From an uncultured Gemmatimonadales bacterium (GTDB taxonomy: Bacteria > Gemmatimonadota > Gemmatimonadetes > Gemmatimonadales > Gemmatimonadaceae), in contig CAWBZV010000002.1 in assembly GCA_963793305.1 (NCBI GenBank), positions 608,001 through 672,000 on the forward strand: 64,000 nt of DNA, written 5' to 3'. A program made the position numbers and the translations under genes. Shown here one piece after another: positions 1-64,000 of the stretch. Positions within the stretch are counted from its first letter, which is position 1. Each line of letters opens with the position of its first letter. Under the pieces are notes generated by a model, which searched no databases, was not told the origin of the DNA, and saw only the letters and a list, made by a program, of their open reading frames with translations.

Positions 1-287
1 ACGCCGGCCCGAAGCGCCGCGCGCAATTCGTGTTCGCCGAACACGTCGCACCCGACGTCTTCCTCATTGAGCACGCGGCGAACCGCCAGTACGTAGTTCG
101 CTTTCAGCGACGGCAGCAGCTCGACCCGGCCTCCGGGCCAATGCTGCGCGAACGCCTGACGTATCGCCCGGCAGTTCGCGCGCAGCTGTGCCTCTGACAT
201 GACATAGATGGGCGTCCCGAACCGCTCGGCGATCCGAACGGTGTCGCACCCTTCGACCCACAGCCGCCCGTCAACGTGGCGCAGCAA
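1..287 (-). CDS. Diaminopimelate decarboxylase-like PLP enzyme, N-terminal part (runs off the left edge)
   Basis: Manual translation LLRHVDGRLWVEGCDTVRIAERFGTPIYVMSEAQLRANCR...SLKAN...GCDVFGEHEL fits the LysA/ODC N-terminus (GTP-x-YV, KAN PLP lysine). The TTG start is a guess. Confidence 0.75.
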   Translation of the reverse strand, partial: MLRHVDGRLWVEGCDTVRIAERFGTPIYVMSEAQLRANCRAIRQAFAQHWPGGRVELLPSLKANYVLAVRRVLNEEDVGCDVFGEHELRAALRAG

Positions 288-1422
288 CCGCCGCTCTCTC
301 GCACGAGAGGTGCACGACCCCGTAGCACAGCGCCGCCAATGTCGCCGCGCTGCCCGACAGCACCAGCACCGCCGGATATCCTAACCCGATGTCCAAGAGC
401 TTCCCGGCGGCCGCGGGCCCGATCGCCAGCGCGATGCCTTGTGCGCCCGGCACGAGCGCCGCCCCACGGCCGCTCGGATCCACGAACGCGAGCGTGCCAA
501 GCTGAAAGATGTCGATAAAATTCCACGCGACCTGCAGGACGAGGAGCGTGACGACATACATGACGGCATGCGGCGACACGCTGTGGGCGAGCAACGTCAA
601 CGAAAAGATCGCGAGCGCTGCCAACAGGGGTCGCGACTGTCCCATGCTCCGGCTGATCCGAAACGCCGCGACACAACCGAGGCTCGACAGCAGGACACTG
701 GCCGTCAACAGATGATGTACCGTATCGGGCGCGAGTCCGAACGTGATGCCCATGCGCTCAGCGTAGGCCCAGTAGCTGCCGATCGCGACATACACAAAGG
801 CCACCGCCGCCAGACAAAGCGCCGGCAACACCACGCCGCCATTGATCTCCGTCCGCTCGACGCTCGGCATCTCCGGCCGGCGTGCGCCGAGCGCCGGCAC
901 CATGGCCAACGTCGCGGCCAGCACGACCGCGATCGAGACGAAGAGTCCCGCGGGTCCCCACCGCGCATCGATGGCCGGAAACGCGGCCAGCACGATGGCG
1001 TTTGCGACGACCTGCGCGAAGATCAGTATCGAGAACCCTCGCGCCGTATCCGTCTGGTAGCAGAGCAGCGCCAATGACGACGAATAGATGGCCCCTGATG
1101 CCAGCCCGGCCCCAAACCGAAGCACGCACAGTGGCCCGAGCGCATGGAACCACAGGCACAGCGTATTGAACACAACGCCGAGCACGACCGCGCCAGCCGT
1201 ATATCGCCGCCAGTTTACGCGATTGGCCCACGCCAACGTCGTGATGGCGCCAACACACAGACCAGCAAGATCTATCGATGTGATGTAGCCCGCGTACGCG
1301 TCGCTATATCCCCAGTGATCGTGGAGCGCGCCGACGATAATCGGCATACCGAGGATCTGGATGACGCCGCCGAGGCCCAGCGCGATCTGCGCCCAGAACA
1401 CCCGGCGAGGCTCAGTGGTCAT
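271..1422 (-). CDS. MFS transporter
   Basis: 383 aa with about 12 hydrophobic segments and an LRFGAGLASG helix-4 motif; TATACT lies 8 nt before the ATG. Confidence 0.85.
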   Translation of the reverse strand: MTTEPRRVFWAQIALGLGGVIQILGMPIIVGALHDHWGYSDAYAGYITSIDLAGLCVGAITTLAWANRVNWRRYTAGAVVLGVVFNTLCLWFHALGPLCVLRFGAGLASGAIYSSSLALLCYQTDTARGFSILIFAQVVANAIVLAAFPAIDARWGPAGLFVSIAVVLAATLAMVPALGARRPEMPSVERTEINGGVVLPALCLAAVAFVYVAIGSYWAYAERMGITFGLAPDTVHHLLTASVLLSSLGCVAAFRISRSMGQSRPLLAALAIFSLTLLAHSVSPHAVMYVVTLLVLQVAWNFIDIFQLGTLAFVDPSGRGAALVPGAQGIALAIGPAAAGKLLDIGLGYPAVLVLSGSAATLAALCYGVVHLSCERAAVAAPR

Positions 1423-1476
1423 CGTGCATCAGTATAGCCGAGGTGATGGACGGGTGATACGCCGCACTAGCTCGTG

Positions 1477-1591
1477 TGCCCGGTTCCGGGACGCCGCCGG
1501 CCGCGGGCGAACACGCGTCCGGGGCGTCCCACGCGCAAGACGCGGTTGATCAACGCGTTACCTGGCGAGCGCGATTGGCCCCGTTCTGGCA
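1477..1591 (+). promoter_or_regulatory. Putative sigma54 promoter with IHF site and upstream palindrome
   Basis: TGGC-CCCGTTCT-GGC gives GG-N10-GC (1577-1590); GATCAACGCGTTA (1548-1560) fits the IHF consensus WATCAAN4TTR except at position 1; imperfect palindrome TGCCCGGTTCCGGGAC (1477-1492). Confidence 0.6.
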
Positions 1592-1603
1592 AGAGCGCTC
1601 ACC

Positions 1604-4042
1604 ATGCTACTCGATGACATCGCGCAAGACATCCGGCATGCGCTCCGCGCGCTCAGGCAGCGTCCGGGATTCGCGGCCGTGGCGCTGCTCATTCTGGCGC
1701 TCGGCATCAGCGCGGCCACCGTCATGTTCACGATCGTCGACGGCGTCCTGTTGCGACGCCTGCCGTTCCCGGCGCCGGACCGCCTCGTGGCGCTCCGAAC
1801 GTCGACACAGGACGTGGGCGAGGTGTGGGGCTACTCGTATCCCGACATCCAAGACCTGATTCGCACGAGTCGCACGCTCAATGTGGCTGCGTGGACGTAC
1901 GGTGGTGGTACGATCACCGGCAACGGACCGGCCGAATACGTATCGGGTCGCAAGCTGTCGGCAAACCTCCTTCCGGTCCTTGGGCTCCAGCCCGAGCAGG
2001 GGCGCGCATTCCGCACCGATGAGGATCGGCCCGGCGGAACGCCTGTCGCCATGATCAGCGATGCACTCTGGCGCCGGCATTTTGGTGGGAGTCCTTCGGC
2101 AATCGGCGGTCCCCTCAGCTACGACGGCATCACCTACGTCGTGATCGGCGTGCTGCCCGCGGCATTCGAGCTCACGGGGCCAGCCAACGTCTTCACGGCG
2201 CTCGGCCAGAGCACCGATCCGCGCCTGCACACGCGCGGCGCTCGCTTTATCCGTGTACTCGCCCGACTGCGACCGGGTGCCACGCTGGCCCAGGCGCGCG
2301 CCGAGGTGGCGCTCACCGGCCGGCAGTTGGCGGCGCAGTACCCCGCGACGAACGCGGGGGCCGGTATGGTTGCGCATCCGTTGCGCGACGAGGTCGTGGG
2401 ACAGATTGGCTCGACGCTATGGCTGCTGCTCGCCGCGGTGTCGCTCGTCCTGCTCATCGCGTGCGTGAACATCGCCAGTCTGCTCTTGGCGCGCGCCGTC
2501 GCCCGCGATCACGAGCTGGCGCTCCGCACCGCCTTGGGTGCTAATCGCGGGCGCATCGCGCGACAATGCATGACCGAAAGCGCCGTCCTCGGTGTGGCCG
2601 GTGGCGCACTGGGCGCGATCCTCGCCGCAGCTGGCGTGCGTCCATTCGTCGCGCTCTGGCCGGGCGGCCTTCCGCGGGCCGGAGAGATTCGCCTCGACTG
2701 GCGCGCGCTCGTGTTCGCCCTCGCGGTGTCGCTGGCCACGGGGATCCTGGCGGGGCTGGCGCCCGCTCTCCGCGCCAGCGTCCGCGATCTCGGGCGTACG
2801 CTGCGCGCATCGGGACGCGGGACGACGGCCAACACGCGGCGGATGCACGGGGCGTTCGTCGTGGCCGAATTGGCGCTGGCGATCGTGTTGCTGGTGTCGG
2901 CCGGCATGCTCGGCCGAACATTGATCACGCAATCGACGCGCGATCCCGGGATCGACCCGCACCACGTGCTGGTCGCGCGATTCGCGCTCGCGCCGAGCGC
3001 GCTGGGCGATCCGCAACAGATTCGCGCCGCGTGGCGCCAGGTCGTTGAGCGGGCGCGGGCCGTGCCCGGTATTCGCGGCGTCGCGCTCGCGGACATCATT
3101 CCCATGCGGGAAGGCGAGAACACCATGTCGTATTGGACGACGCCGACGGCCCCGCCACCGGACCAGGAGCCGGACGCACTCGCGTCGAGTGCGACGCCGG
3201 ACTATCGGGCGGTCATGGGCATCCCGCTGCTCAAGGGCCGGTTCTTCACGGACGCCGATAGCCTCGGCACCGAACCGGTGGTCGTCATCGATGCCAATCT
3301 CGCGCGCCATGCCTTTGGCGAGACAGATCCCGTGGGTCAGCGCCTCTGGCTGCCCGGCCTCGGCCCCAACCCCTCGCGCATCGTCGGCGTCGTCGGGCAC
3401 GTGCGCCACTGGGGCATGGCCAACGACGATGTGTCGCGCGTGCACGATCAGGTCTACTATCCGTTCGCCCAGGTCCCGGAGTCGCTCATGCATCTCTACT
3501 CCACGTTCCTGTCGATCGCCGTGCGCACGACAACCGCACCGGCCGACGCCATCCGTCCGCTGCAGTCGGCGCTCGGGGGTGTCGGGTCCGATCAGGCGAT
3601 GTACGACATCCAGACGATGGATGACGCGGTGCGCGCCTCGCTCGATGTACAGCGTTTCCTGTTACTGTTGTTCGGCATCTTTGCCGGCGTGGCGATGCTG
3701 CTCGCCTGCGTCGGGATCTACGGCGTCCTCTCCTACCTCACAACCCAACGCGTCCCGGAGATCGGCGTGCGCCTCGCGCTCGGCGCCACCGCCGGCGATG
3801 TGGTCCGCTTCATTCTTCAGGACAGCATCCGCCTGATATCTCTCGGCACCGCACTAGGCCTCGCCGCGGCGCTCCTCGCGGGTCGCGTCCTACTCAAGGT
3901 GATCGTCGGCATGCAACCAACGGAGCCGGCAACGGTGGCCTCGATGGTTGCACTGCTCGTCGTCGCCGCACTGGCCGCGAGCTTCTTACCCGCGCGGTGG
4001 GCGAGCCGCATCGATCCGGTCAGAGCGTTACGGCAGAACTAG
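1604..4042 (+). CDS. ADOP-type duplicated ABC permease (2x MacB_PCD/FtsX)
   Basis: DIRHALRALRQRPGF, LLIACVNIASLLLAR, EIGVRLALGA and C-terminal RASRIDP-like motifs; 812 aa. Confidence 0.92.
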   Translation: MLLDDIAQDIRHALRALRQRPGFAAVALLILALGISAATVMFTIVDGVLLRRLPFPAPDRLVALRTSTQDVGEVWGYSYPDIQDLIRTSRTLNVAAWTYGGGTITGNGPAEYVSGRKLSANLLPVLGLQPEQGRAFRTDEDRPGGTPVAMISDALWRRHFGGSPSAIGGPLSYDGITYVVIGVLPAAFELTGPANVFTALGQSTDPRLHTRGARFIRVLARLRPGATLAQARAEVALTGRQLAAQYPATNAGAGMVAHPLRDEVVGQIGSTLWLLLAAVSLVLLIACVNIASLLLARAVARDHELALRTALGANRGRIARQCMTESAVLGVAGGALGAILAAAGVRPFVALWPGGLPRAGEIRLDWRALVFALAVSLATGILAGLAPALRASVRDLGRTLRASGRGTTANTRRMHGAFVVAELALAIVLLVSAGMLGRTLITQSTRDPGIDPHHVLVARFALAPSALGDPQQIRAAWRQVVERARAVPGIRGVALADIIPMREGENTMSYWTTPTAPPPDQEPDALASSATPDYRAVMGIPLLKGRFFTDADSLGTEPVVVIDANLARHAFGETDPVGQRLWLPGLGPNPSRIVGVVGHVRHWGMANDDVSRVHDQVYYPFAQVPESLMHLYSTFLSIAVRTTTAPADAIRPLQSALGGVGSDQAMYDIQTMDDAVRASLDVQRFLLLLFGIFAGVAMLLACVGIYGVLSYLTTQRVPEIGVRLALGATAGDVVRFILQDSIRLISLGTALGLAAALLAGRVLLKVIVGMQPTEPATVASMVALLVVAALAASFLPARWASRIDPVRALRQN

Positions 4043-4523
4043 GATGCTCCCGACTGTCGAAGCGTAAGTGGACCCACTCGCGCGCCACTGGAGTGTCTAC
4101 GAAGCGTCCCTGCATGTAATCACGCACCGCGCGACGCCAGAACGACAGTCCAGGTGTATTGGTGACGAGCACGCGAATCAACCACTCGCCCGCATGTTGG
4201 TTCCAGAGATGCGTGGCGAACGTGCTCCCGATGCCTTGATGCCGGAAGCGCCGTAGCACAAAAAAATCCTTCATGTCACGCCCATCAGAGCGTCCGAGCC
4301 ACCGCTCCGACGGGCCAACCACGGCGAAACCCGCCAGGGACCCGCCGACTCTCGCGAGGTAGATGGCGTGATCACCCTGCCAGAGCGAATTCGTGTCGAA
4401 TCCGAACGCTCCGTCATCGCGCGTGTCGATGCCCAGCCACTCACTCATGTCGTGGACGTAATGTTCGTAGAGGTTTCGCAGAATCACGTCCTGGCTGCGA
4501 TCGATGCGCTCAAAAGCCGTCAT
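4020..4523 (-). CDS. GNAT acetyltransferase
   Basis: FFVLRRFRHQGIG acetyl-CoA motif; ATGA overlap with the upstream LytTR gene. Confidence 0.85.
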   Translation of the reverse strand: MTAFERIDRSQDVILRNLYEHYVHDMSEWLGIDTRDDGAFGFDTNSLWQGDHAIYLARVGGSLAGFAVVGPSERWLGRSDGRDMKDFFVLRRFRHQGIGSTFATHLWNQHAGEWLIRVLVTNTPGLSFWRRAVRDYMQGRFVDTPVAREWVHLRFDSREHPSSAVTL

Positions 4524-5287
4524 GTTCGCGCGGTGAAACGCCGCACGACATCGCGATAGGCGCGACCGGACATCAATCGCTTGCCGTTGTTCAGGATGAG
4601 CACGTAGTCACCCTGAAACCATGGCTGGATCTCCTTGACGCGCTTGATATTCACGATCACCGATCAATGGATCCGCACGAACTGCTCGGACGGCAGCCTT
4701 CGCTCGATCCCGTTCAGCGTTTCCCGCACGCGGTATATCTGCTCGGCCGTCTGCACGAGCACGACCTTGTCGGACACCTCGATGCAGTCGATCGTGGCCG
4801 CGTCGATCAGAATATGCCGGTCGTCGACCTTCAAGGTGATACGGTCTGGCGAACGATCTCGGGCGAGCCGGTTGAGCAGCGTCTCGAGTTGCCCCGAGAG
4901 CTCTGACGATCGCCCGCTGCGGACGCGGACGATCGCGCGTTCCATCGCCGTTCGAAACCGTCCATGGTCAAAGGGTTTGAGCAAATAGTCGACCGCGTGC
5001 ACGTCGAACGCGCTCAGCGCATATCGCTCGTACGCCGTCACGAAGATGACCGCGGGCATGTTCGGCACGCCGACGGCGGTGACGACACCGAAGCCGTCGA
5101 GGCCCGGCATCTGCACGTCGAGGAGGACGATGTCGGGCCGGAGCTGTCGGATCGCGTCGACGGCCGCCTGGCCGCTCGCCGCGTCGCCGATGACCTCGAC
5201 CTCGTCCATCTCGGCCAACAGGGATCGCGCCAGACGCCGGGCCGGCGCTTCGTCGTCCACGACCAACACGCGGCAGCGCGGACTCAT
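4520..5287 (-). pseudogene. LytTR response regulator with an in-frame TGA
   Basis: REC domain (VVDDE, LLDVQMP, FVTAY, DYLLKP) plus LytTR domain. The RIHRS motif reads RIH*S (TGA at 4664-4666), and the same frame continues SVIVNIKRVKEIQPWFQGDY to the stop at 4520. Confidence 0.85.
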
Positions 5288-5862
5288 CGCAGAAGGACTA
5301 TGCGCACGCGAAAGCCTCCACCGGGAGCGTTCCCGGCGTCGAACGATTGTCGCTCCCCGTACCGCGCCTCGAGTCGCTCCCGCACGTTCTTCAAGCCACG
5401 CCCGGCTACCTGCCCGTCCTGCCCCACAGCGCCCTGTCCGTTGTCGGTAATCTCGATCCCGTGCTGGATGGCATTCTCCAGACAGGGCTGCAGGATCATA
5501 TTCGGGACCCGGATCGAGCGCGCCTCGTCGTCGACCGCCCACTGGACGGTCAACCGGTCGCCAAAGCCAGCGGTCTGAATGTCGACGTAGCCACGCAGAA
5601 ACCCGATCTCCTGCTCGAGCGCGACGTCCTGCTCGTCCATCCGGTCCAGCGCCGTGCGCAGCAGATCACCCAGTTGCGCCAGGACGCGGCGGGTGGTCAC
5701 GACGTCTTCGGTCATGAGCGCCGATATCGTGTGCAGCGCATTGCGCTGGATAGCGGCCGATTCTTCATCACTCGCGGCTACCGGTGACTGAGCCCAGATT
5801 CGCAGGTCTTTGGTCATACTTTGCTCATACAAGAACAGAAACGACAGCGCCGCGCAAAGCAC
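5284..5862 (-). pseudogene. Degenerate LytS/YehU-type histidine kinase
   Basis: NALHTISAL, LQPCLENAIQHG, DNG and GLKNVRERL are present; the PHFLFN H-box and sensor region are missing, and there is an internal deletion after HGI. Confidence 0.8.
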
Positions 5863-5904
5863 TGGCGCGGCGTAAGTCTCGGTGGGGCTAGGATGTTTGG
5901 GAAG

Positions 5905-5977
5905 CTCCCGAGACAGGACTCGAACCTGTGACCCGCGGATTAACAGTCCGCTGCTCTACCAACTGAGCTACTCGGGA
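5905..5977 (-). tRNA. tRNA-Asn (GTT), CCA not encoded
   Basis: TCCCGAGTAGCTCAGTTGGTAGAGCAGCGGACTGTTAATCCGCGGGTCACAGGTTCGAGTCCTGTCTCGGGAG folds into a full cloverleaf. Confidence 0.97.
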
Positions 5978-5989
5978 ATGGAACACGGT

Positions 5990-6018
5990 AACTTACTGAG
6001 CGCGTTGGGCTTCCTCAA
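5990..6018 (-). promoter_or_regulatory. Putative sigma70 promoter of tRNA-Asn
   Basis: TTGAGG-N17-TAAGTT, ending 12 nt upstream of the tRNA 5' end. Confidence 0.6.
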
Positions 6019-6209
6019 GCTTCGAACCCATGCCCGGTAAGTGGGTCGGGGAAGCCGATTGTGGGCACTCGCAGCGAGGGGAGCGTAAGCGTGTGTGAGG
6101 CGGCTCCCAAGTCCGATATCGGGTCGTTCGCGGGCGGAATGCAATACGGGAGGTCAAACAGGGTGCAGTGAAGCTTTCGTCTTGCGCATTGATCGAACGC
6201 CTCTTAGAG

Positions 6210-6482
6210 CTATGCTCGCGCCGGATCGGGTCCGCCCTTCTTGCCACTCTCCCGGGATTCAGGGTGCACCCCAAGAAGATCGAAAAGGGAATCTTTCGCT
6301 GTCGCGGCGACGCGGGCATCGTGGATGATCTCCACGCCTGCGTCTTTCACGCTCACCAACAGCTGTCGTTTCGCCGCAAGATCTCGTCTTGCTTCCTTTA
6401 GCGCGTGATATCCGAGCCACGAGCTCACGACAGCAGCGACTCCACTGACAATCACCGCTATCAAACCGACGTATGATTCCAC
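6210..6482 (-). CDS. Hypothetical protein with N-terminal TM helix
   Basis: Hydrophobic N-terminus; starts 1 nt after the stop of the upstream ORF. Confidence 0.5.
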   Translation of the reverse strand: MESYVGLIAVIVSGVAAVVSSWLGYHALKEARRDLAAKRQLLVSVKDAGVEIIHDARVAATAKDSLFDLLGVHPESRESGKKGGPDPARA

Positions 6483-6483
6483 G

Positions 6484-6945
6484 CTACACCTCCGAAAGCC
6501 CGACGCCCCATACGCCGGTGACGATTGAGAAAACTAACATCACGAGCGAACCGTACGCGATCACGCGTATGCCGCTCTGGGCGTCAGCAAGGGCCTGACC
6601 CGTCAAAGGTCGAACGGATGCGATTGCTGCGTGGGCAATTGATCCGTACCACACCGCAGCGACTACAACGACCAGCAGATTCAATCCGATAACGATGATT
6701 TTCGTCCGAGGCCAAGTCCCGCCGCGTAGGCCGGGTGTAAGTTCTCCCACAGAGCTCATCGAAATTCCCATTGCTATCAGAAGAGAATCACCGTTGCCAA
6801 ATACACGCGCCAGCTGCAACGCCTGGAGACCCGGCGGGTGTCCCCAAGTTATTAGGACAACCGCACGCACGATCAAAGGCACCGCAGCGAAAACGACGCT
6901 AAAGAAGAGCCATCGGGTGATCTTGTCTGTGACTATTTGAGACAC
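6484..6945 (-). CDS. Hypothetical 4-TM membrane protein
   Basis: Four hydrophobic segments; lower GC than the core genes. Confidence 0.65.
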   Translation of the reverse strand: MSQIVTDKITRWLFFSVVFAAVPLIVRAVVLITWGHPPGLQALQLARVFGNGDSLLIAMGISMSSVGELTPGLRGGTWPRTKIIVIGLNLLVVVVAAVWYGSIAHAAIASVRPLTGQALADAQSGIRVIAYGSLVMLVFSIVTGVWGVGLSEV

Positions 6946-7556
6946 CTAAGTACTCGATCGGTCGAGGACGATCTGAGCGAGACTCGGCGACTCACAGGTC
7001 TCGTTTGCGTGGCAGGTTGCGCACGCGGAGCAGAGTAAGATGTGCTCGTGGACGAGTGCACCATCATCGCCACGCGCGATCACTGGTGCGTTTCGCGAAG
7101 AAAGCGCACATGCGTCTGGCTCGTACCACTGGACCCCTTGACGACGATCCAGCGCGTCGGAGTGCCGGTGCCGCCCACCATGATGCTTCGAACGTCTTGG
7201 TCGACGAACTCCGGCTGTCGATGTGGCCGACGTGGAAATTCCGTGGGCGAACACGACGAGCAAGGGTGACTTCTCGCATCCACCGTGAGAGATCGCACGT
7301 CCGCTATCTGGGCCTAAGCGACTCGAACGGTTCTTGCTCGCTCTAGGCATGGACATTCGCATCCAGATCGCCCCCCGGACTGGAGCGAACAGGCGCGGCG
7401 CTCTTACTGTCCACGATCTCGGGTGGCGATGCGCGCCTCGCATCGAGCGTCGGGCAACTGCACCGTGACCGGATGGCCCGTATCAGCGGATCAACTTAGC
7501 ATTTAGGTGCTCCTAAGCACGGTCGCGAAGTCAGTTTTTCAAGTCCGGAGCGATAA

Positions 7557-7853
7557 GTGCACTTCCTTGTCTTTCTGGCGCATCCGAAACCATCGAGTGA
7601 TGGTTACGGATCAGTCGACGGTGCCTACGTCAGCTGCTGGGTGAATGAGCCGGTAGCGTCTGCCGCGGAACTGGTCGCACGCCAGTTCATCGACGCCGCC
7701 GGCTGGGACATTGAAGAGCTGGAAGAAGCGCATCCAATATCAGAGAATCACTACTCTGCAAGCGACCCGGGCCGCGAGAAAGCCGATCAGGCCCGGATCG
7801 ACGGTATTGTCGTCACATTCGTCGTGTGGGATATCGGTGCGCCAGACGCATAG
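7557..7853 (+). CDS. Hypothetical acidic protein
   Basis: GGAG SD before the GTG; plausible globular composition. Confidence 0.6.
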   Translation: MHFLVFLAHPKPSSDGYGSVDGAYVSCWVNEPVASAAELVARQFIDAAGWDIEELEEAHPISENHYSASDPGREKADQARIDGIVVTFVVWDIGAPDA

Positions 7854-8080
7854 CTGAGGAGTTCCACGGCTGTCGCCTGCCTTCGCGCCTCGCGCCGATG
7901 CTCCTAGTAGTATCACGATTCGTTGCAGCCCGGGCCCGCTTCGTCGCGCGCAGCGCAGTCCCGAGAGGTAAGGGAACGCCAGCCGGGCGCACGGCTGAAT
8001 CCCTCGTACAACAGCGCTTCGGCGACGACGCGGGTAAGGAGAACTGGAGAGGCGCCTCGAAGCCGGGCCCTCATTGGGTC

Positions 8081-8338
8081 TCACCGGTCACGCCGATAAT
8101 AATTGCGCGGCGATCCATCATATCGACCGGATTCGAGACAACATTTCTTGAAACCGGCGACCAGACCCACACGGACACAGATCGTTGCGTCCGAGCTTCT
8201 CGAGCAGCTCCTTAGTGCCGCCGACAACCCGATCGCCGCGCCTCACGCGTGATTCGCTCAGGGAACCCCCGGCGCCGTTTCGACGTCTGCTCAAAAGGAG
8301 GTTAGGTCGTCCCAGTCCTTCGGCGTGTGCTGTGCCAT
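8081..8338 (-). CDS. Small SEC-C zinc-motif protein split over three +1 frameshifts (recoded, decayed or mis-sequenced)
   Basis: GGAGG SD, then [15 protein letters not shown] / [11 protein letters not shown] / [36 protein letters not shown] / [22 protein letters not shown]. GRNDxCPCGSGxxFKKCC is the SEC-C motif. Confidence 0.75.
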
Positions 8339-8395
8339 AGCATCCTCCGTTCAGTGAACGTCCAATCTACCAGACTGCCCCCGGTTACCGGTTCC

Positions 8396-8620
8396 TCAAG
8401 TTTCTCGGCTCTTCGCCAGTGTCCGAAATGCGGCGCGGATGATCTCGTCGGGCACGAGGTCGGGCGTCAGCAGTCTCTGGAGCACGAGGCCTTCGATCAG
8501 CGCGTGTATGATCGGGATCAGCTTTTCGGCGGGATTGGAAGCTCGCCCTTCCGGGTCACGCTCCGCAGCCACTGAGCGCCGCTGGCGTAACTCTGCGCGG
8601 TCAGCTCGCGCACTTGTGGG
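8396..8620 (-). pseudogene. C-terminal fragment resembling a TetR-family regulator
   Basis: ...QWLRSVTRKGELPIP / AEKLIPIIHALIEGLVLQRLLTPDLVPDEIIRAAFRTLA*; frameshifted, with no HTH upstream. Confidence 0.55.
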
Positions 8621-8700
8621 AGCGTCTCCCGGTGCGCCACGGTGTAGGCCAAGCCGGAGAGACGACCCACCGCCGCAACTTCGCGATCCGGAATTGCCGC

Positions 8701-8843
8701 GAAGTCCTCACGTTCCGCGAGGAAGCGCGCGCGACTTGGGGGCCGGTTCGACCCGCGCGCATTTCACGATGCGGCGCTCGCGGAGCGCCTTTTCGCTCGA
8801 CGTGTTGGACGGCGAGATGCACGGGTGGTTGGACGCCCAGTGA
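8701..8843 (+). pseudogene. DUF885 C-terminal remnant
   Basis: REEARA / LGGRFDPRAFHDAALAE / AFSLDVLDGEMHGWLDAQ* aligns with LGARFDLRAFHDAALGQGALPLDVLDSEMHRWMEQ of the gene at 16607-18328. Confidence 0.75.
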
Positions 8844-8913
8844 GAAGGTTTTACGCTCGAGGACGTTGAGCAGGGAGAGGCCGTCCCTTCCTAACTCGCT
8901 CCGAGGCCACGCT

Positions 8914-11001
8914 GTGTCGATCCTGCATCGCTCATTACTCGCAGTGCCTTTCGCAGCAGTGTTGCTCTCGTGCAACAGCACCTCTTCCACCGCTCCCAAA
9001 AAGACCACAACGGGGCTGTCCGGCACGTACGCCGGCGCATTCGGCAGCACGAAGGTGTCCGGCTCTTTCGTGGCAAAGTTCGGATCGGCGCTTTCGGGCG
9101 CCGCCGTCGCGGGCGCGCCGCGCATCCGAGAACAGGGGAGCGGCGGCAATGACGGCTCGATCACGATCACCCTGTTGAACGGCACGACGGTGACGCTGAC
9201 CGGATCGAACGACTCGACGTTCACGCTGACCGACAGCAACGGCGACAGCTGCACGGGGACGGCGGCCAGCGTCCTCAACGCGACGTGCACCCTCGGCGCA
9301 TATCCGGGGGTTACTCTGACGCTCTCTGGCGTGCTCCAGGCAACCGCCGGCGCGTTGACGACGTATTGTGGCATCGACACCGGTCTCCTGAGCCGCAGCA
9401 TGGCCGGCTCGATGCTGCTCGGCATCGCTGGCTCGCAAGCCTTCATCGTCAACATCGCCGCCGGCTCCAACGCAACGACCTTCTATAGTGGCTCGGCGTC
9501 CGCCGGCACCCTGTCGTTAACGTCGTCCGGCTCGGGCAGCACGAACTCGATTCAGGGAACGTATACGTCCACCACCGCGACCGGGACGATCGCCGGCAGT
9601 GGCACGGTCGGGGTGGTCGGCGCGTGGGGTGCCGCATCGCCGTGCACGCTCGTCCAGGCCACGCTGTCGCCCACGACCTTGGCCTTTTCCGCGGTCGCTT
9701 CCGGTACGGCGCCGGCGCAGCAGATCGTGGTCATGACGCCGAGTACGGTGGGGCCCGTGAGCGCCGCGATTCCGTCGTCGGCGTCGTGGCTGACGGCAAC
9801 GACATCGGGTGACTCGGTCTCGTTCGCCGTTTCGACGAACGTGTCGGCGGGGTCCTACAACGCGACGGTACCTATCTACGGGCAGTTCGCCAAGGGCGGG
9901 TCGCTCACCGTGTCGGTGTCGTACACGGTCACCTCGCAATCGACGAACAGCTTCGCCGGACTCTTCCTCGCGTCCAGCGACGGGCAGCTCCTGGGGTACG
10001 CGACGAGCCAACTGGGGACATCGAATGCCACGCCCACCATCAGCGTCGGCAGCGGCGCGGTGAGCGGCGCGGGCTATCTGGCGGTCGATGCCGCCGGCGA
10101 TCTCTGGGTGTCGAGTGGCTTCCGGCACGACATCTACGAGATTCCGACCTCGCAGTTCTTATCCAAAAACCTGACCTGGTCCTACTCGTGCGAGCTGCCG
10201 ACGCCGGTCGGAGGCGGCAATGTGCCGGAGCCGGCCGGAATCGCCGTCGACACGAGTGGGACTGTCTGGGTCGCCGATAGCGCGAACGCGGGCTGGTTCT
10301 ACGGGTACTCGACATCCAATGTCACCAGTAATTGCGCGCTCAATCCGACGCAGCCGTCGGGCGCCAGTCACCCGAGCAACCAGTACCACCTCACGAGCAT
10401 CAACAACTCCCAGGTCCCCGTCACCGCCGCTGTATTGACCGGCATGGCGTTCGACCCGCGCGGCAATCTGTGGATCGCGGATCAAGCGCAGGGCTTCGTC
10501 TACAAGATGCTCCAGGGCCAGATCACGGGATCGAATCTCGAGCTGGCCGCCGATGCGGCCTTCAACGTGATCTCGGAGGAAGGCGATCAGTCCCCCCACG
10601 CGCTGGCGTTCGATGCGCAAGGCAACCTGTGGGTGGCGTACCTGGGGCACGGCACGATCGCCGAATTCGCCGCGTCGCAACTCGGCAACGCCGGCACGAC
10701 CGGCGCGAACTATCCCATCCCGCAGAACATTTTGACGGTCACCAACGTGACCGACTCGGTGACGTCGATCGCGTTCGACGGGTCGGGCAACCTGTGGTTG
10801 GTGGAATCAGCGAACCGCAACGCCAACACCGGCCTGGCATTCGTGCCCGCGAGCCAGTTGTCGGCCCAGAACGCCGTGTTGTCACCGACGGTGACGTTCG
10901 CGGAGAATGGCGCGGGACCGCAATTGCCCACGGCGATCGCGTTCTCGCCGGCGCCGGCCGGGCTGTCGCTGGGCCAGCGGGTCCGCCGCCGGCGTCCGTA
11001 A
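8914..11001 (+). CDS. Large Ser/Thr/Gly-rich lipoprotein with a BACON-like domain and an NHL-like beta-propeller
   Basis: Signal peptide ending in lipobox LLSC; ASWLTAT segment; repeated AxDxxGNLW-type motifs. Confidence 0.8.
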   Translation: MSILHRSLLAVPFAAVLLSCNSTSSTAPKKTTTGLSGTYAGAFGSTKVSGSFVAKFGSALSGAAVAGAPRIREQGSGGNDGSITITLLNGTTVTLTGSNDSTFTLTDSNGDSCTGTAASVLNATCTLGAYPGVTLTLSGVLQATAGALTTYCGIDTGLLSRSMAGSMLLGIAGSQAFIVNIAAGSNATTFYSGSASAGTLSLTSSGSGSTNSIQGTYTSTTATGTIAGSGTVGVVGAWGAASPCTLVQATLSPTTLAFSAVASGTAPAQQIVVMTPSTVGPVSAAIPSSASWLTATTSGDSVSFAVSTNVSAGSYNATVPIYGQFAKGGSLTVSVSYTVTSQSTNSFAGLFLASSDGQLLGYATSQLGTSNATPTISVGSGAVSGAGYLAVDAAGDLWVSSGFRHDIYEIPTSQFLSKNLTWSYSCELPTPVGGGNVPEPAGIAVDTSGTVWVADSANAGWFYGYSTSNVTSNCALNPTQPSGASHPSNQYHLTSINNSQVPVTAAVLTGMAFDPRGNLWIADQAQGFVYKMLQGQITGSNLELAADAAFNVISEEGDQSPHALAFDAQGNLWVAYLGHGTIAEFAASQLGNAGTTGANYPIPQNILTVTNVTDSVTSIAFDGSGNLWLVESANRNANTGLAFVPASQLSAQNAVLSPTVTFAENGAGPQLPTAIAFSPAPAGLSLGQRVRRRRP

Positions 11002-11020
11002 AGCCAACGCCACGGTAGTT

Positions 11021-11061
11021 AAGAGGCAGACTGGCGAGTCTAACTTGCCAGTCTGCCTCTT
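11021..11061. terminator. Hairpin between convergent genes (probable bidirectional terminator)
   Basis: AAGAGGCAGACTGGCGAG-TCTAA-CTTGCCAGTCTGCCTCTT, an 18-bp stem. Confidence 0.8.
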
Positions 11062-11128
11062 ATCGTCGCGCCGGTGCTCACAGTACTATGGCGATCCGTT
11101 GCGGCTTGGCGTTCCTCAAGCTTCGGGC

Positions 11129-11755
11129 TCAGATCCGCATCCCGTGGAGCGCTCGCGACGCCATGACGAGGTGCGCCGTATCAGTCTGGATGCTCGTGAC
11201 ATCGAACCCGGCGATGATAGTACCGAGTTGGCAGTTCGAGACAGCCAACATATCGGTGCCGCTTTCGGGATGGCATTTGCCGCTTAACACGGTCAGTGAT
11301 GCGGTGACGGTGCCACCGCCACCGACCGACCCCTGCGCGGTATCGGGTGCGTACTCGACATAAGTGAAGGTCTGGATGCCGCTGAATTGCTCGTCGATTC
11401 GCATGACGGATCCCGGGTTGCTGCCGCCAGTCCACGCCGCTATGTGGATGGTCGAGTCGACGCCCAACCCAGGAGCATTTTCGTCCCAGGCGACCGCCTG
11501 AAAAGTCGTGGCCGTTCCGTTCACGGATATTTGCACGGTCGTCGGCGCGACGCCCCACGATAATGCAGCAATGGCGATCGTGAGGGCGTTATACCACGCG
11601 TTATCCGCGCGCGGATGTTGGGTCAACACACTGTCGAAATGTTCGGCCAGTGATTGAGGCAATGGACCCGTCGGCATGTCGCTGCCGCACGCACTGGCGG
11701 CGACTGCGCAACACACGAGAGCCGAGATCGTACGCACTTTGGGAGCGTGGCTCAT
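11129..11755 (-). CDS. Hypothetical lipoprotein
   Basis: GGAGG SD; MSHAPKVRTISALVCCAVAASAC signal peptide and lipobox. Confidence 0.7.
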   Translation of the reverse strand: MSHAPKVRTISALVCCAVAASACGSDMPTGPLPQSLAEHFDSVLTQHPRADNAWYNALTIAIAALSWGVAPTTVQISVNGTATTFQAVAWDENAPGLGVDSTIHIAAWTGGSNPGSVMRIDEQFSGIQTFTYVEYAPDTAQGSVGGGGTVTASLTVLSGKCHPESGTDMLAVSNCQLGTIIAGFDVTSIQTDTAHLVMASRALHGMRI

Positions 11756-11820
11756 ACGGGTATTCCTCCGTTGGTGACGAAGCCCCGAAACGCGCGGGTC
11801 CAATATGGCAGCCGCGTGAG

Positions 11821-13263
11821 TCAATGCTGCGCTTGGGCCTCCTCGAGCCGCTCCACGGGCATGGCGGTCGGCACGTGCCGCGCCACGTCGATGTTCCCCT
11901 GGTCGACCACGACATAGCCATCTCTGACCACGAGCCACACCTTCGCGAGATCGCCCAGCGAGACCTCCGGGCGACCGTCAATAACGGTTACGTCGGCGAG
12001 CTTCCCAGGCTCCAAGGTGCCAAGTCGGTCGCCCATGTCGAGCATCTGGGCGTTCGTCCGCGTCGCGATCTGGAGCACCTCGGGAACCGTGTAGCCGAGG
12101 CGGACAAATTGCTGCAGCTCGTTGATGTAGGGCCCAGGCAGATAACGAAACCAATCGCGCACGAGGTCGGTGCCGACGCCGAGCGTGATGCCCGCATCCT
12201 TCATCTTCTTCACCAACGCGAAATTGAGCGACTTGGAGAAGAAGAATCGGCGCGATGTCGTGCCGTAGTACGCGCCCGCGGAATTGAAGATGATGATGTA
12301 GGGCGTCAAGGTGGGATCCGACTCGGTGCCGTGCTGCTTCATGAGCGCGATCGTCTCATCGGATCTCGGCAGCGGATGCTCGATCATGTCGATGCCCGCT
12401 TCGACCGCCCACTTCGTGTAGAACGTCTCGCAATCGCACGTCACCTTGAGGCCGAGCGCGTGCGCTTCCTGGATCGCCGCGGAAACCTCGGCCGGCGTGA
12501 AGTGGCTGGCGATCTTGATGAGGTCAGCGCCCGCGGTGAACTGCTCGCGCACCGCCTCGCGCCAATCATCGGCCCCCGACGCGACGCGGACCATGCCCCC
12601 GGCGGTGCTGTTGTATGGCCCGCCATCGTCGCCGTGACCCCCCTTGCTCGTGATCAGCTGGCCGGCCGCGAATACCCGCGGTCCGATGACACGGTTCTGC
12701 TTGACCCAGGCCTGGAGACGAAACGGCACGTCGCCCTCGGATCCAACGTCGCGCACGCTCGTGATGCCGCTTTCGATGTAGTAACGGAGACGCTCGACCC
12801 CGCGCAGCGCGGCGTCCGCACGGCTCCCGGCGACCGACCCCGGCGTGTCGTCATCGGGATACGTCGAATGCGTGTGCAGGTCGATGAGACCCGGCATGAC
12901 AGTCTTGCCGGCGACATCGATCACGCGCGCGTCGGAAGGCCAGTTGGTCGCCGATGGCGCCAGGATCCGGTCGATGTGGTTGCGCGTGATGACCAGCGTC
13001 CCCTCGCGCACGGGCGCGCCGGTCGCGTCGAAAATGCGGCCGCCGCGCAGCACGAGCGTTCCAGGCGGCCCGTTGACGCCAGGCGGCTCCGGAACCCGCC
13101 GAGGATCGTCGGAGACGCTCTGGGTCGGCGACAGGAATCGCCGTCGCTCAGTCCGGCCGACGACGGTGTCGCGCCCACTCTCCTGGCCCCTCGCCGCCAC
13201 CGGCGTCGCGAGTGGGAGCACCATCGAGACAACCATCAAGCAGAAACTCGGACGGCATATCAC
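11821..13263 (-). CDS. Secreted amidohydrolase (Xaa-Pro dipeptidase/imidazolonepropionase-like)
   Basis: MPGLIDLHTH, GITSVRDVG, GVGTD and GTLEPGKLAD motifs; signal peptide. Confidence 0.9.
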   Translation of the reverse strand: MICRPSFCLMVVSMVLPLATPVAARGQESGRDTVVGRTERRRFLSPTQSVSDDPRRVPEPPGVNGPPGTLVLRGGRIFDATGAPVREGTLVITRNHIDRILAPSATNWPSDARVIDVAGKTVMPGLIDLHTHSTYPDDDTPGSVAGSRADAALRGVERLRYYIESGITSVRDVGSEGDVPFRLQAWVKQNRVIGPRVFAAGQLITSKGGHGDDGGPYNSTAGGMVRVASGADDWREAVREQFTAGADLIKIASHFTPAEVSAAIQEAHALGLKVTCDCETFYTKWAVEAGIDMIEHPLPRSDETIALMKQHGTESDPTLTPYIIIFNSAGAYYGTTSRRFFFSKSLNFALVKKMKDAGITLGVGTDLVRDWFRYLPGPYINELQQFVRLGYTVPEVLQIATRTNAQMLDMGDRLGTLEPGKLADVTVIDGRPEVSLGDLAKVWLVVRDGYVVVDQGNIDVARHVPTAMPVERLEEAQAQH

Positions 13264-13400
13264 GTCGCCACGCTCCGCGTTAGATCATAGGCCGAATCAC
13301 CGGGCCAAGATAACGCCGACGGGCGACCGTCCGCATGCAAAACGGCTGGCTTCCCCCGTGCGAAGCCAGCCGTGTTGGCGCGCGGTTACGCGAATGCTTC

Positions 13401-13835
13401 TTAGTTCACCGTGATGACAAGGGTGCCCTCGCCAACGTCTCCACAGCCCCCCGCATAGACCGAGATACTTCCGGCACTGGAATAGAAGATGCCTCCCGAT
13501 GTCTGACCGGGATCAACGGTCGTCAGCGGAACAGGGGCAACACCGTTGTTAAATCCCTCGAACTGATACACGGTCAGCGCCGTCGAGGTGTTGTTCGTCC
13601 ACTCGATCAGCTGGTTTTCGTGGGCCGACGCCGGGTTCGGCGAAAACGTGGGACAACCAGCGGATGCATTGCTCGGTCCTATCGCGATCTGTAGCGCGTC
13701 GTACGCGCAACCCGATGAGAGCGCGTGCTGTCCCGCCGGACATTGCGCGGCGGTGGGGCTATCGCTGCTCGAGCAACCTTGCAACACGAGGCCGATGAGC
13801 GCGAACGTGACTGCTGCGAGGGTACGCATATGCAT
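13401..13835 (-). CDS. Small lipoprotein, possibly with a cupredoxin-like fold
   Basis: Lipobox LQGC; FSPNP...IEWTN...VDPGQT...GTLVITV pattern. Confidence 0.65.
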   Translation of the reverse strand: MHMRTLAAVTFALIGLVLQGCSSSDSPTAAQCPAGQHALSSGCAYDALQIAIGPSNASAGCPTFSPNPASAHENQLIEWTNNTSTALTVYQFEGFNNGVAPVPLTTVDPGQTSGGIFYSSAGSISVYAGGCGDVGEGTLVITVN

Positions 13836-13917
13836 CCGGGGTTGGCAGTGTGTTAAGTCATGGTTAGTCAGATAAGGGACGCCGCGAGAAACCAGTTTGT
13901 AACCGGTTCATGTCGCG

Positions 13918-14283
13918 TTAAGGTTGCGGTCCATCATTGGGGTAGGGAAAGTAGAGTTCGTTCCCGTCCAGATCATGGACAACCATGAGGCGGTATCCCC
14001 ACTCCCCGTCCTGCACCTCGACCCCCTTGTGTTCCAACTCGGCGCGCAGCGCGTGCAGGACATCGGCATCGAGCGAGATAAAAATGAGGGCGCTGCCCAC
14101 TTTTTTTGGCCACTGCGAAGACAGAATGAGCGCGCAGCTGTGGCGATCGACCTGCGCGACGAGCGGCTTGCCCCCGTCATCGTAGCTCCAAGCGCGCGTG
14201 AACCCCAGTTGATTGACGTAGAAATCGACTGACCGGGCAACGTCAGTGACGAACAGGACCGGACGGGCAAACCATTCGCTCAT
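13918..14283 (-). CDS. VOC/glyoxalase family protein
   Basis: PVLFVTDVARSVDFYVNQLGF and WGYR...DLDGNELYF motifs. Confidence 0.9.
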   Translation of the reverse strand: MSEWFARPVLFVTDVARSVDFYVNQLGFTRAWSYDDGGKPLVAQVDRHSCALILSSQWPKKVGSALIFISLDADVLHALRAELEHKGVEVQDGEWGYRLMVVHDLDGNELYFPYPNDGPQP

Positions 14284-14364
14284 GCGAGCGACGCTAGTCG
14301 AAGACTCGAAGCCAAGCAAGCCGGATCCAGGGAGCGGCGCATGGGCTGCCGCGAACGGTCGCTC

Positions 14365-15357
14365 TCAGCTCGGCCGTCGACGCCGCGCGCGGCGGAGTTT
14401 TCGGAGCGCGACGCGGAGGCCCGCGAGACCGTCGAGTTGCACCGCGCCGATGGCGGTCAGGACCGCCGAGTAGGTGGGCGCCGCGGCGCCGCCGACGAGG
14501 AGAGCCGCGCGCTTTGGGAGCGCCGCGCGCAGGCGCCGAAGCTCGTCGCCGACGGTCGGGTCGCCCATGGGGTACACGACACTCAGCGCTACCGCCCGCG
14601 CCCGTGTCCGCACCGCGCACTCGGCAATGTCCTCGGCCGTCAAATCGGGGCCCAGGTATGTGACCCGCCAGCCCTCGGTCGCCGCGCTCGCGGCGACGAG
14701 GAGCGCGCCGAGCTCGTGGACCTGACCCGATGGCGTCGCAACGACCACGCTCGCCGTCGCGAGCGGCGGGCTCGCGCGCTCGACCACTCCGTCCAGCGTG
14801 CGCCGCACCATCATCGAGGCGAGATGCTCGTGTACCGGACGCAGCGTCCCCTCCCGCCAACGCGCGCCCACGTCCTCGAGCAGCGGAACGAGGAGCCCGT
14901 CGAGCAATTGAACGGCAGAGAGCGCGATCGTCGCTCGCCGCAGCGTGGCTTCGAGCGCGGTTGAGTCCAGCCGCTCGATCGCGCGCATCGCATCCGCGCG
15001 ATACTCGGCCGCGGCCAACGGCGCGTCGCCGTCGCGCGGGTGCGCTCCCCGGCTGGCATGCTCGGCCTCGACGTTCGCGTCCGCCGCCGCGTCCTGTCGG
15101 ACGAGCGCGGTGAGCGCTTCGGTCGGCAACTCGGCCACCAGTCCAATGCTTCGCCCGGCCAATGTGGCGCGATAGAGCAGACGAAGCCGCTCAATGTCGG
15201 TGTCGGAGTAGAGCCGGCGACCGCCCTCGGTTCGCGATGGCGTGACCACGTCATACCGCCGCTCCCACGCGCGCAGCAGATCGGGGCTGAGTCCGGTACG
15301 ACGGGTGACGACCCGCATCGGATGGCGATGCTGGCCGGCGTTCACAGTCGGGGCCAT
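14365..15357 (-). CDS. carH: MerR-family regulator with a B12-binding domain (CarH/LitR-like)
   Basis: LRAWERRY...RTEGGRRLYS HTH; W-x9-EH (WREGTLRPVHEH); QVHELG B12-ligand motif; YLGPD, ALS and VGG Rossmann elements. Confidence 0.85.
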   Translation of the reverse strand: MAPTVNAGQHRHPMRVVTRRTGLSPDLLRAWERRYDVVTPSRTEGGRRLYSDTDIERLRLLYRATLAGRSIGLVAELPTEALTALVRQDAAADANVEAEHASRGAHPRDGDAPLAAAEYRADAMRAIERLDSTALEATLRRATIALSAVQLLDGLLVPLLEDVGARWREGTLRPVHEHLASMMVRRTLDGVVERASPPLATASVVVATPSGQVHELGALLVAASAATEGWRVTYLGPDLTAEDIAECAVRTRARAVALSVVYPMGDPTVGDELRRLRAALPKRAALLVGGAAAPTYSAVLTAIGAVQLDGLAGLRVALRKLRRARRRRPS

Positions 15358-15385
15358 GCCCGAAGGTATCGAATGCATCCACCAT

Positions 15386-15441
15386 TGTCCAGATTCTGTC
15401 CTGGACGATAATTTGACAGTGCCCGGTCGGGCACGTAGATT
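15386..15441. promoter_or_regulatory. CarH-like 11-bp-spaced repeats overlapping a sigma70 promoter
   Basis: TGTCC at 15386 and 15397; TGGAC/TTGAC at 15402 and 15413; TTGACA-N17-TAGATT on the + strand. Confidence 0.55.
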
Positions 15442-15477
15442 CGCCACCATACGAAATCAGCGAACTCGAGGTGCAGC

Positions 15478-15771
15478 ATGCGCGAGATCAGGTTCAGCCA
15501 GACCCACCGCACGAGCGGTGTCCGGCGACGCTTCATCATCTCACAGTTCGATGCCGCGGTCGGCGCCATGATGCCCGATCGCGAGCGCGGCGGGCCGTAT
15601 CTTCCCCCGCCGTGGCCTCTCGCGTGGCGCTACATGGCGCAGATGGGCGATGGCTCCCCCTGGACCGAGTTGCGCCGGCTGGACGCAAAGGCCAATGCGC
15701 CTGACGAAGAGGTCAGAAAGAAAGCGATCCGCGATTTCAACCGCCTGGCGCGCGGCGGCGCTCAACTCTAA
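15478..15771 (+). CDS. Hypothetical protein
   Basis: GAGGTG SD and a near-consensus promoter upstream. Confidence 0.6.
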   Translation: MREIRFSQTHRTSGVRRRFIISQFDAAVGAMMPDRERGGPYLPPPWPLAWRYMAQMGDGSPWTELRRLDAKANAPDEEVRKKAIRDFNRLARGGAQL

Positions 15772-16603
15772 CCGCGAATTATTCGGGGTTGGGGAGAAGG
15801 CCCATTTTGTTGGTAGATCGGCCGCATGATCGCTCGCACCTTGGGCAAGTCGAGCGTGAACCAGACCGCACCTGCGATACAACACGCCCCGGTCAGCATG
15901 ACGGTGGCAGGCGCGCCGATCCGGTGCGCCAGCGCGCCGGCGAACAGGCTGCCGAACGGCGAAGCGCCGAAGAATGCCATCGTGTAGTAACTCATCACGC
16001 GGGCCCGCTTGTCCTCGGGCACCAGTGACTGGATGACCGTGTTGCTCACGGCCGCGGCCTGCATCATGCCGAAGCCGACGAGCACCATGAAGACGAGCGA
16101 AAGCCACAACGCCCGCGACAAGCCGAACAGGGTCAACGCCGCGCCGAGCGTCGCGGAAGCGATCTGCAGCATACGCGTGAGGCCGAGCACCGACTTGCGC
16201 ACGGTCAACGAAAGCGCCGAGATGAGCGCGCCAACGCCCGCGTGGTCGACCAATTCCTCGTCGTCGTGGTCGCGGACCGCGAGATCGTAAACGAGAAACT
16301 CCGTCGGCATCGCGTCGTGCGTGAAATGGTCCAGCGCGTAGACCAGGTACGACGGTAGGAAATAGTGGTAGGCGGCCGGCGAGAATAACGGCAGACAGGA
16401 CGGGTATGCTCGATCAGCCCATCCGGCACCCGGCGCCATCCGACGCCCGCGAACGCGCGACAGATCGCGTTGCAGTCCGGGCAATCGTGTGGCGCGATCT
16501 CGTCGCGGGGTGGACACTTGTCACCCCCGAACACGCGAAGGACGTCAGTCCGGAAGGCGCGTAGCACCGGGTCGTTGCGTGTCGTCCGCTCAGCGTCTGC
16601 CAT
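15768..16603 (-). pseudogene. Chimera of a DUF6714-like N-terminus (frameshifted near 16407) and an MFS C-terminal fragment
   Basis: HDCPDC...LFSPAAYHYFLPSYL...FLVYDL switches abruptly near 16243 to AGVGALISAL...IQSLVPEDKRARVMSYY (MFS_3-type C-half). Confidence 0.7.
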
Positions 16604-16606
16604 ATG

Positions 16607-18328
16607 CTAACGCGCCAGTGACTGCTCCATCCAACGATGCATCTCGCTGTCGAGCACGTCGAGCGGCAATGCACCCTGACCGAGTGCCGCGTCATGAAAC
16701 GCCCGGAGATCGAAGCGCGCACCGAGCCGCGCGCGGGCTTCGGCGCGGAGCTTCAGGAACTCGAGCTGGCCGAGCTTGTACGCGAGCGCCTGGCCCGGCC
16801 ACGCGATATAGCGATCGACCTCGGTCTGGACATTCGGCTCATCCATCGCCGTATACGTATGGAAGTAATCGACCATCTGCTGCCGCGTCCAATGCTTGTA
16901 ATGGACGCCCGGGTCCACCACTAACCGAATCGCGCGCCACATCTCGTTCTCGAGCCGGCCATAATCGCTGTACGGGTCCTGATAGAACCCGACTTCTTTG
17001 CCGAGCCGCTCGGAATAAAAGGCCCAACCCTCGACGAATGCCGTGTAGCCGCCGTGCTGGCGGAACGTCGGCAAGTCAGGGAGCTCCTGAGCGAGCGACA
17101 ACTGCATGTGGTGTCCGGGAACGCCTTCGTGATAGGCGATCGCCTCGACATTCAGCAGCAGTCGCTGGTCCGGGTTCGACTCGTTCACGTTGATGCGCCC
17201 AGGGCGCGAGCCATCTGGCGTACCGGATGTATAGTCGGCCGGTACCGCGTTCGCGCCGCGGAATGGATCCATCGGGATCACGGCGAGCGTCGAGCGCGGG
17301 AGGCGGCCAAAGAGCTGCGGCAGACGCTCCGTCATCTGATGCGCGTACTTGGCGTAGAGATCGAGCACCTGCTGCCCGGACGTCCCGTAGAACCGGCGGT
17401 CGCGCTTGATATGATCGTTGAAGGTCGCGAGGTCGTTATAGCCCTGGCTCTTGGCGATGGTCAGCATCTGCGCCGCGACCTCGGCCACCTGCGCAACGCC
17501 GATCGCGTAGATCGAGTCGGGGCTCAAGTCCGTCGTTGTCATGCGCCGCGCTTCGAATCGATACCGCGCGGCGCCGTCCGGTAGCGCCCAGATGCCAGGA
17601 TCGTTGCGCCCCCGCGGCGCATACTCGGCGCGAACGAACTCGGCGAACTTCCGATACGCCGGCACGATCTCCTGGTCAACCGCCGCGAGGATCGCCACAC
17701 GGAGTCGCGCGCGATCAGCCTCGCCAAAGGCGGTCGGGAAGTGCGACAGGGGAACCGCGAACGGGCTCGCCGCGCCGGTCTTCGACGCGACATCCTGGGT
17801 CTCGACCACCACCTTGTCGAGCAGATAGCGCGGCGGCATGAGGCCATCGCGCATACCCTGTCGCATGTTCTCGGTCACCTGGTCGAACGCGTGTGGCATC
17901 GCATGCAGCCGGGCGATGTAATGATCGTAATCCGCGACCGTGTTGAATGGCGTCAGCGATACGAGGTCGACAAAGCCGAGGTGGATCCCATCGCGTTGGT
18001 CGACCGGCATCTCCCACGACTTGAACGCCATCGCGTCGAGACGCTCCCGCAGATCCCGGATCATCAGCCGACGACTCAGCGCATCGGATGCCGAGAGGCC
18101 AGCGGTGTCGATCGCCTCGAAGCGCGCCAGGAACGAGCGACGGGCCGCGGCATCAGCCTGGATCGCCGACAGCGAGCGGTCATCCAAGCGATCGTTGAAT
18201 CGATTGTCGCCGAGCGCCGTGGCGGCCTCCGGCGACGAGCGCATCTCGTAGTCCCACTCCTCGTCGAACAGGGGGCGCAACGGTTGCGCGACCTGAAGCA
18301 ACAGCGGCACGAGCAAGAGCATGGTCAC
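16607..18328 (-). CDS. DUF885 family protein (secreted, putative metallopeptidase)
   Basis: YHEGVPGHH, FVEGWAFYSE, RAIRLVVD and PGQALAYKLG motifs. Confidence 0.92.
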   Translation of the reverse strand: MTMLLLVPLLLQVAQPLRPLFDEEWDYEMRSSPEAATALGDNRFNDRLDDRSLSAIQADAAARRSFLARFEAIDTAGLSASDALSRRLMIRDLRERLDAMAFKSWEMPVDQRDGIHLGFVDLVSLTPFNTVADYDHYIARLHAMPHAFDQVTENMRQGMRDGLMPPRYLLDKVVVETQDVASKTGAASPFAVPLSHFPTAFGEADRARLRVAILAAVDQEIVPAYRKFAEFVRAEYAPRGRNDPGIWALPDGAARYRFEARRMTTTDLSPDSIYAIGVAQVAEVAAQMLTIAKSQGYNDLATFNDHIKRDRRFYGTSGQQVLDLYAKYAHQMTERLPQLFGRLPRSTLAVIPMDPFRGANAVPADYTSGTPDGSRPGRINVNESNPDQRLLLNVEAIAYHEGVPGHHMQLSLAQELPDLPTFRQHGGYTAFVEGWAFYSERLGKEVGFYQDPYSDYGRLENEMWRAIRLVVDPGVHYKHWTRQQMVDYFHTYTAMDEPNVQTEVDRYIAWPGQALAYKLGQLEFLKLRAEARARLGARFDLRAFHDAALGQGALPLDVLDSEMHRWMEQSLAR

Positions 18329-19222
18329 CTCGGTTGAGCCAGCGCGGAGCGAATGACCTTCAGCGCGGCATCGCGCTCGGCTCCCGACAGCGGCAGCCGC
18401 GGTGGACGTACCGTCTCCGAGCCGCGACCCACCTCGTGCTGCACGAGCTTGATGAGCTGCACGAACTTCATGACGGTGTCAAATCTCAACAAAGGCAGAA
18501 ACCACGAATAGAGCGCGAACGCTTCGGCTGCCCGACCGGTGCAGGCGAGATCGAAGAGTCGGACCGATTCAAGCGGCAGCGCGTTGACCAACCCGGCCAC
18601 CCATCCCCGCGCGCCGACGCCAACCGCTTCGAGGATCATATCGTCGAGTCCCGCGAGCAGCGACAATCGATCGCCGAGGACCGCGCGCAGGGCCGAGACC
18701 CGGCGCACGTCACCACTGGACTCTTTGACGGCATGCACGTTCGCGTGACGGTCAGCCAGTGCTTCCACGTCGGACGCCAGGAGATCGGTGCCGTACGCAA
18801 TCGGATTGTTGTAGAGCATGCACGACAATGGAGTCGCCGAGATCACCGCGTCGAAATGCGCGTGCGTCTCTCTCGCGTCCGGGCGATAGACATAGGGCGG
18901 CAACACCATTAGAGCCCGAGCACCCCGCGCGCTCCGCGGCGCGAGCCAAACGAACGCACTCCTCGGTAGCCAGGCCGCTGACGCCGGCAATGACGGGCGC
19001 CGAGGGACCGGCGGCGTCGGCGCAAATGGACAGCACGCGGATCTTCTCGTCGAATCCCAGCGTCGCCCCCTCACCGAGTGAGCCGAGCGCGACAATGCCT
19101 CGGCAACCATGGCCGAGCAGCCAGCGGACATGATCGGCGAGAAACGACTCGTCGATCGCCCCGTCGGCCTTGAACGGCGTCGTGATGGCCGGGAGAACGC
19201 CGGTCCAATCGTGTTTTTGCAT
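18325..19222 (-). CDS. DapA-family enzyme, probably pyrroline-4-hydroxy-2-carboxylate deaminase (extra base near 18913)
   Basis: GVLPAITTPF, GSLGE, LYNNP, KESSGD and FVQLIKL motifs; gene context. Confidence 0.85.
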
Positions 19223-20502
19223 TACAGGAAGGCTCGGACTGGAGTGGGAAAAATGGGTGGGCGTGGCGTGTCCGGCGGCCAACCGCGGAGACACTCCATG
19301 ATAGGGCCGCAGACACGGCCTTGGCATGGGCCCATCCCGATCCTCGTGTAAAGCTTCGCCTGGCGCTGCGTCCAGGCAGGATCGAGCGCGCCGTACGGGA
19401 CGCCCTCGCAACGGCAGACGATGGTCTCCGCTTCCGCGAGCGCGCGGACTTCGGGGCGGATCGCGAAGGCTGCGTCCAGACGTTGCGCGAACGCGTGGTG
19501 GCGCGAGCGAGCCTCACCGAGGACCGCGTCCGGCGCGACTCCGGCTGCCGCGCACCCGGCAATCGCGCCCTCGACGAGCGCGGCGTCTACGCCACTGATC
19601 CCGGTCGGCTCACCCGCGCAGAAGATGCCCGGCACACTGGTCGCCTGACGTTCATCGACATCCACCGCGCCGTCGCGAATCGCGCATCCCGCGAGCCGCG
19701 CCAACTCGGTCGATGGCACCAACCCGTAGCCGGTGCACAACACGTTGCAGGTCACGCGCTGCCCGTCGGACAGCATGACGTTGAGACCCGATGGAGATAC
19801 CGAGACCTGCGTGGCCCATGTGCCGGACCGAAATGGGGCGCCGACGAACGCCGAGCGATAGGCGATTGCGTCGAGTATCCGGCCGGGCGTTCGCCACAGT
19901 CCCGCGGCGAATCGAGCCATGCGCCGCGCCGAAGCCTGTTCGGCCACCAGGACAATGCGCGCCCCCGCCCGCGCCAAGGCCGCGGCCACCGTGAGCATGA
20001 GCGGCCCCGAACCCGCAAGGACGACTCGTCGTCCGGCGAAATCAGCCGCTCCGTTCTTGAGCAGCGCCTGTGCACCGCCGATGCCAATGACGCCCGGCAA
20101 CGTCCACCCGGGAAACGGTAGATACCGCTCACGGGCGCCCGTCGCCAGCACAACCGTCCGACCACCGAACAGCGAGGAGTCGACTACTTCGCCGCCCGGC
20201 ACGAACTCGGCGCCACATCGATCGAATCGCTCGAGCCAACGCACGGCAACGCGGGGCAACGTGCGGCGATCTCGGTGCCGCCAGATCTGCCCTCCCGGCC
20301 GCTGCGCCGAGTCGAGCACCACGACGCGCCGGCCCGCCTCGGCCGCATGCACCGCCGCGGCAATGCCCGCGGGACCGGCGCCGACGATCATCACGTCGGC
20401 CGGATGCCCGGCACCCACCCACGAGGGTATGCGCTCCATGCACGCACGCCGCGGCACGCATTGGAAACACGTTCCCATACCACAGAGTGCGCCATCGATC
20501 AT
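19222..20502 (-). CDS. FAD/NAD oxidoreductase (D-hydroxyproline dehydrogenase alpha-like) with an N-terminal minimal 2Fe-2S motif
   Basis: CGMGTCFQC..RAC; GAGPAG; LATGARE..PFPGWTLPGV; C-terminal CRCE...GMGPCQGRVC. Confidence 0.85.
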   Translation of the reverse strand: MIDGALCGMGTCFQCVPRRACMERIPSWVGAGHPADVMIVGAGPAGIAAAVHAAEAGRRVVVLDSAQRPGGQIWRHRDRRTLPRVAVRWLERFDRCGAEFVPGGEVVDSSLFGGRTVVLATGARERYLPFPGWTLPGVIGIGGAQALLKNGAADFAGRRVVLAGSGPLMLTVAAALARAGARIVLVAEQASARRMARFAAGLWRTPGRILDAIAYRSAFVGAPFRSGTWATQVSVSPSGLNVMLSDGQRVTCNVLCTGYGLVPSTELARLAGCAIRDGAVDVDERQATSVPGIFCAGEPTGISGVDAALVEGAIAGCAAAGVAPDAVLGEARSRHHAFAQRLDAAFAIRPEVRALAEAETIVCRCEGVPYGALDPAWTQRQAKLYTRIGMGPCQGRVCGPIMECLRGWPPDTPRPPIFPTPVRAFL

Positions 20503-21494
20503 ATGCGAGCCGGCGAGTACGGCGCGGGATCGATCGCCGTCGGCCGGCCCAGAATCAGGTCGGTCAAGAGACGACCCGTGCCGAGCGCCATGGTAATGCC
20601 GAGCCCTTCATGTCCGGCCGCGATCCACAGACCGGGCGTAGCCGGCCAAGCGCCAATGTAAGGCCGATGATCCGGCGTCGCCGGACGAAAGCCCGTCCAT
20701 ACGCGAAGGGCGGTGACGTCAGAGAGCGCCGGCATGAATTCCACCGCGCGCCGCACCATGCGACCGAGGATCTCGCGATTGATCGACGCATCCCATCCCA
20801 CCAACTCTCGCGATGATCCGATCAAGACCTGACCCGTCGAGCGCGGCTGCACGTTGAACGCCACGCACGCATCGCCCAACGTCTTCGCGCTTTGAACGTA
20901 TCCGAGCTCGGCCACTTGATGCCGGCACAACCCCGGCACACGATCGGTGATGAGCAAGTGGCCTTTGCGCGGGATGATCGGCAGGCCTGGTGTCAGCGTC
21001 GGGGCCCACGCACCGGCGGCATTCACGATCACATCGGCCTTCAGCCCATCAAGACGATCAACACGCGTGTGTTCTTTTACACGTAACCCGGCCAACAACC
21101 AACGCGTGAGCGCCGGTTGATACACGACGCCGTCAGTAGGCACGAGCACCGCGCCGGCGAGCCCCGGACGCAATGCGGGCTCTGCCTCGCGCAATGCTTT
21201 TTCATCGAGTAACTCGCCGCCGGTCATCGATAACTGGTCCGGCGTCTCGGCCACCCAGAGCGTGCCGCAGCGGTCCAAGCCGACATCAGGCGGAGAAAGC
21301 GACCATAACAACTTCTGTGAGTAGGCGGACAACGGATCATCATCAAAGACGACAACGTGTCCCATGCCCGCGGCGGTCGTCCCCGCGCCGGCGAACTCGG
21401 CCTCGAGCACGGTAACCGACAGGCCTTCCTGCGCGAGATAGTACGCGCACGCGGCGCCAATGATGCCCGCGCCAACGACGATGACGTCCGTCAC
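20499..21494 (-). CDS. D-amino-acid oxidase family protein (D-hydroxyproline dehydrogenase beta-like)
   Basis: GAGIIG, WTGFRPATPD and GHEGLGIT motifs. Confidence 0.88.
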   Translation of the reverse strand: MTDVIVVGAGIIGAACAYYLAQEGLSVTVLEAEFAGAGTTAAGMGHVVVFDDDPLSAYSQKLLWSLSPPDVGLDRCGTLWVAETPDQLSMTGGELLDEKALREAEPALRPGLAGAVLVPTDGVVYQPALTRWLLAGLRVKEHTRVDRLDGLKADVIVNAAGAWAPTLTPGLPIIPRKGHLLITDRVPGLCRHQVAELGYVQSAKTLGDACVAFNVQPRSTGQVLIGSSRELVGWDASINREILGRMVRRAVEFMPALSDVTALRVWTGFRPATPDHRPYIGAWPATPGLWIAAGHEGLGITMALGTGRLLTDLILGRPTAIDPAPYSPARI

Positions 21495-22420
21495 ACCTCA
21501 GGGAATCCGGCGCGAAACGGATCAGCAGTGTCGAAGCGCAACGTCGTCTCGCCCGTGACGAACGCATGCCCACGGATGAACGGGATGAGCTCCCCATCGC
21601 GTTGCTCGAGCCAACTCGTGAACCGCCCACCCGTGATGCTCTCCGGCTCGAAGACCTGACCAGGCGCGAGCAAACCCCGGGCATGAAGCGTCGCCAGCTT
21701 CGCCGAGGTACCCGTACCGCAGGGCGAGCGATCATACGCTCCGCCAGGACACATGACGAAGTTGCGCCCGTCCGGCGCCGAGAGCTCCACGTGGTCGATC
21801 TCGGCCCCATTCGCGCCCGTGATGCCCTGATCGCGCAGCGCATCCATGATGGCGATAGTGAGGCGCGATAGCTCCACCTGCCTGGCCATCGTGAGCGGCT
21901 GATCGGCCAGGTGCGTGATGAAGAACCAGTTCCCACCATACGCGATGTCGCCGACAATACGACCCAAGCCGGGCACGTGCACGGCGACATCGCATGCGTG
22001 ACACCGCGCCGCCACGTTGCGGATGGTGACGGTGCCATCGGCACCCAACTCGGCCGCCACGGTTCCCACCGGCGTGTCGAGCGTCACGGTACCAGCAGAA
22101 AGCCGGCCGAGATACTCCAGGGTGCGCACGACGCCGATCGTACCGTGACCGCACATGCCGAGATACCCGACGTTGTTGAAAAAAATGACGCCGGCAATCG
22201 AGTTGGGTTCGGTCGGGGGCGTCAACATCGCACCGACCAGCGCATCATGCCCCCGCGGCTCACAAATGACCGCCCGTCGCAGATGATCCGCATCCCGCCG
22301 CATCGATTCACGCCGCGCCGCCATCGTATCGCCGGACGGCTGTGGCCAGCCGTCGAGCACGACACGAGTCGGCTCGCCTTCAGTGTGGGAATCGATGACC
22401 CGAATGGACGCAGGGAACAT
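21491..22420 (-). CDS. 4-hydroxyproline 2-epimerase (proline racemase family)
   Basis: DSHTEGEPTR, EPRGH, MCGHG and DRSPCGTGT; both catalytic Cys present. Confidence 0.92.
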   Translation of the reverse strand: MFPASIRVIDSHTEGEPTRVVLDGWPQPSGDTMAARRESMRRDADHLRRAVICEPRGHDALVGAMLTPPTEPNSIAGVIFFNNVGYLGMCGHGTIGVVRTLEYLGRLSAGTVTLDTPVGTVAAELGADGTVTIRNVAARCHACDVAVHVPGLGRIVGDIAYGGNWFFITHLADQPLTMARQVELSRLTIAIMDALRDQGITGANGAEIDHVELSAPDGRNFVMCPGGAYDRSPCGTGTSAKLATLHARGLLAPGQVFEPESITGGRFTSWLEQRDGELIPFIRGHAFVTGETTLRFDTADPFRAGFPEV

Positions 22421-22495
22421 GAGTCGAAGTCCAAATTTGGCGGCGGGGGCCGTTTTGTCCAATCGGTCGCCTTGAGATCCGACGCATCGTGCGTC

Positions 22496-23134
22496 ATGCG
22501 ATTCGCCTTGCTCCTCTCCCTCGTCGCCACGCCCGCTTTCGTCCTGTCGCTCGATTCGACGAAGGGGCTCACGCCAATCCGCGCCACAGTCAGCGCCGTC
22601 ACCTATCACAACCGCCGCGCGGTAAAGCTGACCGACACCGGCGACGGCGGCATGGCGCTCGTCAACGACCTGGACTTCCACTCCGGTACGATCGTCGTGC
22701 ACGTCGCCGCGGTGCCGGTCCCGACAATCGACACCTCGTCCCGCGGGTTCGTAGGTCTTGCGTTCCGTAGCTCGGCCGACGGGAATCGATACGAGAACCT
22801 GTACCTGCGCATGACCAACGGCCGCGCCGACGACCAGCTCAGGCGCAACCACTCGGCGCAGTACGAATCGATTCCCGACGCTCCGTGGCACACGCTCCGC
22901 GAGAAGAGCCCCGGGAAATACGAGTCATACGTCGACCTCCGGGCCGGCGAGTGGACGACCATTCGTATCGTCGTTCACGGCAACCACGCGGAGCTCTTCG
23001 TGAACGACGCCGATCAGCCCTGCCTCGTCGTCAGCGATCTCATGCTCGGCGACACGCACGGACGGATCGCCCTATGGATCGGCCCGGGCACGATCGGCTA
23101 CTTCTCGCGCCTGACGGTCGAAGCGGCGCCCTAA
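22496..23134 (+). CDS. Secreted beta-sandwich protein (DUF1080-like)
   Basis: Signal peptide; RGFVGLAFR, RRNHSAQY and WTTIRIVV...LFVN motifs. Confidence 0.7.
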   Translation: MRFALLLSLVATPAFVLSLDSTKGLTPIRATVSAVTYHNRRAVKLTDTGDGGMALVNDLDFHSGTIVVHVAAVPVPTIDTSSRGFVGLAFRSSADGNRYENLYLRMTNGRADDQLRRNHSAQYESIPDAPWHTLREKSPGKYESYVDLRAGEWTTIRIVVHGNHAELFVNDADQPCLVVSDLMLGDTHGRIALWIGPGTIGYFSRLTVEAAP

Positions 23135-23904
23135 CGCATCGCGCTCACGACGCGCGAGGTCAGGAATGTCACGGTGTCGAAGCCGTGGGCGCGTAGGCGA
23201 GCTTCGAGTACATCGGGTTCGATACGCGTCAGCCACGGCTCACCGGCGGCCGCGGCACGCTCGGCGATCTCATCGGACTCGTCGGGCGCCTTGGGAGCCG
23301 TGAACGTAAAGACGATTTCGCTCAGGGGTGGCAGCGCGGCCACGAATGCAAACACCGCGTCGACAGCGGATTCCGTGAGATAGACCATGACGCCGAGCCA
23401 GGACACGAATGTCGCGGCGCGTGGATCGAAGCCGGAGGCCGCGAGGCCGTCCATGAGCGACGTCGTCTCGAAGTCGATCGCGACGTGCTCCACGTTCGGC
23501 GGCACAACAATGCCGGCGCCCGCCAAACGCGCTCGCTTGGCGTCGCGGCTCGCGGGATGATCGACCTCGAAGACGCGAAGGGGCGCGGCCCACGCGGGTT
23601 GCCGATACGCGAACGTGTCATATCCCGCGCCGAGGACGATGCATTGGCGGACCCCTCGGGCGACGGCCTCGGCCAGCCGATCCTCGGCGTGCCGGCTTCG
23701 CGCGACGACGTGGAGGAGAAGCCGCCGCACCGGCGGCGCGTCGAAGCGCTCCGGATTCGCCCGAATGCGATCGATGACCTCCGGCTCGAGGAGGCGCAAG
23801 ACGACCGGGTCCTCGAGGATGTGCGGAGGGCTGTCGAGCAACTGGTGCGCGGCCCGGAGCGTCGCGACGGCAAGCGCGGTCGCGCTCGCGGCGCGATCCG
23901 TCAC
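23131..23904 (-). CDS. Class I SAM methyltransferase (LCM/YktD-like)
   Basis: VLGAGYDTFAYR, FEVDHP and WLGVMVYL motifs; GTGA overlap with the upstream gene. Confidence 0.9.
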   Translation of the reverse strand: MTDRAASATALAVATLRAAHQLLDSPPHILEDPVVLRLLEPEVIDRIRANPERFDAPPVRRLLLHVVARSRHAEDRLAEAVARGVRQCIVLGAGYDTFAYRQPAWAAPLRVFEVDHPASRDAKRARLAGAGIVVPPNVEHVAIDFETTSLMDGLAASGFDPRAATFVSWLGVMVYLTESAVDAVFAFVAALPPLSEIVFTFTAPKAPDESDEIAERAAAAGEPWLTRIEPDVLEARLRAHGFDTVTFLTSRVVSAMR

Positions 23905-24152
23905 GGCAGCGGCAGCGCCTGCCGGTCGACGAGAGTCTTCGTCAGAAGCTGCTGCGCGTCCGTCATGCGGCTGAGCTCCGCGGTGACGTCGTCGAGCGCA
24001 ACTTCGACGCGCGCGAGCCGGTTCTCGAAACTGGCGACCGTCGCCGCCGCCACATTCTTGCGTCCGTTGAGCCACAGCCGAACGAGGGTTATCAACGTCG
24101 CGCCGCCGATCGCCATCGACAAGACAGCGACGATCGCATCATTCTGATCCAC
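23901..24152 (-). CDS. TM + coiled-coil array protein, copy 6
   Basis: FENRLARVEVALDDVTAELSRMTDAQQLL; GGAGGT SD before the GTG. Confidence 0.85.
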   Translation of the reverse strand: MDQNDAIVAVLSMAIGGATLITLVRLWLNGRKNVAAATVASFENRLARVEVALDDVTAELSRMTDAQQLLTKTLVDRQALPLP

Positions 24153-24402
24153 GCGACACCTCCGCCGGCAACCCACGTTGAGTGAGCGCCGCCGTCAAGA
24201 ACCGGTGCGACTCGGTCATCCGGCCGATCTCGGCCGACATATCATCGATCGCGACTTCCAGGCGCGCGAGGCGCATCTCGACGTCACCCGACGGCTTGGC
24301 TTTGACAAGGCGTGACTTGTACCAGTAATGCGCGACGCCGACGACCATTCCCGACAGTGACATGAAGACAAAGACCGCGGCAACGGCGTCAGGCCCCCCC
24401 AT
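24139..24402 (-). CDS. TM + coiled-coil array protein, copy 5
   Basis: VEMRLARLEVAIDDMSAEIGRMTESHRFL. Confidence 0.85.
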   Translation of the reverse strand: MGGPDAVAAVFVFMSLSGMVVGVAHYWYKSRLVKAKPSGDVEMRLARLEVAIDDMSAEIGRMTESHRFLTAALTQRGLPAEVSRGSE

Positions 24403-24655
24403 GCGCGGCCTCCGACGATCTCTCCGCCAGAAGTTTCGTGACGAACTGCTGCCCTTCGGTCACCCGCGTCAACTCGGCGGCCATGTCGTCAATGGCAACC
24501 TCGAGCCGCGCGAGCCGCATCTCGACATCGGCCGGTGCCCTGATCCGCTCGTTCTTCAATCGCACCAACTTCGTGACGTAGTGACCGGCGCCGATCACGA
24601 CCAACGCGATCGACGCAAAGAAGACCATCCCCGCGAATGCCTCAGCGGGATTCAC
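24389..24655 (-). CDS. TM + coiled-coil array protein, copy 4
   Basis: VEMRLARLEVAIDDMAAELTRVTEGQQFV. Confidence 0.85.
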   Translation of the reverse strand: MNPAEAFAGMVFFASIALVVIGAGHYVTKLVRLKNERIRAPADVEMRLARLEVAIDDMAAELTRVTEGQQFVTKLLAERSSEAAHGGA

Positions 24656-24893
24656 GAATCATCTCCGGGGACCGGTCGGCGAGCAGTTTGTTCGTGAACT
24701 GCTGACCTTCGGTCACACGCGACAGCTCTGAGGTGAGATCGTCGATCGCGACCTCCAGCCGTGCGAGGCGCTTCTCAATACCGTCGAGCGCCTCCGGCTT
24801 GGACTGCTGCGTCCCATACTTGACGCCGACCCATATCCAGATCGTGACGGCGACGATCGAGAACACGACGATGAAGACGACTTCCGGCGGCAT
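24642..24893 (-). CDS. TM + coiled-coil array protein, copy 3
   Basis: IEKRLARLEVAIDDLTSELSRVTEGQQFT. Confidence 0.85.
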   Translation of the reverse strand: MPPEVVFIVVFSIVAVTIWIWVGVKYGTQQSKPEALDGIEKRLARLEVAIDDLTSELSRVTEGQQFTNKLLADRSPEMIRESR

Positions 24894-25168
24894 CAGCGGG
24901 ATTCCCGCGACGGCAGCGCCCCGACGGCGCCCCGCTCAGTCAAGACGTTCGTCAAGAACTGCTGCCCTTCGGTGACCCGCCCGATCGCGCCGGTGAGATC
25001 ATCGATCGCGACCTCGACCCGTGCGAGGCGCTTCTCATAGGCCTCCAGCGCGCTTGCCGAAGCGCCGCGTTTCGATACCTGCTTGACCATCTCGATAATA
25101 AACCCCATGCCACAGGCGATCGCGACAATGGCGACGACCATATCGAAGGGGTTATTGACGAAATGCAT
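24893..25168 (-). CDS. TM + coiled-coil array protein, copy 2
   Basis: YEKRLARVEVAIDDLTGAIGRVTEGQQFL; GGAGGAG SD. Confidence 0.85.
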   Translation of the reverse strand: MHFVNNPFDMVVAIVAIACGMGFIIEMVKQVSKRGASASALEAYEKRLARVEVAIDDLTGAIGRVTEGQQFLTNVLTERGAVGALPSRESR

Positions 25169-25180
25169 AGTCGCTCCTCC

Positions 25181-25444
25181 CTACGGTCCGAGGCGCCTCG
25201 AGGTTTCGGGGTCCGCCAGGACCTTCGTTAAGAACTGCTGGCCCTCGCCAATCTTGGTGATTTCGCCAGCAAGATCATCCAGTGCGACTTCAACGCGTGC
25301 CAGGCGCCGTTCCAGCGACTCCAGCGCCTCCGGTCCCGCCGAGGAACTGCGCTTGTAGCCGATCCACTTCGAGCCGATGACCAGAACGGCGATCATGCCG
25401 AACATCGAGACGGGTACGGCGACTTCCGGTCCGATATACATCAT
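25181..25444 (-). CDS. TM + coiled-coil array protein, copy 1
   Basis: LERRLARVEVALDDLAGEITKIGEGQQFL; ATGA overlap with the uvrA stop. Confidence 0.85.
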   Translation of the reverse strand: MMYIGPEVAVPVSMFGMIAVLVIGSKWIGYKRSSSAGPEALESLERRLARVEVALDDLAGEITKIGEGQQFLTKVLADPETSRRLGP

Positions 25445-28288
25445 ATCGTATCTAACGTCATCGCGAACCGCGCGGTGTCAACTGGCTTGCTCGGCCTCGG
25501 CAGGACCGTGCGAAGCCAGCGTCCGGTATGAGACGACTCGACCGCGGCCACGTCCTCGGGCCGGCCCATGGCGACGACCCGTCCACCGTGCATACCGGCC
25601 TCGGGCCCGAGGTCGATGACCCAGTCCGCCAGCTTGATCACATCCAGGTTGTGCTCGATCAGGACCAGCGTATGACCCTGATCGACCAACCGGTCCAGCA
25701 CGTTGGCCAGCCGGCGAATGTCTTCGAGGTGCAGGCCAGTCGTCGGCTCATCGAGAATGTAGAGCTTCCGCCCACCCGATCGCGCGGATGCCGCGAGCTC
25801 ACGGGCGATCTTGATCCGCTGTGCCTCGCCACCAGACAGCGTGGTGGCGGGTTGTCCCAAGTGGAGATAGCCGAGTCCGACTCGCTGCAACTGCCACAAC
25901 GTCGACGTCAGACGATCTTGACCGTGAAAGAATCGCACGGCTTCCTCGACGGTGAGGTCGAGCACCTGCGCGATGTTCTTGTTCTTGACCGTCACTTCCA
26001 GCACATCCGACCGGAATCGCCGCCCACCACACACGTCGCATGGAACGAACACGTCGGCCATGAACACCATCTCGACCTCGATATACCCCGCGCCCTCGCA
26101 GTTCTCGCATCGCCCGCCCGCGACGTTGAACGAGAATGTGCCCGGCGTATACCGCCGCTCCCGCGCCAATGCGGTGTCGGCAAAGAGACGCCGAATCTCA
26201 TCGTAGGCCTTGATGTACGTCACGGGATTGGATCGCGGAGATCTCCCGATCGGAGCCTGGTCGATCAGCACGACGTCATCGAACGACTCTGCGCCCGTTA
26301 GAGACGTATAGCTGCCGACCGGCTCACCCAAGTGGCGTTTCGCCGAGTTGTCTCCTCGCAGCCGCGTCTCCAATGCCCTGTACAACACATCGTGCACGAG
26401 CGTGCTTTTCCCCGAGCCCGACACGCCGGTGACGACCGTCAGCGCACCAATAGGGATGCGAATGTCGACGCCCTGCAAATTGTGCTGGCGTGCGCCAGTC
26501 AGGGTCAGCCACGGAGGACCGACGGGCCGTCTCTTCGGAATCGGGATCGTCCGGAGGCCGGTGAGATATTGGCCGGTCAGCGGACTCTCGCTCGCCCGGG
26601 AAATCGGGCCGGCGAAGACGATACGGCCGCCGTTATCCCCGCTGCCTGGCCCCAGCTCGATCATGTAGTCCGCATGCCGCACCGCTTCGAGATCGTGCTC
26701 GACGACCAGGACGGTATTTCCGGCATCGCGAAGCCGCATCAATAATCTCAATAACCGATCGATATCCCTCGGGTGCAGCCCGATGGATGGCTCGTCGAGC
26801 ACATACAGCGTGTCGACCAACCGTGAGCCGAGCGAGTTGGCGAGCGCGATACGTTGTGCTTCGCCGCCCGAGAGCGTTCGCGCGGCTCGATTCAATGAGA
26901 GGTAGCCGAGTCCGACGTCGACGAGAAACTGGAGCCGGTCGCGCGCCTCTCTGAGCACCGTCGTCGCGATCGTTTGCTCGAACGGCGTCAGTGGCAGGCC
27001 GTCGAGCCACGGCAACAGGACGTCGACCGGCAACTCGGCCACTTCGGCGATCGTGCGGTCGGCGATGCGCACGTGCAGCGCGGCCGGCTGCAGCTTCGCG
27101 CCGTGGCACGACGGGCAGACCCTCGCCGATTGATACTGCCGCAGAAAGACCCTGATGTATTGCTTGTAGCGCTTCGTCTCGAGGCGTTTCAAGAACGGGA
27201 AGATGCCGACGTACGGCTTCGTCTGGCCGCGGATCGGTGCGTTGAGCAGCACCTGGCGCTGCTCGGCCGTCAGATCGCGCCACGGAACGTTCAGCGGGAT
27301 CTTTTCGCGCCGCGCAAAGTCGGCGAGCGTCCGGCGCGTGCCGTCGTAGCGTGGCTTCTCCCACGGATCGATCGCGCCATCGCTCAGCGTCTTGCTCGGG
27401 TCAGGGACGATCAGCGACTCATCGTACTCCAGCACCGCGCCAAACCCGTTACAGGTCGGACAGGCGCCTCTCGGATTATTGAATGAGAAGAGCTGCGGCG
27501 TCGGCTCGGGGGCCACGGTGCCATCGTTTGGACACTCGAAGCGTTCGGTATACCGGTGCTCGACGTCGCCGACCAGGATCACGCAGTCGCCGTCACCTTC
27601 GGCGAACGCCGTTCCCACCGCATCGGCTAGGCGGGATGCGATGTCGGGGCCCATGACGAGGCGGTCGACGACCACCAGCGGGTTCACCGCCGTTGTCAGG
27701 TCGATCGCCCAGGTCTTGCAGCTCTTGCAGTTCGCGCATAGCGCCGCCCACGCTGACGCGAACGAACCCCCGCGCTTGCAGGTTCTCGACGACGACGGCG
27801 TGAGATACTTGATCGGAAACCCGGAGAGGGAAGGCGACAGCGAACCGGGTTCCCGCCGCGAAGGCCAGAACGGCGTCAGTGACCGATTGAACCGTGGAGG
27901 GCCGCAACTCGCGGCCGCACACGGAACAGAACGTGTGCCCGATGCGAGCCCACAGCAGCCGGAGATAGTCGTAGATCTCCGTGGCCGTGCCAACCGTGGA
28001 GCGCGATGTCTTGGTCGGGTTCTTTTGCTCGATCGCGACGGCTGGAGACAGGCCGTCGACGATGTCGACGTCCGGCTTCTCCATCCGCTCCAGAAACTGC
28101 CGCGCGTAGGCCGACAGCGACTCGACGTAGCGCCGCTGCCCCTCGGCGTAGATGGTATCGAACGCGAGCGACGACTTCCCCGACCCCGACGGACCCGTGA
28201 TCACGGTCAGGGCTCGGCGGGGAATGTCGAGGTCGAGATTTTTCAGGTTGTGTTGCCGCGCACCGCGAACGATCAGCCGGTCCTTCAC
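25441..28288 (-). CDS. uvrA: Excinuclease ABC subunit A (extra base near 27709)
   Basis: GARQHNLK, GSGKSSLAFDTIYAEGQRRYVES, two LSGGEAQRI signatures and Zn fingers. Confidence 0.93.
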
Positions 28289-28315
28289 ACCCGAAAGATA
28301 TCCGAAGAAGGGGGG

Positions 28316-28389
28316 TCCGGGGGGCGTAGTTGGGGTATGCCCCCCGGAGGCGAACCGACCAGTTGAGCGGCGCGAAGCGCTGCGTCAAC
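28316..28389. repeat. Two GC-rich hairpins (REP-like or terminator)
   Basis: TCCGGGGGGCGTA-N7-TATGCCCCCCGGA and GTTGAGCGGCGC-GAA-GCGCTGCGTCAAC. Confidence 0.55.
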
Positions 28390-28660
28390 GCGCCGCGGAG
28401 CGGCCGCCGCGCAGGATTCGGCCGAGGATCAACACGAGCGCGGCACCGAGCGTGGCCAGTGCGAGCGATCGCGGATCGAAATGGTCGGCCGTGACGGTGC
28501 CCCAGCCGAGTCTCGTTCCGATGTAGCCGCCAAGAAATGCCCCGATAATCCCGAGGCCGGTGGTGACGAGGCACCCGGCGGGGTCGCGGCCGGGCAAGAG
28601 AAACTTGGCCAATGCACCGGCCACGAATCCGAGGATGACCCAATGGAGCCAGAGCGGCAC
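28385..28660 (-). CDS. GlsB/YeaQ/YmgE family membrane protein
   Basis: WVILGFVAGALAKFLLPGRDPAG...LGIIGAFLGG. Confidence 0.9.
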   Translation of the reverse strand: MPLWLHWVILGFVAGALAKFLLPGRDPAGCLVTTGLGIIGAFLGGYIGTRLGWGTVTADHFDPRSLALATLGAALVLILGRILRGGRSAAR

Positions 28661-28686
28661 GTGTGCCAAAATACTAGCTTTTAGCG

Positions 28687-30517
28687 ATGGCAGGGGAGGC
28701 AGGAACAGGCATTCACGAGGAGGATGCGCTCGGCAAGGCCTACGATGGGCGGCTGATGCGGCGCTTGCTGGCGTACGCCAAGCCGTATTGGTACCTGATC
28801 GTCCCAGCTATCGTCTTCCTGTGCGGCGAAGGCGCGCTCCAACTGGTCGGCCCCGTGCTGACCAAGCGCGTCATAGACGTTGGAGTGCCGCACCATGATG
28901 GGCATCTGATCCGCATCTCCGTCGGGCTGTATGTCCTGTCGCTCGTCTTGCAGTTCGGCTGCTCGTACGGCGAGACCCTCCTCACGAGCCTTCTGGGCCA
29001 GCGCGTCATGCGGGACCTCCGGATGCGCATGTTCGCCCATGTGGAGAACTTGCCGGTCGCATTTTTTGACCGAAACCCCGTCGGCCGTCTCGTCACCCGG
29101 GTGACATTGGACGTTCGAGTCGCTGAACGACCTGTTCACCGCCGGCGTCGTGTCCGGACTCGGCGACCTGTTCACGCTCGTGTTCATCGCGATCTTCATG
29201 GTCCGCGACGACTGGCGGCTGGCGCTCGCCGCCTTCGGGGTCATCCCGCTGGTGTGGCTGACGTCCGAGATCTTCCGGGTCAAGGTCCGAGCGTCCTATC
29301 GCGACATCCGGACGCGAATCGCGCGCATCAACGCGTTTCTCAACGAACGCCTGACCGGCATGCGCATCGTACAGCTGTTCGGTCGCGAGAAATGGGAAGC
29401 CGATCGCTTCGACGACCTGAATCGCGGGTACCTCGCCTCGAACTTGAGGTCGATCACGATCTACGCGTTGTATTTCCCCGCGATTGAAATTCTGACATCG
29501 GTCGCCCTCGCCAGCTTGATCGTTGCCGGCGCCGGCCGAATCCATGCGTCCACGTTGACCGTAGGGACTCTCGCGGCGTTTCTGCAGCTCGTGCGGCGAT
29601 TCTTCCAGCCGCTGCAGGATCTATCGGACAAATACAATACGCTGCAACAAGCCATGGCCTCATCGGAGCGCATCTTCAAACTGCTCGACGAGCCCGAAGG
29701 CCCCGCTCAGGGCGTTGTGACCGGTATACCACGTGGAGGCGTGACGGTTGAGTTCGAGGACGTATGGTTCGCCTACGGAAACGCCGAACCGCCACAATGG
29801 GTGTTGCGGGGCGTAAGCTTCCGCGCGGAGCCAGGACAAACGATTGCGCTCGTCGGACACACAGGGGCGGGGAAGACCACGGTGGTGAGTCTCCTGATGC
29901 GATTCTATGATCCGCAACGAGGCCGGATTCTGGTCGACGGCGTTGACATCCGCGAGATGTCGCTCGCCGACCTCCGCGTCCGTATCGGGTACGTCCAGCA
30001 GGACATCTTTCTGTTTGCCGGCGACGTCATGACGAACGTGCGGCTCTCGAGCGCGTTGTCCGACGCGGACGTCCAGCGCGCCGCGGCGCGGGTCGGCGCC
30101 GACCGTGTCGTCGCCCGGCTCCCCGGTGGATGGTCACAGGAGCTCGGCGAGCGCGGCGCGTCGATCAGTGTCGGCGAGCGACAACTCCTGTCGTTCGCCC
30201 GGGCGATAGCGGCCGACCCCGCGCTCCTGCTGCTCGATGAGGCGACGAGCGCGGTCGACAGCGAGATAGAAGCGGAGATTCAGCAAGCGCTGGCAGTCCT
30301 CATGCAAGGAAGGACGACGATTGCGGTCGCCCACCGGTTGAGCACGATCATCGGCGCGGACGAGATTCTGGTGATGCACCACGGGGAGATTCGGGAGCGC
30401 GGGACCCACCGCGAGTTGCTGGAGCAGGGTGGATTGTATGAGCGTCTGTATCGACTCCAGGTCGGCGACGACGGACGGGGAAGTGTTGCGCGCGACGCCC
30501 TTGCCGCATCTAACTGA
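28687..30517 (+). CDS. ABC exporter, fused TMD-NBD (extra base near 29114)
   Basis: FFDRNPVGRLVTR, GHTGAGKTT, SVGERQL and LLLDEATS motifs. Confidence 0.92.
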
Positions 30518-30573
30518 TGCTACCATCGGCGCTTGCCAGCCTCGGCGGGCACCCCTAGCTTGTCCAACTGGTC

Positions 30574-31857
30574 ATGCCCTACCTTCAACTCAATGAACGG
30601 CAGTTCGCCCTCCGCGTTGGTGAGACGCGGGTTGGCGGGGGCGCGGAAGCGGACGTACTCGTCCCTGGGGGCGACGCATCCGTACAAGCCGTCGTTGATC
30701 TGTCCCGCGAGAGTGCCGTTTCTATCCGCCGTGCGTTCTCCTCGGCGGCCGTTCGGGTCAACGGAGTGCAGCTGGGTGCGGAGCCCACACCGCTCATTCA
30801 TGGCGACAAGATCGAGATTGGTGGGGCTGAGCTCTTCTTTGGAGATGACCGCAAAGGGGGCAGTACCCAGTTCATTTCCGCTGTCAGCCTCCCCGATTTC
30901 AAGAATCTCAAGCCGCCCGCGCCTGGCAAAGCGACCCTGGCGACCGGCGGGCGCGTGATCTCGCTCGTCGATGGACGCGAATATCAGATTCCCGCGGCCG
31001 GCATCTCGTTCGGCCGCGACGCGGGTTGTGACGTCGTGATCCCCTCCTCGGAGGTCTCCCGTCGCCACGCCGAGATTGCGCCTGGCGATGTCGGTTATGT
31101 CCTGAGCGACACCAGCACGAACGGGATTTTTGTCAACGGCCAACGCGTTGACGCGATGCAAGTCCTCGGTCGAGGTGACGTAGTTCGGATCGGCACGGAA
31201 GAGTTTCGGTTCTACGCCGACCAAGCGAGCGCGTCTCCAAAGGTGGAAGCGGCGGCGGACCCTGCGGCGGCAAGTGCGCCAACTCCGGCCGTGGCGGCGC
31301 CATTTCCACGTCAAGCATTGGCCACGCTCGAAGTGGTCGGTACGAGTCCCATGAAGGGCCAGACGTTCTCGATCGTATCGGTCCTGGCGCACGTGGGGCG
31401 CGGGCCGCACAACGATATCGTGATCGTCGAGGAGAGCGTGTCCGATTCCCACGCCAAGCTCCAACGGCGCGAGGGCGTGTGGTATGTCACAGACCTCGGC
31501 TCGACGAACGGGACATATATTGGCGGCCGCCGGATAGCGGCTGAGGAGAAGCTCGCGACCGATGCCGATATTCGCTTCGGTGGCGTGCCGTTGGTCTTCC
31601 GCGCGCTGGTCACGGAACACGTCACCGAGCCCAAGGGCGGCACCCGCCAATTGAACGTCGACGCCATCAAGCGAGCTGCTGCGCCTCCAGCGCCGGTCGC
31701 TGCTCCCGTGAGTGGACCGAGCGCTGCGCCCGCTCCGCGCCCCCGCCCCGTCGCAGCGCCGCCAGCGCCCAAGCGCGCTGGCGTGCCGTGGTGGGCCTGG
31801 TTGGTGGTGATCATCGTCGTCGGCGGCGCCGCGTTCTTTGCCATGCGGATGCGCTAA
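30574..31857 (+). CDS. Triple-FHA protein with a C-terminal TM anchor
   Basis: GR...SRRHA...STNG and GR...SDSHA...STNG FHA motifs, plus a degenerate first FHA. Confidence 0.9.
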   Translation: MPYLQLNERQFALRVGETRVGGGAEADVLVPGGDASVQAVVDLSRESAVSIRRAFSSAAVRVNGVQLGAEPTPLIHGDKIEIGGAELFFGDDRKGGSTQFISAVSLPDFKNLKPPAPGKATLATGGRVISLVDGREYQIPAAGISFGRDAGCDVVIPSSEVSRRHAEIAPGDVGYVLSDTSTNGIFVNGQRVDAMQVLGRGDVVRIGTEEFRFYADQASASPKVEAAADPAAASAPTPAVAAPFPRQALATLEVVGTSPMKGQTFSIVSVLAHVGRGPHNDIVIVEESVSDSHAKLQRREGVWYVTDLGSTNGTYIGGRRIAAEEKLATDADIRFGGVPLVFRALVTEHVTEPKGGTRQLNVDAIKRAAAPPAPVAAPVSGPSAAPAPRPRPVAAPPAPKRAGVPWWAWLVVIIVVGGAAFFAMRMR

Positions 31858-32654
31858 TGCAGCTGACCTACGCCTGCCGAACAGACGTGGGGATGGTCCG
31901 CGTCGGGAATGAGGACAGCATGTATGCGGAGGCCAATCCGTACCGTGGTGTCTTTATGGTCGCCGACGGCATGGGTGGGCACGCGGCCGGCGAGGTCGCC
32001 AGCGCGATGGCCGTGCAAATCGTCACCCGCGACATCGCGCCGCTGTCCGACATCTCGAATAGCGGCGCGCCGGAGACCCTGCGAGAGGCCCTCCAGGATG
32101 CGAATCGCGCGATCTTCGACCGCACGATCTCCGAGGTCGACAAGCAGGGCATGGGCACGACCGCCTCGGTGCTCGTCCTGAGTCGCAACCGCTACCTGAT
32201 TGGCCAGGTCGGCGACTCCCGAATTTATCGGGTCCGCAACGGAGTGCTGGAGCAGCTGACCAAGGACCACTCCTATGTGCAGGAACAGGTCGACGCCGGC
32301 TACATCACCCCCGAGCAAGCGCGCTATCACCCATACAGCAACGTCATCACGCGCTGTGTCGGCGCGAGTCCCGAGGTCGAGCCCGATGTCTACTCGGGTG
32401 AGCTCGCGGTCGGCGACATCTTTCTCGTCGCGAGCGACGGACTGACCGGGATGCTCGAAGACTCACACCTGCAGCGTCTCATGCTCGCCCGGCATTCGCC
32501 TGGGCGGCTGGTCGATCACTTGATCGGCGAAGCGAACCGGCGCGGCGGACTCGATAACATTACCGCCGTCGTCGTCCAGGTGACCGCCCTCGACGACCCG
32601 CGGCTCGATTCGCCGACGGCCGAGACTCCGGTCTATCGTCCACCGGAAAAATGA
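31857..32654 (+). CDS. PP2C-family Ser/Thr phosphatase
   Basis: NED, VADGMGGH, GMGTT, VGDSR, SDGL and DNIT motifs. Confidence 0.95.
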   Translation: MQLTYACRTDVGMVRVGNEDSMYAEANPYRGVFMVADGMGGHAAGEVASAMAVQIVTRDIAPLSDISNSGAPETLREALQDANRAIFDRTISEVDKQGMGTTASVLVLSRNRYLIGQVGDSRIYRVRNGVLEQLTKDHSYVQEQVDAGYITPEQARYHPYSNVITRCVGASPEVEPDVYSGELAVGDIFLVASDGLTGMLEDSHLQRLMLARHSPGRLVDHLIGEANRRGGLDNITAVVVQVTALDDPRLDSPTAETPVYRPPEK

Positions 32655-32824
32655 GCGAGCCGACGGTCGGTGCAGTGGCCGACTTGTACCTCGGCAACAT
32701 CCTCTACGCGCTGGAGTTGGCCGCGACGAGCCTCGAAGCCGATGGCAAGCCCGAGGACGCCGCGTTCTATCGCGGCATTGCGCGTAAACTCGCCGATGCA
32801 CGGGGCCGAGAGCTGAAGGGGTGA
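32651..32824 (+). CDS. Small hypothetical protein (57 aa, below the ORF-track cutoff)
   Basis: ATGA overlap; MSEPTVGAVADLYLGNILYALELAATSLEADGKPEDAAFYRGIARKLADARGRELKG; high GC3. Confidence 0.75.
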   Translation: MSEPTVGAVADLYLGNILYALELAATSLEADGKPEDAAFYRGIARKLADARGRELKG

Positions 32825-32854
32825 CACGCCGGCAGGAACGGGCGTCTATCTCCC

Positions 32855-34204
32855 GTGAAGCATGTCGTTGTTGTTGCACTCTTTATCGCTACAAGTAGCG
32901 CGTCGGCGCAGGATGCCGCGCGCGCGTTGGCGCAATCGGGCCACTATCGCTCGGCGATCGCGCTCTACGACTCCGTCCTCGCGCGCGAGCCTCGCAATTG
33001 GGACGCCGCACTGGGTCGTGCTCAAGCCATTGCGTGGAGCGGAAGGTTCGCCGAGGCCGAGTCGACGTATCGCGCGCTCATCGACTCGGGCGCTGGTCCT
33101 GATGCGCAAAAGGGTCTTGCCCGTGTCGTCGCCTGGCGGGGTCGTCTGCCCGAATCGGAGCACATCTATCGCTCGATCATCGCGCACGACTCCACGGACG
33201 CCGAAGCGCTGACGGGTCTCGCGCAGGTGCTACAATGGGAAGGCCGGCCGCGCGAAGCGCGTGCCGCATTGAAAAGAGCCCTCGCCGCGCATCCAGACGA
33301 TGGCGACGCGCGCGAAGCATGGGCGAAGCTGCGTCCCCTGGTGTCACCATGGATTCGTCCGACCGTCACCACCTGGGGCGACAACGAGGACAACTCCGGC
33401 GAAGCCGGATCGCTCGCGGCTCAAGATGGACCATTGTCGTTCGCCGCGACCTATCGCAACACCCAAGGACCCCACGACGTCTACGGTCACACGCAAACCG
33501 ATCGTGTCGGCGTCGCACTGGGCACCGGACCACTGATGATTCGGGCCGATGGCGGCGTCGGTCTGGGCGAGGGCGAGTACGCGGAGGCCATCGGCGCTGC
33601 CCACGCGGCGGTGACGGTCGGTCCCATGACGCTGACCGCCGGCGGATCGCGCGAGCTGTTCGACGAGACGGCCGCGATGATCGCCTCGGGTCTCGTGCAA
33701 ACGACGGCCGACGCCGCGCTCGATGTCGGTGGCCATCTCACCGGCACCTTCGGCTACGCCACCGTGAGCGGCGAACACCATAGCGACGAGCGCGTCGAGG
33801 GCTCGATGTATATGTGGTCCGGCGCATGGCACGGGCTCGCCGTTGGCGCCGGCGCACATGGGTATGGTTACCTGCGACCGGACACCACGGACGGATACTT
33901 CGCGCCCGCCAGCTTCATCCTGGCGGAGGGCGCGCTGAGAATGACCGCGGGCGGGGAGCGTGGACTAGCAGGGACCCTGGAACTCGGCGCCGGAGCGCAG
34001 CGTATTGCGGCTTTTGGCGCACCGGCGTCCATCAAACCAGCCGAGCGAGTCAATGCCGCTATCCTGTACCGGTTTGAACCAGGGGTCGAGTGCGGCGTAA
34101 GTGGCGGATACGCCGTGGCCGCTTCACCGAATGCGACGACGGCCAGTGCCGCGGCCGCGTATCGCGGTTACTCGGTCGCCCTCGTCGCGCGGATCATCCC
34201 GTAG
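32855..34204 (+). CDS. TPR + predicted outer-membrane beta-barrel protein (YaiO/PgaA-like architecture)
   Basis: Signal peptide; GLARVVAWRG-type TPR repeats; amphipathic beta-strand C-half. Confidence 0.75.
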   Translation: MKHVVVVALFIATSSASAQDAARALAQSGHYRSAIALYDSVLAREPRNWDAALGRAQAIAWSGRFAEAESTYRALIDSGAGPDAQKGLARVVAWRGRLPESEHIYRSIIAHDSTDAEALTGLAQVLQWEGRPREARAALKRALAAHPDDGDAREAWAKLRPLVSPWIRPTVTTWGDNEDNSGEAGSLAAQDGPLSFAATYRNTQGPHDVYGHTQTDRVGVALGTGPLMIRADGGVGLGEGEYAEAIGAAHAAVTVGPMTLTAGGSRELFDETAAMIASGLVQTTADAALDVGGHLTGTFGYATVSGEHHSDERVEGSMYMWSGAWHGLAVGAGAHGYGYLRPDTTDGYFAPASFILAEGALRMTAGGERGLAGTLELGAGAQRIAAFGAPASIKPAERVNAAILYRFEPGVECGVSGGYAVAASPNATTASAAAAYRGYSVALVARIIP

Positions 34205-34562
34205 CGAGCGCCCGTCGGACCTCAGCGGCGATCGTCAGCGGGTCGAACGGCTTCGTGAGGCACGCGACGGCGCCGATCTCCAGCGCCCGAGCGACCTCGT
34301 CGCGCTGTGTCTTCGCGGTCAGGAACACCACGGGCACGTTGGCGGTTACCTTGTCGGCCTTGAGGCGACGGCACGTCTCGTATCCGTCGAGCCCCGGCAT
34401 CATGCCGTCCAGCAGAATGGCGTCGAACCGCGTTTCTTTTGCTCGTGCCAGCGCATCCTGTCCGGACTCGACAATCTCGACTTCGAGGTCCGGATCGAGC
34501 CCGAGCGCGAGCTCGAGAATCGTCCGGATGTCCGCTTCATCATCGGCGCACAAGAGTCGCAT
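34194..34562 (-). CDS. Single-domain response regulator
   Basis: ADDE, LLDGMMP, FLTA and KPF motifs. Confidence 0.92.
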   Translation of the reverse strand: MRLLCADDEADIRTILELALGLDPDLEVEIVESGQDALARAKETRFDAILLDGMMPGLDGYETCRRLKADKVTANVPVVFLTAKTQRDEVARALEIGAVACLTKPFDPLTIAAEVRRALATG

Positions 34563-34655
34563 GAGCACGGGAGCAAGAGAGCAAAGTGACGGTCAATGGT
34601 CGGCGCCCGTCATCGCGGAGACGAGCTTCGCGCTCGGTCCGCAACCGGGGCGAAT

Positions 34656-35456
34656 ATGAGCGAAATCCAATCTTCGGCAGTGGCGGCACCCGCGGGCACG
34701 ATCCCGCCGGAGATGATGCGCGCCCTGCGCGAGCGATTTCGGGCTTCAACACTCCGCACCTGCGCGGCGTTCCGTACCCTCGGCATCCAATTGGCGGCTA
34801 CTCCCGACGCGCCCGAGGTAGTCGACGCTGTCCGTCGCGAGCTGCATCGGGTGCACGGCACCGCCGGAAGCTATGGGTTCCGCGAAGCCTCGAATCTCGC
34901 CGCCAAGCTCGAGGAGCGAGCCATCCGCTGGGCCACCGACGCCGAGCTCGACCGCGACGCGCGCGGCGCGATGATGATCGAGTTCGCGGAAGTCCTGTCA
35001 CTCGCGGTTGGCGAACCCGAAACCACCGTGGCTCCCGCGCCCGTGGTCGAGGCGACGGGGCCGGTCGTGGCCACGCCCAACGTCATCGTGATCGAGGACG
35101 ATGGGCCGCTCCAAGAGATGATCCTCTACGCCCTCCGCTCCGCCGGCTTGACGTCGCGTGCGTTCTCCGACGGCCCTGAGGCACTCGACGCGCTCCTGGC
35201 GATGCCGGTGCCCGCCGACGGCCGCCGGCCGCTCGTCCTGCTCGATGTCGATCTGCCCGGGATCGATGGGCATTCGCTCCACGAACGACTGCGCGTCCAG
35301 CGTCCGGGCGCATTCGGATTCGTGTTCCAGACCGTGCACGGCGGCGAGGCCGAGCAGGTCCGCGCGCTCACCAACGGCGCGCTCGACTACGTCGTCAAGC
35401 CGCTCAACCTCCGCGTACTCCTGGCGAAGATCCCGATGTGGATCCGGCGCGGATAG
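34656..35456 (+). CDS. Hpt + REC phosphorelay protein
   Basis: LHRVHGTAGSYG (Hpt); IEDD, LLDVDLP and VKP (REC). Confidence 0.88.
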   Translation: MSEIQSSAVAAPAGTIPPEMMRALRERFRASTLRTCAAFRTLGIQLAATPDAPEVVDAVRRELHRVHGTAGSYGFREASNLAAKLEERAIRWATDAELDRDARGAMMIEFAEVLSLAVGEPETTVAPAPVVEATGPVVATPNVIVIEDDGPLQEMILYALRSAGLTSRAFSDGPEALDALLAMPVPADGRRPLVLLDVDLPGIDGHSLHERLRVQRPGAFGFVFQTVHGGEAEQVRALTNGALDYVVKPLNLRVLLAKIPMWIRRG

Positions 35457-35460
35457 CACC

Positions 35461-36534
35461 GTGGTTCTGACAACGATCGTTCTGTCCGTGATCGCCGCCG
35501 TACAGGCCGCATTTTTGTTGGTGCTGCTGGCGTACCTCGCCGCGAATCGGGTTCGGATGTCGCGTCTCACCCGCCGCGAGAACGCCGTGACCGCGTCGCT
35601 CACCGAGCCACTCCATGCGTTCTTGCTCGGCACCGGGAGCGCGGTCGAGGTCTGTGCTCACTTGGCGGTACTCGGTCCCGACCAAGCACTCGAGCAACTG
35701 ACGCGCCTGTCCGCGCTGCGCGTGGCGGCCGAGCGGCAGGACGTGCTCGCCACCGCCCTCCTCAAGGAGAAATGGGTCCAGCGCGGGCTCAAAGGCGCCC
35801 GGTCTCCGCGCTGGTGGAAGCGCCTGGCGGCGGTTCGTCTGCTGGCGGCGGTGGGTCAACAATCGCATCGCGCCATGCTGCGTCGCCTCTTACTGGACCG
35901 GCATCCCGCGGTCCAACTCGCGGCCGCCTCCTGCCTCGGTCGCGTCGCCGACAGCGATCTCGTTTCGCTGATCGTCGAGACGCTCCCGGGGAGGCCTGTC
36001 GCGGTCCGACATTACCTCTTCTCCGCGTTGCGCCAATGTTGGCAGTACACGGTGCCGCTCGTGGCTCGGCGCCTGCGCGCCGACACGCCGCCCCAACGTC
36101 TCGAGGTCTGGGTCAACCTCGCCGAGTCGCTCGCCACGCCGGCCGTGCTCGGACCCGTGCTGCGGTTGGCGACGCATGCCGATGCCGATGTGCGACTCGC
36201 CGTGGCGCGTGCGCTCAAGCACTACTTCCACCCTGAGACGCCTGCTGCGCTCTATGCGCTGCTCGAAGACGAGGACTGGCGCGTGCGGGCGCAAGCCGCG
36301 CGAGCGCTCGGCGTGCTCAAAGTCACCGAGGCCATTGGGCCGCTCGGTCAGCTGCTCCGCGATAGCGCATGGTGGGTCCGGTTCCGCGCCGCGTTGAGCC
36401 TGGCGCAGCTCGGCGAGCCTGGTCGGCGCATGTTGCGCGAGGCGCGTGTGGGCGGCGATCGCTACGCGAGCGAAATGGCGACGATGATCAGCGGGCTCTC
36501 CGGCGGCGGCGTCCTCGAGTTGGCGGACGCATGA
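35461..36534 (+). CDS. Membrane-anchored HEAT-repeat protein
   Basis: N-terminal TM helix; DxDWRVRAQAARALG and DSAWWVRFRAALSL repeats. Confidence 0.88.
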   Translation: MVLTTIVLSVIAAVQAAFLLVLLAYLAANRVRMSRLTRRENAVTASLTEPLHAFLLGTGSAVEVCAHLAVLGPDQALEQLTRLSALRVAAERQDVLATALLKEKWVQRGLKGARSPRWWKRLAAVRLLAAVGQQSHRAMLRRLLLDRHPAVQLAAASCLGRVADSDLVSLIVETLPGRPVAVRHYLFSALRQCWQYTVPLVARRLRADTPPQRLEVWVNLAESLATPAVLGPVLRLATHADADVRLAVARALKHYFHPETPAALYALLEDEDWRVRAQAARALGVLKVTEAIGPLGQLLRDSAWWVRFRAALSLAQLGEPGRRMLREARVGGDRYASEMATMISGLSGGGVLELADA

Positions 36535-37970
36535 TCCACTGGGTCGTGGTCGGGCTCGCGGTCGCGGACAAGACCGCGCTGCTCTATTTCCTGATCCTCA
36601 ACTCGTTCTACGCGGTGTTGCTGATGTCGAGCATCCCCGAGGCTTGGCTGCACTGGCATCTGGCCCACGACGAGCACGTGCGCCGCTTGCTCGGCTCCGA
36701 CGCCCTGCCGCCGCTCTCGGTGCTCGTCCCCGCGTACAACGAAGAAGTCAGCATCGCCGCGAGCGTGTTGTCCTTCTTAACGCTCGAATACCCGCGGCAC
36801 GAGGTTGTATTGGTCAGCGACGGCTCGACCGATGCGACGATTCAGCGGCTCGTCGAGGCGTACGACCTCTATGAGGTCCCGCCAGCGTTCCCCATCGGCG
36901 TCCCGACCAAAACCATCCGCGCTTACTACCGCTCGCGCCGGTACTCAAAACTATTGGTGCTCGACAAAGACAACGGTGGCAAAGCCGACGCATTGAATGC
37001 CGCACTGAATGCCGCCCGCTACCCATACGTACTCGCTGTCGACGCCGACACGCTGATCGAATCTGATGCCCTATTGCGCCTAGCGCGGCCATTTCTGATG
37101 GGCGGACACGTTGCCGCCGTAGGCGGCACGATAAGAGTCGCGAACGGATGCCGCGTCGAGCACGGCCGGGTGGTCGAGGCGAGAGTTGACAGCAGGTTGC
37201 TGCCGGGCATTCAAGTTGTGGAATACCTCCGGGCGTTCCTGTTCGGCCGACTCGGCTGGAACCGCCTGGGCGGCAACCTCATCATCTCCGGCGCATTCGG
37301 CCTCTTCCGCCGGGCCTACGTGCTGGCCATTGGCGGGTACCGCACCGGTCACATCACCGAGGACATGGACCTGGTCGTTCGGCTTCACCGCTACTTGCGA
37401 GAGAGCAAGCTGCCGGACCGGATGCCGTTCGTGCCGGATCCGGTCGCCTGGACCGAAGTGCCGACCTCGCTCCAAGTCCTCGGCCGGCAACGGGAACGGT
37501 GGCATCGCGGTCTCATTGCCACGTTGTGGCAGCACCGCGACTTGATGTTCAATCGCAAGTACGGCTCGGTCGGCTTGGTCGCCTACCCTTTCTATTTCTT
37601 TGGCGAGATGCTGGCGCCCGTCGTCGAGTTGCTCGGGTACCTGGTGACCGCGCTCGGGCTCGCGATCGGGGCCGTCGACTGGTCATTCGCCGGGCTGTTC
37701 CTGCTCGTGGCGGTCGGCTATGGGCTTCTCTTGTCGATCTGGACGTTCGTGCTCGAGGAGCTCACGTACCGCCGATATACGCGACCGGGCGATCTCTTGC
37801 GGCTCATTCTGTACGCCATCGTGGAAAATGTCGGATACCGGCAGGTGACCGTCCTGTTTCGATTGATGGCGTTCTGGCGCACCTTGCGCGGCGTGCGAAC
37901 CTGGGGAGTCATGAAGAGGGAGGGCTGGGCGGAGGTTCAGCCAGTCCAAAAGAGCGCGCGGGCCGTTTAG
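36531..37970 (+). CDS. Processive GT2 glycosyltransferase
   Basis: PAYNE, DGSTD, GKADALN, DAD, TED and QRERW motifs; flanking TM helices. Confidence 0.93.
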   Translation: MIHWVVVGLAVADKTALLYFLILNSFYAVLLMSSIPEAWLHWHLAHDEHVRRLLGSDALPPLSVLVPAYNEEVSIAASVLSFLTLEYPRHEVVLVSDGSTDATIQRLVEAYDLYEVPPAFPIGVPTKTIRAYYRSRRYSKLLVLDKDNGGKADALNAALNAARYPYVLAVDADTLIESDALLRLARPFLMGGHVAAVGGTIRVANGCRVEHGRVVEARVDSRLLPGIQVVEYLRAFLFGRLGWNRLGGNLIISGAFGLFRRAYVLAIGGYRTGHITEDMDLVVRLHRYLRESKLPDRMPFVPDPVAWTEVPTSLQVLGRQRERWHRGLIATLWQHRDLMFNRKYGSVGLVAYPFYFFGEMLAPVVELLGYLVTALGLAIGAVDWSFAGLFLLVAVGYGLLLSIWTFVLEELTYRRYTRPGDLLRLILYAIVENVGYRQVTVLFRLMAFWRTLRGVRTWGVMKREGWAEVQPVQKSARAV

Positions 37971-37980
37971 GTTGAAATAC

Positions 37981-39076
37981 ATGCCGAACAGACTGCAACT
38001 GCTCCATGACGCCGGCCAATCGATCTGGCTGGACTTCATTGACCGCACAATTCTGACGAACGGCGAGCTGGAGCGCCGTACCCGCGAAGACGCGGTCACT
38101 GGCGAGACCACCAACCCCACGATCTTCGAGAAGGCACTGGCCGAGGGACCGGCGTACGATGATCAGCTGGCGGCGCTGTCGGCCGACGGACTGACGGACC
38201 CGCAGGCGATCTTCGAGGTGATCGAGGCCGACGACGTTCCGCACCGCATGCGACATCTTCCGCCCGGTCTACGACCGGACGAACGGCATCGACGGCTACG
38301 TCTCGATCGAGTGCTCGCCCGGAGTGGCGAACGACGCCAATGCGACGATCGCCGAGGCGCGCCGCCTGTGGAACAGCGTGTCCCGGCCGAACGTGATGGT
38401 GAAGGTGCCGGGCACGCCGGACGGCGTGGTGGCCGTTCGTCGTCTCTTGGCTGATGGCATCAACGTCAACATCACGCTGTTGTTCTCCATCGACGCGTAC
38501 TCGACGGTCATCGACGCGTATCTGGCCGGCGTGCAGGATCGGCTGCGCACCGGCGCGCCGGTCGATCGGATCGCGTCCGTCGCGTCGTTCTTCGTGAGCC
38601 GCGTCGATTCGGAAATCGATAAGCGCCTGACCGCGGCGGATCTGAAAGGCAAGGCCGCTATCGCCAACGCGAAGCTCGCCTATGCATTGTTCCAACAGAA
38701 GTTTTCGGGCGCCGTCTGGGATGACCTGGCGCGCCAAGGCGCACGAGTCCAACGGCCGCTGTGGGCGAGCACCAGCACCAAAAATCCGGCGTATCGCAAC
38801 GTCATGTACGTCGAGCAACTGATCGGCCCGAACACCGTGAACACGATGCCCGTGGCGACGATCGATGCGTTCCGCGATCACGGCGAGACCGCGAGGACGA
38901 TTGATGCCGATGTCGCGGGTGCACGGCGGCTGATCCAGCAAGTCGAAGCGGCCGGTGTCTCGATGCGCGAGGTCACCGACAAGTTGCTCGCCGACGGACT
39001 GGCGTCGTTCCAAAAGTCGTGGGACACCATGCTGGCAGGACTGGCGAACAAGACCCGGGTCGTCGCGGCGCGCTGA
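37981..39076 (+). CDS. tal: Transaldolase (extra base near 38238)
   Basis: GQSIWLD, TTNPTIF, MVKVP, NITLLFS, SFFVSRVD and LWASTSTK motifs. Confidence 0.93.
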
Positions 39077-40495
39077 GTGACCACTCCCGGTCTCGCCCGA
39101 ACGAAAATCGTCTGTACGCTCGGCCCCTCGACCGCGACGGAATCGGCGATCGGGGATTTGCTCGACGCCGGGATGAACGTCGCCCGGATCAACTTCTCGC
39201 ATGGGACGCACGCCGAGCACGCGGCGACGATCGCCCGCGTCCGGGCGGCCGCCGATGCCCGCAAGCTACCCGTCGCGATTCTTGGCGATCTCCAAGGCCC
39301 GCGCATACGGATCGGCGAGCTCGCTGCCCCTCTCCAGGTCAACCCTGGCGACGATATTGTACTCGCTCCCGAAGATGCTCTCCCTCCGGGCGCGACCCCA
39401 GTGACGTATCACGCCCTGGCGAGCGATGTCCACACGGGTGACCGGATTCTCGTGGACGATGGCCTGATCGAGCTGATGGTGCTCGACACGGCGGGGAACA
39501 CGGTCCACGCGCGAGTGGTCCATGGTGGCCAGATAAAAAGTCACAAGGGCCTGAACCTGCCGGGAATACACGTCTCGGCGCCGTCGATCACCGAGAAGGA
39601 CCACGCGGACATTGTCTTTGCTGTCGACCAGGGCCTCGACTATCTCGCGCTGAGTTTCGTGCGCCGAGCCGAGGATATCGCGGATCTCCGGGAGCGCATT
39701 CCGAAAAAGCTGCTCGTGATCGCGAAGATCGAAAAAGACATCGCGCTCACCAATATCGAGTCGATTATGCGAGCGGCCGATGGCGTCATGGTCGCGCGCG
39801 GTGACCTGGGCGTCGAGCTCCCTTTCGAAGAAGTGCCGATCGCGCAGAAGCGGATCATTCGTCTCGCGAATCGCCTCGGCAAGCCAGTGATTACCGCGAC
39901 CCAGATGCTGGAGTCGATGGTCGAGCACCCGCGCCCGACGCGCGCCGAGGCGAGCGACGTCGCCAACGCGATCCTCGATGGCACGGACGCGGTCATGCTC
40001 TCGGCCGAGACGGCGGCCGGCGCGTTCCCACGACTCGCGGTCGAGGCGATGCGGCGGATCATCTGCGAGGTCGAATGCCATCCGCTCCCGTGGCGGTCGC
40101 GCGACGAAGAGCGGCGAGACCCCGGGTCATCCGTGGCCACCGAGGAAGCGATCGCCGCGGCCACGATCGCGGCCCAACGCATGCTGGCGACACCCCTGGT
40201 GGTCGTGCTGACCAAAGGCGGATTCAGCGCGCGAGTCGTCTCGTCGCACCGGCCGAGGGTGCCGATCCTCGCGCTGACCGACATGCCGCAGACCTATCGG
40301 CAGCTCGCGCTCGTCTGGGGCGTGGTCCCGCACCTCGTGGCACACTGCACGACGTATGACGAGATGGTCGCACTGGCCCGGCAGGCGGCAGTCGAGCTCG
40401 GGCTCGCGCGGACTGGCGATCGCGTGCTCGTCACCGCCGGCGTGCCGTTCGATGTTCCAGGCACCACGAATCTGCTGAAGGTCGAGACGGTGTGA
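39077..40495 (+). CDS. pyk: Pyruvate kinase
   Basis: RTKIVCTLGP, ARINFSHG, MVARGDLG and TATQMLESM motifs. Confidence 0.97.
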   Translation: MTTPGLARTKIVCTLGPSTATESAIGDLLDAGMNVARINFSHGTHAEHAATIARVRAAADARKLPVAILGDLQGPRIRIGELAAPLQVNPGDDIVLAPEDALPPGATPVTYHALASDVHTGDRILVDDGLIELMVLDTAGNTVHARVVHGGQIKSHKGLNLPGIHVSAPSITEKDHADIVFAVDQGLDYLALSFVRRAEDIADLRERIPKKLLVIAKIEKDIALTNIESIMRAADGVMVARGDLGVELPFEEVPIAQKRIIRLANRLGKPVITATQMLESMVEHPRPTRAEASDVANAILDGTDAVMLSAETAAGAFPRLAVEAMRRIICEVECHPLPWRSRDEERRDPGSSVATEEAIAAATIAAQRMLATPLVVVLTKGGFSARVVSSHRPRVPILALTDMPQTYRQLALVWGVVPHLVAHCTTYDEMVALARQAAVELGLARTGDRVLVTAGVPFDVPGTTNLLKVETV

Positions 40496-41271
40496 AGCTC
40501 ACGTTTCTCGGCACGGGGACCAGTTTTGGCGTGCCGATGATCGGGTGCCACTGCGCGGTGTGCCGGTCGCCCGATCCCCGGGACCGTCGAACGCGCGTTG
40601 GCGCCGTCGTAGAGACCGATCGTGGCACACGTCTCTTGATCGACACGCCACCGGAGCTCCGGGTGCAGCTGATCGCCAACGGCATCGACCGTGTCGACGC
40701 GGTGCTGTTCACGCACGACCATGCGGACCACACGCACGGGCTCGATGATCTGCGGGCCATCTCTGTGCGCAGGGACGGCGCGTTACCAATGTTCGGGTCT
40801 GCCGAAACACTGGCCTCGCTGACGCGAAAATTTCCGTATGTGTTCGACGAAAATATCAAACCGGCCCCCGGCACGACGAAACCTGAGGGTCACGCGCGCG
40901 TTATCTCACCGTACGAAACGGTCCGAATCGGCGATGCGTCGGTCGTCCCTGTGCCGGTCCCACACGGCGACATGACCGTCTACGGCTATCGGATCGGCGA
41001 TTTGGCCTACGTGACGGACGCCAAAAGTATCCCGCGCTCGGCGCTCGACGCGCTCACGGGGGCCAAAGTGTTAGTCGTGAACGCCCTGTTCCGTACGGAG
41101 CATCCGACGCATTTGAGCGTGCCGGAGGCGATCGAGGTCGCCCGCGCCGTCGGCGCCGAGCGCACATATCTCACGCATTTGACGCACGACAACTTCCACG
41201 CCGATCTCGAGGCCGAGATGCCCCGTGGCGTGACACCCGCGTTCGATGGGCTGACGGTACGGATCGACTGA
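40492..41271 (+). CDS. MBL-fold hydrolase (PhnP-like)
   Basis: LGTGTS.GVP..GC.C..C and THDHADH motifs. Confidence 0.92.
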   Translation: MKLTFLGTGTSFGVPMIGCHCAVCRSPDPRDRRTRVGAVVETDRGTRLLIDTPPELRVQLIANGIDRVDAVLFTHDHADHTHGLDDLRAISVRRDGALPMFGSAETLASLTRKFPYVFDENIKPAPGTTKPEGHARVISPYETVRIGDASVVPVPVPHGDMTVYGYRIGDLAYVTDAKSIPRSALDALTGAKVLVVNALFRTEHPTHLSVPEAIEVARAVGAERTYLTHLTHDNFHADLEAEMPRGVTPAFDGLTVRID

Positions 41272-41817
41272 ATGACGGACCCAATCGTCGCGGCGCTGTG
41301 GGTCGATCTGCTCGGCAAATTGGCGGGGCCGGCGGCTCACGCGGTCAACAATGCCCTGAATAACGTCGCGATCAATTTGGCGGTCCTGCAATCACGACCG
41401 AGTGCCACGGCCTACGTTGAGCGGGCCGACGACTATCTCACGGAAGCCACCCGCCTGACCCAGGCTGTGCTCGCGTTGGCCCGTCCCGTGCCCGTTCCTG
41501 TCGAGCCGGCATCAGTCCTGCATCAGATCGTACTTGTTCTCGAGGCCAGCGGCCGCCGCATTGAGGTTATCCAGGAGCACTTGAAAGCGATGGCGACAGG
41601 GATTGACGGGGGTGCGGTCCGTTTGGCGCTCGCGGCGGCTCTCGCTGACGGCGCGGCCAGCCGTGTTTCTGTGGTAGAGGGCGGTCGAGAGATACGAGTA
41701 CAAAGCGGGGTGTTGCGAGACGACGTGGCGGACGCCGCCCGCGGGGCCGGGATCGGCCTGCGAGTGGAACCGGGCCAGGTTACATTCACGTTTTCAGGAG
41801 CCCAAGAGTCCGCATGA
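41272..41817 (+). CDS. Degenerate HisKA-like protein
   Basis: H-box-like AHAVNNALN; no recognisable N, G1 or G2 boxes; translationally coupled to the NtrC-type gene. Confidence 0.65.
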   Translation: MTDPIVAALWVDLLGKLAGPAAHAVNNALNNVAINLAVLQSRPSATAYVERADDYLTEATRLTQAVLALARPVPVPVEPASVLHQIVLVLEASGRRIEVIQEHLKAMATGIDGGAVRLALAAALADGAASRVSVVEGGREIRVQSGVLRDDVADAARGAGIGLRVEPGQVTFTFSGAQESA

Positions 41818-43226
41818 TGAAGTCCGCGAAGATACTGATCGCCGATGACGAGCCCGCGATCACGTCGGGCCTGAGCGCGATCCTGAGCGACCTCGACTAC
41901 GATGTCGAGGTGGTCCAGGACGGGCAGCAAGCGCTCGACCGCCTGGCGGCCGATCGGTTCGGGCTCGTGCTGGCGGACTTGAAGATGCCGCGCATCGGCG
42001 GCCTCGCGTTGCTCCGCGAGCTCCAACAGCGCGGCGTGCCGACCGAGTGCATCATCATCACCGGTCAAGCCACGATCGACTCGGCCGTCGAGGCGATGCA
42101 GAGCGGCGCCTATGACTATATAGAAAAACCACTCAACACAGAGAAACTGAACCGCCTCAAGGCGCTGATCCCCAAGGCGCTCGATAAATACACCGTCCAA
42201 CAGCGCAATCGCGAACTGTCCTCGCAGCTTCAGGAACTGACGCACTACGCCGAGCTGACCGGTCAGTCCGAGGCCATGCGGGAGGTCTATAAGATCATCG
42301 AGGCAGTTGCCCCTTCGAGCGCCAGTGTCCTGATCCTCGGCGAGTCAGGCACGGGCAAAGAGCTCGTGGCGCGCGCGGTGCACAGTAAAAGCGAGCGCGC
42401 CAAGGGTCCGTTCTTCGCGATCAATTGCGCGGCGCTGCCCAAGGAAATTCTCGAAAACGAGCTGTTCGGCCACGAGAAGGGTGCGTTCACCGGCTCCACG
42501 AACGAGAAGCCGGGCGCGTTCGAGATGTCGAGCGGCGGCACGTTGTTCTTCGACGAAGTCGCCGAGATGGCGCCGGATATTCAAGTGAAGCTCCTGCGCG
42601 CCATTGAGACGCGCACGGTCCGGCGCTTGGGCGGCAAGAAGGAGATCGAGGTCGATATCCGCATCGTCGCCGCGACGAACAAGGATCTGCAGAAGGCGCT
42701 CGAGGACAACCTGATTCGCGAAGATCTCTACTATCGCCTCGCGGTCGTCGAGATCTATCTGCCGCCGCTCCGCGAGCGCGTGGGGGACATCCCGCTCCTG
42801 GCGAACGAATTCCTGGCCCGATTCGCCCACCAAAATGGCAAGAAGATCCAGGGGTTCGACGACGCCGCGATGGAGTGGGTCGTGAGCTACGCCTGGCAGG
42901 GCAACGTGCGGGAGCTCAAGAACGCGGTCGAGCGCGCCGTGGTCATGTCGCGCGGAGGCGTGATTACGCAGGCCGAGATCATGCCGCGCCACATCCGAAC
43001 GTCAGCCGAGACGCCGACCTCGGTCGTCGTGCAGGTCGGAACGACGACGGCCGATGCGCGTCGAATGCTCGTGCTGAAAACGTGGGCCGTCGCCAATGGC
43101 GACCTGACGCGCGCGGCGACGATGCTCGGGATCGAGGAACAGACGTTGCAATCGGAGTTGGCGGGATATGTCTCGAACGGCGAGTCCAAGCCCAAAAAAA
43201 AGGGGAAGAATCATGCGGGACTATGA
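41814..43226 (+). CDS. Sigma54-dependent response regulator (NtrC family)
   Basis: REC domain; GESGTGKE, ELFGHEKGAFTGS, FFDEV and WQGNVREL motifs; Fis-like HTH. Confidence 0.95.
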   Translation: MMKSAKILIADDEPAITSGLSAILSDLDYDVEVVQDGQQALDRLAADRFGLVLADLKMPRIGGLALLRELQQRGVPTECIIITGQATIDSAVEAMQSGAYDYIEKPLNTEKLNRLKALIPKALDKYTVQQRNRELSSQLQELTHYAELTGQSEAMREVYKIIEAVAPSSASVLILGESGTGKELVARAVHSKSERAKGPFFAINCAALPKEILENELFGHEKGAFTGSTNEKPGAFEMSSGGTLFFDEVAEMAPDIQVKLLRAIETRTVRRLGGKKEIEVDIRIVAATNKDLQKALEDNLIREDLYYRLAVVEIYLPPLRERVGDIPLLANEFLARFAHQNGKKIQGFDDAAMEWVVSYAWQGNVRELKNAVERAVVMSRGGVITQAEIMPRHIRTSAETPTSVVVQVGTTTADARRMLVLKTWAVANGDLTRAATMLGIEEQTLQSELAGYVSNGESKPKKKGKNHAGL

Positions 43227-43575
43227 TGCCGATGAGCCGTATGTCGTCATTCAGGAGCGCTCGAGCGACGTCGGCTCGTTCTTGATGGGGTTGGCCGTTG
43301 GCGCCGGCATCGCTCTGTTGTTCGCGCCGCGCTCGGGCGAGGAAGTCCGGGGCGAGATCAAGCGCCGGGTGAAAACCGTGCGCGACAAAGCGTCGGATTC
43401 GTTCTCCGAGGCGCGCGAGCGTGTGGAGTCGCGCTTGGAGTCCGCGCGACTCGCGCTCGAGGAGAAGAAGCAGCGGATGACGGACGCAGTCGCGGCCGGC
43501 CGCGCCGCGGCGCGCCAGGCGGCGCGCGATGCCCGGCGCGAGTTGTCAAAGCAGCGTCCCAGCGCCGAGGACTGA
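43213..43575 (+). CDS. YtxH-domain protein
   Basis: FLMGLAVGAGIALLFAPRSGEEVR. Confidence 0.9.
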   Translation: MRDYDADEPYVVIQERSSDVGSFLMGLAVGAGIALLFAPRSGEEVRGEIKRRVKTVRDKASDSFSEARERVESRLESARLALEEKKQRMTDAVAAGRAAARQAARDARRELSKQRPSAED

Positions 43576-44480
43576 CCATCCGCTCGCTCCGAGCCGCATG
43601 GCGCGACTCGGCGCTGCGCGACTACCTGACGAGCGTCTGGAGCAATAGCGGCGAGGACAACATTTTCTTCCTCGCCAGTGGTGTCGCGTTCAACATTCTG
43701 CTCGCCGCCGTACCGTTCGTGCTGCTGCTCGTGAGCGGCCTCGGATACTTTCTCGACCTGTCGCCGGCCGCGTCGCTCTCCCGCATCTCCGTGCTGGTCG
43801 ATCGGCTGCTGCCGGCCGAGTCGGGTCGGATGGGCACCGTGGTCACCGCGCTCATGAACGAGGCGATTCGCCTTCGCGGCACCGTCGGGATTGTCAGCGC
43901 GGTGACGTTCGTGTGGTTCTCGACGCGACTGTTCGGGTCGCTGCGCGCCGTGCTGGCGCTCGTGTTCGATCTCGATCGCGATCGGGGGATCATCGACGGG
44001 AAGATCTTCGACGCCAAGGTCACCGTCGTGGCGACACTCCTGGTCGTCGGGTACACCGTGCTCAACGCCTATCTGGTCGTCGCGACGAAAAATGGCGCCG
44101 CGATGCTGGCGGACATCGGCCTGCAGCACGCGGCCATGAACCGCTTCGAGTACTGGACCGCGCGCACGTTCGAGTTCTTGTTCGTGGCCGCGACGTTCTT
44201 CGCGCTGTATCGATTCCTGCCGGCTCGCGGCGTACGCGCTCGCACCGCCGCCCTCGCCGGGACGTTCAGCGCCGTGTTGCTGGAGCTCGCGAAGCTCGCC
44301 TTTACGTCTTATCTCCGCCACTTCAACCCCGGTTCCCTCTACACGGGGACGTTGGCTGCGATCGTCATCGTGATTATCTGGCTGTACTATGCCGCGACGA
44401 TTTTTATTCTTGGTGGAGAAGTTGGTCAGGTGTACGAATTGCGGCGCATCCGCCGATTGCAATGGGAGGCGGTTGAATAG
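43572..44480 (+). CDS. YihY/BrkB family membrane protein (probable CTG start)
   Basis: Frame stays open upstream of 43719 through EDNIFFLASGVAFNILL; LYRFLP and LWLYY-like motifs. Confidence 0.85.
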   Translation: MTIRSLRAAWRDSALRDYLTSVWSNSGEDNIFFLASGVAFNILLAAVPFVLLLVSGLGYFLDLSPAASLSRISVLVDRLLPAESGRMGTVVTALMNEAIRLRGTVGIVSAVTFVWFSTRLFGSLRAVLALVFDLDRDRGIIDGKIFDAKVTVVATLLVVGYTVLNAYLVVATKNGAAMLADIGLQHAAMNRFEYWTARTFEFLFVAATFFALYRFLPARGVRARTAALAGTFSAVLLELAKLAFTSYLRHFNPGSLYTGTLAAIVIVIIWLYYAATIFILGGEVGQVYELRRIRRLQWEAVE

Positions 44481-44490
44481 TACGTTTCCC

Positions 44491-44594
44491 ATGCCCCAGG
44501 TCCGTAGGAGGGCGCGAGCCCGCTAACCCCGTCAGGACCCCGCAGGTAGCAGCGGCATGAGGTGTCTTGCGTCGCTTCGCCGGGCCTGGGGTAT
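44491..44594 (+). ncRNA. ffs: Small SRP RNA (4.5S)
   Basis: Terminal stem ATGCCCCAGGTCCG/CGGGCCTGGGGTAT; helix-8 core TCAGG...AGCAGC; directly upstream of dnaX. Confidence 0.85.
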
Positions 44595-44606
44595 CTCTCC
44601 TCCGAC

Positions 44607-46238
44607 ATGCCACTGGCCCTCGCCCGTAAATATCGACCGAAGACGTTCGCCTCGGTCGCCGTCCAATCGCACGTCTCGAACACGTTGAAAGGCGCCATCG
44701 CGCGCAATCGTGTCGCGCATGGCTATCTCTTCTGCGGCCCCCGCGGCACGGGCAAGACGACGCTCGCCCGCGTGCTCGCGATGGCGCTCAACTGCGAGCG
44801 CCGTCACCTGCGCGACGACGGCGAGCCCTGTGGCGAGTGCACGTCCTGCACGCGGATCTGGAGTGGCAGCGCGAGCCTCGATGTCGTGGAAATCGACGCG
44901 GCGTCGAACCGCGGCGTGGATGACGCGCGGGAGCTTCGCGAGCGCGCGATGTACGCGCCATCGGGCGCCGATCGCTACAAAGTCTATATCGTCGACGAAG
45001 CGCATATGCTCACGCGCGAAGCGTGGAATGCGCTCTTGAAAATCCTGGAGGAACCCCCGCCGCGCGTCGTCTTCGTGTTCGCGACGACCGAACCGCAGAA
45101 GATCGCCCAAGCGGCCGCTCCTGTCCTCTCGCGACTGCAGCGCTTCGACCTGAAGCGCATCCCGTCGTCGGAGATCCGCGCGCGACTGGCGGAAGTGTTC
45201 GACGCTGAAGGACTGGAGGCGGACGCCGATGCACTCGGCCTGCTGGCGCGCGCCGCCGATGGCTCGATGCGCGATGCGCTGAGCCTGACGGACCAGGTAT
45301 TGGCCCTCGATCCAGACGCGATGGTGACCGCGGAGCGGGTGAGGGAAGCGCTCGGCCTGGTGCCCGAGGACGAGTATATCGCCATTCTCGATCTGATCGC
45401 CGCCCGACAGGCGGGCGAGGTCTTCGCCGCCGTGGCACGACTCGCGGACCTCGGCATCGACTTCGGCCTCTTTCTGGCCGGCATCGCCGACACCATTCGC
45501 GCACAGCTCGCGATTGTGCTCGGCGCCACACCGCCCGATATCTCCGCGTCGTTGCGCGCCGCGCTGACCGAGCGGCGTTCGGCGTGGTCCTCGGGCGATC
45601 TCCTTCGAATGCTCCACGCGATCACGGAGCTCGAGCAGCAATTTCGAAAGAGCGTGCAGCAGCAGCTCCTCGTCGAGACGCTCCTGCTCCGATTTGCGCT
45701 GCTGGACCGGTCTGTCGAGATAGAAGCCGTGCTTCGAGAGCTCGGCGGCGGCGGCGGTGCCACACCGGCGCGACCCCAGGCGCCGCCACCCAAACCGGCG
45801 CCCGCTCGACCGGCTCCCACTGGTCCGGCACCCACGGCACCCACGGCACCCACGAGAGGGCTCGAGGCACAGTGGGGCGACGTCGTCTCGCGCTTGCGCG
45901 GACCGTCACCAATGCTGGCCGCGGCCCTCGATCACGCGAAGCCGGTGAGCCTGTCGGTTGAAGGGGATGTGCTGATCCGACTCGACGAGCCGAACGAGGT
46001 GTTTCAGAGAAAGATCGAAGGTGGCCGAGATCAGATTCTGGGCGCGGTTCGGGAGGTCATTGGAATTGGGAAGAGCGTCCGGCTGGTGCTGGGGGAGGAG
46101 GCCAAAGCCCCCGCGGCGCCTCCGAAGCGGCTGACCCAGGAGACCCTCAAGACCGACGAAGTGGCCCGGCTTCGCCGCAGCGATGCCCTCTTGGGGGCCG
46201 CGATCGATGCGCTGGACTTGGAGCTAATGGACGACTAG
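44607..46238 (+). CDS. dnaX: DNA polymerase III gamma/tau
   Basis: LARKYRP, GPRGTGKTT, EIDAASN, DEAHML and LEEPP motifs. Confidence 0.97.
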   Translation: MPLALARKYRPKTFASVAVQSHVSNTLKGAIARNRVAHGYLFCGPRGTGKTTLARVLAMALNCERRHLRDDGEPCGECTSCTRIWSGSASLDVVEIDAASNRGVDDARELRERAMYAPSGADRYKVYIVDEAHMLTREAWNALLKILEEPPPRVVFVFATTEPQKIAQAAAPVLSRLQRFDLKRIPSSEIRARLAEVFDAEGLEADADALGLLARAADGSMRDALSLTDQVLALDPDAMVTAERVREALGLVPEDEYIAILDLIAARQAGEVFAAVARLADLGIDFGLFLAGIADTIRAQLAIVLGATPPDISASLRAALTERRSAWSSGDLLRMLHAITELEQQFRKSVQQQLLVETLLLRFALLDRSVEIEAVLRELGGGGGATPARPQAPPPKPAPARPAPTGPAPTAPTAPTRGLEAQWGDVVSRLRGPSPMLAAALDHAKPVSLSVEGDVLIRLDEPNEVFQRKIEGGRDQILGAVREVIGIGKSVRLVLGEEAKAPAAPPKRLTQETLKTDEVARLRRSDALLGAAIDALDLELMDD

Positions 46239-46260
46239 CGACGCCGTTAGATTGGTCCAC

Positions 46261-46578
46261 ATGGCCGATATCATGAAATTGCTGCAGCAGGCCCAGCAGA
46301 TGCAGGGCCGGCTCCAGCAGATCCAGGATGAGCTCCAACAGCGCACCGTTTCGGCCTCGGCCGGCGGCGGCATGGTCACGGTGAACGCCGACGGAAAAGG
46401 TCAGATCCGCTCGATCAAGATCGACCCGAGCGTCGTCAATCCGAGCGATGTCGAGATGCTCGAGGACCTGATCGTGGTGGCGATGACCGATGTGCAACGT
46501 CGGGCGGCTGCCTTAGCCCAGGAAGAAATGGGCAAGCTCACGGGTGGACTCGGGCTCCCGTTCCAGCTGCCATTGTAA
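46261..46578 (+). CDS. ybaB: YbaB/EbfC nucleoid-associated protein
   Basis: AGGGMVTV and MLEDLI motifs; synteny with dnaX and recR. Confidence 0.95.
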   Translation: MADIMKLLQQAQQMQGRLQQIQDELQQRTVSASAGGGMVTVNADGKGQIRSIKIDPSVVNPSDVEMLEDLIVVAMTDVQRRAAALAQEEMGKLTGGLGLPFQLPL

Positions 46579-47169
46579 GTGCCCGCGATCGACGATCTGA
46601 CGATCGAGCTGGCCAAGCTCCCTGGGATTGGTCGCAAGACCGCGCTCCGGCTGACGTATCATCTCCTGAAGCGCCCGGCCGACCAGAGCCGCCGGTTGGC
46701 CGAGGCGCTCCTGACGCTCGCGGACCGCGTTCGCCAGTGCGATCGGTGTCACAACCTGACCGAAGACACGGTGTGCGCCATCTGTCTCGACCCCCGTCGC
46801 GATGCGAGCCTGATGTGCGTCGTGGAGGAAGCCGCTGACATTGGCGCCATCGAGCGCTCTGGCGACTATCGCGGCACGTATCATGTCCTAGGAGGTCGTC
46901 TATCCCCACTCGATGGGGTAGGTCCTGAGGATCTGACCATAGCCGCGCTCGCGAAGCGAGTTGCGGCGGGGGGCATCAAAGAGGTGATCGTGGCGACCAA
47001 TCCGAGCCTGGAGGGGGAAGCGACTGCCCTGTACCTCCAGCGCCAGCTCGTCCCACTCGGGGTAACGGTTTCCCGAATTGCCCGCGGGCTGCCGGTCGGC
47101 GGTGACCTGGAGTACGCTGACGGCGTCACTATCGCGCAGGCTCTCTCAGCACGCCGGGAGATGCCGTGA
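46579..47169 (+). CDS. recR: Recombination protein RecR
   Basis: LPGIGRKTALR, C4 zinc finger, YHVLGG and EGEATA motifs. Confidence 0.97.
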   Translation: MPAIDDLTIELAKLPGIGRKTALRLTYHLLKRPADQSRRLAEALLTLADRVRQCDRCHNLTEDTVCAICLDPRRDASLMCVVEEAADIGAIERSGDYRGTYHVLGGRLSPLDGVGPEDLTIAALAKRVAAGGIKEVIVATNPSLEGEATALYLQRQLVPLGVTVSRIARGLPVGGDLEYADGVTIAQALSARREMP

Positions 47170-47471
47170 GGGTACAAAAGGTCGTTCGGAGGGGCGGGAC
47201 CCGGACTGCACTGCTGGTCGCGACCGGGTTTCTGGGAGGGCTCGCGGTAGGTGTCCTGTTTTGGAGCCGGCAGCAACACCGGCACCGGCGGGACCTCTTC
47301 AGCAAGCACTCGCTGAGGCGGTTGGCGGCACTCGGGTACCTGTCCGGTACGCCGAGCGCTCATACCGCGTCGCTCCTCAGGGATTACATCCAGTGGGAAC
47401 CACGTTCGGTCCTCCGACGACGCGGCCGCCAGGTGCTGCGAAAGGTGGAGGCGTCACTCGACTTGGGTTAG
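47166..47471 (+). CDS. Hypothetical protein with N-terminal TM helix
   Basis: GTGA overlap with recR; TM helix followed by HEAT-like RRLAALGYL. Confidence 0.75.
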   Translation: MRVQKVVRRGGTRTALLVATGFLGGLAVGVLFWSRQQHRHRRDLFSKHSLRRLAALGYLSGTPSAHTASLLRDYIQWEPRSVLRRRGRQVLRKVEASLDLG

Positions 47472-47474
47472 GTC

Positions 47475-47966
47475 ATGGCCGTCGGCTCAGCGAGCTGGTC
47501 CTTCACCGAAGATGATTACGGGGCGATCACTCAAGCCCTGCACCGATTCCTGTACGAGAGCAACGCCCGCTGCGCTCTCCTGGTTGATCGGACTGGCCAG
47601 CTGGTGACGACCGTCGGCGAGCAACCGACGTTCGACCCAACCGCTTTCGCGACCCTGACGGCCGCCGATTTCAGCGCCAATGACCAACTGGCCAGGCTGA
47701 TCGGCGAGACCGACTTCAATACGCTGTTTCACCAAGGCGAGAAAGAGTCGATGTATCTCGCCGATGTGGCCCGCCGGGTGATCCTCGTCGTGCTCTTCGA
47801 CAACCGCACCACCCTGGGGCTCGTGCGACTCAAGATGAAGATGGCCGTCGATGACCTCACCAAGCTGTTCGAGCAGGTCTTCGCGCGGGGTCAGACCGCC
47901 GGGGGGGCGGAGCAACCGAACATCCTCTCGGGCGCGGATGACGAGATCGACAGACTGTTCCAATAG
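47475..47966 (+). CDS. mglB: MglB roadblock/LC7 GTPase-activating protein
   Basis: LLVDRTGQL, LFHQGE, FDNRTTLGLVRL and DDEIDRLF motifs. Confidence 0.93.
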   Translation: MAVGSASWSFTEDDYGAITQALHRFLYESNARCALLVDRTGQLVTTVGEQPTFDPTAFATLTAADFSANDQLARLIGETDFNTLFHQGEKESMYLADVARRVILVVLFDNRTTLGLVRLKMKMAVDDLTKLFEQVFARGQTAGGAEQPNILSGADDEIDRLFQ

Positions 47967-47978
47967 AGGACGACAGTC

Positions 47979-48656
47979 ATGTCGATGATCAACTACGCCT
48001 CGCGCGAGATCAACTGCAAAATCGTCTATTACGGCCCGGGCCTCGGCGGCAAAACGTCGAACCTGGAGCATGTCTACGCCAAAGTCCAACCAGAGACCCG
48101 CGGCAAGCTGATCTCCCTGGCGACGGAAACCGAACGGACGCTGTTCTTCGACTTTTTGCCAGTCGATTTGGGGACCATTCGCGGTTTTAAGACGCGCTTC
48201 CACCTGTACACGGTCCCTGGGCAGGTCTATTACAACGCCAGCCGCAAGTTGATTCTCAAGGGCGTCGACGGCATTGTCTTCGTCGCCGACTCGCAGATCG
48301 AGCGCATGGAAGCGAATCAGGAGGCCATGCAGAATCTGTACGACAACATGGCCGAGTACGGGTATGACCTCAGGAGAATGCCGTTTATCGTGCAATACAA
48401 TAAACGGGATCTCCCGAATGCCGCGGCGATCTGTGACCTGCAAGCGTCGCTCAACCCGGGCTGGGAGGTCGATGACCCCGCACGGCAACGGGTGACCCCG
48501 GACGCGGCCCATCCCGGCGAGAACTTGATCGAGCAACTGCCCACTGGGGAATGGGTCGAGCGCGCGCCATATTTCGAAGCCGTCGCCGTCAGTGGCGATG
48601 GTGTCTTCGATACACTCAAGGCGGTGAGCAAGCTCGTGCTGAAGTCGCTCGCGTAG
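47979..48656 (+). CDS. mglA: MglA small GTPase
   Basis: [28 protein letters not shown] and NKRD motifs. Confidence 0.95.
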
Positions 48657-48693
48657 GTCGAGCCCGAGCCGCCGCCGCAACCGGGGTGGCGCA

Positions 48694-49398
48694 GTGAATC
48701 TTCCGAACGCGATCACTGTCGGGCGCATCGTCGCCGCGCCCGCGATCGCGTTGTTGGCCCTCCTGCCGTCCTGGCCAGCGCGTCTCGCGGCGTTCGTGAT
48801 ATTCATTGTCGCGGCCCTCACCGACTACATTGACGGGAAGCTCGCCCGCGAACGGAATCTCGTCACGGACTTGGGTCGCGTGCTCGACCCGCTAGCCGAC
48901 AAGCTGCTGCTCGCCGCGACCGTCGCGCCGATGTATGTACTCCAAGCTCCCCCGCATGATGTGTTGGGATCATATACCGCGAGCGCTGGGTTTCTTGGCC
49001 TGACGTCGCTCCCGTTCCGTACGCCGGTGGGTCCGGTGCCCCTCCCGTTCTGGGTCGTCGCGATCGTGCTCGGTCGCGAGATCGTGATGACCGTGTTTCG
49101 CCAGGCCGCGTTGCGCCGGGGCACGGTGATCGCCGCGATCGGCCCGGCCAAATGGAAGACAGGGTTCCAGTGGACCTGGATCGGCTCGGCCTTGTTCTGG
49201 TTCTTCGCGACCAGCGCCTTCACCGCGACGTCGCTGACGCCATCGTTCGTAACGCCCGCGTCACTGTTCATTGGCATCGTCGGCACCGCAAGCCTCGTCG
49301 GCGCCATTGTCTTTTCGCTCTACTCGTTGGGTCTCTATCTTGGCCGTTACGGCCGCGTTTTCCTGAGACCCAACCCGAGAGCAAGACAATCCCCATAG
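48694..49398 (+). CDS. pgsA: CDP-diacylglycerol-glycerol-3-phosphate phosphatidyltransferase
   Basis: NLPNAIT and TDYIDGKLAR...G..LDPLADK motifs. Confidence 0.88.
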   Translation: MNLPNAITVGRIVAAPAIALLALLPSWPARLAAFVIFIVAALTDYIDGKLARERNLVTDLGRVLDPLADKLLLAATVAPMYVLQAPPHDVLGSYTASAGFLGLTSLPFRTPVGPVPLPFWVVAIVLGREIVMTVFRQAALRRGTVIAAIGPAKWKTGFQWTWIGSALFWFFATSAFTATSLTPSFVTPASLFIGIVGTASLVGAIVFSLYSLGLYLGRYGRVFLRPNPRARQSP

Positions 49399-50612
49399 TG
49401 CACCGTCGCATTTCGCTGCTCGCGATTCTGTATCTATCCGCTTGCTCCACTGACGTCATCAATCCTCCGAAGCAGCAAGCGCCGACCCCGCCGATGGCGA
49501 TCTCCGTTTTCGCTGGCGATCGGTCGACCTGCGTCCTGACCTCCGGCGGCGCCGTCGAGTGCTGGGGCAGCAACGCGTTGGGCACGCTGGGCCTGGGCAC
49601 TACGGATTCAAACGCCCACGGGACACCGGACACCGTCGTGGGAGGTCATTCGTTCGGAGCGCTGTCCGGCGCTGCGAGCTTCGTCTGTGCGCTCACGACC
49701 CAGGGACAACCCTGGTGTTGGGGAACCGCGTTGTCGAGCCAGTCGACTGTGCCCGATCGTGACTCTGTGCCCGTGGCGCTCACGGGGGCGCCAGCCATGA
49801 GCTCGATATCGGTCGGCTGGGGTCACGCGTGCGGTCTTACGGTTGCCGGTGCCGCGTATTGCTGGGGGCACAATCAGTTCGGCCAGCTCGGTACCGGCGA
49901 TACGGTGGATCGGGGAACGCCGACACCGGTGCTCGGGGGATCCACGTGGCGGGCAATCAGTGCCGGCATTGACAACACGTGCGCGGTGAGCACGACGGGT
50001 CAGGCGAATTGCTGGGGCGATACAGCGTACATCAACGGCGCGATTTCCGACGAAATCGAGACCGCGCCAGGCGCGCCGATCGCGAGTCCAGTGAGGTTTG
50101 CATCCCTCCACTCAGGTGCAGATTACCAATGTGGTCTCACGTCCGCTGGTGCGGCGTACTGTTGGGGGCTCAATTATGCGAGTGCCCTCGGCGATAGCTC
50201 GATGACCTTTCAGCCGGTACCCGTTGCGGTCGTCGGTGGCATCACGTTCGCCACGATCGCCATCTCCGGCGAGAATTCCATCGTTCCCACGACCTGTGGA
50301 CTGTCGACCCAGGGCGCGGCCTATTGCTGGGGCAACCAGTCGTACGAACAACTCGGTACCTCGGCAGCGCAGCTCAGCACGTGCGCGATCACGCCGGAGC
50401 AATTCAGCGTGCCCTGTTCTCCGGTGCCGGTGTCAGTGGCCGGCGGGCTCACGTTCACGGCGATCGCGGTCGGGAACACGCACGTGTGCGCCGTGACCGC
50501 GCGGGGCGCTGTCTACTGCTGGGGAATGAACGACCAAGGGCAGCTGGGAACTGCCACGTCGACGCCGTCGGCCTCCTCGCCAATTCGCGTCAGCGGCTTT
50601 GGCACGCAGTAG
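49398..50612 (+). CDS. RCC1-repeat lipoprotein
   Basis: Lipobox LSAC; seven C-x7,8-CWG repeats. Confidence 0.9.
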   Translation: MHRRISLLAILYLSACSTDVINPPKQQAPTPPMAISVFAGDRSTCVLTSGGAVECWGSNALGTLGLGTTDSNAHGTPDTVVGGHSFGALSGAASFVCALTTQGQPWCWGTALSSQSTVPDRDSVPVALTGAPAMSSISVGWGHACGLTVAGAAYCWGHNQFGQLGTGDTVDRGTPTPVLGGSTWRAISAGIDNTCAVSTTGQANCWGDTAYINGAISDEIETAPGAPIASPVRFASLHSGADYQCGLTSAGAAYCWGLNYASALGDSSMTFQPVPVAVVGGITFATIAISGENSIVPTTCGLSTQGAAYCWGNQSYEQLGTSAAQLSTCAITPEQFSVPCSPVPVSVAGGLTFTAIAVGNTHVCAVTARGAVYCWGMNDQGQLGTATSTPSASSPIRVSGFGTQ

Positions 50613-50620
50613 ATTTGTGC

Positions 50621-51865
50621 GTGCGCCTCGAACTAGTCACGATCGGTGACGAGCTGCTGCTCGGATTCACGGTCGATACGAACGCCGCCTACATGGCGCG
50701 CCAGCTCGCCGGCATCGGTGTCGAGATCGTTCGCCGCGCGACGTGTGGCGACGAGCCGGCGGCCATCGCCGAGGCCGTAGGCGACGCGCTCAGGCGAACC
50801 GGCGCGCTGATCACGACCGGCGGCCTCGGCCCGACGAGCGATGACCGCACGAAAGAGTCGATCGCCGCGCTCTTCGGTCGCGGGATGCGGCTCGACGACG
50901 AGATCCTTCAGCGCCTCGAGGAGCGCTGGGCGGCCCGCTTCAAGCAGCCGCTCCCCGCGCCCAATCGCCAGCAAGCGATGATCCCGGAGGACGCCGAGGT
51001 ACTCACGAATCGCCATGGGAGCGCGCCGGGGATCTGGCTCGAGGACGACGCCGGCCGGTGGGTCGCCATGCTGCCCGGCGTCCCGCGCGAAATGCGCGGC
51101 ATGCTCGGTGATGAGCTTATCCCGCGTCTCACCGCGCGCCTCGGTACTGCGGCTGTCGTCCGGTCCGCGACACTGCGCACGACCGGCATTGCGGAGTCGC
51201 TGCTGGCCGAGCAGCTCGGCAACGTGGCGAGAGGCGTCGATGGGCTCCCGCTCGCGTATCTGCCCGGCCATGATGGTGTCGATCTGCGTCTCACCGCCCG
51301 CGGGTTGCCGGCGGACGCGGCCGAACGGGCACTGGATACTGGCATCGCAGCCTTGCGTGAGAAGACCGGGCGGTTTGCGTACGCCACGGGGTCCGAGGAC
51401 CTTGCCGAGGTGGTGCTCGACCTCTGTCGCGCGAAGGGTCTGACGATAGCGACTGGCGAAAGCTGCACCGGTGGTATGCTCGGTGAGCGCCTCACGGCTA
51501 TTCCAGGGTCAAGCGATGTGGTCGTCGGTGGCGTCATCGCCTACTCCAACGAAATCAAAACCGCTCTGCTGGGCGTCGACGCTGACCTGATCGCCACCCA
51601 TGGGGCTGTAAGCGAGCCAGTCGCGCGGGCGATGGCCGAGGGGGCGAGGGACAGGCTGGGGGCATCGATCGGGGTAGGGATCACCGGAATCGCTGGCCCC
51701 GGCGGTGCAACGCCGGGGAAGCCGGTCGGCACCGTTGACCTCGCCATTGCGGGCCCATGGCCGACAGAAGCCCGCCGTGTGCAACTCATTGGCGATCGTG
51801 AGGAGATCCGGTATCGAGCCAGTCAGGGGGCGCTGAACATGATCAGGCTGCGATTAGATTCATAA
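50621..51865 (+). CDS. cinA: Competence/damage-inducible protein CinA
   Basis: IGDELLLG, TGGLGPTSDD, ESCTGG and ITGIAGPGG motifs. Confidence 0.95.
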   Translation: MRLELVTIGDELLLGFTVDTNAAYMARQLAGIGVEIVRRATCGDEPAAIAEAVGDALRRTGALITTGGLGPTSDDRTKESIAALFGRGMRLDDEILQRLEERWAARFKQPLPAPNRQQAMIPEDAEVLTNRHGSAPGIWLEDDAGRWVAMLPGVPREMRGMLGDELIPRLTARLGTAAVVRSATLRTTGIAESLLAEQLGNVARGVDGLPLAYLPGHDGVDLRLTARGLPADAAERALDTGIAALREKTGRFAYATGSEDLAEVVLDLCRAKGLTIATGESCTGGMLGERLTAIPGSSDVVVGGVIAYSNEIKTALLGVDADLIATHGAVSEPVARAMAEGARDRLGASIGVGITGIAGPGGATPGKPVGTVDLAIAGPWPTEARRVQLIGDREEIRYRASQGALNMIRLRLDS

Positions 51866-51869
51866 AACT

Positions 51870-52364
51870 ATGGCATTCTCTGACCAAGCAGACGGTGCTC
51901 CAGACCAGGCGCCTCTGCCGGCCGAGGCGGACATCGAGGAGCAGAAGGACAAGTACCTGCGTCTCGCCGCCGAATACGACAATTACCGGAAACGCACGCA
52001 GCGCGAGCGCCAGGAAGAGCGGGCACGCTCCCAAGCGGACCTGGTCAAGCAACTCATCGATGGCCTCGAGGATCTCGCGCGGGTCGCGCACGTGGACCCG
52101 GCGACGGTCGATGTCGGCACGGTCATACACGGCGCCGATATCGCCGAGCGCAAGCTGCTCAAGGCGCTGCAGAACGCCGGACTCGTCATCATCAACCCAA
52201 TCGACCAGGCCTTCGATCCGGCGCTGCACGAGGCGGTCGGGACCGAGCCCGCCTTGTCGCCCGAGGACGACCACCTCGTAGCCCGGGTGTACCAGCCGGG
52301 CTATCTGTTCAACTCCCAACTCCTGCGTCCCGCACGAGTCGTCGTGAAGCAGTGGAACGGTTGA
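51870..52364 (+). CDS. grpE: Nucleotide exchange factor GrpE
   Basis: [20 protein letters not shown] and LLRPARVVV motifs. Confidence 0.95.
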
Positions 52365-52371
52365 TCTGACC

Positions 52372-53514
52372 ATGGCGTCACAGACCAAGGACTATTACGC
52401 GGTCCTGGGTGTGCCAGCATCGGCAAGCCAAGACGAGATCAAGAAGCAGTATCGGAAGCTCGCCAAGAGAAACCACCCGGACACGAACCAGAGCGACCCG
52501 AAGGCCGCCGAGCGCTTCAAGGAGATCTCGGAGGCCTACACCGTGCTGGGCGACGCGGACAAGCGGAAGCAGTACGACGAAATGCGGCGGCTCGGCGCGT
52601 TCGGCGGTTTCGCCGACGCAGCGCACAGCGCGCGCGGTGGAGCACGCCCTCGGCCCGGTCCTGGTCCGACACCCGGCGGTTCCTCGTATCGCTACGAGGA
52701 CTTCGACGTCGGCGGCTTCGGCGGTCTCGGGGATCTCTTCAGCTCGATGTTCGGCGGCAACGGCGAGCGCGCGACGCGCTCCAGTGGTCCCGAGCGCGGG
52801 CAGACGGTCGAGACGACGCTCGAGATCCCGTTCCGAACCGCTGCACTCGGCGGCAAAGTGCCGATCGAGCTCGAAGTAAACGAGCCGTGTCCGACCTGTC
52901 ACGGGAGCGGCGGCGCCCCCGGTGCGACATTCAAAACCTGCCCGGAGTGCGGTGGCCGTGGGACCGTGTCATTTGGTCAGGGCGGCTTCGCGGTGAACCG
53001 GCCGTGCCCGATGTGCCTTGGCCGCGGACAGGTGCCGAGCCAGACGTGTCCGACCTGCAATGGGGTCGGCGAAGTGCGGAATCGCAAGAAGATCTTGATC
53101 ACCGTGCCGCCTGGCGCCGACACCGGGACCAAGATCCGACTCCGCGGACAGGGTGGCGCCGGGTCGCAAGGAGCAGCGCCCGGCGATCTCGTCATCACGT
53201 TCCAGGTGACGCCGGATCGCTTCTACAAACGCGACGGCCTCGATGTCATCGCGACGGTGCCGCTCAACATCGCGCAAGCGACGCTCGGCTCGAAGATCAG
53301 CGTGCGGACGCTCGACGGGAAGAAAGTCGCGATCCGCATTCCGCCGGGCACGCCGGCGGGGAAGCGCTTCCGCGTGCCCGGTCAGGGCATCGCGAAGGAC
53401 AACGCCAAGGGCGATCTCATCGTCGAGGTCACCATCAACGTTCCGGAGAAGCTCACGGAAGAGCAGGAGCGGATGATGAAAGAGTTCGCGGAATCAGGTG
53501 GCCTGAAATACTGA
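52372..53514 (+). CDS. dnaJ: Chaperone DnaJ
   Basis: HPD motif, G/F region and four CxxCxGxG repeats. Confidence 0.96.
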
Positions 53515-54803
53515 CGGCCGCCAGAATCCAGAGCGCTCCCCTGAGCGTCAACCAGTAACGCATTCCAGCCGGTCCCAGTGCCAGCAGTGCGAGCGTCACG
53601 AGGCACATCCCAGCAAATACCCAACAAACTCCTCGCGCTTCGCGCTCGTCGCTTTGCTTCGAGATATCGCTGTATTGGCCCATGACCGCCATCGGCGAGC
53701 GTACTTCGCGCTCGTCGCTTTGCTTCGAGATATCGCTGTATTGGCCCGTGATCGCCATCGGCGAGCGCGCGAAGCGCGCGAGGCCAATTCCGGCGAGAAT
53801 GAGCAACACCGCGTTGTCGAGCATCGCCGCGAGATTGCGCGGGGCAGTCAGTGGCAGATCTGGGTGAATGCTCGCGATAGAGACCGCCACTTTCTCTGCC
53901 AATGTGCGCATGACGTTCGAGCGGGTGCAATGCCATATAACGCAAAGCCTGCCGCTTGAAGTAGGCGTCCGCCCCGACCTCGTCGAGATCCTGGGTCTCG
54001 GCGAAGATCGGCGCCATGACAGTCTTGTTCATCGAAACGATGTCGACCTGGCCGAGCGCCAGTGACCCCCGCGCAAACGGCCCGTTGGCCTCCCACAGCG
54101 TGATGCCATCATGCGTCGACCCGATCACGAAGTGCCCGAGCACAACCTGATTCCGGACTCCCCAGACCCCCAGCGCCATCACCACGCCGGCAACGGCGAT
54201 GGCCGCGGCGCGCCGGATGGGTCCGAGCGCGAGCAGCGGCACGATGAGCAGCACGGCTTCCATACGCGTGATCGCCGCCGCGCCCGCTGCGATGAACAGT
54301 GCTACATACCCCCAGCCGCGCCAGCGGAGCGCGATGATGGCGAAGACGGCCCACAGGAGCGCGGCGCCCAAGACCGCATCGTCGCGGTTGGACGCATGAA
54401 GCAGCGTGACGGGATCGAGGGCCGCGACGAAACCCGCGACGAGCGCCAACGTCGGGCCGCCGAGCGCGAGACCAACGGCCGCGATCGAGACGATGAGCAG
54501 CGCGGCGACCGGGACGTTCCAATAATCCCAGACGCGAAGGCCCGTGCGGGTGCCCGCGGCGACCCACACAGGCTCGCCAGGGAGCTCGAACGCCCGAAGT
54601 GGTGGGTCGCTCGGTCGTGTTCCGCCCTTGAGCCGGCTCCAATCCGTGAGCTCGAGGTGACCAGTCGCGGCCAGCATCCGGCCGACATACGGCGCGGCAT
54701 TGGGTTCGACGTAGTTGCCGACGAGCCAGCGGACGCTCGCCGCCTGCGTGACGAGCGCGAAGAGCCAGACCGTGAGGAGCGGCCTGCTACGCAGCCAGGA
54801 CAG
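53453..54803 (-). CDS. Polytopic membrane protein, GT-C/ArnT-like (extra base near 53916; start uncertain)
   Basis: Many TM segments; WGVRN...[13 protein letters not shown] loop; frame switch HPL/RTLAEK. Confidence 0.65.
53631..53783. repeat. 66-bp tandem duplication bounded by inverted repeats, inside the CDS
   Basis: Units start at 53638 and 53704 and differ at about 2 positions; ends CCTCGCGCTTCGCGCTCG and CGAGCGCGCGAAGCGCGCGAGG. Confidence 0.9.
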
Positions 54804-55875
54804 GGAGCTGGGCCCGCGCGGCTTCGATGACCCCGCCGCCGATCACCATGTCACCGTCGTAGAGTACGAGCGACTGACCCGGGGCAATGGCCGCGACAGG
54901 CGCATCGAGTGCCAGCTCGATCTCCTCGCCATCAACCCGGACGATCTCGGCCGCGACCGGAGTCGCCCGATGGCGAATCTGTACGAGCACGCTCTCGCCG
55001 ACTGTTCTCGGCTCGGCGATCCAATTCAGCTCGCGCGCGATCACACCGCGACCCAACAGCTCGGCGCGCGGGCCGATCACGACCGCGCGCTCGTGCGGCC
55101 GGATCGCCGTCACGTACATGGCCTCACTGAACCCACCCGGAACTCCCCGCCGTTGGCCCACCGTAAATCTCGCGTAGCCCTCGTGCCAGCCCGCCACGGT
55201 GCCGTCGGACAGAACGAACGGGCCCCGCGCCAGCGCCGGCGCGTCAGCGCCGAGGCGCTTGGCGATGATTTTGGTGTGATCGCCATCCGGCACGAAGCAG
55301 ATATCCTGGCTCTCGACTTTCTCAGCCACCACGTCCAATCCCAATGCATGGGCGCGGGCGCGAGTCGCACTCTTCGTGAGTGAGCCTACCGGCAGCAAGA
55401 GTCGCCGCACGACGGCGGGGTCCAGGCCCCACAGGAAATACGACTGATCTTTTTTTGGATCGAGTCCGCGCCGAAGGATACCGTTCTCGGCCCGAGCATA
55501 ATGGCCTGTGGCGATCCACTTGGCGTCCAACGCGTCGCCCTTGGCCAGCAAGTCCCGAAACTTGGTGAATGTGTTACACCGAACGCATGGGATGGGCGTA
55601 CGGCCGCGGGCATACTCGGACACAAAATCGGCCACCACATCGCGCCCGAACGAATCTTCGAGGTTGAGGACGTAGTGCGGCACGCCGAGACGGGCACACA
55701 CGCGCCGTGCATCGTCGATAGAGTCGAGCGAGCAGCAGGGTCGATCGGGCGTCTCCTCGCCGTAGCAAAAGAGCTTCATCGTCACGCCGATGACGTCATA
55801 GCCGCCCTCGACGAGGAGCGCCGCGGCAACAGAGGAGTCCACGCCACCGGACATGGCGACGACCACACGGTCCAC
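54787..55875 (-). CDS. mnmA: tRNA 2-thiouridylase
   Basis: [30 protein letters not shown] and ESQDICF motifs. Confidence 0.97.
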
Positions 55876-55877
55876 GA

Positions 55878-57035
55878 TCAGTGCCCCGCGGCCGAGAGCC
55901 GCCGCGCCTTCTCGACGAGCGCGGGAAAGATCTCGCCGACACGATCGATGTTCGCCTCGGTCGACAACGCGCCGAGACTGAGCCGCACGGCCGATCCGGC
56001 GAGATCAAGCGGGCAGTGCAGCGCCGTCAGCACGTGCAATGGGTCCGTATTGCCGCTCTGACACGCCGAGCCGGCTGAGGCGGCAACGCCGGCGAGATCG
56101 AGTGCCATGAGCATCGACTCGCTGTCCGTGCCCGGCACCGAGACCATGATGATGTGCGGCGCGCGCGTCGCCTTCTGCGCGTGGATGACGCAATCCGGAA
56201 TCCGCGCCTTGAGCGTCGCCTCCAGCCGATCGCGCAACCGGCCGAGCCGCTCGCGCTCGGCCGCGCGCTCCGCGACCACCAGCTCGGCGGCGCGCGCGAA
56301 CCCCACGGCGAACGCCACGTTCTCGGTGCCCGGCCGGCGGCCACGATCCTGCGACCCGCCATGCAGCAACGGCTCGATCACCGTGCCACGCCGAACGAAC
56401 AACGCGCCGACGCCCTTGGGCGCGCCGATCTTGTGTCCGGAGATCGTGAGCAGATCGAACGGTTGGCTCGCGGCGTCGATCGACACGGTGCAGAACGCCT
56501 GCACCGCATCGGTGTGGAACACGATATCGCGCTCGCGCGCCTGCTCGGCCAGCGTCGGGATCGGCTGCATTGTGCCGACTTCGTTGTTCACCCACATGAC
56601 GGAGCAGAGCGCGACATCGCTTCGCATCTGCGCGGCGAAGTCGTCGCCGCTCACCGCGCCATCGCGATCGACCACCAGGAACCGTTCGGTGGCACCCTCG
56701 CGGGCCGCCTGGTGCACGGCGGCCAGAATGGCCTTGTGCTCGATCGGCGTCGTGACGATGGCAGTCCGCGAGACACGGGCGCGCCAGGCGCCGAGGATCG
56801 CGAGATTGTCGCCCTCCGTCCCGCCGGAGACGAAGGAGATCTCGTCAGGATGTGAGCCTAGACATCGGGCGACACGCTCCCGAGCCTCGTCGAGCGCCAC
56901 TCGAGCCTCGCGGCCCCACCAATGGACACTCGATGGATTCCCAAATCGAGGGCCAAAGAAGGGGAGCATGGCCTCGAGGACGTCCTGACGCACCGGCGTC
57001 GTCGCGGCATGGTCGAGATAGATGGGATCAGGCAT
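55878..57035 (-). CDS. iscS: Cysteine desulfurase (IscS/NifS family)
   Basis: [19 protein letters not shown] and GSAC motifs. Confidence 0.93.
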
Positions 57036-57058
57036 GACTCTGCAATATAATTCAGCCG

Positions 57059-57628
57059 GTGTTCGACCACTTCTTGCGCGCGCGAAAAGACCGGCTGCTC
57101 GCGCCGGTCGCGCGGCGGGTCGGCCGGCGGGTCTCGCCGACGACTATCACTATTCTGGCCTTCCTCGTGGGCGTGGCCGCCGCGTTGGGCGCCGCGCGCG
57201 GGGCGTACGTCATCGCCCTCGGTCTCTGGTGGGCGAATCGTCTCCTCGACGGCTTCGATGGGACGCTCGCGCGCGTCGCTGGGACGGCGAGCGCGTTCGG
57301 CGCGTACCTCGATATCGTCCTCGATTTCGTGGTCTACGCCGCCATCCCGCTGGGCCTCGTCCTCAGCGTGTCGGACCCTCGCGCGCCGCTGGCAGCCGCC
57401 CTGCTGTTGGCGACCTTCTACGTCAACGCCGCGACGTGGATGGCCCTCTCGGCCACGCCCGAGAAGAGCCCCCCTGGCCTCATCGCCGGGGCTGAAACAG
57501 TCGTGTTCTACACGTTATTTCTGGCCCTCCCCGGGCAGATCGTGCTCTTATTTCGGATCATGACGGTCCTTGTGGCCTTCACCGCGGTCCAGCGTCTCGT
57601 GTGGGCCGTGCGTCACTTGCCGAGATGA
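57059..57628 (+). CDS. CDP-alcohol phosphatidyltransferase, YnjF-like
   Basis: NRLLDGFDGTLAR...GAYLDIVLDF. Confidence 0.88.
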   Translation: MFDHFLRARKDRLLAPVARRVGRRVSPTTITILAFLVGVAAALGAARGAYVIALGLWWANRLLDGFDGTLARVAGTASAFGAYLDIVLDFVVYAAIPLGLVLSVSDPRAPLAAALLLATFYVNAATWMALSATPEKSPPGLIAGAETVVFYTLFLALPGQIVLLFRIMTVLVAFTAVQRLVWAVRHLPR

Positions 57629-60276
57629 TCCTCGTACTCCTCGGTGCAGTAGCAACGATTTCAGGCACGGTGCGGCCTGGAGGCGCCAACGTCCGGTTCT
57701 TGCCGACAGGCGTGGGCACGGTCGCCGATTCCGTCGGCGCATTCCGCCTCGAGGTCCCGGCGCTCACGTCAGGTCGACTCATTGTCGAAGCACCCAACTA
57801 TGTGCCGGACACGGTCGCGATCCCGTCCCTGGCTCCCGGATCGACGCGCCGCGTGCGCATTGCGCTTCGGCTGCTCCCGACGCTGCCGAGTATCGCGGTG
57901 CGGGCGAGCGCGAACCGACCGTTGCTCGATGTCGCCGATGCGGCGGTCGGCGGGGCGGTGGATCGCACGGACCTCGCCAACATCCCTACAGATGCCCGCG
58001 ACCCGACCGACGTGGCCCTGTCGATTCCCGGCGTCACCCGCGGCGTCGGCTTCTTCGACTTCGCCCCAAAGCTCGACGTTGACGGCGCGAACTCGCTGTA
58101 CACGCCGTATCGCCTCGACGGCTTGGACAACAGCGAGAACTACCTCGGCGGCCCAAAGATTCTGTTGCCGCTCGACGCCGTTCAGATGGTCGCCGTATCG
58201 GCCAGCACCTACGGTGCATCGATCGGCAAGAGCGCGAACGGCGTCGTGGACTTCGAGACCCGCCGTGGCGGGGATGTCTGGTCGGGCAACGCGGTCGTCG
58301 TTGGTCGTCCCGCGGCGGCTTTTCGGCGGCTCCAGGGAGCTGTCTCCGGAGGCGGGCCGCTCGTGCCTGGCGCCACGTACGTATTCGGCGCCGCGGACTA
58401 TGCCGCCGCCGATTCGGCGGTTCCCTATGACTTTGGCGATCCGCGTTTCGGATCCGGCTCGGGCAGCAGTCATCGGACGACACTCAAGTTGTTCGGACGC
58501 GTCGACCAGCAATGGAGCGCGAGCCAGACGACGACACTCGACCTCGCGTTCAGCTCGATTGGCCTGGTCGGACAGGGCGGAGGTGTCGTCACGCGCGAAG
58601 CCGACCAGACCCAAAATCGGGTTGCGTTTCTCGGCGCGCTCCGTCACGAGAGCAACTTCGGGGGATGGACGAATACCGCGGCGGCCGAGGTCTCCACGTA
58701 TCACTACTACTATCCGCCGAGCACAACGCCGTTCTCGACGCCGCAAGTGAATGTTGTGCTCTCCGCCGACACCCTGACGACGCTCGCAACAGTGGGCTCG
58801 GCAGGGTTCCTCTTCGACGAAAATGAAATCGAAATCCAACTCGCGAACACATTGCGGCGTACCATCGGCGCCCACGCGGTGCAATTCGGCGCCGAGGTCC
58901 AACGGGAACAGTTCTCCCTCGCCGCGAACAACACAAATCCCGCCGGCACGTACACGGTCGTAGACAGCGGCATCACGGTGCACGGTGGCATGGTGTCGAT
59001 CGCCGACATCCCGGCGAACGATCGAGCGCTGTATTACACGATCGACGCCAACCCGCAGGATATTCATGGGATGAACGTGCTCGTCGGCGCGTTTGCCGAG
59101 GACGTGTGGTCGGTATCTCGACGCCTGACCATAGACTACGGCCTGCGCTGGGACTACGACGATCTGACGTCGAAAGGCCGCGGGAGTCCGCAGCTCGACA
59201 ACTTCCAGCCGCGCCTGTCGTTCAACTGGCATCCGACCGCGAATGACGTGATACGCGGAGGTGCCGGTATATACGTCGGCCACATCCCGTTCACGACGTA
59301 CACCGATGCGCGGCAATTCGCGAGGAACGGCGACAACGTGGTCACATTCTCGAACGTCGCCTTCGGCCACGGCCCGACACCGGCGGAGGTCCAAGCGGCG
59401 ACCGCCACCGAGCCAGCGCGCGAAATTCGCGAGCTGTATTACTTCGGCGCCAAAGACCCGCAGAGCTATCAGGCGTCACTTGGGCTTCAGCGCCGCCTGA
59501 GTGACTGGGGATTGTCGCTGGACGGAATCGTTGTCGGGACCAAGTATCTCCCGCGCATCTGGGACCTGAACGCACCACCATGCTTGCCCCCATGTCCCCC
59601 GGCCGAGATGCAGCGCCCCGATGGCGCATTGCCCGGTTCCTACAGCTTTCACACGACAACCGATTTCGGCGGCCAGAGTATCTACTGGGCAGTGATCGCA
59701 ACGGTTCGACACCAATTCGCGGCGAACTGGACGGCCAATGTCAGTTATACGCTTTCACGTGATCGCGACAACACCGAAGACATCAATTTCGCAGCCGAAT
59801 ACGCGAACGACTTTCACAATGAATGGGCCAATGCCGTCAACGATCGACGCCATCATGTGCAAGCACGGACCGTGTATACCGTGCTCGAGCGTCTCAAGCT
59901 GTCGACGATGGTCGACTTCACCACGGGCGCTCCGCAGAACGTCGTCGCGCCCATCGGGACGGATTACACGGGCAGTCAGAACTTCCTGCTGACCGCGAAC
60001 TCGTTCGACTACAATTATCAGCGAGTGCCAGGTACGCCGCGAGATAGCCAGCGGCTGCCGAATGAGTTCGATCAGAGCGTCGGCGTGCAGTACGAGCTGC
60101 CGCTGGGCGTGTCACTCCGAGCCGATGTGTTCAACGTCTGGAACGAGACGCTCGTCTCTGGCTTCGTGAACAACGTTCCTGGCGGCGGGCCGCGCACGCT
60201 GATTCTGCAGTCGCGGCTCCTCAACGTCTCCGGCATTCGCCGGGCCTTCCAATTCGGCGCTACGTATTCGTTTTGA
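57625..60276 (+). CDS. TonB-dependent receptor (Oar-like)
   Basis: Carboxypeptidase-regulatory-like N-domain, plug LDGLDN, GLRWDYD, QPRLSF and C-terminal FQFGATYSF. Confidence 0.9.
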   Translation: MILVLLGAVATISGTVRPGGANVRFLPTGVGTVADSVGAFRLEVPALTSGRLIVEAPNYVPDTVAIPSLAPGSTRRVRIALRLLPTLPSIAVRASANRPLLDVADAAVGGAVDRTDLANIPTDARDPTDVALSIPGVTRGVGFFDFAPKLDVDGANSLYTPYRLDGLDNSENYLGGPKILLPLDAVQMVAVSASTYGASIGKSANGVVDFETRRGGDVWSGNAVVVGRPAAAFRRLQGAVSGGGPLVPGATYVFGAADYAAADSAVPYDFGDPRFGSGSGSSHRTTLKLFGRVDQQWSASQTTTLDLAFSSIGLVGQGGGVVTREADQTQNRVAFLGALRHESNFGGWTNTAAAEVSTYHYYYPPSTTPFSTPQVNVVLSADTLTTLATVGSAGFLFDENEIEIQLANTLRRTIGAHAVQFGAEVQREQFSLAANNTNPAGTYTVVDSGITVHGGMVSIADIPANDRALYYTIDANPQDIHGMNVLVGAFAEDVWSVSRRLTIDYGLRWDYDDLTSKGRGSPQLDNFQPRLSFNWHPTANDVIRGGAGIYVGHIPFTTYTDARQFARNGDNVVTFSNVAFGHGPTPAEVQAATATEPAREIRELYYFGAKDPQSYQASLGLQRRLSDWGLSLDGIVVGTKYLPRIWDLNAPPCLPPCPPAEMQRPDGALPGSYSFHTTTDFGGQSIYWAVIATVRHQFAANWTANVSYTLSRDRDNTEDINFAAEYANDFHNEWANAVNDRRHHVQARTVYTVLERLKLSTMVDFTTGAPQNVVAPIGTDYTGSQNFLLTANSFDYNYQRVPGTPRDSQRLPNEFDQSVGVQYELPLGVSLRADVFNVWNETLVSGFVNNVPGGGPRTLILQSRLLNVSGIRRAFQFGATYSF

Positions 60277-61382
60277 CGGCGATCGTTGCCTGTGCACGCC
60301 CTGACGAGAGGCGCGTGTTGGCGACGGAGCCGTGGGACACCGTCCTCGCGCGCTCACGCGGCACGACGGTCACGTGGGCATTGTGGCGCGGCGACCCGTC
60401 GATCAATCGGTACGTCGACGACTGGGTCGCACCCCGCTTGCGGCAACGATTCGGGATCACCCTGAACGCCGTGCCAGGACAGGGCGCTGAGCTCGTCAAT
60501 GCGCTCGTCGTCGAGCGCGACGCCCATCGCCGGTTCGGTACTGTCGACCTCGTGTGGATCAACGGCGAGACGTTTTTCAATCTTCGCCGCGAGGGGTTGC
60601 TGTACGGTCCATGGGCGGGCCGCCTCCCTGGTGCTGTCAACATCGACAGTGCCTCCCCGATTATTGCCCGCGATTTTGAGCAGCTTCCCGAGGGGTATGA
60701 GTCGCCCTGGGGGACCGTCCAGTTCGCCCTGGTCTATGACACGTCGCGCACACCACGCCCGCCCGACACCTACGAGGCCCTCCGCCTGTGGATTCATGCA
60801 CACCCTGGTCGTTTCACCTATGACCAGCAATTCACCGGCCTGACGTTTCTCAAGTGTCTCATGTATGCCCTGAATGGGGGCGCGGGACGGTTCCAGGGCG
60901 GGTTTGATTCGGTGCGCTACACAGAGGCCCGCGATCGCACCTTTGCCTGGCTCCAGGAGGTCACGCCGGACCTCTGGCGTCATGGCGTGACGTATCCGCA
61001 GGACATCGCCCAGCTCGATCGGCTGTTCGCCAACGGCGAGGTGGACTTCGCCATGTCCAACAACCAAAATGACGTCGTGACGAAAATACGATCGGGTGTT
61101 TTCCCGCCGTCCGCACGATCATACGTGCCGCGCGATGGAACGATCGCCAACACGCACTATGTCGCGATCCCGTTCAACGCGCCGAATCCCGCCGGAGCGA
61201 TGGTCGTCGCCAACTTCCTGTTGTCGCCGGAAGCCCAAGCCGAGAAGGCCAGGCCCGAAGTCTGGGGCGACGGCACTGTACTGAAAGGCGACACGGTCGC
61301 ACACCGATTCGCGGCGCCGGAAGTTGCGCCCGAATACAGCATACGCCTGCAGGACGACTGGCGGGCGCGGATTCGGCGTTGA
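60273..61382 (+). CDS. ABC substrate-binding protein, YnjB-like
   Basis: DLVWINGETF, ESPWG and GTIANTHYVAIPFNA...ANFLLSPEAQ motifs. Confidence 0.88.
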   Translation: MTAIVACARPDERRVLATEPWDTVLARSRGTTVTWALWRGDPSINRYVDDWVAPRLRQRFGITLNAVPGQGAELVNALVVERDAHRRFGTVDLVWINGETFFNLRREGLLYGPWAGRLPGAVNIDSASPIIARDFEQLPEGYESPWGTVQFALVYDTSRTPRPPDTYEALRLWIHAHPGRFTYDQQFTGLTFLKCLMYALNGGAGRFQGGFDSVRYTEARDRTFAWLQEVTPDLWRHGVTYPQDIAQLDRLFANGEVDFAMSNNQNDVVTKIRSGVFPPSARSYVPRDGTIANTHYVAIPFNAPNPAGAMVVANFLLSPEAQAEKARPEVWGDGTVLKGDTVAHRFAAPEVAPEYSIRLQDDWRARIRR

Positions 61383-62200
61383 GAGTCGCCGTGTTCGTTG
61401 CCGCGCCCGTCCTGATCGGCGCGCTCTACGCCCTCCTTGGCGCGCTCGGCCTCGTCGGGCTCGACGCGCACGGATTCACCACCGAGCACGTGACTCGCGT
61501 TCTCGGCGCGGGGTCTACTTGGCGTGGCATCGGTTGGTCCCTCGCGACCGCCACGGTCGCCACGGCGGCCGCGACCGTCGTGAGCGCGGCGCTGGCGATC
61601 ACTTTTCGCGGTACCCGCATGGGCGATCGCGTCGCGCGAGCGCTGGCGGCCGTGCCGCTCCCCATGCCGCACATCGTTGCCGCGACTCTCGGGCTGCTCG
61701 TGCTGGCCCAGAGCGGTCTCGTTGCCCGAGTGCTCTACGCGGTCGGCATCATCCACGCGACTGCCGGGATGCCGGCATTGGTCCTCGATCGTTTCGGGAT
61801 CGGGTACATGGCCACCATGGCATGGAAGGAAGTGCCATTCTTGAGCGTCGTCGCGATATCCGTCATCGCGACCCGCGGCCCTCGCCTCGAAGAAGTCGCG
61901 CGTACGCTCGGCGCGACGCCAAGCGCAGTCCTGTGGCGCGTAACCGTGCCCATATTGTGGCGTGGCCTCGCGCCCGCCGCGATCGCGGTTGCCATCGTCA
62001 TCGCGGGAAGCTTCGAAGGGGCGTATCTCCTGGCCCCAAGTAGTCCTCTGGCGCTCCCGCTGCTGACATACGAGCGGTATCGCACGATCGACGCCGCGCG
62101 ACGGGCGGATGCGTACGTGCTCGTGTTGCTCGGCCTGACGCTTGCCGTATTGGCGGTGGCGATCCTCGAGTGGGTGAGAGCGCGATGGGACGTCGACTAG
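61379..62200 (+). CDS. ABC permease, YnjC N-half-like
   Basis: WKEVPF and EEVARTLGA (EAA loop). Confidence 0.88.
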   Translation: MRVAVFVAAPVLIGALYALLGALGLVGLDAHGFTTEHVTRVLGAGSTWRGIGWSLATATVATAAATVVSAALAITFRGTRMGDRVARALAAVPLPMPHIVAATLGLLVLAQSGLVARVLYAVGIIHATAGMPALVLDRFGIGYMATMAWKEVPFLSVVAISVIATRGPRLEEVARTLGATPSAVLWRVTVPILWRGLAPAAIAVAIVIAGSFEGAYLLAPSSPLALPLLTYERYRTIDAARRADAYVLVLLGLTLAVLAVAILEWVRARWDVD

Positions 62201-62946
62201 CTATTGCTGCTCTGACGGTTTCGGCACTGGCGCCGCTCGTGCTGCTCGGTGTTTGGTCGGTCGGCGACCGGTGGTTCTTTCCCGCGCTGCTCCCGCCACG
62301 CCTGACAGCCGGGGCATGGAAAGCGCTCCTCGGCGGTCAGCTAGGAATAGATGTGATAGTGAGCGGCGTGGTCGCGTCAGCGACCGCCGCAATAGCGTGT
62401 GCTCTCGCTCTGCCGGTCGGCCGCGCAATGGCGCGACTCAGTGGCTGGCGCCGGCGGGTAGCTGCGGCAGTGGCCTTTCTGCCAGTGGCCGCGCCGCCGA
62501 TCGCTCTCGGGCTCGGCCTTCAGTATGCGTTCGCCACACTCGGCCTGACTGGGACGGTCGGCGGCGTCATTCTCGCGCATGTCGTACCCGCGACGGGCTT
62601 CCTGGCGATCTACTTCTCCGGGGTGTTCACGGCGCTCGATCCTCGTATCGAGGACGAAGCCAGATCGCTCGGCGCGAGGCCGCTCCAAGTCTGGACACAC
62701 ATCACGATCCCGATCGTGCGAAGCCAAATCGGCGATGCGCTCGCGTTGGGGTTCCTCGTGTCATGGGCGCAGGTGCCGCTGACTCTCGTGATCGGCGGCG
62801 GCATCGTCCGCACGCTGCCGCTCGCGGTCTATGACTACGTGCGCGCGGGCGAGACGCGATACGCGGCAGCAGGGGCGCTCCTCCTCACGATGCCGCCGAT
62901 GCTGGCGCTCCTCGCCGCGCGCCGCGAGCGCGTCGCGCCCCTGTAA
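62185..62946 (+). CDS. ABC permease, YnjC C-half-like
   Basis: RWFFPALLP, EDEARSLGA and FLVSWAQ..LT..IGGG motifs. Confidence 0.88.
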   Translation: MGRRLAIAALTVSALAPLVLLGVWSVGDRWFFPALLPPRLTAGAWKALLGGQLGIDVIVSGVVASATAAIACALALPVGRAMARLSGWRRRVAAAVAFLPVAAPPIALGLGLQYAFATLGLTGTVGGVILAHVVPATGFLAIYFSGVFTALDPRIEDEARSLGARPLQVWTHITIPIVRSQIGDALALGFLVSWAQVPLTLVIGGGIVRTLPLAVYDYVRAGETRYAAAGALLLTMPPMLALLAARRERVAPL

Positions 62947-63869
62947 TGGAGCCCGCGCTCCTGGTGCAGGGACTCGCCGTGCCCTTCGGTGCCGGGCCCG
63001 GCCTCCGTGACGTGACGTTCGACGTCGCCGCCGGCGAACGCTTCGTGGTCCTCGGCGCCTCGGGCGCCGGGAAAACGTCGCTGCTCCGCGCGCTCGCCGG
63101 CCTGTCGCCGGTCACGGACGGCACCTTCGCCGTCAGTGGAGCGGCGATCTATCTCCACCAGACGCCCGTGCTGTTCCCCCATCTCACGGTCTACGAAAAC
63201 GTGGCGTTCCCGTTGCGCATCCGGCATCGACGCGAGGCCGAGATCGACAGCCGGGTGCGCGCGGCCCTCGCGTCCGTGCAGATGAGCGGCTTCGCGCCCC
63301 GCATGCCGCGCACGCTGAGCGGCGGCCAAGCCCACCGCGTCGCGCTCGCCCGCGCCGTGGTCGCGCGGCCCGCGTTGCTCCTGCTCGACGAGCCGCTGGC
63401 GTCGCTCGACCCGACCCTGCGCGAGGATATGCGACGGACGATCCTCGGGCTGCAAACCGACTGGGATGGCGCGATGGTGATCGTCACGCACGATCTCGAC
63501 GAGATGAGCGCGCTCGCCGACCGTGTCGCGGTGTTGCTCGACCGGCGCATCGCCCAGATCGCGTCGCCGGCCGAAGTGCTGTCGCGTCCGGCGTCCCTGG
63601 CCGTCGCGCGGTTTCTCGGGCACATGAACGAGATGCGGATGTCCGATGATACGGTGGCCGTCTTTCCGCCGTCCGCGGTACGACCCCAGGCCGACGGCCG
63701 GCGCGCGCGCGTCGTCGCGTTGCGCCCTCGCGTCAGGGGCACGACGGCGGTGCTCGCCGTAGGCGACGCGCAGGTCGAGATGGCGGTCGATCCGCTCCAA
63801 CCACCATCGGTAGGCGACGAGCTCTGTGTGGCGTTCGATCCGAGGGGGGTCGTGCTCTTCCAGAGGTGA
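62946..63869 (+). CDS. ABC ATP-binding protein with TOBE domain
   Basis: GASGAGKT, LSGGQ, LLLDEP and VTHD motifs. Confidence 0.93.
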   Translation: MEPALLVQGLAVPFGAGPGLRDVTFDVAAGERFVVLGASGAGKTSLLRALAGLSPVTDGTFAVSGAAIYLHQTPVLFPHLTVYENVAFPLRIRHRREAEIDSRVRAALASVQMSGFAPRMPRTLSGGQAHRVALARAVVARPALLLLDEPLASLDPTLREDMRRTILGLQTDWDGAMVIVTHDLDEMSALADRVAVLLDRRIAQIASPAEVLSRPASLAVARFLGHMNEMRMSDDTVAVFPPSAVRPQADGRRARVVALRPRVRGTTAVLAVGDAQVEMAVDPLQPPSVGDELCVAFDPRGVVLFQR

Positions 63870-63891
63870 GTCTGCGACAGTAACGTGGTGC

Positions 63892-64000
63892 ATGACCCTC
63901 AAGGTTGCGACGCGGGCACTCGTCGCGGTCGGTCTGGCGCTCCGGGTTTGGCAGTATGCGGCGGACCAGTCGATGTGGTTCGACGAGCTGTTGATCGCCC
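63892..64000 (+). CDS. N-terminus of a GT39/PMT-like membrane glycosyltransferase (runs off the right edge)
   Basis: MTLKVATRALVAVGLALRVWQYAADQSMWFDELLIA, with the LR...W.DE motif. Confidence 0.6.
   Translation, partial: MTLKVATRALVAVGLALRVWQYAADQSMWFDELLIA

Follow-up and report, generated by a model that had tools for sequence, protein, structure and literature searches.

What do six small membrane proteins, encoded one after another behind a uvrA gene, do for a Gemmatimonadaceae bacterium? We addressed this question in a 64,000-nucleotide stretch of one contig, referred to here as the window. A first-pass annotation of the window had described six closely packed paralogues, each with a membrane helix and a coiled coil, and had read them as a membrane system of combinatorial hetero-oligomers that might serve in envelope stress, DNA damage or phage defence.

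Organization and sequence of the array

All six open reading frames were confirmed on the minus strand, between a second uvrA paralogue (uvrA2) and a SAM methyltransferase gene:

25441..28288, minus strand, uvrA2 (second uvrA paralogue), upstream neighbour; frame changes near 27705-27720
25181..25444, minus strand, copy 1, 87 aa, membrane helix and coiled coil; ATG overlaps the uvrA2 stop
24893..25168, minus strand, copy 2, 91 aa
24642..24893, minus strand, copy 3, 83 aa
24389..24655, minus strand, copy 4, 88 aa; near-invariant residues E67, F71 and L76
24139..24402, minus strand, copy 5, 87 aa; degenerate motif (ESHRF)
23901..24152, minus strand, copy 6, probably 83 aa from GTG 24152; ORF open from 24176; degenerate motif (DAQQL)
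23131..23904, minus strand, LCM-family SAM methyltransferase (PF04072), about 257 aa; downstream neighbour, kept in close relatives only

Gaps from uvrA2 through the six copies to the methyltransferase gene are -4, +12, -1, -14, -14, -14 and -4 nt, bearing out the overlaps that had been described at both ends. The sizes of 83-91 aa also stand, except that copy 6 is probably shorter than was read: GTG 24152 is its most likely start, because a GGAGG lies just upstream and the gene caller chose it here and in two relatives. GC3 of the six ORFs is 0.76-0.83. A promoter and terminator scan gave no excess over shuffles. In four of six metatranscriptome runs, short contigs of relatives together cover the array, five of them bridging neighbouring copies; strand and a single transcript are not readable from them and DNA carry-over is possible, which leaves them as a weak hint of transcription.

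Each copy has a single 19-residue hydrophobic segment, with a mean Kyte-Doolittle value of 1.9-2.7 across the six, preceded by no lysine or arginine and followed by two to five; by the positive-inside rule, the proteins are predicted to be N-out, C-in. An AlphaFold2 monomer model of copy 4 contains helices 3-35 and 42-85 (pLDDT 91.5, pTM 0.48), and sequence and model both give an N-terminal membrane helix followed by a putatively cytoplasmic helix, as for PspB. The unbroken heptad register that had been noted was confirmed on copy 4, whose core comprises L48, L51, I55, M58, L62, V65, Q69, V72 and L76, with the polar glutamine at an a position (histidine in copy 5). The motif R-h-x-x-h-E, as RLAR[LV]E, occurs in all six copies and its g-a-b-c-d-e register is kept. 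Between paralogues, the core is 61% identical and the region N-terminal to it 26%; the conserved core was rightly called, but the E-G-Q-Q-F said to end it has degenerated in copies 5 and 6. No Pfam or NCBIfam family reached its cut-off with any of the six copies, and for copy 3 the ESM Atlas returned unnamed Gemmatimonadota clusters only. The annotators knew of no name for the array, and it indeed represents an unnamed conserved family. By a six-copy HMM, its copies are the sole family members in the 5.7-Mb genome (E<1e-32; next match E 0.6).

Conservation and neighbours within the genus

Family matches occur in 6/6 genomes of the genus, three to eight in each, with arrays of 6, 6, 5, 4 and 2 copies behind uvrA2 and, in G001, a fragment at the end of a contig. 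Copies cluster by array position across these genomes: copy 1 has a first-position orthologue in G001, G003, G004 and G005, copy 2 has orthologues in G001 and G004, and copy 3 has orthologues as well. With few columns, FastTree places 14 genus rows in one group (support 96). These sequences point to a genus-level expansion behind uvrA2, after which the copies were retained.

Comparison with two relatives, pooling six orthologue pairs, gave dN/dS values of 0.03 for the core, 0.19-0.25 for the N-terminal and membrane part and 0.46-0.47 for the tail. Every array copy is under purifying selection. The low pooled ratios argue that the array is not neutral and that its membrane helices are conserved position by position; those of the membrane part reject positive selection there. 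The membrane helices that had been called diversified do differ between paralogues, but between orthologues selection is purifying rather than diversifying.

The neighbouring genes proved to be a poor guide to function. uvrA2 is 51% identical to the other uvrA of the genome and, compared with an intact 945-aa relative, is frameshifted near 27705-27720 in the assembly, likely by assembly error since further genes of the window also appear split. The methyltransferase gene is next after the array in four of the six genus genomes, and outside the genus uvrA2 has no family copy behind it in 4/4 assessable genomes. Both links, to uvrA and to the methyltransferase, had been offered as a functional clue but are genus-level only.

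A class-wide family that tracks PspA

The array is neither peculiar to this genome nor neutrally diverging, which would have counted against the first-pass annotation. The six-copy profile matched 342 proteins at 90% clustering (two named Gemmatimonadaceae), 1928 at 50% clustering, and 22 of the 24 genomes of the window's bacterial family, a tally that includes the unpublished G012, a genome used for no other result. With a 55-row profile, we found the gene family in 131 of 151 sampled Gemmatimonadota genomes, at 1-18 matches each, and PspA in 133 of the same genomes; no Pfam family matched more than 6 of 55 family members. The 136 in-class genomes comprise 130 with both, four with neither (two of them small, at 1.8 and 2.0 Mb), G108 with PspA only and G028 with the family only. 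The 15 genomes of other classes have no family match and a PspA match in two, one over the cut-off. With an even broader profile, G113 and G115 remained without a match, and G108, G129 and G137 yielded weak, motif-less matches only. The gene family is class-wide in Gemmatimonadota and tracks PspA, in a sample of related genomes in which co-occurrences are not independent.

Of the 133 PspA-positive genomes, 60 were selected by family spread and contig extent and not by the array, and 10 kb around pspA was inspected in each. Genes were called with a purpose-made codon model and labelled by BLAST to one reference locus of family f3, L070, itself an early match to the gene family, in which the order is uvrA, five copies, cesT (PF22550), pspA (PF04012) and an AI-2E transporter gene. 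Family genes lie co-directionally and directly upstream of cesT/pspA in 32/60 of the chosen loci, or 33/61 with L070. This arrangement was found in 24/24 loci of f2, 5/5 of f6, 1/1 of f5 and 2/2 of f8, plus L070 in f3, so that copies adjoin cesT-pspA in all 33 loci of these five bacterial families combined; copies do not adjoin pspA in 20/20 loci of f1, the window's family, 7/7 of f7 and 1/1 of f4. The pspA loci carry 1-13 called copies, at least nine loci being single-copy operons, and the distance from the last copy to the pspA start is 0-1129 nt. uvrA1 stands directly before the first copy in 16 of the 32 pspA-adjacent loci, and it also precedes cesT-pspA where a locus has no family genes.

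In this genome pspA lies on the same contig as the array but about 400 kb away, at C2:228704, with uvrA1, an EamA-like gene, cesT, pspA and AI2E in that order; cesT, labelled by its match to the PF22550 gene of L070, is directly upstream of pspA (C2:228284-229495). In other Gemmatimonadaceae genera, copies sit directly upstream of the gene for a sigma-54 response regulator and behind that of its kinase (10/10 sampled f1 genomes outside the genus; Pfam labels checked on L048). This slot has no family copies in the present genome and in G003, G026, G078 and G120 (4/4 tested). Families f7 and f4 have one copy between bshC and murJ (5/5 genomes), and in Gemmatimonadaceae many more copies lie scattered as single genes, some of which carry long N-terminal extensions. 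Copies from Gemmatimonadaceae fall into a derived clade with a changed motif (support 99; FastTree, 99 columns). Because the position upstream of cesT-pspA is common to five families, it is the most parsimonious candidate for the ancestral state, on an unrooted comparison. In the window's family the copies appear to have moved: beside the sigma-54 regulator in most genera, and behind uvrA2 in this genus only.

Relationship to PspB, PspC and known Psp systems

Only E67, F71 and L76 (copy 4 numbering) are near-invariant across 148 members. E67 and F71 occupy outer heptad positions, f and c, and L76, conserved at 84% in one subfamily and 97% in the other, an a position. The three residues are kept in both subfamilies and form the family-wide element, E-x-x-x-F-x-x-x-x-L, three heptads after RLAR[LV]E. 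The latter motif, although present in all six copies as had been described, is specific to the Gemmatimonadaceae subfamily; the pspA-adjacent one shows no conservation at its position. Sister families instead have R-L-D-F-A-E three heptads on, where PspB and PspC also have R-h-x-x-h-E. The C-terminal motifs are in register, ERLDFAERLL and EGQQFxTKLL in the family against ERIQALESIL in PspB and TRLREMERYV in the PspC tail, with the invariant phenylalanine having no counterpart in PspB or PspC. L76 aligns with V105 of E. coli PspC, a match that rests on a hand-set motif anchor. PspB and PspC are reported to interact, the PspC C-terminus recruiting PspA under stress, and a mutation of Yersinia PspC V125 (V105D in E. 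coli) to abolish PspA recruitment or binding (PMC6003685). A complex predicted for this genome's PspA (residues 1-228) and the tail of copy 4 (residues 28-84), both as alignments, scored 0.02, a value that tips the balance neither way.

Profile comparison joins the six window copies to 116 pspA-adjacent members at 94.9% (hhalign, E 4e-8); register-preserving shuffles did as well in 0-2 of 300 trials for copies 1-5 and in 8 of 300 for copy 6. When the pspA-adjacent profile was run against an 880-kb Sphingomonas replicon, its top two matches were genes after pspC in the psp operon (E 8e-8 and 5e-5), and 0/300 shuffles scored as high; these genes score 30 and 23 bits with the pspA-adjacent set, against 12-28 for the window copies. 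Two of the three extra genes after pspC at this locus (L133) are significant homologues. The family's range beyond Gemmatimonadota rests on this one Sphingomonas record and Atlas leads.

To canonical PspB and PspC, the putative homology is borderline and weak. Window copies, copy 3 among them, match PspB (PF06667/TIGR02976) weakly, at E 0.04-0.08, below the cut-offs. TIGR02976 is the most frequent of the 91 NCBIfam matches, with 34 of 116 members and a best E of 7e-6, all far below its cut-off of 51.7 bits; Pfam PspB matched 2/116 pspA-adjacent members, and pspB ranks second of five matches in the E. coli chromosome. Single-sequence hhalign to PspB and PspC gave 21%, 16% and 6%. In sequence tests, shuffles scored as high as the real match in 39/300 (E. 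coli PspB) and 7/300 (PspC). The profile comparison with PspB that had been recommended gave 48-85% with 61 PspB rows, and 84.8% for a combined profile, but register-preserving shuffles scored as high in 7/60, 10/60 and 4/100 (4-17%). Among named Atlas clusters PspB comes first, with a score of 0.80, which counts as no more than a lead. A PDB sequence search with the family profile returned generic coiled coils only, in 57 weak matches; we found no PspB or PspC relative of solved structure. Taken together, these comparisons suggest that current profiles miss a wider superfamily, one that would take in PspB, the tail of PspC and a large number of small membrane proteins without a name.

The remaining circuitry of this genome differs from that of pspFABC. 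PF06667 (PspB) was absent from the five genomes searched, this one included; PF04024 (PspC) is absent from this genome (G000, 92% complete) and from three of four others, the single match being unlinked. None of the genome's 18 sigma-54 activator matches has tryptophan at the position of PspF W56, and a sigma-54 consensus scan that recovered the E. coli and Sphingomonas psp promoters found the consensus in 36/173 loci at no consistent position. On these grounds, the canonical PspF circuit appears to be absent. The kinase-linked sigma-54 regulator, considered as a stand-in for PspF, was rejected, having arginine at the W56 position in 7/7 aligned sequences.

Like PspB (PF06667, TIGR02976) and the PspC tail, the family combines an N-terminal membrane helix with a short cytoplasmic helix and a C-terminal motif in register, and in sister families it shares the pspA neighbourhood of pspFABC. 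It differs from them in scoring below cut-offs, in its invariant phenylalanine and in its 1-13 copies; here, moreover, PspC domain and PspF are missing, the partner pspA is of the CesT-PspA type and the array stands some 400 kb from it. The array is not PspB by family definition but probably functions as PspB/PspC do, in a so far undescribed variant of Psp in Gemmatimonadota. In the part consulted, Ravi et al. 2024 (PMC11237479) describes both PspB duplicates and CesT/Tir-PspA dyads. Its psp operon with PspB duplicates, like Sphingomonas L133, has tandem small membrane and coil genes as in the array; the Sphingomonas extras, however, accompany canonical pspF, pspB, pspC and a sigma-54 site, whereas the Gemmatimonadota genes stand alone, upstream of cesT-pspA or detached. 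A cesT-pspA dyad likewise occurs across this class and in this genome, but the partners described for the dyads in those sections are band-7, polyamine-metabolism and TPM proteins, and no tandem single-pass coil array appears among the groups described there. LiaI-LiaH of Bacillus subtilis, in which a small membrane protein is reported to recruit a PspA homologue under stress (PMC7619361), is a functional analogue; LiaI is not multiplied and has no sequence match to the family in Pfam or NCBIfam scans. Gemmatimonadota are not mentioned in the consulted text and supplement of Ravi et al. 2024, whose web app may list the phylum, or in the consulted text and supplements of Popp et al. 2022 (PMC9239133), whose figures or external data may do so, and literature searches on PspA or phage shock protein in Gemmatimonadetes found no on-topic work.

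Proposed function and alternatives

We propose, with a probability of roughly 0.6, that the array encodes duplicated single-pass inner-membrane anchors or sensors of PspA that resemble PspB and the PspC tail, because the family lies directly beside pspA in most related bacteria. This gene context in sister families much strengthens the earlier comparison with PspB and guess of envelope stress. At rest, the coils would pair with one another, as happens with the PspB and PspC tails. In a genome without PspC and PspF, both roles in the PspB/PspC switch would fall to the paralogues. Membrane stress would be sensed by the differing helices and would loosen or rearrange the coils, and the exposed C-terminal E-x-x-x-F-x-x-x-x-L face would then bind PspA. 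Bound PspA, a bacterial ESCRT-III encoded with its CesT-like chaperone gene at the distant locus, would be recruited to damaged membrane, and this recruitment, rather than sigma-54 transcription, would be the output. The main reservation is that in the window's family the copies stand away from pspA and belong to a derived clade. With copies off the pspA loci (0/20 adjoining) and a changed motif, function in Gemmatimonadaceae may have drifted. More tentatively, and with the odds against so full a picture, we envisage an ESCRT-III membrane repair free of PspC and PspF, with a repertoire of single-pass receptors (1-18 genes per genome) that can expand and that recruits PspA. The PspA-binding tail would be the same throughout and the membrane helices would vary, each receptor being matched to its own membrane lesion or partner; the receptors would pair combinatorially to silence one another, would have expanded independently in several lineages, and could leave the pspA operon as here.

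That detachment could also mean that the Gemmatimonadaceae copies left the Psp system altogether and became small modulators of other membrane proteins, such as the histidine kinase of the sigma-54 pair, acting through coil or membrane helix. Their place in the kinase-regulator slot in all ten sampled genomes, the scattered and sometimes extended singletons, the derived clade and motif, and the copy between bshC and murJ in f7 and f4 are what such modulators might leave behind. We consider this unlikely, as the slot is empty in this genome and four others, the C-terminal motif keeps its E, F and L in both subfamilies, two f1 genomes that lack PspA also lack the family, and the regulator has arginine where PspF has tryptophan. 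Still harder to sustain is the original proposal of a self-contained combinatorial hetero-oligomer, a sensor or scaffold of RLAR[LV]E trimers with an output unrelated to PspA. Regular heptads, R-h-x-x-h-E in every copy, translational coupling and position-specific conservation agree with it; single-copy pspA operons, however, indicate that more than one paralogue need not be present, the pspA-adjacent subfamily does not conserve the RLARLE position, and R-h-x-x-h-E is reported to set the trimer state only inside a trigger sequence (PMC3653964). Oligomerisation fits the PspA-anchor reading too and therefore names no output by itself.

The array is probably not a new DNA-repair or defence system. 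A partnership with UvrA in the DNA-damage response, for example to hold repair at the membrane or to signal damage, draws on the start/stop overlap with uvrA2 in the genus and on uvrA1 preceding the copies at half of the pspA-adjacent loci, but uvrA1 keeps that place where the family is missing, and uvrA2 lacks a downstream copy in the four assessable genomes outside the genus. Among seven SOS-box patterns tried, GTTC-N7-GTTC is present upstream of lexA and recA and absent within 220 nt of uvrA1, uvrA2 and cesT, and we found no candidate SOS box upstream of uvrA2; the DNA-damage role once suggested is very improbable. Phage defence, with the proteins as membrane effectors of an anti-phage locus, seems more far-fetched again: small membrane proteins in variable copy number would suit it, but the family is near-universal in the class rather than patchy, has housekeeping neighbours and is under purifying selection, and among 148 members one had any PADLOC match (E 4e-4); there was no phage match. 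Psp systems do respond to phage secretins, and such a response would fall under the PspA-anchor reading.

If the array does anchor PspA, it is a variant of the known Psp system and not a new kind of system. It would provide a candidate for what targets PspA to damaged membrane outside Proteobacteria, Bacillus and mycobacteria, throughout an entire class of bacteria abundant in soil and water. The family also offers a natural series of operons with 1 to 13 copies, and a handle on PspA binding at single residues, in the leucine aligned with PspC V105 and the family-specific phenylalanine.

Family members in other genomic settings

In two other families (f4 and f7), a copy from the protein family of the array, whose small members combine a membrane helix with a coiled coil, lies between bshC and murJ in all five genomes examined (L155, L156, L157, L158 and L159). 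The bshC gene belongs to bacillithiol synthesis, and murJ encodes the lipid II flippase. Within the Gemmatimonadaceae, some members reach 150–220 aa (L046, L047, L051, L055, L057, L061, L063 and L068), with a long N-terminal extension, Ala/Gln-rich or coiled, ahead of the membrane helix; a band-7 gene adjoins one of them (L055). Genome G007 carries two identical family copies at loci far apart (L036 and L037), with flanking ORFs that we judged by eye to be transposase-like, a combination that suggests a recent mobile duplication. G108 is the sole in-class genome with PspA that lacks a typical family member; its small membrane-plus-coil ORFs (L169 and L173) are without the C-terminal motif E-x-x-x-F-x-x-x-x-L.

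Throughout the class, AI-2E transporter and DUF1611 genes downstream of pspA lengthen its operon (L070, L073, L092 and many others). At locus L071, an AT-rich inverted repeat occupies a divergent promoter upstream of cesT-pspA, between two genes, one probably EamA-like and the other probably a CGNR zinc-finger-like ORF.

Genomic context of the array

Downstream of the array lies an ordinary catabolic cluster:

18325–22228, array's strand: proline racemase/hydroxyproline-epimerase and D-amino-acid oxidase, together with related genes

The second uvrA paralogue, uvrA2, shifts frame near 27705–27720 when compared with an intact relative, and a dihydrodipicolinate-synthase-like gene (18325–19411) and an ABC transporter (28687–30517) each appear broken across two frames. 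These three breaks suggest indel errors in the assembly.

Elsewhere in the window's genome, a GTTC-N7-GTTC direct repeat stands upstream of both lexA (L174) and recA (L177) and is a candidate SOS box for this lineage.

The array follows the other paralogue, uvrA1, in sister families (L070, L100–L111) and uvrA2 (25441) in the window's genus, two placements behind a uvrA paralogue. One possible reason for its position behind both paralogues is an exchange between uvrA1 and uvrA2.
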